From NCBI GenBank assembly GCA_002104905.1, contig MCFE01000086.1:62001-126000 (forward strand): a stretch of DNA of 64,000 nucleotides. Reading direction: 5' to 3'. A program made the translations under genes and the position numbers. The DNA comes from Basidiobolus meristosporus CBS 931.73 (Eukaryota > Fungi > Basidiobolomycota). The notes beneath the pieces were generated by a model, which did no database searches, was not told the DNA's origin, and saw nothing but the letters and a program-made list of their open reading frames with translations. Positions 1-64,000 of the stretch are shown here, in pieces. The number at the start of each line of letters is the position of its first letter. Within the stretch, counting starts at the first letter, position 1.

Positions 1-543
1 CAAACAAGCAAATGTTTGCAAGATGTATATGGAACCAGCAGTACAAGGTACATTGCATCTTTGCAAGTATCACACTAACAAGCTGTAAAGTTGCAGTAAC
101 AGAAGTGTGTCAATTGCGGCAGGTGTGCTTGTTTGTAGAGGTTAGTAAGCAAGAGACAATATTTTCTTTTATTTGAACTATATGTGGAATATCCAAGATA
201 GTATTGGGTATGCAAATACAGAGGGGTGATTCTACAGTAGAATGTATGAATTGTACAGGGGAGGTAGAAAAAGAATATACCATTTAAGGCAATTGGATGT
301 CCTGGACAGTTGGATCCATTTAAATAGTTGTAGAGCACAATAAGACCACCATAATACCATGCAATTATTTTCACAGCACTAATCCTATCTTGTCATGTGC
401 TATCACTTTTTTTGGCAGTAAAATTAGCAAACACCATTGTGGTCCTGCCATAAGATTGTTAAAAGGGTAACTAGTGTCAAGCTGACAGTGTCATGACAGT
501 CAATAAATGGGATCCTGATGGCTGATCTGGATTGGATCCACAC
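1..543 (+). mobile_element. 3' fragment of CACTA/EnSpm-like DNA transposon
   Basis: Matches 35650-35900 and the reverse complement of 25265-25920. Shared similarity with the latter ends at ...GGATTGGATCCAC (543). Confidence 0.7.
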
Positions 544-645
544 ACAGGCCCAAAATATTTTTCATAGGTAACTTCTCCCCTATGATGTGAAAGCATATTC
601 TATGGGCTTTATCTTTGCGCACTTTTGTTGTGCTTCAAACACTAT

Positions 646-1378
646 AGATTTGTTCTGTTGGATAGTGCCTCATTTAGCCATGAGTGCCAATTGATGCCAT
701 AGTGTACCAGGGAAGCCAAGTGAGCCTATACTTGGCCACACAGTGCAAACCACAGCTGTGCATCTTCCTGCAAAGCAGCCCCTGTGTCTCACTCATTGTA
801 CTGGAGAAAATCCATTTTTTGACCTTTTTTTGGATTAATGTTGTGCATGATATATAAGAGCACAGAAGAACTGAAGACATGCACTTGGTACTTGATACCC
901 ATGGTACTCTGAATCTAGCTCCTGTAGCTTGTATTATATCACAAAATCAATGGCACTATCTTGGTCCACTGGTACTATCTGGCATTATGAGTGCTTTGTA
1001 TAGGTCTTACTTTAGGGCTAATATTTAAATATAGTGCATGATAGTACCAGTGGACCAAGATAGTGCCATTTATTTTTGTGATATAATACAAGCTAGAGGA
1101 GCTAGATTCAGAGTGCCATGGGTATTGTGTAACAGTTGCATGTCTTCAGATCTTCTGTGCTCTTACACATCCTGCACAACATTGAATCAAAAAAATATAG
1201 GCCAAAAAATGGATTTTCTCCAATACGACGGGTGAAACACAGGGGCTGACGTGCATGAAGATGCAGAGCTATGTTTCCCACTCTGTGGCCAAGTTTGGGT
1301 CTGCTATGCCTCACTGGCATGCAATTGCACTATTTGCCACTCATTGCTCAATATAGTACTATCCAACAGAACAAGTCT
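646..1378. mobile_element. Foldback/MITE, 733 bp, with ~340-bp inverted arms and 3-bp TSD TAT
   Basis: tat|AGATTTGTTCTGTTGGATAG ... CTATCCAACAGAACAAGTCT|tat. Removing it restores continuity with the empty site seen at 27480-27560. Confidence 0.85.
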
Positions 1379-1761
1379 TATATGCTGTTCCTCTACTCTT
1401 ACATTGAGCTACTTGAGTGCCTTCTTTGCAGCAAAGGTACTCCTCTCTCTACCTGGGAGACTGATTGCTCTACATGTATTATTGACCCATTGTGTTTCTG
1501 GAATATTTCCTAATTTCTTGGTGCCATTGCATGTATGCAATCTGCTACTGAACCTAATTATCTCACTAATGCTTTGGAATGAGCTGACAACATACTTGCT
1601 AATACTGCTGGTGGTGATGTTATAATGACTACTTGCTGGTCTTCAAATGAAGGCACTGCTTATAAGACATTTGCCTCTGCCTCAGCATTATGGTCAGCTT
1701 GTAGTGCTGCAAAGATTCCCTGTTGCCTACTTGACTGAGAGCCTGGGGAGTCTGCATTATT

Positions 1762-2492
1762 AGACTTACTCTGTTGGATAGTGTCACATTGAACCATGAG
1801 TGCCAAATGCTGCCATAGTGTGACAGGGAGGCCAAGTGAGCCTATACTTGGCCACAGCGTGTGAAGCATAGCTTTGCATCTTCATGCAATGCAGCCCCTG
1901 TGTTTCACCCATTATGTTGGAGAAAATCCATTTTTTGACCTTTTTTTTGGTCAATGTTGTGCAGGAAGTGAAAGAGCATAAAAGGATTGATGATATGCAT
2001 TGCGTACTCAGTACCCATGGCACTCTGAATTCTGCTCCTGTAGCTTGTATTATATCACAAAAATGAATGGCACTATCTTGGTCCACTGGTACTATCTGGT
2101 AGTATATTTAATTATTTGCCCTAATGTAAGACATATACAATGCAATTATAGTGCCATATAGTACTAGTGGACCAAGATAGTGCCATGCATTTTTGTGACA
2201 TGTTACAAGCCACAGGGGCTAGATTCAGAGTGCCATGGGTATTGAATACCAGATGCATGTCTGTAGTTCTTCAGTGCTCTTACACATCCTGCACAACATT
2301 GATCCACAAAAAAACGTCATAAATGGATTTTCTCCTGCATCATTGGTGAAACACAGGGGCTGCTTTGCATGAGGATGCAGAGCTATTCTTCATACTCTGT
2401 GGCCAAATATAGGTTCACTTGGTCTCTCTGGCACACTATGGCATCATTTGGCACTCATGGCTCAATGTGGCACTATCTAACAGATTGAGTCT
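1762..2492. mobile_element. Foldback/MITE copy 2, central spacer in opposite orientation to copy 1
   Basis: att|AGACTTACTCTGTTGGATAG ... CTATCTAACAGATTGAGTCT|aat. Arms 1762-2098 and ~2155-2492 are inverted. Flanks map to 32780 and 33066, implying an associated ~290-bp deletion. Confidence 0.8.
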
Positions 2493-3544
2493 AATGTCTC
2501 AAATACCAGACTCTCTTAAATTCACATGAGTATTGACCAAAAGGTGGTACAATAGTGTTACATTGTTGAAGGTCAAGCTGTTTGCCCAATGAACAAGACT
2601 ACATTGACTCAACGCCATAAGAGAAGAGAAAAAGACCATGCAGCTATTGTGGCAAGCCTCACAGCCATGAAGCATGCAGACAGCATAGGGAGTGCTACAA
2701 GGATTGTGGCCAGTGTTTTGCCACACAAGTTATATTTGACCATTAATTAGTCACTACTGCACTGACATTATCTTGCTGGCCAGTTGATATTTATATATTA
2801 GCATCTGACCATCTTTGTCACCTTGCGCAAACTGAGTCAGGTGAGTTTGTGATGCCTTTACACTCACCTCAGCCTTCTGAATATAGCATGCAGAGTGATA
2901 GCTCCAACAAAGAAGGTTCACTGATTGATTGTGAGCCTACTTCCCTTGACAGCAGTACCATGTATGAGCCTGGTCTAATCCCAATATGCATTGAGACAAC
3001 ACCTGTTGAAACAAATGCCAAGGATATTTATGGTGCCAAGTGAGCCCAGTAAACCATCTACTGGTGAATGATGTAATATTGTGGCTAGAGAAGTTGCATG
3101 TTTCAACCAAAATCAGTAATGGGAGCTTTGGGTTTTATTACTACTACTTGTCAAAATCATTCCAGGATGCAGCTTACCATGTACATGGTACAAGTGGACA
3201 ACCATCATGTGGCTAGCAACATATGATCCAGAGACTGTCCTGACACCTGCCTGTGTTAACAGTGGCATGACATTCACACCCAATAATGCTACCATTACAC
3301 ATGTACAAATTGTCAGGAATCCACCACTATTGAGGGAAAAGATTGTTCACACTCCGGATATATTCCAGTAATACCCTGTCTGAGGAAGTTAAGGCAGTCT
3401 GACAAATATTGCAAAGCTATACAGTACTGCACTCAGTATCAATCAAGCACAAACATATCCAACATATATGATGGCGAACATTACAAACCACTAAGTAAGG
3501 AATCCTTTCACTTTCTGATTTTAGACACTCATTCACCTCCTGCA

Positions 3545-4205
3545 TTTGTGTACATTGATTGGCTATTGCCTCTTTTCACATGCCTAGAGCTAATAGAGCT
3601 GAATTTGATTCATCTGGCTTATACTTTATATATAATAGTCTGCAGTACTCCTATTGTAACTCATATATTCCAAATATGAATATATCTTGCAATTCCAGGC
3701 TCTTGGTAATTGTTTGAGACCTTAAAGAGATATCTTAAGCTTGCAGACCAAATGGGGGTCATCCTGGTCAGCAAACCCTTTTGGCTGGTCCATACACATA
3801 TCCTTATCAAGTTTTGCATTCAAAAATCCAGCCTTTACATTATTTTATGCATAAAGACATATATTTAGCTGCAATACCTAATATCAATCTGATATAATTA
3901 AGCTTGGCTACAGGTGCAAAGGTCTCAGTATTGCCACAAACTATTGTGTGAGAGTATTCTTTGGCCACAAGTCATTCTTTGTATCTTTCAATTATATTAT
4001 CTACCATGTATTTTGTCTTGAAGACCCATCTTCATCCATTTAACTTTGGCTGATTGGTTAAGTGACCAATTCACAAGCTTGATTTTCCATTGGGCTGGAT
4101 ACTCCTCAGTCTTTGCAGATCTCCAAAACCTCATCTGAAGGATCTCAAAGGTCTATGTTACAGTCTGGGGCTCATTAACATAGACTGAATAGGCATAGGC
4201 CCAGT
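3545..4205 (-). mobile_element. Ty1/Copia reverse-transcriptase fragment
   Basis: Reverse complement aligns to the Copia RT region at ~41965-42620, starting at YAYSVYVNEPQTV. Confidence 0.75.
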
Positions 4206-7200
4206 TTGTTTCTTCTCAAGAGCCATACTGAGTCTACTTCATGAAGCTTGGGGCTAGGCTGTTGTTTGTTGTCTGCAAACCTCTTGTACCACTCATGGGC
4301 TAAGCATAGTGCTTTCCTGTGTGTATCTTAAGTTTCTGGAATGTTTGACACATGTTCAGTTGCTAGGGGGTTGGTGGGGCTTGTTGGAATCTGAATATCT
4401 AATTGCAGATGGAAACTCTCTGTAGAATAGAATAGGGTGAGACCAGTTGCACTATTACATAAGTTGTTGTAGGCAAATTCTGCAAGTGGTTGCCGCTTGG
4501 TCCAGTTGTCATGCTGATGATTGATATAGCACCAGGGGCATTGTTCAAGGATCTGGTTAATTCTCTCAGTCTGACCTTCTTACTGAGGAGGGAAAGCAGT
4601 TCAGAGCTTGACTTGCACACTAAGATATTGCATGAAGTGTTGCCAGTATATTGATATGAGCAGGGGTCCTCTATCAGATACAATGTCACTGGGTATACTG
4701 TGGAGCCTGAAAAAGATCTAGACAACTAAGTAGACAGTCTCCTTGGCATCTATGTTTGTTGAGCAAGAAGTTAAGTGAGCCATCTTTGTGAGTCTATCTG
4801 CCGCCAGAAGAATTGAATTAGATTGGTTAGGTTCTGGGATGTAGGTAACAAAGTCCATGGAAATTGACTTTTATTGCTTATCAGGGATTGGCAAGGGCTG
4901 GAGAAGTTCATATGGCTGGTATATGGCAGATTATGCAAAATTTCATGTATGCAAGGATTAGTGGTACTCCTTGACAAGGGATAGCATCTTGGGCCATCAG
5001 AAGTCTCCCATGACTGTATTCATGGTTTGGTGATACCAAAATATCCTGCAGCCATTGAATCATGGCATTAATGATGATGTCCAGTGGAGTATTAAGGTCT
5101 GGGACAAACAGTTGGTGCTTGCGGTAGCTGATGTCATTGAATAAGTACAGGTACTGGAGGTTTGGGAACCTGGGTGGTGGGTTAGTGGAAGACTTGAGAT
5201 ATTTCCTGATTGTTGCAGCTGTGGAATTGGTAGCTTGGCTGGTCTTGACTTTTTCACCAAGTAAAGATGCAATAATACTAGAGGACTGGGTTTCAAGGAG
5301 TTCACAGTGTCTTTTGTTGAGTGCTGAGTTTTTCATTTGCCAACAGTCCTAATTCCTTTCTTCAAGGGAATAATCCACCTTTCTAGACAGGTCCTCAGCT
5401 TATCCTTGTTTTGCACTTGATCTATAGGTGATGCAAAGTCAAAATTGGACAGAAAGAGAGACTATCTAGCATGTCTCTGGTTTAGTCCTCTTGAGGTAGT
5501 AAAGTACCCAAGGTTCTTGTGGTCACAAACAATCTTTATCTTTTGGCTGCACCATCAAGTCAGAGTCTCCATTGCTCCAAGGTAACAATAATTGCAAGTA
5601 ATAACTTGTCCTTATGTATCATAGTTTACTACTGCTGAGGTTACCATACTTTTTTTGAGAAAGATGATTAGGGCACCTACTGGTGACTTAGGGTGCTTAA
5701 TAAAAACTTTCTGGAGGTTTTCTTTGACATAGCTATGGAGCTCTTGCAACTTAGGCTGTGAAAGGGTGTGATAGGACCAAAAGGTGGGCACTGTCCATCT
5801 TCAAGGTCATGGGGACAATCACAGAGCCTATGTAGTGTGGAAATAAGTAGGAGTCTGCCCAAGTAGTAATACATTATAAACTGGTACTTAGTTCAAGGAT
5901 GTATAGCAGAATATTAACTTAGAAATCACCTTATCAGATATTTACTAATTATTAGGAACTATTAAAGTACAAAATTTTAGGAAAATCTGAAACTTGTCCA
6001 AATGAGTTGCAACTTGGTACATGTACTCCTGAGACTAGTATTGACCAAGTGGTTACATTTACATAACCTGGCAATAAGTATAAAAGATGTGTTGCAACTG
6101 AATCAATCAGCAAGTGAATATCATGTAAATATTCTAATTATACATTTCACTTCCATTTACCTCTTTGTTATTTCAACATGTGCTGGGAGTAGCTCTGCCA
6201 TCTTCTTATCAAAGACATGAGCAAACTCTTGATACTTGGCAGGTACTCCATTGGAGGGGGTTCCTTCAGTAATGATGGGCTCCTGGGTCTGGTGTAGCTT
6301 GGGAAAAGACACTTTTTTACATGAAAAGTCAGATGCTTTTATGGGGTTTTACATGGTGAACTCTGGGGGATACCAGGGTTTTGGTCTTCCAGTTGATAAC
6401 AGGATATGCTGACTAAGCCATGAGCTTCCAAGGGCCATGGAATAGTGAGGAGAGTTGATGATGCTGAAGGCTAGTGTCTCATGATGATCAGTACTGGACA
6501 GCTGAAGTAGACATGTCTCATGAGTAGCAGCACCAGAGGAAAGGGATCTTCCATCAGCAGCTTCTATTTGGACAGGCCTGGATTCCAGGACAGTGGTGAT
6601 TCTGTGCTTCTGGACTAAGGACTGGTCAATAAAACAGGAAAAAGCAACAGAATATATGAGGCCAAGGACATTGACAGGGCTGGATTGAGGGATGTGGATC
6701 TTTACAGGCATTCTCAAGAACTGGATGGACTTGGTGGTGTACAATGCTTTTTGAATGTGTTGAATATTCATTGCGGTTCAGTTGCAATTCTTTCATTTTA
6801 ACTGGAAACAGGAGTTTCTCAACCGTTCTGGAAAAGGCTGTTCACTGGATGACTGTAGGTGTTTGAAGCTGTACTTCTTGTCAGTACAAGACTTAGCAAA
6901 GTGGCCTGGTTGGCCACAGTAAAGGCAGCAGCTTGCCTGTTGACATTTAGATCTTTCTACTTTTGTAAACTTATCGTATTTCAAACTGTCAATTTTCATG
7001 AGATCATCAGGCATAGTACTAGGTGACCAGATTACTGGGAAGGAGGTTGTCTGATATATATATCAGAGCTTCTGCATCTTCTGGAAAAGGCAATTATCAC
7101 ATTGGATGACTTGGTGCATAGCTTCACCCACGGTAGTGTACTCAGGGAGTGTGAGTAGTGGGTCACTGATTTCATCATTAAGTCCATCTTGAAACTGACT

Positions 7201-7650
7201 AATAACAGCAGCATTGTTGTATCCAAGAGAAACGCTTAATAAAACTCTTGATTGGTTTAACTGAACCTAGGTGACCACTAGATGCAGAATCTTGAAATTA
7301 TCAGAAAGTGGCAGAAATATTAGCAGAGAGGTACTGGTCTAATGATGGTCTTGTATACAGCTGGGTTTGGCTATAAAGGTAGCAGAGTTGGCTTGCTATG
7401 CAGGCTAGGCTGGGTGTGCTTGGGAGTGCTGTATGTGCTAGGCCTGGATAGACACTTGAGTGCAACTGTTGTGTTCTTATCTTTGTTTAGACGCTTGAAA
7501 TCATGGTAGGTGGGAATCTGAATAGGCTGTAGAGTATTTTGGCCCTCAGGCTGAGCAACAGAGTGACTGAGATCTGCATTGTTTTGTTGCAGCTGACCAA
7601 TGGCAGCTATGAGGCTTGCAAAGCTGTACTCTGGACTGGGCATGTTGAGT
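4206..7650 (-). mobile_element. Degenerate Ty3/Gypsy family B (gag-CCHC, protease, partly deleted RT, RNase H end, integrase)
   Basis: CLYCGQPGHFAKSC (6793-7014). Protease-like FIDQSLV...VQIEAADGRSL (6349-6771). RT start DLEDGQCPPFGPI (~5800). Integrase NQILEQCPWCYINHQHDNWTK..LAEFAYNN (~4450-4560) and KRFADNKQQPSPK..DSVWLLRRN. Confidence 0.8.
5875..6178 (-). repeat. Unrelated ~300-bp insert in Gypsy B, possibly a solo LTR
   Basis: Interrupts the protease-RT linker and begins TGTTGAAA on minus. No clean TSD found. Confidence 0.35.
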
Positions 7651-8063
7651 TGGCAGGAGGTGGAGAGGTTTCTTGAGCTTGTGCAGAAATACTTGATGCT
7701 ACTAGCTAATGTATGGATTATAGGGCCACTAGTTTGGCAAAAATGTAATTATTGGGCCGCAATTCCCGACCTTGCATAATTTAGCATCACTTCAGAAGGT
7801 ATTAGCCCCTAATGTCCTTTGATTGAGTATTGTACTAGAGTTTCCAATACTCTAGCATCTGTAAACTGTGCCAGCAGGGTAGCAAGGAGAATGCAGCTTT
7901 GGCCAATAATTTTACAGCAGTGGAGTGTCTTTGCCTCTAGAGGACAAGACTAGGGGAAGACTGAGAGTGATACTTGTAGTAGGTATTCATTTACAAGTTC
8001 TTGTCCAGAATTATGGATAAAAGACACATATCCACAGGTAAGTCAAGAGCAGTCTGATAAAAC

Positions 8064-8160
8064 TGTTATGAATAGAAACAAGGGAGGAGAGCAGTGCAGG
8101 CAAGGCAGGACCAGGAATGGACTTTGGTGTGGATTAACTAGGTAAGGCAGATTCCAAGGC
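8064..8160 (+). repeat. LTR-like repeat, with an inverted copy at ~45085-45180
   Basis: TGTTATGAATAG...GGCAAGGCAGGACCAGGAATGGACTTTGGTGTGGATTAAC matches the reverse complement of 45085-45180. Confidence 0.55.
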
Positions 8161-8214
8161 AAAGCTGTTTATTCAAGACTTGTGTTTATCAGATTGAGGA
8201 ATATATGAGGGGAG

Positions 8215-8520
8215 ATAGAACTATATCTACTTTTTGGCACCATTAACAACAAGTATTTTATTGTCTTTTTCAACAGTTGCTTTCTTTACCATGGCTTTAA
8301 ACTCCCCAAACTTAGGTAAAGCCTCTACCATACTTCACATAAAGTAGACTCACATTCATCTTGTAAAATCATCAATAAAAGTGCTCAAATACATGATCAG
8401 GCCTTAAGATAAAATTTGCACAGGTCCCACAGATCTAAGTAAATAGGATCTAATTGTTCTGAGTTTTGATTCACCTGGAGATCCCAAACAATTATCTGGC
8501 TTGTTGCTCATAGATGCAGG
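8215..8520 (-). mobile_element. Ty1/Copia integrase fragment
   Basis: Aligns to 37800-38100 (DDFTR...EALPKFGEFKAMVK). Confidence 0.7.
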
Positions 8521-8613
8521 CTCTTAAGTGATCAAATCACTTATTTAACTAATTGGCCAAAACATCCATTGCCACATACAGCAAGAAACTGACATTTCCT
8601 GAAGGCCTAATTG

Positions 8614-11600
8614 TGTTATGATCTGCTGCCTGAAGGTTTAAGTTAGATCAGTTTTTAGTCAAATCAATTAGTATATGTTTAGGTTATCAGTATATCTGTA
8701 TTATCTATCAAATCAGTAGCATTAGTCAGCAAATGAATCAGCAGATCCTTATCACACAGAAATAGATATAGTAAGTAGGATCTTATTGGGTAATGATGAT
8801 GCAATCAAATAAGTCATCAGCAACAGCCTACATTAGGAAATACAATTACTCAGCAATTGATCTGGCAAAATGTATATAAGGAGCTGCTGGAACCTCAATA
8901 AAGAACAGTCCAAGTTTAAGTGAATACAATACTAGCTAAACTCCCTATTCCTCTACAACTCTTATACCAAGACTTGTAACATTGGTAGCAGCAATAACCA
9001 GAGACCTCCCTCCTGAAGAAGGAAGAAGCCTCCCTCAAGATGTCCAAAAATCAAGAATGGAAGAATGCTATGCAGCAAATCTTGGCCCAGCAGCAACAGT
9101 TACTCCAGATCCTTAGCCAGCAACATCAAGGAATGACTACCATGGCCCAATGCCAGCAAAACCCCGCCAAGAGCAACTTTAGTGTGAAGGCCAACTGGTA
9201 CCATGGTAGAATCAATGAAAACCTGGGAACTTGGCTCTTCCAGATTGAAAAAGCTTTCAAGGCTAAGAGAATTGCTCCAGAAAGCAAGTTACATTATGCA
9301 GCCTCTTACCTGGCAGACGCAGCATTACAGTGGTACCACAACAAGTTCAGGTCATCAACCATGATGGGATGCTCTACAATCTCTACCTGGGATGAGTTTG
9401 TGTTGGAAATTCAGGATGCCTTTAACCCCCACACCAACAGACACTATTAAGAGGAAAATTGAAGACACTCAGACAGAAAGGAATGGTCCAAGAGTACATC
9501 TATGAATATAGATGTCTACTTGGGCAAATTGAAAGAATGGACCCTCTGGATCAAGTTGAATACTTTATTGATGGGTTAAAAGAAAGAACTTGTAAGGAAG
9601 TGAATTATCAAAGACCTCAGAATATTTAAGAAGTTATCAAGATTGCCATTGACTATGACTCAGCCATGTTTGGAGTTGGGAAGCCCACAATGACTAATCA
9701 GAGAGGCTACAATCACTATGAAAGAAGACAATCAGAAGCAGTGCCAATGCAAATAGACATTATACAGAAGAATCCTACCTTAGAAGAATGTAAGAAGAAA
9801 AGACTTTGCTTTAACTGCCACCAGCAGGGACATATTGCAAAGTACTGCCCTCAGAGAAGAGAAGGACACCAGCCATCAAGAACCTTCAACTTTATTGATG
9901 CTCTGGAGCAATGTAGCATGGAGGATGAACTTGAAGAAGACTCAGAACTCACCTTCCATATGACAGAAGAGTACCTTTCCCAGATGACCTCAAACTCAGG
10001 AAGGCTATTACACTTGAATGGAGTAATCAATGGAGTACCTGCCAAAATCATGATTGACTCAGGAGCATTGCACAAGTATATGTCAGAGCAATTTGATTTG
10101 AAAGCTGAAATCAACTCAGAACCCACCATATCAACTTCAGTCCCAACTGCTGATGGGAACTCTCACATAATCAACCATACTACTCAGCCAGTAAGGATGA
10201 AGATCAATGACTATGAAGAAGATATACATGCCTATATATTTGGGAACTGCAAGTTTGACCTTGACTTGGGAAAACCTGGCTATTTTGTTGTAATCCATAG
10301 ATCAACTGGAGAACCCATGCCACTCAGATACAGAAGGACAACAAGACCTACAAGCTATTACCTGCCAGACTGGATTTTAACTTGGTCAGTTCCAGTGTGT
10401 GTGAAACAAGTGAACTTAGCAAGACACAGTTCTGTTGAGCACTACAAAAAGGCACCCAGATGTTCCTCATGGCAGTATTATGGGAGGATTCCTCTACTCC
10501 AGTACCTCAGAAGGTACAGACTCTCTTGAAGGAATATTCAGATGTATTTTCAGATGAACTTGTAAGCCTACCACCAGTCAGAGACATAGATCATGCCATT
10601 GACACAGGAGATAGCCCCCCAGTGAGTAAGACACCTTACAGAATGAGTCCATTGGAGTTGGAGGAGATGAAGAGACAAATAGATCAGTTATTGGAGCAAG
10701 GATATATCAGACCCAGCAAGTCACCATGGGGAGCACCATTTCTTTTTGTGAAGATGAAGGATGGAACACTTACACTGTTCATTAACTACAGAGCCTACAA
10801 CTCAGTTACCATGAATAATAAGTACCCCTTACCCAAGATTGATGAACTTTTGGACCAAGTCAATGGAGCCATTCTATTCAGCAAGATTGACCTCATGTCA
10901 GGATACAACCAGATTAGGGTGAAGCCAGAAGATATCCTTAAGACAGCATTCAGGACCAGATATGGACATTATGAGTACTTAGTCATGAGTGTAGGCCTCA
11001 CCACTGCCCCTGCAACATTCTTGACACTGATGCAGACTGTTTTCCAGGAGTACTTGGACAAGTTTGTGATAATCTACCTGGATGACATATTGATATACAA
11101 CAAGACGGAAGAGGATCACAAGGTGCACATTGAAAAGGTCTTGAAGAAGCTAAGAGAGAACAAGCTATATGGCAAGCTAGCCAAGTGTGAGCTCTTCAAG
11201 GAATATGTTGAGTACCTGAGACACATAGTGACTAGCACAAGAGTGACCTTAGACCTTAAGAAGGTTGAAGTTATCAAGAACCTGAAGCAGCCCCATAGAA
11301 TATCAGAGCTCAGATCATTCCTTGGAATGGTTTCCTATTATCAGAGATTTGCCAAGTCCTTTGCAAGTGCTGCTGCCCCTTTAACTGATATCCCCATGAA
11401 AGACAATAGCTACAAGTGGGACATAGCTTGTGAAACTGCCATCCACATGCTCAAGAATGAACTTGCTAAGCTGCCAAGCTTAAGAATACCTGACTTCAGG
11501 AAAGAGTTTACTCTGTGCAGAGATGCTTCCAATTATGCAATTGGTGGAGTGTTGAGCCAAGAACACAAGGGAAAGGACTACCCTGTTGCCTTTGAATCCA

Positions 11601-12475
11601 TAAAACTGAACTTAGCAGAACAAAACTATCCAGTGCATGAGAAGCAGATGCTTGCTACAATACACTGTTTGAAGACATGGAGATGCTATATTGAAGGAGT
11701 CAAATGCACTGTGACAGCTGATCATGGCTCCCTCAAGTATACATTTACTGAGAAGGTACTCTCTAGAAGAATGCCAAGATGGAGTGAATACATTCAGCAA
11801 TTTGACTTAGAGATTGTCTACTGCCCTGGAAAAAACAACATGGTTGCTGATGCCTTATCAACATTAGAACAAAATACACAACTCAACTTGGTGCATGAAT
11901 CAGATTGGCCTAGCCTATTACCAAAGTACTAGGAGGACCAAGCCATTCCTGATGAGGTGGATGAAGATACCAAGAAGATAACCCAGGACAAAGCCAGCAA
12001 ATTTACAGTACAGGATGAAACACTCTACCAAATTGTTGATGGAAGCCCTGTTGCCTATTGCCCTTATGTTTCTTGCCTGGATTTATTACATAAGCTACAC
12101 AATGGATATGGACATCTTGGAATTGAAGGAACCTATAGCCTTGTGAAAGCCAGAGCATGGTGGCCCATAATGAAACAAGATATTGAGAAGCTAGTGAAAA
12201 CAAGCCCAAATTGCCAAATCAACCAAGGCCAACCACAGAGAATTGCTGAACTCTTTCTCTTGGAGCCTGTAAGACCATTTGAATGATGCACATTGACTTT
12301 ATTGGAAGACTGCCAACTACCAGGAAATGCAACCGTTAGATCCTAGTAGCAATTGACCATGCCACCAAATGGCCAGTTGCTAAAGCTGTACCTATAGTCA
12401 TTGAACAAGAAGTTGCAAGTTTCATCTACCATGAGATCCATATGAAATTTGGATGCCCTGTGGAGATTCTTGAGT
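8614..12475 (+). mobile_element. Ty3/Gypsy family A, 3'-truncated (5' LTR 8614-8981, PBS, gag, PR, RT, RNase H, partial integrase)
   Basis: LTR TGTTATG...GTAACA followed by TTGGTAGCAGC. CFNCHQQGHIAKYC, IMIDSGA, YLDDILIY, DASNYAIGGVLSQ, HNGYGHLG. Several stops and frameshifts. Confidence 0.92.
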
Positions 12476-13479
12476 CATAACTCAGGGGCAGCAACAGCTA
12501 AACTGACTGATGGAGACTCTGTGCCTGTAATAGCTAAGAACCTACTCTCAGTCAGTAATGTAACTACTCAGGGACTGAAATCTGTTTTACTAAGCTAAGC
12601 TGGTTGATGTTAAGCAAGAATGGATAAAAATCAATATTGGGAATCAGAAATCATAATATAAAGAAGATATCATACAAGATCATTGTACCTGAGTATTTCA
12701 AAATTGCTAAAACTGAGGTGTATTTTGTTAAGACAATGAATGAGGCTTTAGGGACCTTCAAGCACCTCAAGAACACGGCAGAAGCACAAACTGGGTGTAA
12801 ATCAAAGTTACTTTGAAGTGACAATGCTAAGGAATATTGCTCAAAGGAGTTTGCAGAATACTGTTCATATGCTGGTCTATCTTGACAGTTCACTGCTGCA
12901 CATTCTTTACAGGAAAATAAAGCAATAGTAGTCATGGCAAAATGTTGAAGCTGATCAAGGGCAAGGATCTGGTATTGAGGAGAAATCAGATCAGAAAGCC
13001 ACTGAGATCATTGGCCAGCTACCTGATGATGCAATTACCACTAATGAACAAGATAGGTACCCAATACAGTCAGATAGAAAAGAAAACTCTGCTAGCACCA
13101 TATCAGAACAGATTATGCCTGTTTGGAGGTCTATCAGAATAAGAAATGCCGCTGAATTTGTTGTGATGAATTATGATTAGTTTTGGGGCTTGTTCTACAA
13201 TTTAGAGGCTAATCAAAAATATACAACAACTTCCAGTATGCTAGCACTGAAATAGTTTATTGGGAGTTTGATATACCAATAGACAATATAACTTTGACTA
13301 ATATCCTCAATCTTAGGTTCAAAATATACTATAGGCAGTGTTTCTCACTTCTACAGCAGTGTTCTGACCTTCTGTCAACTAATGGGCTTATTTACTTTTA
13401 TAGTAACTTTTCCTTATTTGAAAGTCACTTTCCTTTCTGAGAAAATGTTTCCTAATATGGAAATTCTGACCTCCCCTGG

Positions 13480-13715
13480 AGTCTAAAGGGGTGTGTTGTA
13501 GAAGTCTCTAAAGGGGTATTTAGACCTAAAGGGGTGTCCAAAGGGGCATCTTTAGTGTCAAGGAGCTTCTTGTAATGGTCTCTAAAGTGGACTTTTCACT
13601 AAAGTGGTGCCTGAAGGGGCTTCTTAAAGGGGTCTCTACAGGCGTCTTTAGACTAAAGGGGTGTCTAAAGGGGTGTCTTAGGAGTAACGGGGTTTCTTAG
13701 AAGGGACTTTTCCAA
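13480..13715 (+). repeat. G-rich imperfect minisatellite (TAAAGGGGTGT-like units)
   Basis: About nine GGGG tracts plus variants (AAAGTGG, GAAGGGA) in ~235 bp. Confidence 0.75.
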
Positions 13716-15254
13716 CAGACAAGTGGTAGTATCTTGTAGAGCTTAGATTGGAATCTTGTGAGCTTTGCAGTTTCTTTACTGATGTAGTACCAATCAAAGT
13801 CAGAATACTTGACAATGCAAGTGATGCAGGGGAAGTCTTATAACCTTTAAGCTTGTAATTGTAGAGTGGAGATTCTAAAAAGAGAGGCTCTCCTTTATTT
13901 TTTAGCTGGGGAAGTCATATATATCAAATTACTGAAGGATCGAATTCTTTTGCAGTGGCGCAGGTTGGACATAGGTGCAGCACCTGTGAAGATTTCACAT
14001 GATTTGATTGGCTGGTTCAAAAGTTACACACAATGAAATTCACCATAGTAATCCCAGCAATAAAGACCTAGTATATATAATAATTGGATTCTTTTGGTCA
14101 TAACTCCATAAGTACTGCTTCAAATAAGCTGTAATTTGAAAAATGTGTTGGCTACTATGTGTTCTGTATGATATAATATTCTTGGGTGGTTTGCTTGTCA
14201 GGGTCTGCAGTATTTGTTCTTCAAAGTTGGAATTTCTTGATCTTACCCTTGTGTGCTACAATAGCAAAAAGCAAAATAAAGAAATGAGTGCAATATTGGT
14301 TCTGAGATATTGTAGTGATGGAATACTTTTCATTACCACAGATTGTGGTAGCAGAAATTCAATGACCATGAAGAAGCTTATCTTGCCTTATGTGCCAAGC
14401 CTCAGAGTCTGGAACAAGCAATAAAAGTACATGTGGTACTTCATAGCAACAAACCATGCAGGAAAGGTACTATTCACTGATGATGGCAAAGATATGGTAG
14501 CTATACTAAATGAAAGAAAGTCAATAGGGTGGGAGTGGGTCTACAAAATCAAGATAACCTCAAATGGTCCTGTTAATAGGTACAAAACTACATAGGTGGC
14601 TGAAAGCTATTTCCAGATGTATGAACTAGACTTCAGGGAACCATCTGCTCTGGTAGCCAAATAAACTCTGTTAGGACAGTTCTAACCTTGGCAGCTGTTC
14701 TCAGTCCAGATCTACACCAAATGGACATGAAACAGCCTTGCTAAATGGGGATCTGCACAAAACCATATACTAGAAGCAATAAGAAGGTTTTACAAATCCA
14801 AATAACCCCTATAAGGTGTGCAAACTTATGAAATGGTTGCATGGGCTTGAGCAGGCACCAAGAGTATTGAATAATAATGTGGACAAATATCCAGAGGAGA
14901 TGGGTCTCATCATTAGTACTGCAGATTATAATAAATATGTAAAACAGGCTCAAGAGTGAATGATTATCCTGGTACTTAATGTGGGCATGGTAATTGTCAC
15001 TACAAGTGACCAGAAAGCACTTAAACAGATAAATTAGACCTCTGCAGCAAGTCTGACTTGAGAGATCCTGGAAAACTGAGCTATTTCCTTAGAATTGAAG
15101 TCCAATTAAATATTGCTGCATTATAAGTCTTGATATAAGACTTCAGTTGCTAACTAAATGTATTTGCTCATGTATGTGGTGGGTACTGACTCATTTAAAT
15201 GCATCATTATCACCCAGTTAGATTCCACTAAATTTATGTATATATTTCTCTCAT

Positions 15255-15375
15255 TGCATGAATCTGCTGATTGATCTGCTGACTAATACTTCTGATTTGA
15301 TAGATCATACTGAAGTACCAATAGACCAAACATAAGACTAGTTGACCTGACTAAAAACTGATGCAACTTATACTT
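15255..15375 (-). repeat. Fragment of Gypsy family A LTR
   Basis: GATCTGCTGACTAATACTTCTGATTTGATAGAT...GACTAAAAACTGAT matches 22250-22350. Confidence 0.65.
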
Positions 15376-16419
15376 TCAAGTGGTAAATCTCATCACTATA
15401 GAGAGAATCTTAGAGAATCAGGTACACCAAGGACAAATATACATGCTTCAAAATGGAAATTGTAGGTCTGCAGCAACCCCCATGGACTACAGCCTGAAAT
15501 CATGCAAATCTTACCAGGTTTGAATGAAAACAATTCAAATATGGACCAAAACTTTCCCTATTAATCAATAGTTGGTAGCCTGGTGCATTGTAAGTGTCTA
15601 CATGTCCAGATATTGTGGTGGCAGTTGTAATAGTCAGTCAATTCAGGTAGAATTATAGTACTGATCATATCACAGCAGTTAGCAACTCTTCAGATATCCA
15701 AAAGGTACTATTAGTATGGTTCTGGAATACTCTGGAGCAAGTACCAGGCATAAATTGAATGTTCATAGTGATTTAGATTGGGTAGGGATCTAATTGACAA
15801 TCACTCAACCATTGCACATGAATTTCTATATGCAGGTGCAACTATTACTTGGAACCAATAATAAACCACCAACTGTGGCCCATATAGAGCTGAAGCTCAA
15901 TATAGGGCTGCTTGTCAAGCCACTAAGGCATCTATACAGCAACAGAAACTGTTGAAGACTTGAGCTTCAATTGAGATGAACCAACATGTACTTAAACAGA
16001 TAATTAAAGTCCTGTTTCATCAGCTGGGAAGCCTACTAATCATGCCAAACTCAGCACATAGATACAAAACACCACCTTGCAAGGGAATTTGTATTAACTC
16101 TGAAGCTGCTACAGAATTCTCATGGATGCTGAGGAACCCTCCTTACTTTGTGTTATAAATTTATTACTTCTCCAAAGGCATAAATACTGAGCTTCTTTAT
16201 GAATATTCTGTAAAAGTTTCAGGGTTAGTATGTAATGTTTAGTAAAAGTATTAATTTGATCTTTACTATAAAGGAATAATCATAGGATCATAGATGTGAA
16301 GAAACTGGCAAAGTTGGGGCTGCAAACAAGTCCTTCAGTGACCAAGACTAGTCTAAAGTTGTGAAGTAAGTTTTAGCAGCTGAATGATACCAAATAGTCC
16401 AATATTGCAACAGCATCAG

Positions 16420-18180
16420 GATCATGAATGTTGCATGGGCATTAGTGAGGCCAAAACTCATGACTAAGTACTTGTAATGTCAATAGCTGGTCCTGAATGC
16501 TGTCTTTAGGGTGTCTTCCAGCTTCACCCTAGTCTGATTGTATCCTGACACAAGGTCAATCTTGCTGAATAGAGTGGCTCCATTGACTTGATCTAAAAGT
16601 TCATCAATCATGGGTAAGGGGTACTTATTCTTCATGGTAACTGAGTTGTAGGCTCTGTAGTTAATGAACAGTGTAAGTGTTCCATCCTTCTTCTTCACAA
16701 AAAGTACTGGTGCTTCCCAATGTAACTTGCTGGGTCTGATATATCCTTGCTCCAATAACTGATCTATTTGTCTCTTCATCTCTTCCAACTCTAATGCACT
16801 CATTCTGAAAGGTGTATTACCCACCAGTGGGCTATCTCCTGTGTCAATGGTATGATCCACATCCCTAACTGGTGGCATGCTTGCAAGTTGATCTGGCAAT
16901 ACATCAGAATATTCCTTCAAAAGAGTCTGGACCTTCTGGGGTACTGGGGTAGAGAAATCCTCCTGTATACTGCCATGAGGAACATCTGGGTGCCATTTCT
17001 AAGCTCTCTACAAGACTGTGTCTTGCTCAGTTTACTTGTTTCACACACACTGGAATTGACCAAGTTGAAATCCAGTCTGGCAGGTAACAGCTCTTAGATC
17101 TTGTCCTTCTGAATCTGAGTTGCATGGGCTCTCCAGTTGATTGATGGATTACAACAAAATAGCCAGGTTCTCCCAAGTACAAGGTCAACCTTGCAGTTCC
17201 CAAATATATAGGCCTGTAGATTGTCTTCATAGTCATTGATCTTCATCATTACTGGCTGAGTAATATGGTTGATTATATGAGAGTTCCCATCTTAACTCCA
17301 AACATAGCTGAGTCATAGCCAATGGCAGTTTTGACGGCTTCTTCAATAGTTTGGGGTCATCAATAATTCACTTCCTTGCAAGTTCTTCCTTTCAACCAAT
17401 CATTAGGTACTCCACTTGATCCAGGGGGTCCATTCTTTCAATTTGTCCAAGTAGATATCTATCTTCACAGATGTGCTCTTGAGCCATTCCTTTCTATGTG
17501 AGTGTCTTCAGCTTTCTTCTAAGTAGTGTTTGTTGGTGTTTAGGTTCAAAAGCATCCTGAATTTCCAACACCAACTCATCCCAGTTAGAGATTGTAGAGC
17601 ATCCCATGATGGTGGCTGACATGATCTTGTTGTGGTACCACTGTAAAGCTGCATTTGCCAGGTAAGAGGCTGCATAATATAACTTGCTTTCTGGAGCAAT
17701 TCCCTTAGCCTTTAAAGCTTCTTCAATCTGGAAGAGCCAAGTTCCCAGGTTTTCATTGACTCTACCGTTGTACCAGTTGACCTTCACACTGAAGTTACTC
17801 TTGGCAGGGTTTTGCTGGCTTTGGGCCATGAGAGTTGTTCCTTGTTGCTGCTGGCTCAAGATCTGGAGTAACTGTTGCTGTTGGGCCAGGATTTGCTGCA
17901 TAGCATTTTTCTATTTTCAACTTTTGGACAACTTGAGGGAGGTTTCTTCTTTCTTCAGGAGGGATGTTTCTGGTTATTGCTGCTACCAATGTTACAAGTC
18001 TTGGTATAAGAGTGGTAGAGGAATAAGGAATTTAGCTAGTTCTGTAATCAATAAACTTGAACTGATATTTATAGAGGTTCCAGCTGCTCCTTATATACAT
18101 TTTGCCAGATTAATTGCTGACTAACTTTATTTTCAATGTAGGTTGTGGCTGAAGACACATTTAATTGCATCATCAATAGG
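16420..18180 (-). mobile_element. Ty3/Gypsy family A, truncated and internally deleted (partial LTR 17990-18180, PBS, gag, PR/RT)
   Basis: ORFs 17494-17901 (gag) and 16480-16920 (RT) closely match the 9040 and 10460 ORFs. Deletion junction at ~17292 fuses the gag end to the protease. Confidence 0.88.
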
Positions 18181-18194
18181 ACTACTCAGAAATA

Positions 18195-19130
18195 AAGCCT
18201 ACAGAATAGGCAATGACTGTATGGGAGGGAGAGACTGTTGTGTTTATATCAAAGCCTAAATGTCAAAAGACACTGAAGAGCTATGAAGCAGTTAAATACA
18301 TTTTTGACCTTTTTTTTGAAAGGATTGAAGATATGCATTGGGTACTCTATACCCATGGCACTCTGAATCTAGCTCCTGTGGCTTGTAACATGCTACAAAA
18401 ATGTATGGCACCATCTTGGTCCACTGGTACTATGTGACACTATATTTAATTATTAGCACTAAAGTAAGATCTATACAAAGCACTTATGGTACCAGATAGT
18501 ACCAGTGGACCAGGATAGTGCCACACATTTTTGTGACATGTGACAAGCCACAGGAGCTAAATTCGGAGTGCCATGGGTATTCAGTACCTGATGCATGCGT
18601 TCAGTTCTTCTGTGCTCCTACAAATCCTGCACAACATTGATCCACAAAAAAATGGCAAAAATTGATTCTCTCCTGCATCATAGGTGAAACACAGGAGCTG
18701 GCTTGCATGCGGATGCAGAGCTATGTTTCACACTTTGTGGCCAAGTATAGGTTCACTTTGCCTCTCTAGCACACTATGACATCATTTGGGACTTGTGGCT
18801 CAATGTGGCACTATCCAATGGAACAAGACTATTTACTGTACCAGTCAGGAGAACAGATGCATTTGGTCCATAGTGTGCAAATTGCATGCAGGGCTTTTTA
18901 TGCGCAGCTATCCTTGTCAGATCACATCACTCTTGACTCATTGTTGACCTCAGTGCATGTCTTACAATATTTCTCTTTAAATATACTTGTCGGTATCTTG
19001 ATGCAAATGCATGCCAGTGCTTTCTACTCAGATTCTCCTATCTCTGGTGGCTCTCTGGAATATACAGTTCTGCCAGATTAATATGTAGTGCCTGAATATC
19101 TGCATGTAGGCACATCATAGGTGCCTGGAC
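18195..19130 (+). mobile_element. CACTA-like element ORF2 remnant, interrupted by a foldback MITE
   Basis: TVWEGETVVFISKPKCQKTLKSYEAV matches TAWEGDNVVFIQKSKNQKTLKICEAI at ~27365-27445 on minus. Continuation past 18830 is presumed. Confidence 0.55.
18297..18830. mobile_element. Foldback/MITE copy 3, left arm truncated
   Basis: Same arms and central spacer as copy 2. Ends ...CTATCCAATGGAACAAGACT|att. Confidence 0.78.
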
Positions 19131-19989
19131 CATACTAAAGTCATATGACAACAACTCAAACAGATCCAACAGTGAGTTGTTTGGTCTGGATTGTGCTTGT
19201 AAGCTCATGGATGGAGTTTGTCTGAGCTGTACTAAAAGTAGGCTGCAACTTAGTATATGGATCAGAGTAACAGATTTGAATACATGGCAATCAACAGAGA
19301 TTCAACCATATTCTATGGAGTATCAGATAAATCAGACTGATTGAATTAAATCAAGTCTACTCATTCTTACACAATCACTTATCAATCTTGATACAACTTA
19401 CTCAACTGAGTGGCCTTTTATCATCAGTCCCTTCTCTGCCATCCAATTGTTGTTTGACATATAAGAGGAAACCTATAAGAAGTACTGTGGATAATACACC
19501 TTAATATTCTCCATGGGATCCACTATTATATATCTCTGCTGCTACCAAAAATAAAGTCCTACAAGGTCTTATCCCACCATTGGTGGGAACAAAGTCTTGA
19601 GAGCCTCCATTCCTATCTGACAGCAATGGATAACAACCTTGCAATGGGTATAAATGACTTGCAACAAGTTTGGAAAGCTAGGTTGAGAAGCTTGAGTAGA
19701 CTTCCATTTGATAGAGTGCAGTGCTGCAATTTCTATATCAGGAGTACTTTGGGTCCTCTCCAAGCAATAGTAAACTGACCTCATTGAGGGTAGAGGCTTA
19801 TTTATTCTGGCAGTTACAAGGCACACTGTGTGAAGTTTTAAGCACTTTCTGACATTGATGGTAACATCTGGATTTGTGGGCCATTTGCTGGAAGTATGAA
19901 TGACTAGTCACAATAGGTAGATGATCATCCTGTCTTGGTACTTGATGGACTCTCATTAAACAAGTACTCCACCAGCAAATCCTGCTGAC

Positions 19990-21460
19990 CACTGATTCTA
20001 ATCAACCTGATTCTGCTGCCTATCTTACAGTATCAGTGAAGGGATCTGATGTTAGCCTCACTGGTATCTGGGCCTAAATCACTGCTCAGCCTGTAGACTA
20101 TCTGTATTCTTTGGTGGATGAGTTTTGTGTACTTTCCAGCAGGATACCAGTTATTGGTCATCATATTCAAGTGCATGTTATTACCTGCATTGGATATACC
20201 ACAGCCATGAGCAAGATAGCAGCTTTTCTGGCCACAATAGACATTATTGCTGTATAATATGTGAGATTCAGGGGATTGGCTTCATAACTCATGCAAATAA
20301 TTATTATCTAAACACCAACACCAGGAACATCATCTTCCCACAGAGAGAACATAGCAAAGGCCACATGCAGTAAAGTTGGCAGGCTGTAAGTCATTGACCA
20401 GAACATGGAATTAATTGGAAACTGGAGAGAGTGAATATGAGGGGTATTTATTAGAGCAAGCCCTTTCCACTGGAAGCAATGCATTTGCTTTCCACAATGT
20501 TACCATACAAATGATCAAGTTGTACATGGGGCATTTCAAGCAATATGAGCCCTTCAAGATACTAGAGAAACTTGAAAGAATTGGCAAGACATTACAGGGT
20601 TACCACTACCCTTAGTACTTTGCATGGGCTTCAATTAATATTCATATTCATATTCAACAATACAATGCAAGGACTGGATGACATGGGTTTCTAATTATTC
20701 AAATGACTGTCTGAAGCCATCTCTACCATGAGTACATAGGAAGCATTGGAAGTCATATGTTGACATTATGGCTATATTTATTTGTAAGTGGATGACCAAT
20801 GCCACTTGACACATCTGCAGCTCTTATGCCCGGAGTTTGTGATGGAATCTGAGCAGCTATACCATAAACAAGAAGCTGAGCACATAGATCTCCACTGCAT
20901 GGGTTATCAGTTAAGTAAAGTAAAGATGGGTAGTGCACAATAGGCAACTAATTTCTAATAGGACAACTTTACAAAAGTATGCTGGGTCTCTCTTGTTTAC
21001 AAGCCAGCTTCTACACTATTCAGTACACAATTCACACAAATAAGGGTCAGAGTGCACCTATAAGGGGACTGGAATCCAGCTGGGAGAACAAATCTATTGG
21101 TTGAATCAATCCAGCATGTGTTTTCAAGATATATATGTTATCAGTAAAAATAGGTATATTGTAACCTTGCAGGGATCACATTAAATGCCATAAACCTGAG
21201 GTGATAGAAGTCTGTCAATTGCCACTGGTGTGTGCACATATAGAGATTAGTAGCAGGAGGTTGTAGTTATTTTTTATTCTAACTACATGTGGAATACCCA
21301 AGGTAGTTTTGGGTAGGCAAATAAGGAGGGGTGACCCTACAGTGGTAATATGAATGACACAAGGAGGGGTACAAATATGAAATACTATCTGCTATATCAG
21401 TAAGGGAGCATTAATCAGAACCAGCTGTAGGACACCATACTGCTGTTATGATGCCAGCAA
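19990..21460 (+). mobile_element. CACTA/EnSpm-like transposase remnant (middle to 3' part, with internal deletion)
   Basis: Aligns to 34180-35950 (LILINL, IGYTTAMSKIA.FSGH...CCIICEIQG). Confidence 0.75.
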
Positions 21461-21471
21461 CACAAATGCAC

Positions 21472-22510
21472 TGACACTATATAAATTCAGCAACAAGAAG
21501 TAAATAATTGTAACATTAAATATTTATAAATTTACATTGTAAATACCAGACTAGGGTATTCTCAAGATGCATATGGGGTAGCACTAAACCAATTTGGCAA
21601 CAAGGACGAGGTACCTTCATCTTTGATAGTCATAAACCAGGGTTGTGAATACCCAATTAGGGGATTTATTAAGTTATAAATATGCTGACACTGTACAAAA
21701 TAAGTAACAAGAATCAAGCTCTTGTATTTTTATCAACTTACAAAGCTGGGTTGTAGTTACTAAATTTGGACTTTTGTCAAGATACAATTATGGTGACACT
21801 GAACAAAATTGGTGACAAGGTGTAAATAATGGTATCTTTAAATACATACAAAACCTTGTTGTCAAAACCAGATTAAGGAGTTCTCAGGGTGCAAATGAAA
21901 TGACACCATATAGATTCAGCAACAAGAAATGAGCTTTTATGTCTTAAAAGTACACAGAATTTAGTTGTACTTACTAGATTAGGAATATTTTAAAAACACA
22001 ACTAGAGTGACACTGTTACAAGTCTTGGTATAAGAGTTGTAGAGGAATAGGGAGTTTAGCTAGTATTGTATTCACTAAAACTTGAACTGATTTTTATTGA
22101 GGTTCCAGCAGCTCCTTATATACATTTTGCCAGATCAATTACTGACTAATTATATTTCCTAATGTAGGTTGTGGCTGATGACTCATTTGATTGCATCATC
22201 ATCACCCAATAAGATTTTACTTAATATATCTATTTCTGTCTGATAAGGATCTGCTGATTCAATTGCTGACTAATGCTACTGATTTCATAGATTATACTGA
22301 TATACTGATAACCTCAACATATACTAATTGATTTGACTAAAAACTGATCTAACTTAAACATTCAAGCGGCAGATCATAACAACACTATACAAGCTCAACA
22401 ATAGAATACCAATTTTTATATTTTTAACAATTTACAAAGTTAGGTTGTAATTACTAAATAAAAGAGATGATAGGATACAAATCCACTGACATGGAACACA
22501 AGGTGTTTCA
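21472..22510. repeat. Degenerate tandem array, 7 units, 107-bp period, interrupted by a solo LTR
   Basis: TGACAC-type box starts at 21472, 21579, 21686, 21794, 21901, 22008 and 22487. Spacings are 107, 107, 108, 107, 107, and 107 after removing the 372-bp LTR plus TSD. Confidence 0.85.
22014..22381 (-). mobile_element. Solo LTR of Gypsy family A with perfect 4-bp TSD ACAC
   Basis: acac|TGTTACAAG...GATCATAACA|acac. Full-length match to 8614-8981 and 27652-28020. Confidence 0.93.
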
Positions 22511-22818
22511 AAAGGTCCAACCTTAATTTATAAAAAACTTCTTTGCAAACTAAATTTAAAGCTATGTTGGAATATTAAACTTGAAAGTCCAATATCAAAT
22601 CTGTAAAAAGCTTTTAAAGTCCCGAAAGTGTGATTTAAGACTTAAAGTTTGGCTTGGAAACGGTTTGAACAGTTTTAGTATCTGAGAAAATCATTTTTAA
22701 AAAATGATTACACAAAGTTAAAAATAATATACAACCTAAGAAGTTGTAGAAGAAACATCCATTTCAAGAAAAGATTAGAATAATTGATATGTCATTACAA
22801 ACATACTTATCTTGTACC

Positions 22819-24030
22819 TTATACAGTTTTTGCTTGTTCTAACTTCTTTGCATATTGTTCAGCTTTCTTCTTCAATCTAATCATTTGTTTTGTATATATC
22901 AACTTCACCTAATATTACTAACAAATCACCTATCTGAGACATAACTTGATATTCTGTAAAGTACAAAGGATTTACTTCTAATCCACATATTCTTGCCAGT
23001 TCTACAGGCCAATACATTGTTTCACCTTGTTTGACAACTAAAGATGTAAAAATGTACTCTAATATGATGCTAGTATTTGCCTCTCTACCATTAGCAATTA
23101 AATGTTTAGCCATGACAACTTGAGGGGGTTCCACTTTTTGTTCATCTAGATTTTTAACAGATTTGATCATGCTTAAAAGATCAATGGGAACATTTTTTCT
23201 CAGAAGATGTATGATATGCTTATTATTGTTAGAAACAATTTCATCTTTGGTAACATTGTTAACCATACTGGTAATAGAACTATTATAAAGATTTTTTGCA
23301 AATTGGCAATATCCTAGCCAGGCATTTATAATACTTTTCTACTTAAGTATTTGATTTTTGTACATACTGTATCTCTTTTTAGACATTAGTATAATTTTGT
23401 CATAATATCTTTGAAGCTAAGAGCTATAGGTTGAAGAAGCATACTGGTAAAATATTTGTAAATGTTATTGCACAATTGGATATAAGTGGGTGCAGGGATT
23501 GGAGAAATAGGAATGGCCATGCAGGAATCAGTGTTGCTCTATATAACTTTGACTGGATAATTATCAGATATATGGGAGCCAGTCTGATCTACATATTTTC
23601 TACCCACATGGGTAATATATTTGGTGCAACCCAAATGGCCAAAATATTCATTTTTCAAAGCTCATGGTAGTGTAAGCTCTATTGGCACTAACCATCAGTG
23701 TGTTTTGTCTACAATCAAGAATAAGTTTTGTATAAATATCTGTTTTGTGCACTTTTTTAACTTTAAGTTTAACATGTTTGGGTATATCCACTAGATTTTT
23801 AACAAGACCAGAAAGAATGCCAACAGGTGATAATAAGAATTATGTTTGTATGTTCCCATTTCTGTGGTGTTGACAATGTTGGTAGTAAACTTATTCTTAA
23901 CATAAACACACAGGCCAATATTATGAGCAACCATGATAGATGAATACAAAGACTGGAACTCTAAAATGCAACATTCTTTATATATACCATATTCAGCTTC
24001 ATTCTACTATAGTACCCTTATTCCATGACT
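22819..24030 (-). pseudogene. Family-B DNA polymerase remnant (palm, fingers, thumb), intron-less, AT-rich, virus-like
   Basis: Ordered motifs across frames: KGTIV.EAEYGIY; EFQSLYSSIMVAHNI (23916-23960, cf. DFxSLYPSIMxAHN); GILSGLVKNLVDIPKHVK; LDCRQNTLMVSANRAY; YITHVGRKYV; VI*SNTDSCM (23517-23547, cf. YGDTDS); ILMSKKRY (~23369-23392); YCQFAK; PPQVVMAKHL in the thumb. Confidence 0.88.
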
Positions 24031-24234
24031 TTGGGTGGAACACTGCTGCTTTTTGCCACTGTTCATTCACTAGTTCCCATATATCCTGGTCTTCAGCCAG
24101 CACTGCAAGGTCTAACACCTGATCTATCAGTCTTTGAAGTAAATTGCTGCAATATTCAAGTGGGTTTTTCTGATCACTGCCCTTGAAGAAATGCTCCAAC
24201 CTCCTGTGAAGCTTATTAATGATGCACGGCTACA

Positions 24235-24850
24235 CAAGTGTACATCAGAGGCATTCAGAGTCATATGTTGATCTAATAGGAGTATTTATCCAGAAGCAGA
24301 TCACTAGTGCAAACTTGACATATCTGCAGCTTTTATACAAGGGGTTTGTAATGGGATTTGAGCAGCTTTACTACAAGCATAAAGCTAAATGTGTAAATCT
24401 TTGCTGCTACTGTATCCACACGCTACTCCATCTTGCTTGGTGTATTGAGAATATTGGCCTTGCTTCACCTTTTGGAGTTTCCCATGGAGCAGATGTGTGG
24501 GGAGATAGGAAGATGAGTCAAGTTGCAGGTGCTACTATATTTCAATCTCATCAAGAATATAACCTTCAAGCCTGTCATAGATGAAATGAGTTGGCACATG
24601 GAGGACAGCCAGGAATAGTAAGAAAATACTAAAAACAGATGTGTATATGGAGATATGTATGCCTTTGGCATAAAGAGGCTACACTGCCCCCATGTGCTGG
24701 TAATCAGTTAGGTGATGCAAAGTTGGGTTGTGAGCTACAAGCAAGTAGTCTTTAGTATGAAGCTTTACCAATATATACAGGGATCCATTGGTCGCAAGCC
24801 AGTTTTCACACTGTTCAATAAGGAATACCAATTAACAGAGAACCAACCAA
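24235..24850 (+). mobile_element. CACTA-like transposase fragment (DUF4218-type region)
   Basis: GFEQLYYKHKA..CCYCIHTLLHLA.CIENIG, homologous to the 34957 ORF. Confidence 0.78.
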
Positions 24851-25019
24851 ATGCCACTTTTGTATTGCTGTGATGAAAAATTTTGACTAAGTTTTTTGTG
24901 AAATCTGGGGTGCAAATTTTTTTATGGTTTTGAATAGTGACCTGATAGAATCAATACCTCTATGTCATTGGACTTTAAATTTGCCATGGCCTCTTGACAG
25001 GATCATCACAATAATTTTC

Positions 25020-25240
25020 ATAGGGTATATCAATGAGGGTTTAAACTCATCCTATGTCTATTCAGTCAATATTGATGAGCCTCAGACTGTAAGAGAGGCC
25101 CTAAACAGCCCTCAGACAAAGTTTTGGAGATCTGCCATAACTGAAGAATACCAGGCCCTAATTGAAAATCAAACTTGGGACTTAGTCAAATAACCGATCA
25201 ACCAAAAATCATTTGATTGCAGATGGGTCTTAAAGGCAAA
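25020..25240 (+). mobile_element. Ty1/Copia RT N-terminal fragment
   Basis: DEPQTVREALNSPQTKFWRSAITEEYQALIENQTWDLVK. Confidence 0.8.
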
Positions 25241-25264
25241 ACTCTATAAACAATGATTGATCTC

Positions 25265-27345
25265 AAAGGTGGATTCAATCCAGATCAGCCATCAGGATCC
25301 CATTTGGAGACCATCATAATACCAGCAACTTGGAATAAGAGACCCTCTTAACAAGCTTATGATGGGATCACCACAGTGTTTAGCTAATTTGTTGCCCAAT
25401 AAAGTTCAAAAACTTGAAGGGGTTTAATTGGTGCAGTAACAATAATTGCATGGCATTAATGCAGTCTTAGTGCACTCCACAACTACTTCAGATGGATCTA
25501 AATGACTGGTGCTTCTAATTTCTTTATATGGCAAAAAACTTGACAGTGTTTTGACAGTCTCTTTGCAAGTCTGTAGCGGCATTATCATGGCAATTGTGAG
25601 GCCTACAGCTAGTTCTGTACAATGCTATCCTATCAATTTACCAAATGGTATTTTCTTCTTCCACCTCCCCTTGCTCAACTCATATATTTCACTGTAGAAT
25701 CACTCCTCATTATTTGCTCACTCACTACTACTTTGGATATTCCACACATAGTTTGAATCAAAAAATGCTATGGCCTCCTGCTTACTAACCTCTACAAATT
25801 GCACACCTGCCACAATTGATATACTTCTATTACCTCCACTTCAGAGCTTTTTAGTGTAATACTTGCAAAGTTGGCATATATCTTGTACTGCTGGAAACAT
25901 ATACATCTTGCAAACATATGCTTGGATGCCACCACTTCTGCCTTGAACACCTCCTGAATATCTTCAGAGAACTTTTTGGTACTTGGCCAGTATACTCCTT
26001 CTCCCTGCCAGATTCTACTACACCTTATAGGTGCACTCTGGCTGTTGTTTGTGTTAATTCTCTTTTTAATGGTGTAGAAGCTGGCTTGTGACCAAGAGAA
26101 ACCTGGCCTACCTTGGTAGATTTTTCCTGATAAAGATTAGTTACTTGTTCCACCCAACCCAACTTTGCATTACTTAACTGATTACCCACACATTGGGGCT
26201 GCTTAGCTTCTTAGTTCAATAAGCATAGGTGTCTCCATGCGCACATCTGTCCTCAGTATTTTCCAACTCTTCCTGGCTGTCCTACATGTGCCAGTTCATT
26301 TCATCCATGACAGACTTGATGGTTATATTCTTGATCAGATTGGGATATAGTAGTACCTGCAACTTGACTTATCTTCCTATCTCCCTACACATCTGCTCCA
26401 CAGGAAACTCCCAAAAGGTGAAGCAAGGCCAATATTCTCCACACACCAAGCAAGATGGAGTAGCATATGAATACAGTAGCAGCAGAGATCTACATTTTCA
26501 GCTTTATGGTTGTAGTATAGTTGCTCAAATCCTGTTACAAACTGCTTGCACAGCAGCTGTAGATGTGTCAAGTTGGCATTGGTGATCTGCTTCTGGATAA
26601 ATATTCCTACAATGTCCATGTATTACTTCCAATGCTTCCAATGTACTCTTGGTAGGAATGGCCACAGAACACCAATTGAATATATACATATCCAGCTCAT
26701 CAAGCCTTTGCATTTGTATTGTTACCTATGTGTATGAATATTGGTTGGAGCCTGTGAGAAGAACTTAGGGTAGCAGATACTCTGTAATATCTTGTCAATT
26801 TTAAGGTATCTCTACAGGCTCATTTAGCCTGAAATTCTTCATATACAACTTAGTCCCATGCATAGGAATATTGCTGAAAAGCAAGTGCATTGCTCCTAGT
26901 GGAAAGCTTTTACTCCAACAGATACCATCCATCTGAATTATCTCTGGGTTCCAATTGATTCCATATTCTGGTCAATGACCTACAGTTTGCAACTTTGCTG
27001 CAATTGCATGCTGACTTCTGTATGTTCTCTCTCTGGAAAGTAGATGTTCTTAGTGCTGGTGTTTGGGTAATAATAATGTGTGTGAGTTATGGAGTAAATC
27101 CCCTGGATCTCACACATTTGGCAGCAATACTGTTCATTGTGCCCAGAAAAACCTGCTATCTTGCTGATGGCTGGAGTATCACCAATGCAGTTAATAATAT
27201 GTGCTTTTACATGATGGCCATTTACGGTTATCCTGCTGGAAAGCATACAAAGTTCATCCAGCAATGGATACAGGTAGCTATCCAGGTTGGACAGTGATTT
27301 AGGACTAGATACTAGTGAGACTACCATCAGATTTTGGATATTTGA
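25265..27345 (-). mobile_element. CACTA-like transposase 3' half and 3' region, inverted relative to 34225-35992
   Basis: NLMVVSLVSSPKSLSNLDSYLYPLLDEL..IGDTPAISKIAGFSGH...CCQMCEIQG, and GFEQLYYNHK..CIHMLLHLA. Confidence 0.82.
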
Positions 27346-27651
27346 CCACTCTTCATTATTGCACTCAATGGCTTCACAGATCTTCAATGTCTTTTGATTT
27401 TTAGACTTTTGTATAAACACCACATTGTCTCCTTCCCATGCTGTGATAGGTTTTTCTATGGGCTTTATCTTTGGGCACTCTTGTTGTGCTTCATAGACTG
27501 TAGGGTGTACCTCTGCTGTTACATTGGGAAATGGCTTAATTCTTGGCTGTGATGTTGAGCTACTTGAGTTCCTTCTTTGCAGCAAAGATACTGCTTTCTC
27601 TACCTGGGATATTGATTACTTTACACATATTATCTGCTCATCCTGTTTCTG

Positions 27652-30600
27652 TGTTGTGATCTGCTGCTTGAATGTTTAAGTTAGATCAGTCTTTAGTCAA
27701 ATCAATTAGCTATATGTTTAGATTATCAGTATATCAGTATCATCTATCAAATCTGTAGCATTAGTCAGCAAATGAATCAGCAGATTCTTATCAGACAGAA
27801 ATAGATATATTAGCTAGGAGCTTATTGGGTGATGATGATGCAATCAAATGAGTCATCAGCCACAGCCTACATTGGCAAATACAATTGGTCAGCAATTGAT
27901 CTGGCAAAATGTGTATAAGGAGCTTCTGGAATCTCAGTAAAGATCAGTTCAAGTTTTAGTGAATACAATACTAGCTAAACTCCCTATTCCTCTACAGCTC
28001 TTATACCAAGACTTGTAACATTGGTAGCAGCAATAACCAGAAACATCCCTCCTGAAGAAAGAAGAAACCTCCCTCAAGATGTCCACAAATCAAGAATAGA
28101 AGAATGCAATGCAACAAATCCTGGTCCAGCAGCAACAAGGAATGACTACCATGGCCCAAAGCCAGCAAAACCCTGTCAAAAGTAGCTTTAGTGTGAAGGT
28201 CAACTGGTACCATGGTAGAGTCAATGAAAACCTGGGAATTTGGCACTTCCAGATTGAAGAAGCTTTCAAGGCTAAGAGAACTGCTCCAGAAAGCAAGTTA
28301 CATTATGCAGCCTCTTACCTGGCAGACACAGCTTTACAGTGGTACTACAACAAGATCAGGTCAGCAACCATGATGGGATGCTCTACAATCTCTACCTGGC
28401 ATGAGTTTGTATTGGAAATTCAGGATGCCTTTGAGCCCCCACATCAACAGACACTACTAAGAAGAAAGTTGAAGACACTCAGACAGAAAGGAATGGTCCA
28501 AGAGTACATCTATGAATATAGATGTCTACTTGGGCAAATTGAAAGAATGGACCCTCTGGATCAAGTTGAGCACTTTAATGATGTGCTGAAAGAAAGAACT
28601 TGTAAGGAAGTGAATTAACAAAGACCTCAGACTATTGAAGAAGCTATCAAGATTGCCATTGACTATGACTCAGCTATGTTTTGAGTTGGGAAGCCCACAA
28701 TGACTAATCAGAGAGGCTACAATCACTATAAAAGAAGACAATCAGAAGCAGTGCCAATGAAAATAGACGCTATGCAGAAGAATCCTACCTTGGAAGAATG
28801 TAAGAAGAAAGGACTTTGCATCAATTGCCACCAGCAGGGAAATATTGCAAAGTACTGCCCTCAGAGAAGAAATGGACACCAGCCATCAAGAACCTTTAAC
28901 CATACTGAGGCCATGGAGCATAGTAATACTGAGGATGAACTTGAAAAAGTCTCAGAGCTCACCTTCCATATGAAAAAGAAAACCTATCCCAGATGACCTC
29001 AAACTCAGGAAGGCTATTATACTTGAATGGAGTAATCAATGGAGTACTTGCCAAGATCATGATTGACTCAGGAGCATTGCATGAGTACATGTCAGAGCAA
29101 TTTGCTTCAAAAGCTGGAATCAACTTGGAACCCACCAAATCAACTTCAGTCTCAACAGCTGATGGGAACTCTCACTTAATCAACCGTATTACTCAGCCAG
29201 TAAGGATGAAGATCAATGATTATGAAGAAGATCTACAGGCCTATATATTTGGGAGCTGCAAGTTTGACCTTGTACTTGGGAGAACCTGGCTATTTTGTTG
29301 TAATCCATCAATCAACTGGAGAACCCATGCTACTTGGATCCAGAAAGACAACAAGACCTATGAGCTATTACCTGCCAGACTGGATTTTAACTTGGTCAGT
29401 TCCAGTGTGTGTGAAACAAGTGAACTTAGCAAGACACAGTTCTGTAAAGTAAGAAAAGGCATCCAGATGTCCCTCATGGCAGTATTAAAGGAGGATTCCT
29501 CTACTCCAGTACCTCAGAAGGTCCAGACTCTCTTGAAGGAGTATTCAGACATATTTCCAGAAGAGCTTGTAAGCCTACCACCAGTCAGAGACATAGATCA
29601 TCCCATCAAAACAGGAGATAGCCCTCCTGTGAGTAAGACACCTTATAGAATGAGTCCATTGGAGTTGGAAGAGATGAAGAGACAAATAGATCAGTTACTG
29701 GAGCAAGGATATATCAGACCCAGCAAGTCACCTTGGGGAGCACCAGTACTTTTTGTGAAGAAGAAGGATGGAACACTTAGGATGTGCATTGACTACAGAG
29801 CCCTCAACTCAGTTACCATGAAGAATAGACTTGTTTCATTGTGCCATTGATCATAGTGCCAGAGAGTGCTGTATATTCTGCTGTTAATTTGATATTTTAG
29901 GGTCATATGCATGTCAATTTTGATCCCAAATTGGCACTGTATGGCATCATATGGCACTCTGTGGCATGATCAGGCACCATCTGGCATGCTATGGCACTAT
30001 TGGGCACTATGATCAGCTGGGATGCTGGAACAAGTCTAATAAGTACCCCATACCTTGGATTGATGAGCTCTTGGACCAACTCAATGGAGCCACTATTGTC
30101 AGCAAGATTGACCTCATGTCAGGATACAAGCAGATTAGGGTAAAGCTAGAAGACACTCCTGAGACAGCATTCAGGACCAGATATGGACATTATGAGTACT
30201 TAGTCATGAGTATAGCCCTCACCAATGCCCCTGCAACATTCATGACCCTGATGCAGACTGTCTTCCAGGAGTACTTAGACAAGTTTGTGATAATCTACCT
30301 GGATGACATATTGATATACAGCAAGACAGAAGAGGATCACAAGGTGCACATTGAAAAGGTCATGAAGAAGCTAAGAGAGAACAAGCTTTATGGCAAGCTA
30401 ACCAAGTGTGAATTCTTCAAGGAACATGTTGTATATCTGGGACACATAGTGACTAGCACAGGAGTAACCTTAGACCCTAAGAAGGTTGAAGTTATCAAGA
30501 ATCTGAAGCAGCCCCATAGCATATCAGAGCTCAGATCATTCCTTGGAATGGTTTCCTATTATTGGAGATTTGTCAAGTCCTTTGCAAGTATTGCTGCCCC

Positions 30601-32517
30601 TTTAACTGATATCTCCAAGAAAGACAATACCTACAAGTGGGACATAGCTTGTGAAACTGCCGTCCAGATGCTCAAGAATGAACTTGCTAAGCTGCCAAGC
30701 TTAAGAATACCTGACTTCAGGAAAGAGTTTACTCTGTGCACAGATGCTTCCAATAATGCAATTGGTGGAGTGTTGAGCCAAGAACACAAGGGAAAGGACT
30801 AAACAAACACAGTTGCTGACGCCTTATCATGATTAGATCAAGTTGCACAACTCAACTTGGTGCATGAATCAGATTGGCCTAGCCTATTACCAAAGTATTT
30901 GGAAGACCAAGCCATTTGTAATGAGGTGGATGAAGATATCAAGAAGATAATTTGGGATGAAGCCAGCAAATTTGTAGTACAGGATGAAACACTCTAACAA
31001 ATTGTTGATGGAAGCCCTATTACCTATTGCCTTTATGTTTCTTGCCTGGATTTAATACATAAGCAACACAATAGAGATGGACATCTTGGAATTGAAGGAG
31101 CCCATAGCCTTGTGAAAGCCAGAGCATGGTGGCCCAGAATGAAACATGACATTGAGAAGCTAGTGAAAACATGCCCAAATTGCCAAATCAGCCAAGGCCG
31201 ACCACAGAGAATTGCTGAACTCTTTCTCTTGGAGCCTGTAAGACCATTTGAAAGATGGGGAATTGATTTTATTGGAAGACTGCCAACTACCAGTAAATGC
31301 AACTGTTGGATCCTATTAGCAATTGACCATGCCACTAAATGGCCAGTGGCTAAAGCTGTACCTTTAGCCAGTGAACAAGAAGTTGCAAGTTGCATGTACC
31401 ATGAGATCCTTATGAAGTTTGGATGCCCTGTGGATATTCTATCTAATAGAGGTGCAAACTTTATGGCAAAGATATTGGAAGCTTACCTGGAAATGCAGCA
31501 GATCAAGCACTTGAAAACCTTGGCATATCACCCCACAACTAATGGAATCACTTAATGGTTAAATGGATTATTTGGGAAATGCTGATCAAGTATGCAAATG
31601 GAGTTGTCAGTAGATGGGATGAGTATATAGACCAAGCACTCTTTGCATGCAGAGTTAGAGTACACAACACCACCCAGTAATTGCCATTTTACTTAGTGTA
31701 TGGATGTGAACCAAGGATTCCAGGAGATCTCACACAACCAAGGCTTACAGAAACCTTAGAGGATGAGCTCAGTCAGCCAAGTAGACACCAGCAACTGGAA
31801 CAAAGATGTCAAGAGGCACACACTAAAGTATCTCAAAGTGCAGAAAAGATGAAGCAGAGATTTGATAAGAATATAGCACCAGAAGCATTGACAGTTGGGA
31901 ACTTTGTATTGCTAAGAAACAATACTTGGAAGAAGTTTGAGCCCCAATGGACAGGACCATTCAAGATCATCAGAGAATGTCCATTTGCAACTTACCAACT
32001 AGTGGACAAACAAGGCAATATCCAAGAAGACTTAGTGCATAGGGACAGACTTAAGCTTGCAAGACTTGCTGATAATACTGAGCCATCAAGATATTGGTAT
32101 CACAAGAAAAGAGATTAAGGAGAACCCTCTCAACTTTAGCAGGGGAGCATGTTGTGATCTACTGCTTGAATATTTAAGTTAGATTAGTCTTTAGTCAAAT
32201 CAATTAGTTATATGTTTAGGTTATCAGTATATCAGTATTATCTATCAAATCAGTAGCTTTAGTCAGCAAATGAATCAGCAGATCCTTACCAGACAGAAAT
32301 AGATATACTAGGTAGGACCTTATTGGGTGATGAGGATGCAATCAAATGAGTCATCAGCCACAGCCTACATTAGGAGATACAATTACTCAGCAATTGATCT
32401 GGCAAAATGTATATATGCAGCTGCTGGATCTCAATAAAGATCAGTTCAAGTTTTAGTAAATACAATACTAGCTAAACTCCCTATTCCTCTACAACTCTTA
32501 TGCAAAGACTTGTAACA
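27652..32517 (+). mobile_element. Full-length Ty3/Gypsy family A retrotransposon (degenerate)
   Basis: LTRs 27652-28020 and 32150-32517 (TG...CA). PBS TTGGTAGCAGC, consistent with tRNA-iMet by inference. PPT AGCAGGGGAGCA. gag-CCHC, PR, RT YLDD, partly deleted RNase H, integrase with GPF motif and no chromodomain. Imperfect 4-bp TSD TCTG/TATG. Flanks rejoin the ORF2 sequence seen at 1490-1510. Confidence 0.95.
29827..30037. mobile_element. 211-bp MITE inserted in the Gypsy RT, 3-bp TSD AAT
   Basis: aat|AGACTTGTTTC...GGAACAAGTCT|aat. The empty site ATGAAGAATAAGTACCCC is seen in the sister copy at ~16620-16640 on minus. Confidence 0.9.
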
Positions 32518-35500
32518 TATGGACTATTTCCTGATTTCTCTGGGCCATTGCATCTATCCTATCAGCTACTGCACCTAATTGCTTCATCAATGCTTTGGTT
32601 TGAGCTGACAGCATACTTGCTAATATGGGTGGTGATGATGTTATGATGGTCACTTGCTGGTCTTCACCTTGGGTACTGAGTTTGCTATATTCTCATCTGC
32701 CTGAGCATAATGGTCAGCTTGTGGCTCTGCAGAGGCTCTCAATTCCCTACTTGACTGAGAGCCTGAGGAGTCTGCATTATTACCTTCAATGGGCACACTG
32801 TCCACAGGGCCTTTTTTGGATGTAGCCCTGCTTGTTGCACTGAATGTCAAAGCAAGCTGTTGTCCAACCATTCTTCTGTTGCCATCAGTAGTGGGGTTTG
32901 GTTGGGAACCAGACAACTTTGCTTTATTTTTTGGCAGTATGCATGTAAAAGTGAGTCAAATCAAAGGGGAAATAGTGATACATATATGTGTGTATGTGGT
33001 GCTAGAGCTATATTTATAATGCTTATTATGGCTGATCAGCATTGAATCTTACATTCATGTAGGTACAATGTCTCATAGACAAGACTGTCTTATGTTCACA
33101 TAAGTATTGATTAAAATGTTATATAATAGTACTATGTTGTTGAAGGTCAAACTGTTTGCCCCATGGACAAGACTACTTTGACTCAATGCCATAAGAGAAG
33201 AGAAAAAAGACCATGTGGCTATTGCGGCAGGCCTCTCAGTCATGAAGCATGCAGACAGCATAGGAAGTACTACAAGGATTGCAGCCAGTGCTTTGCTACA
33301 CAAGTCATAGTTGACCATTCATCAGTCACTACTGTACCAACAGTATCTTGCAGGCCAGTTGATACTTCTATATTGGCACCTTGCCATCTTGGTTACCTTG
33401 CACAAACTGAGTTAGGTGAGTTTGTGATGCTTTTAGGCTCACCTCAGCCTTCTGAATATGGCATGCAGAGTGATAGCTCCAACAAAGAAGGTTCACTGAG
33501 GGATACTGAGCCTATCTCCTGTAACAACAGTACCATGTATGAGCCTGGTGAAATCCCTATATGCAATGAGACCACATCTGTTGAAACATATGCCAAGGAT
33601 ACCATATGGAGCCAAGTGAGCCCAGTGAGCCATCTACTGGTGAATGATGTAATATTGTGGCTAGAGAAGTGGTATGTTTCCACTAATATCAGTAATGGGG
33701 GCTTTGAGGATTTATTACTACTTCTTGCCAAAATCATACCAGATGCAACTTACCATGTACATGGTACAAGTGGATAACTATCATGCAGCTGACAGCATAT
33801 GCTCCAGGGACTGTCCTGATTCCAGTATGTATCAACAGTTCCATGGCATTCACATCCAAAATGCTACCATTGCAACATGTCCAAATTGTTGGGAATCCAC
33901 CACCATTGAGGGAAAACATTGTTTACACTCCAGATATATTCCAGTTATACCACATCTGAGGAAGCTGATGCAGTCCAATGAATATTGCAAAGCTATACAG
34001 TACCACACTCAGTATCAATCAAGCACAAACAAATCTAATATATTATTTTATTTCATGGCAAACATTACAAACAGCTAAGAAGCAAGGGCTACTTTGAAGG
34101 TATGTATGACCATGCCTTTGCGTTAGCACTGGATGGATTCTCATTAAACAAGTACTCCTCCAACAAATCCTACTGGCCACTGATTCTCATCAATCTGAAT
34201 CTGCCGCCCATCTTATGGTGTTGGAGCAATAATCTGATGGTAGTCTCACTGGTACCTGGGCCTAAATCACCATCCAACCTGGATAGCTACCTGTATCTAT
34301 TGCTGGATGAATTTTGTATGCTTTCCAGCAGGATAACAGTCAATGGCTATCATGCAGAAGTGGATATCATTATCTGCATTGGAGATACCCCAGCCATCAG
34401 CATGATAGCAGGTTTTTCCAGGCACATTGGACAGTATTGCTGTCAAATGTGTAAGATCCAGGGGACTTACTCCATAACTCACACGCATTATTATTATTAA
34501 AACACCAGCACTAAGAACATCATCTTTCCACAGAGAGAACATACTGAAGTCAGCATGCAATTGCAGCAAAGTTGGCAAGCTATAAGCTATTGACCAGAAT
34601 ATGGAATCAATTGGAAACCAGAGATACCAAAGATAGAGGGTATCTGTTGGAGTAAAAGCTTTCCACTAGGAGCAATGCATTTGCTTTTCAACAGTATCCC
34701 TATACTGATGACCAAGTTATACATGGGGCATTTCAAGCTAAATGAACCCTTCAAGATACCGGAGAAACGTGGAAGAACTGGCAAGATATTACAGAGTATC
34801 TGCTATCTTAAGTACTTCTCACAGGCTCCAATTACTTTTCATATGAATATGCAACAATACAAATGCAAAGACTAGATGAACTGGATATGTATTTATTCAA
34901 GTGGCATTCCAAAGCCATTCCTACCTAGAGTACATTGGAAGCATTGGTCATAATATGTGAACATTGTAGGAATATTTATCCAGAAGTGGATCACCAATGC
35001 CAACTTGATGCATCTACAGCTATTGTGCAAGGAGTTTGTGATGGGATTTGAGCAGCTATACTACAAGCATAAAGCTGAACACATAGATCCCTGCTGCTAC
35101 TGTATCCATTCTCTACTCCATCTTGCTCAGTGTGTGGAGAATATTGAGCCTTGCTTCACCTTTTGGGAGTTTCCTATGGAGTGGATATGTGGGGAGATAG
35201 AAAGACAAGTCAAGTTGAAGGTGCTACCATATCCCAATCTCATCAAGAATATTACCTTGAAGTCTGTCATGCATGCAATCAGCTGGCACATGGAAGACAG
35301 CCAGGAAGAGTTGGAAAATACTGAGGACAAATGTGCACATGGAGACACCTATGCCTATGGCATTAAGAAGCTAAGCTGCCCCAATGTGTGAGTAATCAGC
35401 TAAGTAATGTAAAGTTGGGTTGGGTGCAACAAGCAACTGATTTTTATTAGGAAAACTCTACCAAGGTATGCCAGATTTCTCATGGTCACAAGCCAACTTC

Positions 35501-36785
35501 TACACCATTGAATATGGAATTCACACAAACAAAAGCCAGAGCGCACCTATAAGGGGGACTAGAATCCAGCACGGCAAAGGAATAGATTGGCTAAATGCCA
35601 AGAAGTTCTTTGCAGATATTCAGGAGGTATTCATGGCAGAAGTGGCAACAACCAAGCATATGTTTGCAAGATGTATATGTTACCAGCAGTACAAGGTATA
35701 TGGCAACTCAATTGTGGCAGGTGTGCATGTTTGTAGAGGGTGGTAAGCAGGAGTCCATAGTTTTTTTTTGATTCAAACTATATGTGGAATACCCAAGGTA
35801 GTAGTGGGTAAGCCAATAAAGAGGGGTGGTTTTACAGTGGGATATATGAATTGCAGAAGGGGAGGTAGAAAAAGGAAATACCATTTGGTAAGTTGATATG
35901 GTAGCATTGTATAGAACCAGCTGTAAGCCTCACTACTGCCATGATAATGCCATTGCAGACTTGCAGAAAGACCATCAAAATACTGTCAAGTTTCTTAGGA
36001 TAGGGTAGTAGTCTGGGTACTTCTGTCTATGGAGAACTTAATCCCTAAGTAGTATCTCAGGTCTCCTAGATTGGACATCTTGAGCTCTTTAGATAGGCTG
36101 GATTTAGTCCCTTCCAATGTTTCAAGGTTATTGGTGGCTATAATAAGATCATCTATATTAAGAGCTAATAGAGCTGGACTTGCTCAACCTGGCTTATAGT
36201 CTATACTCTTAGCTGCATTACTCCTTTTGAAACTCAGAGATTCCAGGTAAGAATCTATTTTGCAATTCTAGGCTCTTAGTGATTGTTTGAGACCATATAG
36301 AGACCTTTTGAGCTTGCAGACCAAATGGGGGTTATCTTGGTCAGCAAACCCACCAGGCCGGTCCATATACATGTCTTCAGCAGGTTCTCCATTCAAAAAT
36401 GCAGCTTTTACATCCATATGATGAATAAAAAACATATATTTTGCTCCAATAGCCAATATCAATCTGATGTAATTAAATTTGGCTACTATTGCAAAGGTCC
36501 TAGTATAGTCATGTCCTTTTGTTTGTGAGTATCCTTTAGCCACAAGTCTTGCTTTGTATCTTTTGATTGTGCCATCAGTCATATATTTTGTCTCAAAGAC
36601 CCATCTGCATCCAATTGATTATTGGTTGATTGGTAATTTGACTAGGTTCCAAATATGATTTTCCATTGGGGCCTGATATTCCACAGTTGGTGAAAGTCTT
36701 CAACACTTTGTCTGAGGGCTATTCAGGGCCTCTTTTACAGTCTGGGGCTCATGAATATGGACTGAGTAGGCATAGGCTAAGTTTG

Positions 36786-37117
36786 TGTTGTAAAAATTTG
36801 TAGTTCCACCTGAATATTCAGCTAACTTAGTCACTTAGATCATTACCTTCAAATTCTTGAGGATACTGACCAAACTCCTTGTCAGGATTTACTTAGAATA
36901 TTTACCCAGAACATGAAAATTAGATAAGATGTCCAAACAGCCCCAAACTTTGTGCACATGCTCTTGGGACCTTCCTTAACCTATCCTACATGTAAGTTAT
37001 GTCAAGACCATGTGAAAGTATAAATACTACCTATACATTTAATAATTCATTAAGTGAAAACCACCTTATCCACTTGTCCTCCCAATCACTTACAATATCT
37101 TGAAGACTCTTACAACA
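36786..37117 (+). mobile_element. Copia family 1 solo LTR with perfect 5-bp TSD GTTTG
   Basis: gtttg|TGTTGTAAAA...CTCTTACAACA|gtttg. Confidence 0.93.
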
Positions 37118-38897
37118 GTTTGTACCCTCATTGATATGGTAACTTAGGCTACTTTGTGTTTGGTTGGATCTCTGGGCATATGATACTGGAAAGATCACTT
37201 CTGGGATATTCCTGGCCACTGCTTCAGGCTGAACCATGGTTGTAGAGTCCTCTCAGGTGAACAAGTTCTCATTGATTTGCTCTGATGCAATTGTGATATT
37301 GGTACTTGAGATCAGATTTTTGTCATATTTTGGTGTCATTTTTTGTGAAAATTTTGAATTTTCATCAAACAGCATATCCCTGGACTTGATTAGCTTCTTT
37401 GCTTTGGTATTGTAGACACTATATGCTCTACCCTTATTGCGGTAGCCCAAAAGTACATATTTTACACTTTTTGGCTCAAATTTTACTAATTTCCAGGCAG
37501 TTTATTGGCATAAGCTGTACAGCCAAATATTTTGAGATGTTCAGCACTTGACCTCTATTCATACCATGCCTCAAATAGAGTAGAATCACACAGTTTTCTG
37601 TTATAAATCCTATTTTTAAGGTATACAGCTGTGGCAACTGATTCCACCCATAAATCATGTGAGAATCTTTGATTGTGGATCATAGATCTTGCCATATCCA
37701 TTATGGATCTGTTTGCACATTCTGCTACTTCATTTTGCTATAGTGAGTATGATATGGTAGTCTCTTGCTTTATCCCATGAATTATGCAGAAGTGGATGAA
37801 GAGTTTTGAGGTATATTCTCCTCCATTGACACAGTGTGCGTGCTTGATTTTCTCACTAGTTTTTCTCTCCACCATGGCTTTAAACTCCTTGAACTTAGAC
37901 AGAGCTTCTTCCTTTCTCTTCATGAAGTAGACCCATGTGTATCTTGCTTATCATCAATAAAAGTGATTAAATAGTTCATCCTGCTTGAGGATAAACTTTA
38001 CCTAGGTCCACACAGATATGAGTGAGTTAGATCTAATTATTTCTTGGTTTTGATTAAACCAGAGCTCTTGAACAGTTGTCTGGCTTGTTTCTCATATATG
38101 CAGGTGTCACAGTGCTCCAAATCTGCTGGGGGATCAGTTTTTACTCCAGAAAATAGCTGATTTTTGATCAATTTGTGCAAAAAATCAAAATTGATGTGTC
38201 CAAATCTCCTGTGCTAAAGCATTGGTATTTCTTCATTTAAGTTATTTATATTGGCTACCCAATATGATGGAATATAAGTTAACGTATGCAGATTCTGATC
38301 TCTGATACCCAAAGCAATATGAGCACCATTTTGATCAGTGACCCTGCATTCAGAACTGCCAAAGCTGAAATTGAGTCCTTCTGCTGTGGCCTTGCTTAAA
38401 GATAGTAGGTTCTTGGCTATTTCTGGTACATAGGGTACTTCCTTAAAGGTCAATATATGGCTTCCTTCACTGCTTCTAAAGTTTACTTGGGCGGTTCCTT
38501 CTCCCACTGCATCAAGTGTTCTATTGTCACCCATGAAAACCTTCTTAATTGGATTTCTTGGTATTGGGTAAAAAGTTCTTTTTGGTGTGTAAAGTGTTGA
38601 GATGCTCCAGAGTCAATATACCACATCTGAGAATCCTTGTTTGTGGTCATATTTAGTGCAGATATGAATAGTCTACCTTCAGTTGTTGTATCATTTCCAT
38701 GTTCAGGCTTTTTCTGCTAACTATCTCTCTTCTTGAAGCACTGGTCTGATGTGTCTCCTTTCCTTTTGCAGTAGTTGCAAAACTGGTTGCTATTGCCTTT
38801 AAAAGGTCTTGGGTATCTTCTTTGTTGATTATCATTGCTTATTAAAGTATTTTCATATTCCTTTTTATTAGCACTTGATTTTCTTAACTCATCCTTC

Positions 38898-41800
38898 TGT
38901 TGTAAAAATTTGTATTCCACCAAAATACTCACCTAATGTAGTCACTTAGATCATTACCTTCAAATCATAGAGAATACTGACCAAGTTCCATGTTGGGATT
39001 TGATTAGAATACTTTCACCAAAAATCCAGGTACCCAGAACATGAAAATTAGATAAGTTGTTCAAACAGCCCCAAACTTTGCACACATGTTCTTGGGACCT
39101 TCCTTAACCTAATTCCAAGTGTTTGTTATGCCAAGGCCATGTAAAAGTGTAAATACTACTTTTACATTCAATAAATCATTAAGTAAAAACACATAATCTA
39201 CTTGTTCTCCCAAACACTTCCAATATCTTCAAGACTCTTGCAACAGCTGATGAGCACAAAGCTGTCACTCTTTGCAATGTCTACTACTGCTATTACTGGA
39301 ATTTCTTGCTCTGCTGAAAAGTTGGATGGATCTAACTACCAAGTGTGGAAGGCGAAGATGAAGATGCTGCTACAAGAAAGAGGCCTTTGGGATATTGCCA
39401 TGGGAGAAGAATGCCCTCCTAAAAATGTGGGAGAGGGAGCCTCAAAGTACCAGAAGAAAGAACAAAGTGCCTTTAAATGCATTTGCCTTAATGTTAAAGA
39501 CAAACTGCTAACTCAATGCCCAAGAGCAAAAATGGCAAAGAATGCCTGGAAAGCATTAGAAGACACCTACCTGCCATGTTCAGCTGCTAAGAGAATGTAT
39601 CTGAGACAAAAATTCTTAACTATAAAGATACTACCAGGAGAAGAAATGAAAAATCTAATTAACAAAATTACCCTGCTTGTGGATGAAGGGGAATCTGTGG
39701 GTGTACCAACTACCAATGAGGATGTGACTGTTACCATCCTGAATAGTCTGACAGACAGGTTTCAGGGCCTTGTATCAGCCCTAGAGTCCAGAACTCAAGA
39801 TTTGACCTTAAATTACATATATGGAAGGCTCCTGGTGTTGTAAAAATTTGCAATTTCACCTAAATATTTGCCTAACTTAGTCACTTAGATCATTGCCCTC
39901 AAATCCTAGAGAATACTGACCATATTCATTGTTGGGATTTACTTGGAATATTTTCACTAAATACCAGGTACCCACAACATTAAAATTAGATAAGTTGTCC
40001 AAACAGCCCCAAACTTTGCACATATGTTCTTGGGACCTTCCTTAACCTATTCTATGTGTTTGTAATGCCCAGACCATGTAAAAGTATAAATACTACTTAT
40101 ACATTCAATAAATCATTAAGTGAAGACCAAATAATATACTTGTTCCCTTAATCACTTCCAATATCTCCAAGACTCTTACAACACCTGGATGAAGAATTAA
40201 GAAAATCAAGTGCCAATAAGAAGGAAGAATAAAATGCTTTAATAAGCAATGATAGCCAACAAAGGAGGTACCCAAGACCCTACACAGGCAACAGCAATCT
40301 GATTTGTAACTACTGCAAAAGGAAAGGACATACAGCAGACTAGTGCTTTGAGAAGAGAGATAGTCAGCAGAAAAAGCCTGAATATGGAAATGATGCAACA
40401 ACTGAAGATAGACTACTCATATCCACACTAAATATGACCACAAACAAGGATTCTCAGACATGGTATATTGACTCTGGAGCATCTCAACACTTTACACACC
40501 AAAAAGAACTTTTTACCCAATACCAAGAAATCCAATTAAGAAGGTTTTCATTGGTGACAATAGAACACTTGATGAGGTGGTAGAAGGAACCGCCAAGTAA
40601 ACCTAAGAAGCAGTGAAGGAAGCCATACACTGACCTTTAAAGAAGTACCCTATGTACCAGAAATAGCCAAGAACCTACTATCTGTAAGCAAGGCCACAGC
40701 AGAAGGACTCAGCTTCAGCTTTGACAATTCTGAATGCAGGGATCACTGATCAAAATGGTGCTCATATTGCTTTGGGTATCAGAGATCAGAATATATACAA
40801 ATTGGCTTATATTCCATCATATTTGGAAGCCAATATAAGTAACTTGAATGAAGAAACACCAATGCTTTGGCACAGGAGATTTGGACACATCAATTTTGAT
40901 TATTTGCACAAAATGATCAAAGATCAGCTAATTTCTGGTTTGAAAAATGATCCCCTAGTTAATTTGAAGCACTGTGAAGCCTGCATATTTGGGAAACAAG
41001 CCAGACAACTGTTCAAGAGCTCAGGTTTAATCAAAATTAAGAAAAAATTAGATCTAATTCACTCACATCTGTGTGGACCTAGGCAAAATTTATCCTTAGG
41101 CAGGATGAAGTATTGAATCACTTTTAGTGATGATTATACAAGATACATGTGGGTTTACTTCATGGGGAGAAAGGAAGAAGCTCTGTCTAAGTTCAGGGAG
41201 TTGAAAGCCATGGTGGAGAGAGAAACTGGTGAAAAAATCAAGAAAATATGCACTGACAATGGTGGAAAATATACCTCAAAACCTTTCTTTCACTTCTGCA
41301 AAATTCATGGGATAAAGCAAGAGACTACTGTACCATACTCCCCACAGCAAACAGAGTAGCAGAACGTGATAACAGATCAATAATGGATATGGCAGGATCT
41401 ATGATACACTATCAAAGATTCTCACATGATTTTGGGCAGAATTAGTTGCCACTGTGGTGTATCTTAAAATAGGAGTTATAGCAGAATAATTTGTAATTCT
41501 ACTCCATTTGAAGCATGGTATGGATACAGACCAAGTGCAGAACATCTAAGAATATTTTTGTGTACAGCATATGCCAAGAAACTGCCCAGAAATCAGTCAA
41601 AATTTGGGCCAAAAGTTTAAAATGCTTATTTTTGGGCTATTGCAGTGAGAGTAAAGCATACAAACTCTACAATACCAAAGCAAAGATGCTAATCAAGTCC
41701 AGGGATGTGTTGTTTGATGGAAATTCAAAATTTTAACAAAAAATGACATCAGATGCTGACAAAAATCTGATCTCATGTCCACTGTTGTAAGGATTGAATC

Positions 41801-43925
41801 AGAGCAAAACAATGAGAATTTTCTCACTCCAGAGGACTCTGCAGCCATGGTTCAGCCATGATCAGTGCCCAGGAATATCCCAGAAGTGATCATTCCAGTA
41901 TCAAATGCCTGGAGATTCAGTTGGACAAGAAACAGCCCAACTTTCTATATCAATGAGGGTACAAACTTAACCTATGCCTATTCAGTCTATATTGATAAAC
42001 CCTGGACTGTAAAAGAGGCCCTAAATAGCCCTCAGACAGAGTTTTGGAGATCTGCAATGACTGAGGAATATCAGGCCCTGATGGAAAATCAAACTTGGAA
42101 CTTAGTCAAATAACTAATCAACCAAAAATCAATTGGATGCAGATGGGTCTTCAAGATAAAATACAAGGCTGATGATACAATTGAAAGATACAAAGCAAGA
42201 CTTGTGGCCAAAGGATACTCTCAAACAAAGGACTTGACTATACTGAGACCTTTGCACTGGTAGCCAAGTTTAACTCCATCAGATTACTATTGGCTATTGC
42301 AGCCAAATATAAGTCTTTTATTTATCAAATGTATGTAAAAGCTGCATTTTTGCATAGAGAACCTGATGAGGACATTTATATGGACCAGCCTGATGGGTTT
42401 GCTGATCAAGATAACCCCCATTTGGTCTGCAAGCTTAAAAAGTCACTATATGGTCTCAAACAATCAGTAAGAGCCTGGAACTGCAAGATAGATTCTTATT
42501 TGGAATCTTTGAGTTTCAAAAGGAGTAATGCTGACTATAGTATATACTACAAGCCAGATAGAGCAAATCTTGTTCTATCAGCTCTATATGTGGATGATCT
42601 TATTATAGCTGCCAATAACCTAGCAACATTGGAAGAGACTAAATCCAGCCTATCTAAGGAGTTCAAGATGTCTGATCCAGGAGAACTCAGTTACTACTTA
42701 GGGATTAAGTTCTCCATAGACAGAAGTACCCAGACTATCACTGTAAGCCAATCCAAGTATATTCAAGATATACTAAAGAAGTACCAGATGGAAGACTGTA
42801 AACCGGCAGCTACCCCAATGGAGACAAACCTTAACTTGGTCAAAACTCAACCAAATCAAGAGAGCTTGGTGCCCTCTGAAAGCCCTGACTTTCCTTATCA
42901 ATCTATGGTCAGCAGTCTGATGTATATTATGCTTACAACACGTCCAGATATCTCATATTCAGTGGGAGTTGTCAGCCAGCATAATCAGAACTATGGATCT
43001 GATCATATTGAAGCAGTTAAGCGGATTTTAGATACCTAAAAGGAACTGCTGATACCTGCTTAAGATACACTTAAAAGGATCTGGAACAGGATCTTGTGGG
43101 ATACTCTGATGCAGATTGGGGACAAAATTTGGAAGACAGAAGATACACCACAGGATACACCTTTCTTTACTGTAAAGGAGCAATTTCATGGAATTCAAGA
43201 AAGCAACCAACCATAGCACTATCTACCACAGAGGCAGAGTACATGGCAGCCTGTGAGGCTACAAAAGAAGCAATGTGGTTAAGAAATCTTTTTACAGATT
43301 TAGGCCTATGTCAAAAAATGCCCATTACTTTATTTCAAGATAATCAAGGATGTATACAAATAGGTAGAAATCCAACTTTTCATGCTAGAACCAAGCACAT
43401 AGATTTTAGACATCATTTCATATATGACAATATAGAGAATAACTTAGTTGGCTTAGCTTACTGTCCTACAGATGAAATGATTGCAGACATATTTACCAAA
43501 CCACTAGCTAGAGAAAAGTTTGAATATCTTAGGTCACAATTAGGACTAGTCAGTGTGAACATTTAGCCAAGTGGGAGTATTGTAAGAATTTGTATTCCAC
43601 CTAAATATGCACCTAACTTAGTCACTTAGATCATTACCTTCAAATCCTAGAGAATACTGACCAAGTTCCTTGTTGGGATTTACTTGGAATATTTTCACCA
43701 AAATACCAGGTACTCAGAACATGAAAACTAGATAAGTTGTTCAAACAGCCCCAAACTTTGCACACATATTCTTGGGATCTCCCTAAACCAATTCTACATA
43801 TTAGATATGCCAAGACCATGCAAAAGTACAATTACTACTTTCATATTCAATAAATCATCAAGTAAATACCACATAATCTACTTGTTCTCCCAATCACTTC
43901 CAATATCTCCAAGACTCTTACAACA
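38898..43925 (+). mobile_element. Full-length Ty1/Copia family 1 element (degenerate), 5-bp TSD CCTTC
   Basis: LTRs 38898-39245 and 43578-43925. PPT AAGTGGGAG. Order gag, PR (WYIDSGA), GAG-pre/IN (LWHRRFGH, CEAC, TDNGGKY), RT (LYVDDLII), RNase H (GYSDADWG..LSTTEAEYMA..ADIFTKPL). Confidence 0.95.
39836..40183 (+). mobile_element. Copia family 1 solo LTR inside the gag of the full-length copy, TSD CCTGG
   Basis: cctgg|TGTTGTAAAA...CTCTTACAACA|cctgg. Confidence 0.93.
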
Positions 43926-45206
43926 CCTTCAGGAGCCTTCCATATATGTAGCTAAGGCTGAATCTTCAGTTCTGGACTCTAGGACTGATACAAGGCCCTG
44001 ACACTTGTCTGCCAGGCTATTCAGGATGGTTACTATCACATCCTCATCAGTAGTAGGTATGCCTGCAGATTTCATCTCAACCACCAGCAGGGTAATTCTA
44101 TTGATTGATTTTTCATTTCTTCTCCTGACAGCATCTTAGTAGTAAAGAATTTCTTGTCTAAGATACATTTTCTTGACAGCTGAACATGACTGGTAGGTGT
44201 CTTCTAATGCCTCCAAGGTATTCTTTGCCATTTTTGCTCTTGAGCATTGAATTAGCAATTTGTCTTTAACATTGAGGCAAACACTGTTAATGGCACTTTG
44301 TTTTTTCTTCTGGTACTTTAAGGATTTCTCTCCCACATTTTCAGGAGGGCATTCTTCTCCCATGACTATATCCCAAAGGCCTCTTTCCTGTTGCAGCATC
44401 TTCATTTTCTCCTTCCACACTTGGTGGCTAGATCCATCCAACTTTTCAGCAGAGGGGAAAATTCCAGTAATAACAGTGATAGACATTGCAGAGGGTGACA
44501 GCTTGGGGCTCATCAACTGTTGTAAGAGTCTTGGAGATATTGGAAGTGATTGGGAGAACAAGTAGATTATGTGAGTTTCACTTGATGATTTATTGAATGT
44601 GAAAGTAGTATTTGTACTTTTGCATGGTCTTGGCATATCAAACACATAGAATAGGTTTAGGAAGATCCCAAGAATATGTGTGCAAAGTTTGGGGCTGTTT
44701 GAACAACTTATCTAATTTCCATGTTCTGGGTACCTGATATTTTGGTGACAGTACTCTAACTAAATCCCAACTAGGATTTTGGTCAGTATTCTCTAGGATT
44801 TGGAGGTAATGATCTAAGTGACTAAGTTAGGTGAATATTTAGGTGGAATTACAAACTTTTACAAGAATATGGTAGTTGCATCTCACATGACCAGCTCACC
44901 CCTGGCATATCCCCATGTGATATTGTAGCCTGTTCTTTAGTATATTTCTATCTTGGCACACTTGCTGTGCCTCACCCCAGAGCCCCATCAGTATTAGCCA
45001 ATATCTCTTGGCATCCATTTTGCCAAAAAGTGCATATGGTCCTATCCCCCCTTATATGTTCCTCAGTCTGATAAACACAGGTCTTGAATAAACAGCCTTG
45101 CCTTGTTAATCCACACCTAAGTCCTTTCCTGGTCCTGCCTTGCCAAGCTCTACTCTTCTGCCTTGTGTCTATTCATAACAAATACAAGTATTTAGTAGAG
45201 TGAGAG

Positions 45207-45555
45207 TGTTGTAAATTTTGTAGTTACACCTATATATTTACTTAACTGTGTCACTTAGATCATAGCCTACAGTCTTTGGAGAATCTTGACCAAGTTCCTT
45301 GTTGTGATTGATTTAGAATATTTTTCACCAAAACATCAGGTACCAAGAGCATGAGATTTCTCAGAGTTGTCCAAACAGCCCCAAACTTTGTACACATGTC
45401 CCTGAGACCTTCCTAACTATAGTCTAGGTGTTTGTTTTACCAAGACCATGTAAAAGTATAAATACTACTTTTACATTCAATAAATCATTAGGTGAACACC
45501 ACACAATCTACTTGTTCACCCAATCACTTCCAACATCTCCAAAACTCTTAAAACA
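45207..45555 (+). mobile_element. Copia family 1 LTR, more diverged, no TSD match
   Basis: TGTTGTAAATTTTG...CTCTTAAAACA aligns with the other LTR copies. Confidence 0.85.
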
Positions 45556-46206
45556 CTTTTCATTTGTTGATTTATTGCCAGGGCATATAATATGTTCAGG
45601 ACAACTATATGTGTGCAATGCCTGGGAGCTTTTAGAATACTTTGAATATCTTTCACCACAATATCTATTACCCAGAACATGATGTTTCTTGAAGTCATTT
45701 CCAACAGAGAACTTGATAGGAATCAATGCAGTTCAAAGCCCGGGATATAAGTGGCCAAGTTGATCTTTGGGTGCGTATTTGGAAGCGAATGCAAGATTTA
45801 CAACAAAAACTATTCATATTCCATCCTTCATCATTTAAGGGGTCTTAAACCCAGCTGGATTCCAAGCCGGAGTATTGAATCCTCGGGTGGATGCAAAAAA
45901 AGGTGCTCCTCTACATTCATGCAACTGTAGCCAAAAAAAATATCCTTGCATACTGCCAAGCCTATCAAGCCATCCGAACAATCATACGAGCAAGCTGCAA
46001 CACCTGACTTATGTCCAGGTCAGTGTATCACTCCAGCAACCTACTACTGATGTAACGCCAGTGAGAGACCATGGATACTGGGGGAGATCGTTTAAACCAG
46101 ACGTCTATTAAGTAAAAGTACAAATTTTCATCCAGAGCGAGAGTGTAGGTACCAGGATAAAATTGGGGTCACAAGGTGGGATGCGGAACTAAGGGCAGGA
46201 AGAGGT

Positions 46207-48523
46207 CTATTGGGGAGAAAGATAACGATCGAGGGTGTTGACAGGGGTAGTCTTCAAGCTAACGCCAAGCTTCTTCAGATTTCGGTTGGCACTTGTAGTA
46301 CGCGATAGGCCCACCCGGCGTCTAGCTACCGGAGGGGTCGAACAAAGATATGTGGAAACGGAGGATTTTGGATTGGCTGTAACGAAAAGGATGAGTGCTG
46401 ATCCCTCGGCGTGGAAATCGAGGGGGAACTTACTGGTTGGGGTGACTTGGCCAAAAATGGGTTTGCCGAGGGCCTTTGGAGATGCAAGGCTTTTGAGTTT
46501 GCCATTCTGGGGAATATCAAAGGTTGGTTAGGCTCGATCTCTGTCTACACCGACCTGACGTCAAGATGGTGGCTACGCTGTACCTTGTCGCCCGAGAACT
46601 CCGGCCCGTCTTCCAGCTGGACGTTTGGTCGCTTGTTCATGGCATTTGATGGAGGCTGGACATTCTCTTTGTCGGTCAAGAAGGATGCGTCGATAGTCTC
46701 GTTCACGACACGAACAGAGAATGGGTTGAACGGTAGATCAGCTATACCTGGCTCTTCCACGCTGGCCTGCTTGGTTGGGCATGGCGAGTCGCAAAGGGAG
46801 CCAAGGGCTCGAGTGGGCCCGCGTAGAGACTTGGCGCTGCAAAGATTCGGCTCCAATGGGGATGCGGGCCCTCCCTTGATTAGGAAACTGCTGAGAGAGG
46901 TTTGAGAGGAGAGCAGTCTAGGTGGGCACGATTTGGTGGATGAGATTCTTGGCCGGTGGCCCTCAACCTTGGTTGCTGGCGTGGGGGTCTGAAACAGCAG
47001 TTTGATCCCGTAGTCCGGAGTCTCTTGGCCAGGAGTACTGACAAATTTGAATGCTGAGTGTTTTGGCTAAACAAGGCATTAATATTCCACGCCCATCAAC
47101 AAATCAAGCAGAACCTCCTTACGGTGTGGTATTTGGACGCCTGTGATCGCTTCGAATCCGCCAATGGCGCGAGCGTGATTGGGTTGATATCACCAAACGC
47201 AACCCCGCTGGCGATCTCGGGCTCAAGATGTCTAGAGAAAGTGCAGAGTCGGGCGGTTAGTCCCACTGGATTACTTGGCGATCTCGAAAGAACTCAACCA
47301 ACTTTCCAAGAAACGGCAGCTCAAACGAACTCAGCCCTTCCTCAAGCGGATGAAGGTGGACGAGTGCACGTGTGCTTGGGTCGAAAACAAGCTGATGCCT
47401 AAACGTGAGTTCGGCCCGCTGAAACTCCAGTTCGTACTCCGGCGGGATTTTGAACGAGCTATCGGTTCTCAAGACCTCGATAACCTGCGACCCTGGGTTA
47501 GCTACACGAGGAAATGAGGCTCGGCTGTACTATGAACCAACCCGTTCAGCTGTCTTGTATTGCTTCAAATACTTGAGTGCCTTCTTCAAGCCCATACCAG
47601 GGATGGATTTCAAGTAATCGCACCCAGAAAGGATGCACATCTGTCTAAACTGCTCATGCGACCATCCGGCAAAGCATTGATCACCCACTTCCTCCAGTCG
47701 GTCTATCTGTATCTCAACACCATTCCCATACTTGTCCAGCTTGAACAGCACCTATTGGCCAAACATGAGCCAAGAAGTTTCGTGAAACTCTAGAGCGCAA
47801 CCTACCCTCTTGCAGCCAAATACCAGCAAATCCGAGTCTTCCGTTATCACACTGGTGACCTTGTTTTGCTTGAAGAGGTAAGCTAGCTGAGCATCAGCTT
47901 CATACGGGGCAACGATGTAATCGATGCTTTCCTTACGCAAAGCCTAGGTCGAAGGGTTTCAGAGGTAGATCTTAGAGCGACTACTCAGCGTACCATGTAC
48001 CTCGATGAACTTTTTCGCCATTTCCGGGGTGATATCCACACATTTTTGAAAGCATTCCACCGCCTTCACGTGCTGTCCACAATTCAGGTACTCGAGCGCC
48101 TTTTTCCGGTTTTCTTTCCTCATGCTACAACATCCCAGCAATGTTAACACCGCCTCGCGAAAACTGAGAGGGATCCTCAAGTACCTTTCACGACTCTCCT
48201 CAGTTCCTTCCTTGGAGGGAAGTGGACCGCCATCAAAAACAACAAAGGGCTTGACCTTGTAATGCTGCAGTAATCTTATCCGGTGCATACAGTACTCCAC
48301 ATATCTACAGCCTTCTGTGTTATACTATGAACCAAAAGGGGGATTCCAGTGAGGCCTCTTACTTGTCAGTCTCCTCACCCAAGCACAGCTCCTTGGCACA
48401 GCCAAAAGCACCTTTGTGTAACCAAACGTAGGCATCCACAGCTACTGTTTCTCCTGCATATGAAGAAATATGGACTCGACTCTGAATGGGTTTTAGCAAG
48501 GGTAGTAAACCTGATATCCCCAT
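46207..48523 (-). CDS. EXO1: Exonuclease 1 (XPG/Rad2 family), multi-exon
   Basis: [25 protein letters not shown]; [10 protein letters not shown]; [12 protein letters not shown]; [11 protein letters not shown]; [23 protein letters not shown] introns (e.g. 48362-48305). The 3' exon boundaries are approximate. Confidence 0.93.
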
Positions 48524-50147
48524 CGTCGGTTGGTTAGCAGGCAAAGACTTGAAGGAGAATGTGGTGTGTGTGAGGTCCTGGTTAATGGTGATATTGTTTT
48601 TTGTGATTTCGCCCATTGACAGAAACAATTGGTTTGTTGAATGAGTGGAAATCTGATGAAAACATTGAGTAGTCACTTTTTTGCGTCTACGAGCCAATCT
48701 GCAAGGACGTATCCGGACTCTCTCCAATCGGCTTGATTGGCCAGCTGATACAAATTGATGATCACGATAGTTGCTGGATACGGGCTCTCGAAACCACCAT
48801 TAGGTTCGTCCAAGTAGCGGTTGTTGAAGAATGCCAGGTGTTGACCAACATGGATGCTTACCTATTATATCCGTCAGGGAAGATGGCTGTTGTCACCAAA
48901 CGGATGTTGACTAATGTGGATGTCCATCTAATAAACATTGATAATGATGTTCACATGAGAAACAACATCAATGAAATATCATCTGCGTTCTACCAACCGT
49001 CTTTCCAAAGTATTCCTGGTGGGCCATTGTGTTGAGCTCACATATAGAACGTTGCGTACTTCCTACGTTCATCACTACCCCCAGATGAGGTATGGAGACC
49101 AGTTTACCTTGGGAATAGAGGGCCTTGCCCATAGCATTCGAGTCGAATGATAGCCTCCTGGATTGATGAGCACCTATATCCGGCTACCATCACGAAAATC
49201 CCCAGAATATCCTTCCAAACTCGGGGAGTTCCCTATCCACGCACTCCGTGATCGTTCCCAGCAGCACAATTGCACCTGAGCACTCAATAGTCCAAGTCGC
49301 TTCGCTGATCAGATGCTCAATGGCCTCCTTGACATTCGACCCCTTGCTTGCAGCCAGGAATAAATGCAGGAACACCCCAATCCACCTGCACCCATCCCTC
49401 CCCAAAAAGCACCTCAAGCGGAATGTCATCCAACCTTGGAAGCAATCATTGAAATCCATTCCGCTCTCTACGGAATAAGGCATAGAACCCAAATTGATAA
49501 GCCGGAGTCTAAAACATACTGGTTTCATGCTACGTTCACACCATCTTCGCCATTGCTAGGATGCATGACTTCACCAGATGGAATGCTGGATTCTGATTCG
49601 GCCGAATCAGCCGAGGGCGAGCAATCAATCCAGAGGCCGGCAGATCAATTCTGACCAACGTGTGCTGCTAAAGATCATATGTACTTGGTCACAAATTTGC
49701 TTATGTCAGAAGACTATGGGTCATTCTCCAATATGGCAACTGTTTACACATCGTGTCTCAAATTAATGCTTCCATAATCCCAGCGGTGATGGCAGGCTCT
49801 GTGGCATGGAGCTCAGTGACAGGACGGAAGAGTCACGTGCGATCTGAGATATGGTCATGGACGATTTCAATCTCCTTCCAATTGGGGGCTAAATTAATGC
49901 GTCGTGTGGTACTGATAGCTATTGCGGCTCGTGACAAAAAGGGATAAGGGGTGAGGATTTATAGGTTTCATTTTGAGTACGCTGCAGCTGGATTTCCTTT
50001 TATATAGATCTCTTACTTACTTGGTCTCCATTACAATCCTATCTCTCTCTGATACCACTTGCTCCTTGCTCTCTTCCCTTTGTAAAGTCTCGTACCAGCT
50101 AACCTATCGTTTCTGCTCAGTCCTTCCAATACCCGTTGCGTTGGAAG

Positions 50148-51818
50148 ATGGCCAAAGGAAAGGTAACCTACAGTACTATTTCTAGTACTCCGAACGATGA
50201 AGAACGCGAGGAATTGCTTGACAGCGGCAACCGCTCAATCAGAAGAAGTCCCATCCTCTTCCTCGTGCTCTCCTTAGCTCTCAGTGCTCTTGTTGGTTCT
50301 TCGGTATTCCTACATTCTCGGTTCTCAGGTACCTTTTGCCATTAGCAAGATTTCCCACTGCCCATCTTAACTTGTTGTGTAGCGCCCAAGCCTAAGCGTA
50401 ACGTCATCATGATGATATCTGATGGATTTGGCCCAGCTTCTGAGACCTACTCTCGCCTCTACTACCAATGGTCCAAGAACCTTCCCGTGGGTTACAAAAC
50501 TCCGCTTGACACTATTCTCGTTGGCGCTTCCAGAACACGGTCGAATTCCAGCATGATTACCGATTCTGCCGCTGGGGCTACAGCCATCTCATGCGCCCAG
50601 AAGACCTTCAACAACGCTGTCGGCGTAGATCCATTTGAAGAGCCTTGTGGCACCCTGTTGGAAGCTGCCAAAGCCAACGGTATGCTGACTGGTTTGGTGG
50701 TTACTAGTCGAATCACTCACGCTACCCCTGCATCTTTCTCATCCCACGTTGTTCACCGCAACCTCGAGCACCTCATTGCGGAACATCAGATCGGCAATTA
50801 CGTGTTAGGCCCAACCGTAGATCTGATGTTTGGTGGTGGACGTTGCTTCTTCCTGCCAAATACCACCGAAGGGAGCTGCCGACCTGATACGAAGAATTTG
50901 ATCCGAGACGCCCAGCAACGGGGCTTCAGATACATTCAATCTAGAGAGCAATTCGACAGCTTGAAATCCCAAACCCATTTCCCTCTGATGGGGCTGTTCG
51001 CACTAGATCACATGGATTACGATATCGACCGTGATCCTCAGGTTCAGCCTGCTCTCAGTGAAATGACCCAGAAAGCACTGGACTTGCTCAACAAAGCGTC
51101 AGAGGATAGTGACAAAGGGTTCTTCATGATGATTGAGGGGAGCCGTATCGATATGGGTGCGCACAACAACGATCCAATCGGCCACCTACACGACATCCTT
51201 GCCTATCAAGAAACCATCGAGGTTGTCAAGGCATTTGTCGACGCCAATCCTGGGACTGTGATGATCTCTGTTAGCGACCATGAAACCGGCGGGTTTACTG
51301 TGGGTCGCCAAGTGACCGAAACCTACCCTGAATACATTTGGTATCCGGAGGTTATCTCGAAGTGCAAGAAGTCGACTTCCTATTTAGGGAAGCTTCTCTT
51401 CGAGTATTCCGGGGAGAACAGGAAAGAGTATGTGGTCAACGATATTCTCAAGGAACAACTGGAGATCGTTGACCCCACCGAAGACGAGGTCGGCTACTTA
51501 CTAGAAGCGCACACGCTGTTCGATTTCATATACCACCTGTCCAAAATGGTCAGCGTTCGGGCGCAGTTGGGATGGACCACCCATGGGCACACTGGGGTTG
51601 ATGTGAACCTCTATGCCTACGGGTCCAACTCCCATGAGCTGTCAGGCAACCATGAAAACACCGAGATTGGGGACTTCATCAGCAACTATCTCAATCTAAA
51701 TCTTGATACGATCACCACCAGTTTGAAGAAAAATCCTCCTCAGCTTCGCGCCGACGCCCAGGTTGTCAAGAGACTTACCAACAAGCCACTTGATATCCAT
51801 CAAGATTACATCCTATAA
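50148..51818 (+). CDS. PHO8: Vacuolar-type alkaline phosphatase with N-terminal type II TM anchor, one intron (~50328-50382)
   Basis: MISDGFGP, TDSAAGATA (catalytic Ser), THATPASF, EGSRIDMGAH, SDHETGG, HTGVDV. Hydrophobic ILFLVLSLALSALVG in exon 1. Confidence 0.93.
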
Positions 51819-53083
51819 ATTAGCGGCGGTGTCCTTAGGAAGCATCAATTAACATCATCACATCCAAACTCCCCCTGTATTTCCACAATGTTCTTGAGCC
51901 TTCTTGGCATCGGTTGCCTTCCAAGGAGCGCTCTTCTATAAATACTAATAAAGCACTATGACATGACATGCTTGATCCATATGGAAACACACATTCTTGA
52001 TACCACGTATCGTTCAGGTTTGATGGCCCTAGAGAGGGGCATTTGGAATATACGGTGTATCTTCCCACTGAAAGGAAATTGGAGGAAGACGGCGCAGGCC
52101 AGAACCATGACCGATCTCCAGACCTCCCTGCCGAAAGAAGCTTGGCTTAGAAGAGCTAACCAGCGAGGCTTGGGTTGGTGGAAAACAGGGCTTGATGGTT
52201 GCCCCAGCCTTTCGGCAACAACGACATGCAGCATGAGCATAGTCACCACCGATGGTTGAATATGCAGAAAGTATATCAAGGTAATATGCTGTGTGTGGCA
52301 AGCTAAATTTGACGGATGGTAACACAAATAGAGGTAGCACCTATAATTACGGTATCGATGTTGGCGTGGGGGCTGTTAGATGTTTCTGTAGCAAGATGTC
52401 AGCAGCTTGTCTTTCGTCAGGTTACCGGGGCATGTTTACGGCCCATTCCCAGTTGTGCCCTGAGGGCAGAACCCCATAGTGCGGGGGTGTGAAATCTGCA
52501 TGGATGATTTAGATATCCATTGAATCGCCATACGTCGGTGCATGAGACTGTACTTAAAGTGTGATGGGTGGACGCTCTGTGGTCTGTACTAATGATAGAT
52601 CAACCAGGAGGAGCTGGGGCAGCTTGGCAATGATATACCTGATCGCGAGGAAGATCACAGATATATTGCTTTCATCATACTCAAAAATACCCGGAGTTGC
52701 TGTCGGCTTTGCAGACATTTGCTTCGTCTTAATCTCATGCTCTAGTGGTACCCACTGGCGGCCCCCTGTGCATTCAGGATGCTAAGCTGCGCTAAATAGA
52801 TCTAGTCTGAGCGAGCATGAGGCACCTTGGCTAATTTGTAATTGGACTTGCGAAAGAGCGGGGATCGGCATGGAAGTGGGTTTGTATGTGGCGAGCCCAC
52901 TATATAATTCGTAGGAGTCTCTCTTCCTTCAGTTTAAGTTTAATAACCTTGGAGAACCTTGGGTTGCCTCCCTTTCTTCCGTCCACATTACTCTGCGGAA
53001 CACAGAAACCACCTAGTTGGATAATTCTGCTCTCTCCTGCGACTAGCTTGTTAACTGACTTGACCTTCTACTTGCCAAGCATC

Positions 53084-53680
53084 ATGATGTCTACTGGGGA
53101 GCTCCCCCTCGAGACATACCCGTGTCTCTCATTTCTGACTGGTAGTGACATGTCGATATCCGATTTTGTTACGCAGATGGTAAATCAGATGTGGAGCTGG
53201 AGAATTACAGGCAGTCAGATAACTGAACCAAGTCCAGTTTTTCGGAACTTTTGCCGAACTATCATCACTCGGAGTGATGCCAGCCCAGTGAATGTCCTTC
53301 TTGCTCTAAAATATTTCCAGAAATTCGGCAAATGCACAGTCACGAAGGGTGGAAATGAGTACTCAGAAGCCAACCATTTTGTTGTGGCACTAATGCTCTC
53401 GCACAAGATGCTCGAGGATTGCACTTATTCTAACGAAACGTGGTCTCAGATCACCGGGATTCCATGTTTGGAGCTGAATCTTCTCGAAAAGAATCTCCTG
53501 AAGCTTCTGGAGTACGATGTTCATGTAAGCCAGGAGGAATTCACCCAGTGGATCCTCTACGTTGAGCAGTATGTGCGACATCGCGAGCCACACCAATCGA
53601 CCAGATCCCCTAGAAAATATCCCTCGTTTTCTACCGCAATACTATCATCATGGACCAGGGTTTTTCAGAAAACGTGCTGA
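53084..53680 (+). CDS. Pho80/Pcl-like cyclin-domain protein
   Basis: SPVNVLLALKYFQK; VVALMLSHKMLEDCTYSNETWSQITG...LNLLEKNLLKLLEYDVHVS. Start codon choice is uncertain. Confidence 0.8.
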   Translation: MMSTGELPLETYPCLSFLTGSDMSISDFVTQMVNQMWSWRITGSQITEPSPVFRNFCRTIITRSDASPVNVLLALKYFQKFGKCTVTKGGNEYSEANHFVVALMLSHKMLEDCTYSNETWSQITGIPCLELNLLEKNLLKLLEYDVHVSQEEFTQWILYVEQYVRHREPHQSTRSPRKYPSFSTAILSSWTRVFQKTC

Positions 53681-54182
53681 ATAGTGAGTCACAAGAGACC
53701 TTCAATAGAATATGTACAAACACCGCATCATTGATACACCCCCTTTTCATTTGGCCCTGGTTTACGGACACTCTTTGGAACCCATACTAGCCTCTCTACT
53801 GGACGTCCTTTTCAACTCTGTAACATGCCATGCCCCATTACCCTTATGACCTTAAGTACCATTGATTCGAACCTCGCAACCCACATTATCCAATCTTCTC
53901 TCAGTACTGGCCAGTAACACTTCACAGTAGTAGTAGACAAATAGAAATTAAAATCATGTAAAGCACACAACATCTTCTGTTCCATAACACTAAGAGTATG
54001 AGTCGGACCACCGCTCTCTTGTATCGTCAATCCGCTTCAAGTAAAGCTTCTTTAATATGTCTCCACCGATAGGCTGTTGAGACAATCTTTCATGGCCAAT
54101 TTTTTTCCGATGATCCTAAGCCACATTCGATCGGTTTTTAAATCTATCCATGGAATGGAGGTTTTTTCATTAGACCTTGGCC

Positions 54183-55671
54183 ATGTCATTCGGCACCAGT
54201 AGACCCAACCGGAATATAAGCAACGATGAGGCAGTGCGAGGAACGAACGACGATGCGACCATCAGTAAACTGTAGTGTCATCCCAATTTCCACCAGCACT
54301 TATTGTAAGCAGAAACCTGTGTATTCACCGCATTTTGTATCCTCACATCTAGCTCGGCTGTCAATCTGGGTTATTTAGAAGATAAGTTTGCTAGGTATTT
54401 CGTCAAACGCGGGACACGTAGACCACCTATCATCAATCGGGGTAAACCACTTGACGGCTGAACTTCACTTTTGAACCTGCCCAAAAGCTAACCAGGCAAT
54501 TCTCTCGAACCCTCGATTTCGGTCGCGCCCTCGCAGGAAGCTTTGTTCGGACGCGTTTTTTAGATAGTTTGCTTCAACTCTTCATAGACAGCTCCACCGA
54601 AAAGAAACAGGTTGTTTCCTTGGGAGCGGGGTCTGACACCAGATACTTCCTACTCAAAGTAATGTTCTACTTGGCTCCGAAGCCAGCTGTTCCCTTGTTG
54701 CGGAAAGCTTGGAATGCTGACACCGTCTGATAGGAAGCCAAGCAAAACCCCCATCTCTATATTGAAATAGATTTTCCGGAAGTAACTTCGAGGAAATTGG
54801 CTACCATCTACAAGAACCCCGAACTGAAGAGGCTTCTCCCTGAAGATGCCAAACTTGGTCAGTAAAAAGAGTGCACTAATGTATTTCTGGTGGCTTATGC
54901 GAAAGAAACGTACAGGAAACGGCGGCACGGAACTGTACTCTAGTGATTACATATTACTCTCTGGCGATTTACGACGTTTCACGGAAGACCTAGTTCCCCG
55001 TCTGCAAGAGTTAGGATGCGATTTTAGGTACGAGCTACGAGCGACTCTGCCAGCAAGAGTAACCCAGTGCTAAACGCGATCTGTTGACCCTCAGCCTTCC
55101 AACAATGTTCCTTTCTGAGTGCGTACTCATATACCTGGACCCCATTTACTCGGACAAGATAGTTCTGTGGGCCGTCGAGAGCGCCCCAAAGAGCATGTTT
55201 GTCACCTACGAGCAGATACTGCCCGACGATCCATTTGGCCAGATGATGATTCGTAATTTGGAGGTAGTGTGAGGTCTGTCCGAATCTTCGTCGACATCTT
55301 CTCAATCCAGTTTGCTAGCTACGTGACATCAAGCTGCGTGGACTTCATGCATATCCCGACCTAGCTAGCCAGGAGGAGCGGTACTTACAAAAGGGATGGA
55401 GATTTGCCAAAGCCCTAGACATCCAAGAGCTTCATGAACATTACATAAGTTCAAGCGAAAAGGCCAGGTAGTATCCGCATCGAACCGGACCTTTCAAAAG
55501 TGCACCGACTAACGGATTGATCAACGCAGGATTGCCAAGCTGGAATTTTTGGATGAACTGGAGGAATGGAATCTACTTGCCAAGCATTACTGCATTGCAT
55601 ATGCCCTCACCTTCCCTGAAGAGTCTAAGGAACAGTCACCGTTCAAGGACATATGCTTCCAAAAGCTCTGA
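54183..55671 (+). CDS. PPM1: Leucine carboxyl methyltransferase 1 (PP2A methyltransferase), multi-exon
   Basis: DEAVRGTNDDATISKL; PPIINRG; QVVSLGAGSDTRYF; YFEIDFPEV; LSECVLIY; YEQILPDDPFGQMMIRNL; LDELEEWNLLAKHYC. Confidence 0.9.
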
Positions 55672-57137
55672 TTGCTCCACTTTCGATCACACCACCCTGT
55701 GTCTAGCTAGGAACCCTTAGCATCTTTACCTCTCATCCATTTTGGATTTTGTGTGCACCAATGAATCAGAATTGACCAACCATCCTCTTGACAACCATGT
55801 ACATTTAAAGTGTCAATCCCATTCATCTTACCCCACATCAGCGTAAACCCTTGCTTTTTATTTGTTCACGAGGGCATGGGACGGCTACGGACCAGCAACC
55901 GCAGTCCTGGAGCTGGTAAACGACACAGCCACAGGACACCTGTGAGTGATTGAATGAGTCGGATATAGCAATCCAAGAAACCCAATGTTGCATAACTTAA
56001 TACATTAATACTTGGTGTGTGGAATGAACGTTAATCTTGCTCGCATGTGGACCCTGCCTCCATCTCCTCCCCACGCCCCATTATGGCAACAGACGTTCTA
56101 TTACTAAAACGACCTGAATCACCATGAGACATTCAGCTGATTGATGGCCGTCCAGATAACTTGAGTCAACAATATTCTGGGTAGATGAAAAATGAGGCGG
56201 CTGAGGCATCTAATCACCATCACCCCTGCTGATTGGGCCAACTCCTGTTTGAAAGCTTACACCTACTGTTACACTGGACCAGAGAGGGATTGCCCTTCGG
56301 GTATAAATAGCAGCGGGCACTCCCTGGCATCCTTGGGTTTCCGGAGTGTCTCCCCCAAGACGAAGGATGTCTTGCTCCTTGATCACGATCAACCTACGGT
56401 GCTAGGTTGTTCAAGAATACGTCTTAGGCAGTTTGCGAACTCCCTCTAGACCAGTCTGAACCTCACTGCGTAGTGAGTGGTGTTGTTTGCGCAACATCGA
56501 GAAAGCCATATTGTTGGCGTCCCTGAAGAAGAGTACCTGCGAGAGGTATGTCTTTCCCCAGAAGTTTATGAAGCTGCACATGGTGTGCACATGTTCGTCC
56601 CAGGAATCTAGCAGTCATTGCTAATGATGGAAAACCCCTAAGTAAGGCGGTTTGAAAGAAGTTCTCCTAGTCACAGGATCCCAGAAGGTCGTTGGTTAGT
56701 ACTCAACGACGGAAGATTTGTTATTTGCCTCCATTGAGGGAGGTTCAGAGAATCACCGACCGTGATTCAGTTTGTCTCGAAATGATGTTGTAGTCGTGGT
56801 GGCGGTCAGCTCTCTCGATTACCTCTGGTTGATTTATTCGCTGCTACCTAATAAATCGCTGCTACCAGACAAGCCGTGCTTGATATTTGTTTTTATTAGT
56901 GTAGTATGGTTGAAGGTGAAGTGGGCAGGGGCGAGGTGATACACACTAGAGGTGGGCTGGCAGAACAGGTGGGTCAAAAACCAGAAGGAAATGATGACCA
57001 AGCGAGTATTTCAAAAATGGCCTTTATACTTTCAATACACATATACACAACTCTTACACTTCCTGTTAACTACATGAACTTTGGATGCACAGGAACATTC
57101 AAGCCTCGTCAAAAGTGAGGCCGTAGCAAAATTGGAT

Positions 57138-58876
57138 TTAGGAATATCTACAAAGAAACCTGGTCCCTGATAAACTCCACCATCTCCGAGATATCGGAGA
57201 AGATGGAGAGAGTCGACTGTTTGGTGTACAAGAGCGTTTCTCGGTTCAGCATGTTGTCACCATCGGTCCACTTTTGCGTGATAGCCTCGAAGTCCTCTGT
57301 AAAGAGCTCAATCGAGTCAAGGAATTTTCTCTGTAACTGTACGAGGGTTAATATACTGGATGGCGAAGCCCATTATGTCAATTGTGCTCTACCTCGACTG
57401 TCGCTACATCCAGGCCAACGCTGCTTTTCGATATAAGCTTGCTTTGGAGGTTCAGCATACGGAATACAAATATGGACTCGAGCTTCATTCTTTCGAAATT
57501 CCAATGTCGCCGAATTAGTTAATCTGCCATGTGCATCCAGCATAATCCAGGGAACTTACATTAATCCAGCAATACCTGGCTTTCCGTTTGACACGGATTG
57601 TTCAAATGCTTCGCCAAACAGCCGCTTGATGGTAGAGGCGGAGGTGGCCAGCTCTTCGTAGGAAGGCTCTTCAGTCTGCATTTGCGTGTTTAATAAACGA
57701 ACCATCTCCACAATATATCATGTCCTCTTACCTCAATCTGATCGAAATGCGTCAGGCTGCTGAACAGCGTGTTGACAGCATCCAGTGGTTGATCCTCGGA
57801 CTTCTCTTTTGCACTTGGTAGGCCCAGAGGTAGGGCATTTTTTCCAGAAAGAAGTTCTTCCTCTACATCGTTTTCAGCTCCAGTGACTGCAGGAGAATTA
57901 TCAACGGCAGCCGATGTTGAGAGATGCTCGATTAGGGAGGTGTGTGTTTGAGGCAATTGCAGTCGTATAATAAGGCTTTTTTCCTGAGGATGAGATATGA
58001 TCTTGAGCCGTACAATAAGCTGCTTTTTGAGCGTTGTTTTCCGGGTGCATTTGGGCTTGACTAAATCAAGGATCTGTGGAGTCCCAAGCTCCGGAGTGCT
58101 TGACCGGGATCTTAGTAACTTCAGGGCTGGTTCGCGTATGTTGCCTTCTATTTCGACATCATCGACAATGATTGTATCCTCTTCCTCGTGCTCTATTTGA
58201 AAAGCTTCCTTCACTTGCTGTCTGTGTATAGCTCGCTTGATTTCTATGGGAGCTGAGCCTAGGAGCACTTCATCCTCATCCCAGGAGTCAATCGACATGC
58301 TGCTAGCGCTTACCGACTCCGTATCACTATCTTCTGAGGTAGTTGATGCCATCTGATATCCATGGTATGGTATTTGCTTTCCTGAACCTGTAGGGCGCAT
58401 CTTCCAAGAGCAATACAGCTTTCCTCCGGTTCTTCTACTTTTCGTAGGGGAGAGAGATTTTCCACCCGTCGCTTGGCGGGGTCTTTTGCTGCCTGCGGCT
58501 TTACTCGCGAAAGGATTTGATACAAGCGAGAATCGTGAGTTGGGAGTAGAATTGGAGTTGGAACGAGGGCTGCTAAGAGAATCTTCAACGCTTTGGGAGG
58601 AGATTGGGCTTGAGGTTGAGGTGTAAGGGGAGGTCTATTTTTGTGCCACTGGATTAATACGAGCGCTAAAAAGGATAAAAATAAATAATAGGCTCCTACT
58701 TTACTCGCACAGGAATCGTATCCGGAATTACTAATAGAACTTGGGTGGCTTTCTAGACAATGGTTCGTTATGTGTTGGGTCTGAACAAAGGAACCATACT
58801 CGACTATGTTTCCGGGGGCAAAGTAACTTATAAAATCCTTTAGCTTAGATATACGCGTATCGATTTCAGAAGACAT
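57138..58876 (-). CDS. Hypothetical multi-exon protein with acidic and low-complexity middle
   Basis: Long minus-strand ORFs 58310-58876 and 57690-58400, plus downstream exons with GT-AG boundaries. No family recognised and structure approximate. Confidence 0.55.
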
Positions 58877-59861
58877 CTAGCGGGGGTGATATCATGGGGT
58901 TTTTTCCGGGAGGAATGGAGATTTGAAGCTAGGAGGCGGGCTCTAACTCGCTTAGTTGCGAAGTAAACAAGAATAGTAGAACTTTATGAGAAAGTCTCAA
59001 TAAGGTTGGGTAGCAAGGGAATATTGGACTGGCTACGACACTTGAATAGGCAATATATGGGCTAGGGTTCAAGTGTGCGACAGATTCTCAATTAGAATAA
59101 ACGAAACTACCAGTAGATATTTAGAATGGATTTTTTTACTCGCGGAGTGCCAGTCGAACACTCGTGGTAAAGTTGCTAGCTCTGTTCAATACAGGTTCGG
59201 GATGACCGGTCGGCCAATGAACTGTGGTTGGGTTTTTTTTCAAAGTCGATCAGCTTTAATCAGGAATGGAAGCGCTCCAATGATCATTCCATCTGTCAGA
59301 CACCAATAGAACACTCAGCTATTAATAGCATCCATCCCCAACATCAAGACGAATACGGTAATCAGTGAAGCAGACGAGTCGATTAGCTTTACGCTTCGAC
59401 GTTGCAAGACAGGCGGTTGTTAGCTTGATAAATACTAGATCAACCGAGAGCTGGAGGTGAGTTTAAAAGCCTATGTCTAGCTAGAACGATTCTCATTGCA
59501 TGCAGTACGTACGTGCCGTAAATCTCGATCAGTATGACGCCAATCAAAATCGTTGAGAAGGTTGGCAAGGGAACTCTATCTGGTCAGGCGATGATCTCTC
59601 AATAGCCTCAGTACTCACCTCGGCCCTCCCTGATCTACGCGCAGTGACTACTGATTACTGCGTCTCGCGCCTTGTTAATCATATGAGCCAGACAACAGTT
59701 TCAAACCAAGTCTCACAAGGCTTCGTTTTAATAAATGGGTTATCAAACTGCTCACGGAGGCGACTGCAATCATCAGTTCAATATGGATGCTTTTGAGGGT
59801 TTATAAAGTACACGTTGGGTGAGATAAACAAAGAAAAAGTCATTTGGATTGATACTGCGGA

Positions 59862-61457
59862 TCACTTTTTGAAATCGTAAACGCATGAAAGATCGACAGC
59901 TTTCGATCTGCAGTGGGGATTGTAGTTTTCGTCTTTGATGGGGTAAAGAAGCACATTGAAGCGAGGCGTAATTACCACCAGCGTATTGGTAGGGATCGTA
60001 ATCCAGTCTGCTTGTTCAAAGGTGAGCGGCTCTAAAGACAGAGAAAGCAAGGCTCAATCCCACTGTCGAAACACTCCAATAATAAAAAATACGACGGTAC
60101 CTGATGCCACTACTACTATGTCCTCTCTCTTATCAGCCTTGATCTACATGTGGATTGAAGTTGTCATTTAGCAATCAAGTATACCCATGTACCACTGGAT
60201 GATTTGAAATGAAGCGATGACTTGCCATGCGATAGTGGCCAGGCTTGTAGGACTCGAAGCGCGTTCCTGCAAAAACAGTCAAAACTCAGTAAGAGGTGCG
60301 AGGTCTGATAAGGACAGCAGACCCCCTACCTGAAGAGAAATACAAGGATGCCGCTTCTTGGGTTGCCGAGCTAATATATCTCGTGCATATAACAGTTTTC
60401 CCATCTGTTACCGCAAAATTCATCAACGAGGGCTATGAAATCCCCATTGTGTGAGTGAAAAAATCATGCTGCGACGTTAGCTGACGCTATATACCTCCGT
60501 GACTCCGACCTCAGCAGTCCACCCATTGAGCAAAGCAATGGTTTGAAGCATAGCCTTCTTCAATTCTTCGGGGGTGTGGCGAGGACTCTTCGGATCCTCC
60601 AGCTTAACAGACGTGAGTATACCATTCATAAAGGACACTCAAGATTTATCTTTACCTGGTTCAAAAAGAGGGCAAAAGCGCACTCGGAGTCGGTAGTTCC
60701 TTGCACGAAAGTGAACAATTCGTCCGATAGAGTGGCCAGTAGCTTTCTTCTTATCTAATAGAAAGGTGAGCATAGGGACAACAGTGAACACAAGATGCAT
60801 TGCACCCAACCTTATCAAATCCTGACACATTTCCATTATGCATCCACATTAAATTGCCGTACTGCCAAGGATGACCTAAAAACATTCCAGTTCAGCTCTA
60901 AAATCCGTCATACTCGGGCATCTAAAGACTCACAGTTTGCTTCGGAGGCCAGACCAGCAGTGGAGGCTCGGACATGCGCAAAGACTAAAGGGCTTTTGAT
61001 TTTCTCGGCTAACCGAGTCAGGTTGACATTGTTCCAGGCAGGCAATGTCGAGGTGAATATACAAGGACTTTCGTCGCGTTCCGACTCGTACCAACCTACA
61101 AGAAGGAAGCGGGGTGAGCGGGAGACTGCTTCATATGAAAGCACATTTATTCTAAACCAACGAACCGACGCCAAACCCATCACCTAAGCAAAAATCAAAA
61201 AGGTTAAAAGCGGTGGCAATTATTGAAGTGCGTTGGCCAACTTTGTACCGTTTAATGGTCTTCTGGTGTCCAATCTCAACCGAGAATCATAAGACTGATT
61301 AATTATTGAATGCGCTGGACGCGTCAAGAGCTTCGAAATTTAGAGAGGGAAAGACCAAAGGGGTTAATGCCGTCTAGCATTTGGGGATTCAGACGAGTGC
61401 ACCTACATCAGCTATTAAAACTGGAGACTTTCCCTTATACAGCAGAAAACGACACAT
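59862..61457 (-). CDS. DUG3: Class II (Ntn) glutamine amidotransferase, Dug3-like, multi-exon
   Basis: MCRFLLYKG (Cys2 nucleophile); HSIINQSYDSRLRLD.RRPLNG; VGWY..PCIFTSTLPAWNNVNL..LAEKIKSPLVFAHVRAST; EPLTFEQADW. Confidence 0.9.
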
Positions 61458-61932
61458 CGAGCTGATAAGTAGGATATACCAGAACTTCGCTTCAACGATT
61501 CTTCACAACCCATCAAATGTGACGATAAACCAATTCGATACAAAAAAAAATTACCATTTTAGGAACATCAAGGGGATATAGAAGGGGCACATATCAACGA
61601 GGTGGATAATAAATAATATAGTAGCTATACAGCGGGTAGTTGTAAATATCAACACACAATTGTGTGATTGTGTACGAGGCTCTTGGAACGAGTTCATTGG
61701 AGCCTTGTGTTTCGATGCTAGGTTAGATTGATCAGGACAGAGGTTGATGTTTGAGGAGATGAGTGATTACCATGTTCATTTACCGGGTGACAGCAATCCT
61801 CAATAGCAAGACTCTTCCTGGTGTGGGGGCAAAACAGGTGGGACGTGAAAACTGGGTGTATGTAAGCTACATAATATCCATATGCGCAAAGGGCAGATCA
61901 CCAATCCCCATACCAGCCTACATCCGGGTCTG

Positions 61933-64000
61933 CTATTTCTGAGCTGGATTCCCGTCGGCGGCCTCTACGTGGATGGTTCTTACGCCGGCGGTGTTGGTTG
62001 AGGCTGTTCCCAGACTCGATAGGGACGGCATGCCAGTAAGCGTACTTGTCGGAGAATTGTTAACCAGGCCAGTAGCTAGCGCGGCAGACCATCGCTGGTC
62101 CATATTTACATCTTTTATATCCTTCACCCAGGCATGCTGTAACAGCTCTTGGGCGGTAGGGCGTTTTGAGGGAGATCTGGTGAAGCATTTCTTCAAGAAG
62201 TCCATTCCTATATCGCTCAGCTGTGATGGATCGGGAAGGGGCGGGTGTCCGGTCACAACATGGTACATGACTGCCCATTCATTATCCAGGTTAGACCACG
62301 GACGGCGCCCCGTGGTCATCTCAAGGATGCAGCATCCTAAAGACCATATATCCTGTGAACCTTGGCGGCCGCGGTCTCCACCGGTAATAACTTCGGGGGC
62401 CATGTACATCGGCGTCCCTGTTAGGCTGTTGACCTGCATCTGCTTGTTTGCTGTTGCGCGGCCCATAGTCTTCTGGTTGTTGGCAATCACCTTCGCGGCA
62501 CCAAAATCAACAAATTTGATGAGTCCATTGTGATCCAACAGAATGTCTATGAGAATAGCAGTCAATACACCAGGCACACAATGTCAGATGACAAAGACAA
62601 ACAAACTTACTATCTGGCTTGACGTCTCTGTGGACAATGCTGTTTTCATGAAGATACTCCAGTCCATGCAGCATTTGTAGAGTGTATACCCTGACCACGT
62701 TCTCGTCTTCGATTCGGCCATGCTCGAGCAGACCCGTGAGACAGCCGCCTTGGCAGTATTCCATGAATATGTACACTTTGTCGCGATGCACCTCAAGGCC
62801 AAAGTACTTGACTATGTTGGGATGGTCCAGTTTCTCCATAATACACATTTCCTCTTGGATGGACTTATGCAAGGCAGTCAGCGATGATGAATCTGTGAAG
62901 CGAACTTCTTTGACTGCCATGAGATCACCGCTGTCTAGATTGATGGCCAGGTAAACCGAGCCAAAAGTTCCACCGCCAATGAATTTGCCCTGTTGCCAAC
63001 GCAGCGAGATATTACTTGAAGACGAGGCAAGAAACACCAAGCTGCGGTCTTCTGGACGATCATCATCCAAAACTTTACCAATAAGTCCATTATCTTGCTC
63101 TTTTGAGGTCCGGGTCTCATCAACCTCTTTTAATTTGCGCATCCATTCGTCTCGGATAGCTATCAGCGAGCTATCACTAGCAAAGGTACTATATACAGGC
63201 ATTTGCAGGCGTTTCGTAAGGTCATCGAGAGCAGCTTCGACGTTGTGTTGCTTTTCTTGTTCATCTTGGTGTACCGCCTCATGCGCACTTCTTGCTCCAG
63301 CAATATCCACGTGTGAAACCAGAAGAGTCATGCAAATCGCTACATTACTCTGTAGGAGCTCGAACTCTTCGTCGCTAAGAAGCAAGATGTTGTTGGCCCT
63401 TGTCATTTGCATGGCAAATTCCAGTGCAATTACCGCCCAGCGGAAGGTTTTTTTCTCTGTGGGTACGCAATCTGAAACAACGAAATTTACCCAGTCAATT
63501 GCTAGGCGTATCATCTGCAAATTCAACTGCGACCTGGCATTCGTTTCCATAATTTTCAAGGCACGTTGCCCAAAATCAGAAGCGAAAGTGAAGCAGTTTT
63601 CAATCAGATCCACTGACGGTGAGTGCTTGGTGGCCTCTCTAATAACATTGACATTCAGAAGTATTGTTTCCGCCAATTTGAAAACGGTCTTTTTGATTTT
63701 GTTTTGCTCTTTGTGAACTTTGGGGATATTCGACTTTTGAGTGTGAGCAATGTTGATACCAGCCCCCTCTGTCCTGCTTGTAAACACCCGCTTGCTGTCC
63801 GGAAGGCTGCTGGTGCTTTCAGAGATAAGTCGGATACGATTGACGCCAAGATTAATATTCAGATACTCCACATCGATTTGGAGAATTTGGCCGTGCCATA
63901 CAAACTCGCGCTTTCCAGGATTAATCACCAGCATGTAGCTCTCCTTGTTCATGATATCCTCGGTATTCTTGGCTATACAGGACCCCATCAACCTTTGTAC
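61933..64000 (-). CDS. SSK2: MAP kinase kinase kinase of the Ssk2/Wis4/Win1 family; 5' end lies outside the window
   Basis: RWQQGKFIGGGTFGSVY; MAVKEV; HRDVKP intron NILLDHNGLIKFVDFGAAK; GTPMYMAPE; DIWSLGC. Upstream WVNFVVSDCVPTEKKTFRWAVIALEFAM is typical of Ssk2/MEKK4. Confidence 0.92.

Follow-up and report, generated by a model that had tools for sequence, protein, structure and literature searches.

Analysis of a 64-kb window of the Basidiobolus meristosporus genome (the whole stretch of DNA considered here) revealed the remains of a family-B DNA polymerase (PolB) within a cluster of transposable elements (TEs). With high confidence, we read these remains as the dead, single-copy C-terminal half of a fundsalphavirus-type PolB, whose likely source is a small cytoplasmic replicon with giant-virus ancestors but no capsid, and which was then likely eroded through CpG methylation. 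The fossil had been noticed in an earlier sequence-only reading of this DNA. Its family is not novel, having already been described as fundsalphaviruses, host species included (Gong et al. 2020, PMC7017919, excerpts), and the locus adds a further, more decayed member to it. Its value is that of an entry point, since two intact, circular-mapping relatives of 35–37 kb, tied to Mortierellaceae, make the question of the donor raised by Maumus et al. 2014 (PMC4083422, excerpts) directly testable in culturable fungi.

Motifs, breaks and composition of the fossil

Six-frame translation placed the fossil, the C-terminal half of a polymerase of the RNA-primed family-B type, on the minus strand at approximately 24030–22877 (Table 1). 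All expected polymerase motifs were found there in the correct order, as first noticed in the sequence-only reading, and are spread over two frames: KGTIVE (24019–24002), the motif A stretch EFQSLYSSIMVAHN (F at 23958), GILSGL (23821), LDCRQN (C at 23713), SANRAY (23689), motif C as a stop followed by SNTDSCM (N at 23535), SKKRY (23383), CQFAK (23308), and PPQVVMAK (23128). The frame is broken by four frameshifts (~24001, ~23841, ~23653, and ~23409), the fourth being the one near 24001 that the upstream KGTIVE piece requires for itself, and by two in-frame stops (23541 and 23341). The few frameshifts of the earlier reading are hence counted as four, its single stop becomes two, and its motif A, given as DF, reads EFQ. 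In this motif (EFQSLYSS) the catalytic Asp reads Glu, and in motif C the expected YGDTDS has become stop-SNTDS, on account of which we consider the gene dead. With both catalytic motifs altered and the frame broken six times, the polymerase is, judging from its sequence, without present function.

Three of the four single-frame pieces matched PF00136 in colinear order, a search that had been proposed as a check, and the fourth, the motif C piece, gave no Pfam match. When read across the frameshifts with an X at each break, the fossil aligned with residues 446–809 of the 820-residue intact relative P0002 at 160 of 364 identical positions (44%), and tblastn of P0002 on the window gave an E value of 1e-44, against a best E of 0.26 on the reversed window used as decoy. 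The exonuclease half was found nowhere in the 64-kb window by the same tblastn search. Since gaps relative to intact relatives comprise only a few residues, no introns are needed; the intron-less state and the missing C-terminal Cys motif (no C4 zinc finger) agree with the earlier description. An alternative C-terminal tail at 22905–22819 would need a fifth frameshift. The 129-aa thumb ORF is already in public protein sets (P0001), and querying 1.84 billion representative proteins with the thumb piece retrieved 36 matches (E ≤ 0.001), most of them polymerases of ~750–880 aa or their fragments. A word-seeded search with the same piece and a pattern scan of viral contigs found nothing, and a PDB sequence search returned weak matches only, to Pol alpha, archaeal, and delta polymerases (E 0.07–0.87).

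A protein-primed PolB, the type that killer plasmids use, would have reached the genome with a Polinton, a linear plasmid, or a killer-plasmid-type element, and we give this origin practically no weight. Fungi of these phyla do carry such plasmids (PMC13348850, excerpts); the fossil pieces and their intact relatives, however, match PF00136 and PF03104, while PF03175 is not the main match and is additionally listed in 1 of 120 rows, and the relatives carry a D5 primase-helicase. The assignment to RNA-primed rather than protein-primed polymerases, made from the motifs alone, is therefore upheld.

The fossil has a GC content of 31.6%, compared with 47.1% in the host genes and 39.3% in the TE zone, and contains no CpG where 29 would be expected. 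The observed/expected CpG ratio is ~0.05 in the TE zone (bases 1–46,000) versus ~0.76 in the gene region, and 0.63–1.2 in intact relatives; the greater AT-richness than host genes and the CpG depletion like that of the neighbouring TEs had both been recognized beforehand. All seven Arg codons of the fossil are AGA. Among 78 family-conserved columns, 27 are changed in the fossil (the median of 26 intact members is 4%), and the fossil is more decayed than the Basidiobolus proteins P0015 and P0156, in which 4 and 3 of 28 conserved columns are changed. A codon-level CpG test was suggestive only (a C precedes 7 of the 14 G-to-A changes, against a background of 28%; p = 0.065), and the loss of Arg at conserved columns was not significant (p = 0.17). 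The density of TEs and the loss of CpG suggest that the locus is heterochromatic and methylated, and silencing by 5mC followed by deamination would have removed the fossil's CpGs.

Genomic setting and support for the assembly

Bases 1–46,000 of the window consist of Ty3, copia-like, and tnp2-type remnants, the Ty3 and copia labels being taken from ORF reading. Decayed Ty3-type elements with one common LTR family, a copia-like element, and tnp2-type remnants occupy 8614–12286, 27652–32517, 39187–43566, and 33130–36000. Between 45000 and 47000, the CpG ratio switches sharply from ~0.05 (TEs) to ~0.76 (genes) within ~1 kb.

Homology to PolB stops near 24048, which is the start of a high-copy repeat. 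Insertion of this repeat, or a deletion at ~24048, would have removed the exonuclease half together with the neighbouring genes. Retrocopying as the origin of the 5′ truncation was rejected, as there is no poly(A) and the cut coincides with the high-copy repeat. On the other side of the fossil, the AT-rich flank (Table 1) may be non-coding DNA of the donor; none of the 12 six-frame translations of both AT-rich flanks matched Pfam. The AT-rich stretch 21457–22460 contains degenerate direct repeats at offsets near 108, 214, and 322 bases, 64–89% alike and split by the solo LTR. Its LRR-like look was unsupported, with no Pfam match in six frames.

Table 1. Features of the fossil polymerase and its immediate surroundings (window positions)
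Feature	Position	Strand	Evidence or remark
5′-most surviving PolB piece (SWNKGTIVE, before motif A)	24002..24030	-	matches Y.G..V..P stretch of relatives; followed by frameshift ~24001
Palm, motif A piece (EFQSLYSS)	23842..24000	-	PF00136 52-98, E 8.6e-5
Fingers/motif B piece (GILSGL, LDCRQN, SANRAY)	23654..23839	-	PF00136 118-171, E 3.2e-5
Motif C piece, stop at 23541	23410..23652	-	tblastn and frameshift-aware alignment to P0002
SKKRY, stop 23341 and thumb	22877..23408	-	PF00136 271-443, E 2.3e-3; terminus where intact relatives end; no C4 zinc finger
Possible alternative C-terminal tail, other frame, uncertain	22819..22905	-	picked by 1 of 3 frameshift-aware alignments
Single-copy AT-rich flank (27% GC), possibly non-coding donor DNA	22382..22876		six-frame Pfam without match
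Solo Ty3-type LTR, 4-bp ACAC target-site duplication, inserted in AT-rich flank	22014..22381	-	91-94% identical to LTRs 8614-8984, 27652-28023, 32150-32517
High-copy repeat, starts where fossil is cut off	24048..24229		read-contig depth rises from ~75 to >1e5
tnp2-type DNA transposon remnant	24230..24826	+	80% identical to 34967-35520, downstream of Transposase_21 ORF

Short-read contigs from two runs of one sample, which may be the assembly's own, cover 22465–24088 and 22359–24088 with zero differences and repeat all breaks. Their depth over the fossil is 76 and 74, with 91 on a neighbouring near-unique contig, and this confirms that the fossil is a single copy and that its breaks are genuine. 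On the left, one of these contigs covers 23 bases of the LTR and so bridges that junction incompletely; on the right, both cover the first 41 bases of the repeat. Neither crosses the two TE junctions with 31 or more bases. A run of another sample (X4) left the fossil uncovered, which is uninformative. It is very unlikely that the locus is an assembly chimera or a contaminant whose breaks are sequencing errors: the fossil does lie between high-copy repeats, and the read evidence is short-read throughout, but the contigs carry the same breaks at single-copy depth and extend into the adjoining repeats as given above, and the fossil's CpG loss matches that of the TE zone, whereas intact relatives keep ratios of 0.6–1.2. 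The window's alkaline phosphatase is 100% identical to a B. meristosporus record and 76–79% to B. ranarum. That the fossil is integrated in the fungal chromosome follows from its single-copy depth in short reads, the TEs beside it, its loss of CpG, and the presence of Basidiobolus genes elsewhere in the window.

No second viral gene was found in the 64-kb window, where, among viral genes, ORFs from 160 loci and three near-complete elements match only PolB. D5, the D6/D11 helicase, a methyltransferase, and RPB1/2/5, which are present around intact relatives, are absent from the window. At two of the three published B. meristosporus loci, likewise, only TEs flank POL (PMC7017919, excerpts).

Relatives, phylogeny and the fundsalphavirus family

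Over the fossil's columns, identity is 65–67% to the Basidiobolus proteins P0015 and P0156 (134 columns), 43% to the closest intact relatives P0002 and P0044, and 21–24% to ten Pol delta-type rows; two pitho-like references also reach 21–24%, no higher than Pol delta. Named relatives come from Basidiobolus, Bifiguratus, Linnemannia, Mortierella, Podila, Spizellomyces, Rhizopus, Clydaea, Ramaria, and the alga Spirogloea, and most others are metagenomic proteins. In a quick tree of 105 rows, with references hand-picked from 242 loci and 175 proteins, SH-aLRT support was 100 for the fossil with Basidiobolus, 99 for a 31-row family, and 99 for a 72-row clade that unites it with pitho-like rows and with rows that we take to be irido-like. 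A careful tree of 29 rows (LG+G4, without Basidiobolus rows) gave 100/100 for the family and 98/94 for the family with the pitho-like and irido-like rows, which it joins jointly, not resolved as sister of the pitho-like rows. The pitho-like reference rows L014 and L056 were taken as Cedratvirus A11 and Orpheovirus (PMC5786535, excerpts). Both trees are without verified Pol zeta, Pol alpha, herpes, mirus, baculo, or Polinton references, and they include one Spirogloea protein and no Physcomitrella sequence.

Descent from the Pol delta or zeta of the host, as a processed or decayed pseudogene, would fit the RNA-primed motif set and PF00136 of the fossil, its lack of introns, and its 5′ truncation, yet we hold such an origin to be extremely improbable. 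Grouping of the fossil with the six Pol delta rows carrying zf-C4pol was rejected in the careful tree (AU p = 0.00047), a tree with no verified Pol zeta row, and the identity to Pol delta lies well below the 43–67% shared with family members. The zf-C4pol domain occurs in 7 of 7 eukaryotic references and is absent from P0002 and P0044, and the fossil has neither a C4 zinc finger nor a poly(A) after its stop. Descent from Pol delta had been named in the sequence-only reading as one of the outcomes that would overturn it, and both the topology test and the identities speak against it.

Gong et al. 2020 (PMC7017919, excerpts) recorded PolB fossils of Pithovirus-related fundsalphaviruses from 14 fungi, among them B. 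meristosporus with three copies. We tied the fossil's relatives to these published sequences by organism and contig size: P0015 lies on a 92,759-bp contig and P0009 on a 3,791-bp contig, and two of the published loci are printed with the same figures. Because P0015 and P0009 match these loci, and the fossil groups with P0015 (100) and with P0009 (family 99–100), it is a member of the fundsalphavirus family on the published figures available in those excerpts. It seems to be distinct from the three B. meristosporus copies given there. Like the published members, it falls in their PolB clade, comes from a host species among those listed, carries stops and frameshifts, and has retrotransposon neighbours; it differs in being more decayed than the two other Basidiobolus proteins and in keeping no second viral gene. 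The term fundsalphavirus occurs in one paper only (PMC7017919), and Ariadnavirales, considered as a name for the group, turned out to be unrelated.

Other integrated sequences provide closer or more distant parallels. The NCLDV-like regions of Physcomitrella (Maumus et al. 2014, PMC4083422), placed inside the fundsalphaviruses by Gong et al., are described in the excerpts used here as silent, methylated like TEs, and without major capsid protein (MCP) and packaging ATPase; they differ from the fossil in their plant host and in having up to 16 ORFs per locus. In the same excerpts, a plasmid origin was judged unlikely, and a tiny virus, a fragment, or a plasmid donor was left open. Mycodnaviridae (Myers et al. 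2026, PMC13533422, excerpts) and an asfar-like endogenous viral element (EVE) of Rhizophagus (PMC10640383, excerpts) are likewise Nucleocytoviricota integrated in early-diverging fungi. The former, however, have MCP, reach 350 kb, and lie near Imitervirales/Algavirales, and the latter is a 1.5-Mb region with VLTF3. Earlier EVEs are called distinct clades by Myers et al.

Several family PolBs come from organisms found nowhere in the table of Gong et al. as excerpted, namely P0144, P0145, P0017, P0159, and P0018 from Ramaria (a basidiomycete), Clydaea, Spizellomyces, Rhizopus, and Spirogloea. The accession of the Spizellomyces protein begins with YP_, possibly a sign of an organellar record. Giant-virus-like PolBs (L169 and L175 by tree, L225 by sequence) and the eukaryotic-like L200 sit in bacterial MAGs, where they are probably mis-binned.

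Intact relatives and the nature of the donor

Statements on the donor draw on relatives at 31–35% identity to the fossil, not on the locus. One of these (L164) lies on a 37,136-bp contig, G001:C3 (L243, L244), that was binned into a MAG of Mycoavidus, an endobacterium of Mortierellaceae. Its PolB groups with Linnemannia and Podila records in the quick tree, and the contig is probably a fungal element mis-binned with the endobacterium. A 1146-codon frame crosses the two ends of this contig, and one uninterrupted alignment to a homologue (44%) continues past the join, which makes for a circular map. Among the contig's 33 ORFs of at least 70 aa are those for PolB, D5, RPB1 (split in two), RPB2, RPB5, a D6/D11-type helicase, and a capping enzyme, as well as DUF5757 (presumably early-transcription-factor-like), UDG, a flap endonuclease, a protein with a lectin domain, and several small secreted-looking ORFs. 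No MCP, A32, or VLTF3 was detected by Pfam in 33 of 33 ORFs or in six frames, a search without a positive control for divergent pitho-type MCP; a VLTF3 match in G001 sits on another contig and below the cut-off.

A 35,106-bp IMG/VR contig has 16 genes in common with G001:C3 and a 116-bp direct terminal repeat, which recurs inverted inside the same contig. A third contig of 51,666 bp (49,249 bp read) carries 13 of the genes of G001:C3 together with a MutS-HNH protein, a helicase, and a phage-type lysozyme. Under the same Pfam search, again without a positive control for divergent pitho-type MCP, capsid, A32, and VLTF3 were not found in 18 of 21 ORFs of the former, nor a capsid gene in the 49,249 bp of the latter. 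Across the relatives, the neighbour genes (D6/D11-type helicase, capping enzyme, D5, RPB1/2/5, UDG, and FEN) cover the shared set reported by Gong et al. (PMC7017919, excerpts), and the core of PolB, D5, RNA polymerase, and capping enzyme is present in the relatives only, not at the fossil locus. Twelve Mortierellaceae-like relatives lie on contigs of at least 25 kb (six at 35–37 kb, two at 26–31 kb, and four at 70–95 kb); other family contigs reach 137 kb, and the most complete readable relatives are 35–52 kb.

The circular-looking relatives of 35 and 37 kb carry the replication and transcription core, and neither a capsid gene nor a packaging ATPase or late transcription factor could be detected in them. 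To judge from this gene content, the fossil probably derives from a small capsid-less cytoplasmic replicon and not from a large virus. Of the endogenised large DNA virus proposed in the sequence-only reading, the endogenised PolB of Nucleocytoviricota ancestry stands, while "large" is doubtful, given readable relatives of 35–52 kb and no capsid gene. Since an RNA polymerase and a capping enzyme are encoded by the relatives themselves, the donor would have replicated in the cytoplasm. Capture of its DNA may have been passive, for instance at a DNA break, given that the relatives yielded no integrase.

A conventional, large, particle-forming pithovirus-like virus, of which the small contigs would be fragments, segments, or integrated arrays, is a possible donor that we regard as rather unlikely. 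The family branches with pitho-like viruses, some of its contigs measure 70–137 kb, and a 17-kb record (G002) with inverted ends and without D5 and RPB2 could mean segments; a recurrence of 57 bases at 12919–12975, however, makes an internal repeat the probable explanation of these ends. Pitho-like viruses themselves are without A32 (PMC5786535, excerpts), and their MCP is a divergent, minor virion protein (PMC12724359, excerpts), so that structural genes could escape Pfam. Against a large virus stand the frame and the single homologue alignment that run across the ends of G001:C3, the terminal repeat of its 35,106-bp counterpart, and the lack of matches to MCP, A32, and VLTF3 in both; the moss copies are also without MCP and A32 (PMC4083422, excerpts), and MCP was reported in 0 of 40 non-zoosporic fungi, with one MycoCosm match (PMC13533422, excerpts).

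Two known systems bear comparison with the small capsid-less replicon. Pitho-like viruses (Cedratvirus, Orpheovirus, and Pithovirus; Pimascovirales) form the neighbouring PolB clade and have circular genomes and their own transcription machinery, but their genomes measure 0.6–1.5 Mb, with MCP and VLTF3 genes and particles, in contrast to the relatives of 35–52 kb with none detected (PMC5786535, PMC12724359, excerpts), and their PolBs are ~1000–1100 aa, compared with ~800 aa in the fossil's family. Killer plasmids and virus-like elements of yeasts and zygomycetes are cytosolic, capsid-less DNA (PMC13348850, excerpts), an analogy in working only, as they are linear and 9–13 kb long, whereas the relatives map as circles and have an RNA-primed PolB with D5. 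By a modest margin over even odds, we favour the broader proposal that fundsalphaviruses are not giant viruses but capsid-less, plasmid-like descendants of Pimascovirales. They would be circles of ~35 kb and up that retained the core genes of replication and early transcription while losing those for particles and late functions. Still intact today, they would reside in the cytoplasm of fungi of early-diverging lineages, and also of streptophyte algae and mosses, with secreted cargo like that of killer plasmids, the fossil being nuclear scrap of one of them. No description of closed, capsid-less members was found in the literature searched, which mostly excluded subscription papers; two large surveys (PMC13524828 and bioRxiv 10.1101/2025.04.19.649669) may include such elements. 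Should the relatives be free capsid-less replicons, a giant-virus lineage would have become an endosymbiont of fungi resembling a plasmid, one that surveys of fungal giant viruses based on the capsid are bound to overlook.

Mortierellaceae-type relatives encode a protein of ~1100–1250 aa with a signal-peptide-like start and a B-lectin domain (L245:9523-12936; L163:1-2748; L243:2-1861 with L244:17641-19065), which weakly matches lectin-like bacteriocins (E 0.0035). By analogy with killer plasmids, such secreted lectin-type genes are possibly cargo. The maps of Gong et al. (PMC7017919, excerpts) show chitin-binding and HET neighbours. A conserved 214-aa protein of the relatives yielded a low-confidence AlphaFold model (pLDDT 54, pTM 0.35), and a 464-aa protein gave a weak ankyrin-like lead in Atlas (scores <0.85). 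In the 51.7-kb relative, the phage-type lysozyme has a peptidoglycan-binding domain and the MutS-HNH protein is a fusion (L001:3522-4514, L250:13306-16056). Many genes of the same relative are preceded by AAATTGA, a possible counterpart of the mimivirus early promoter.
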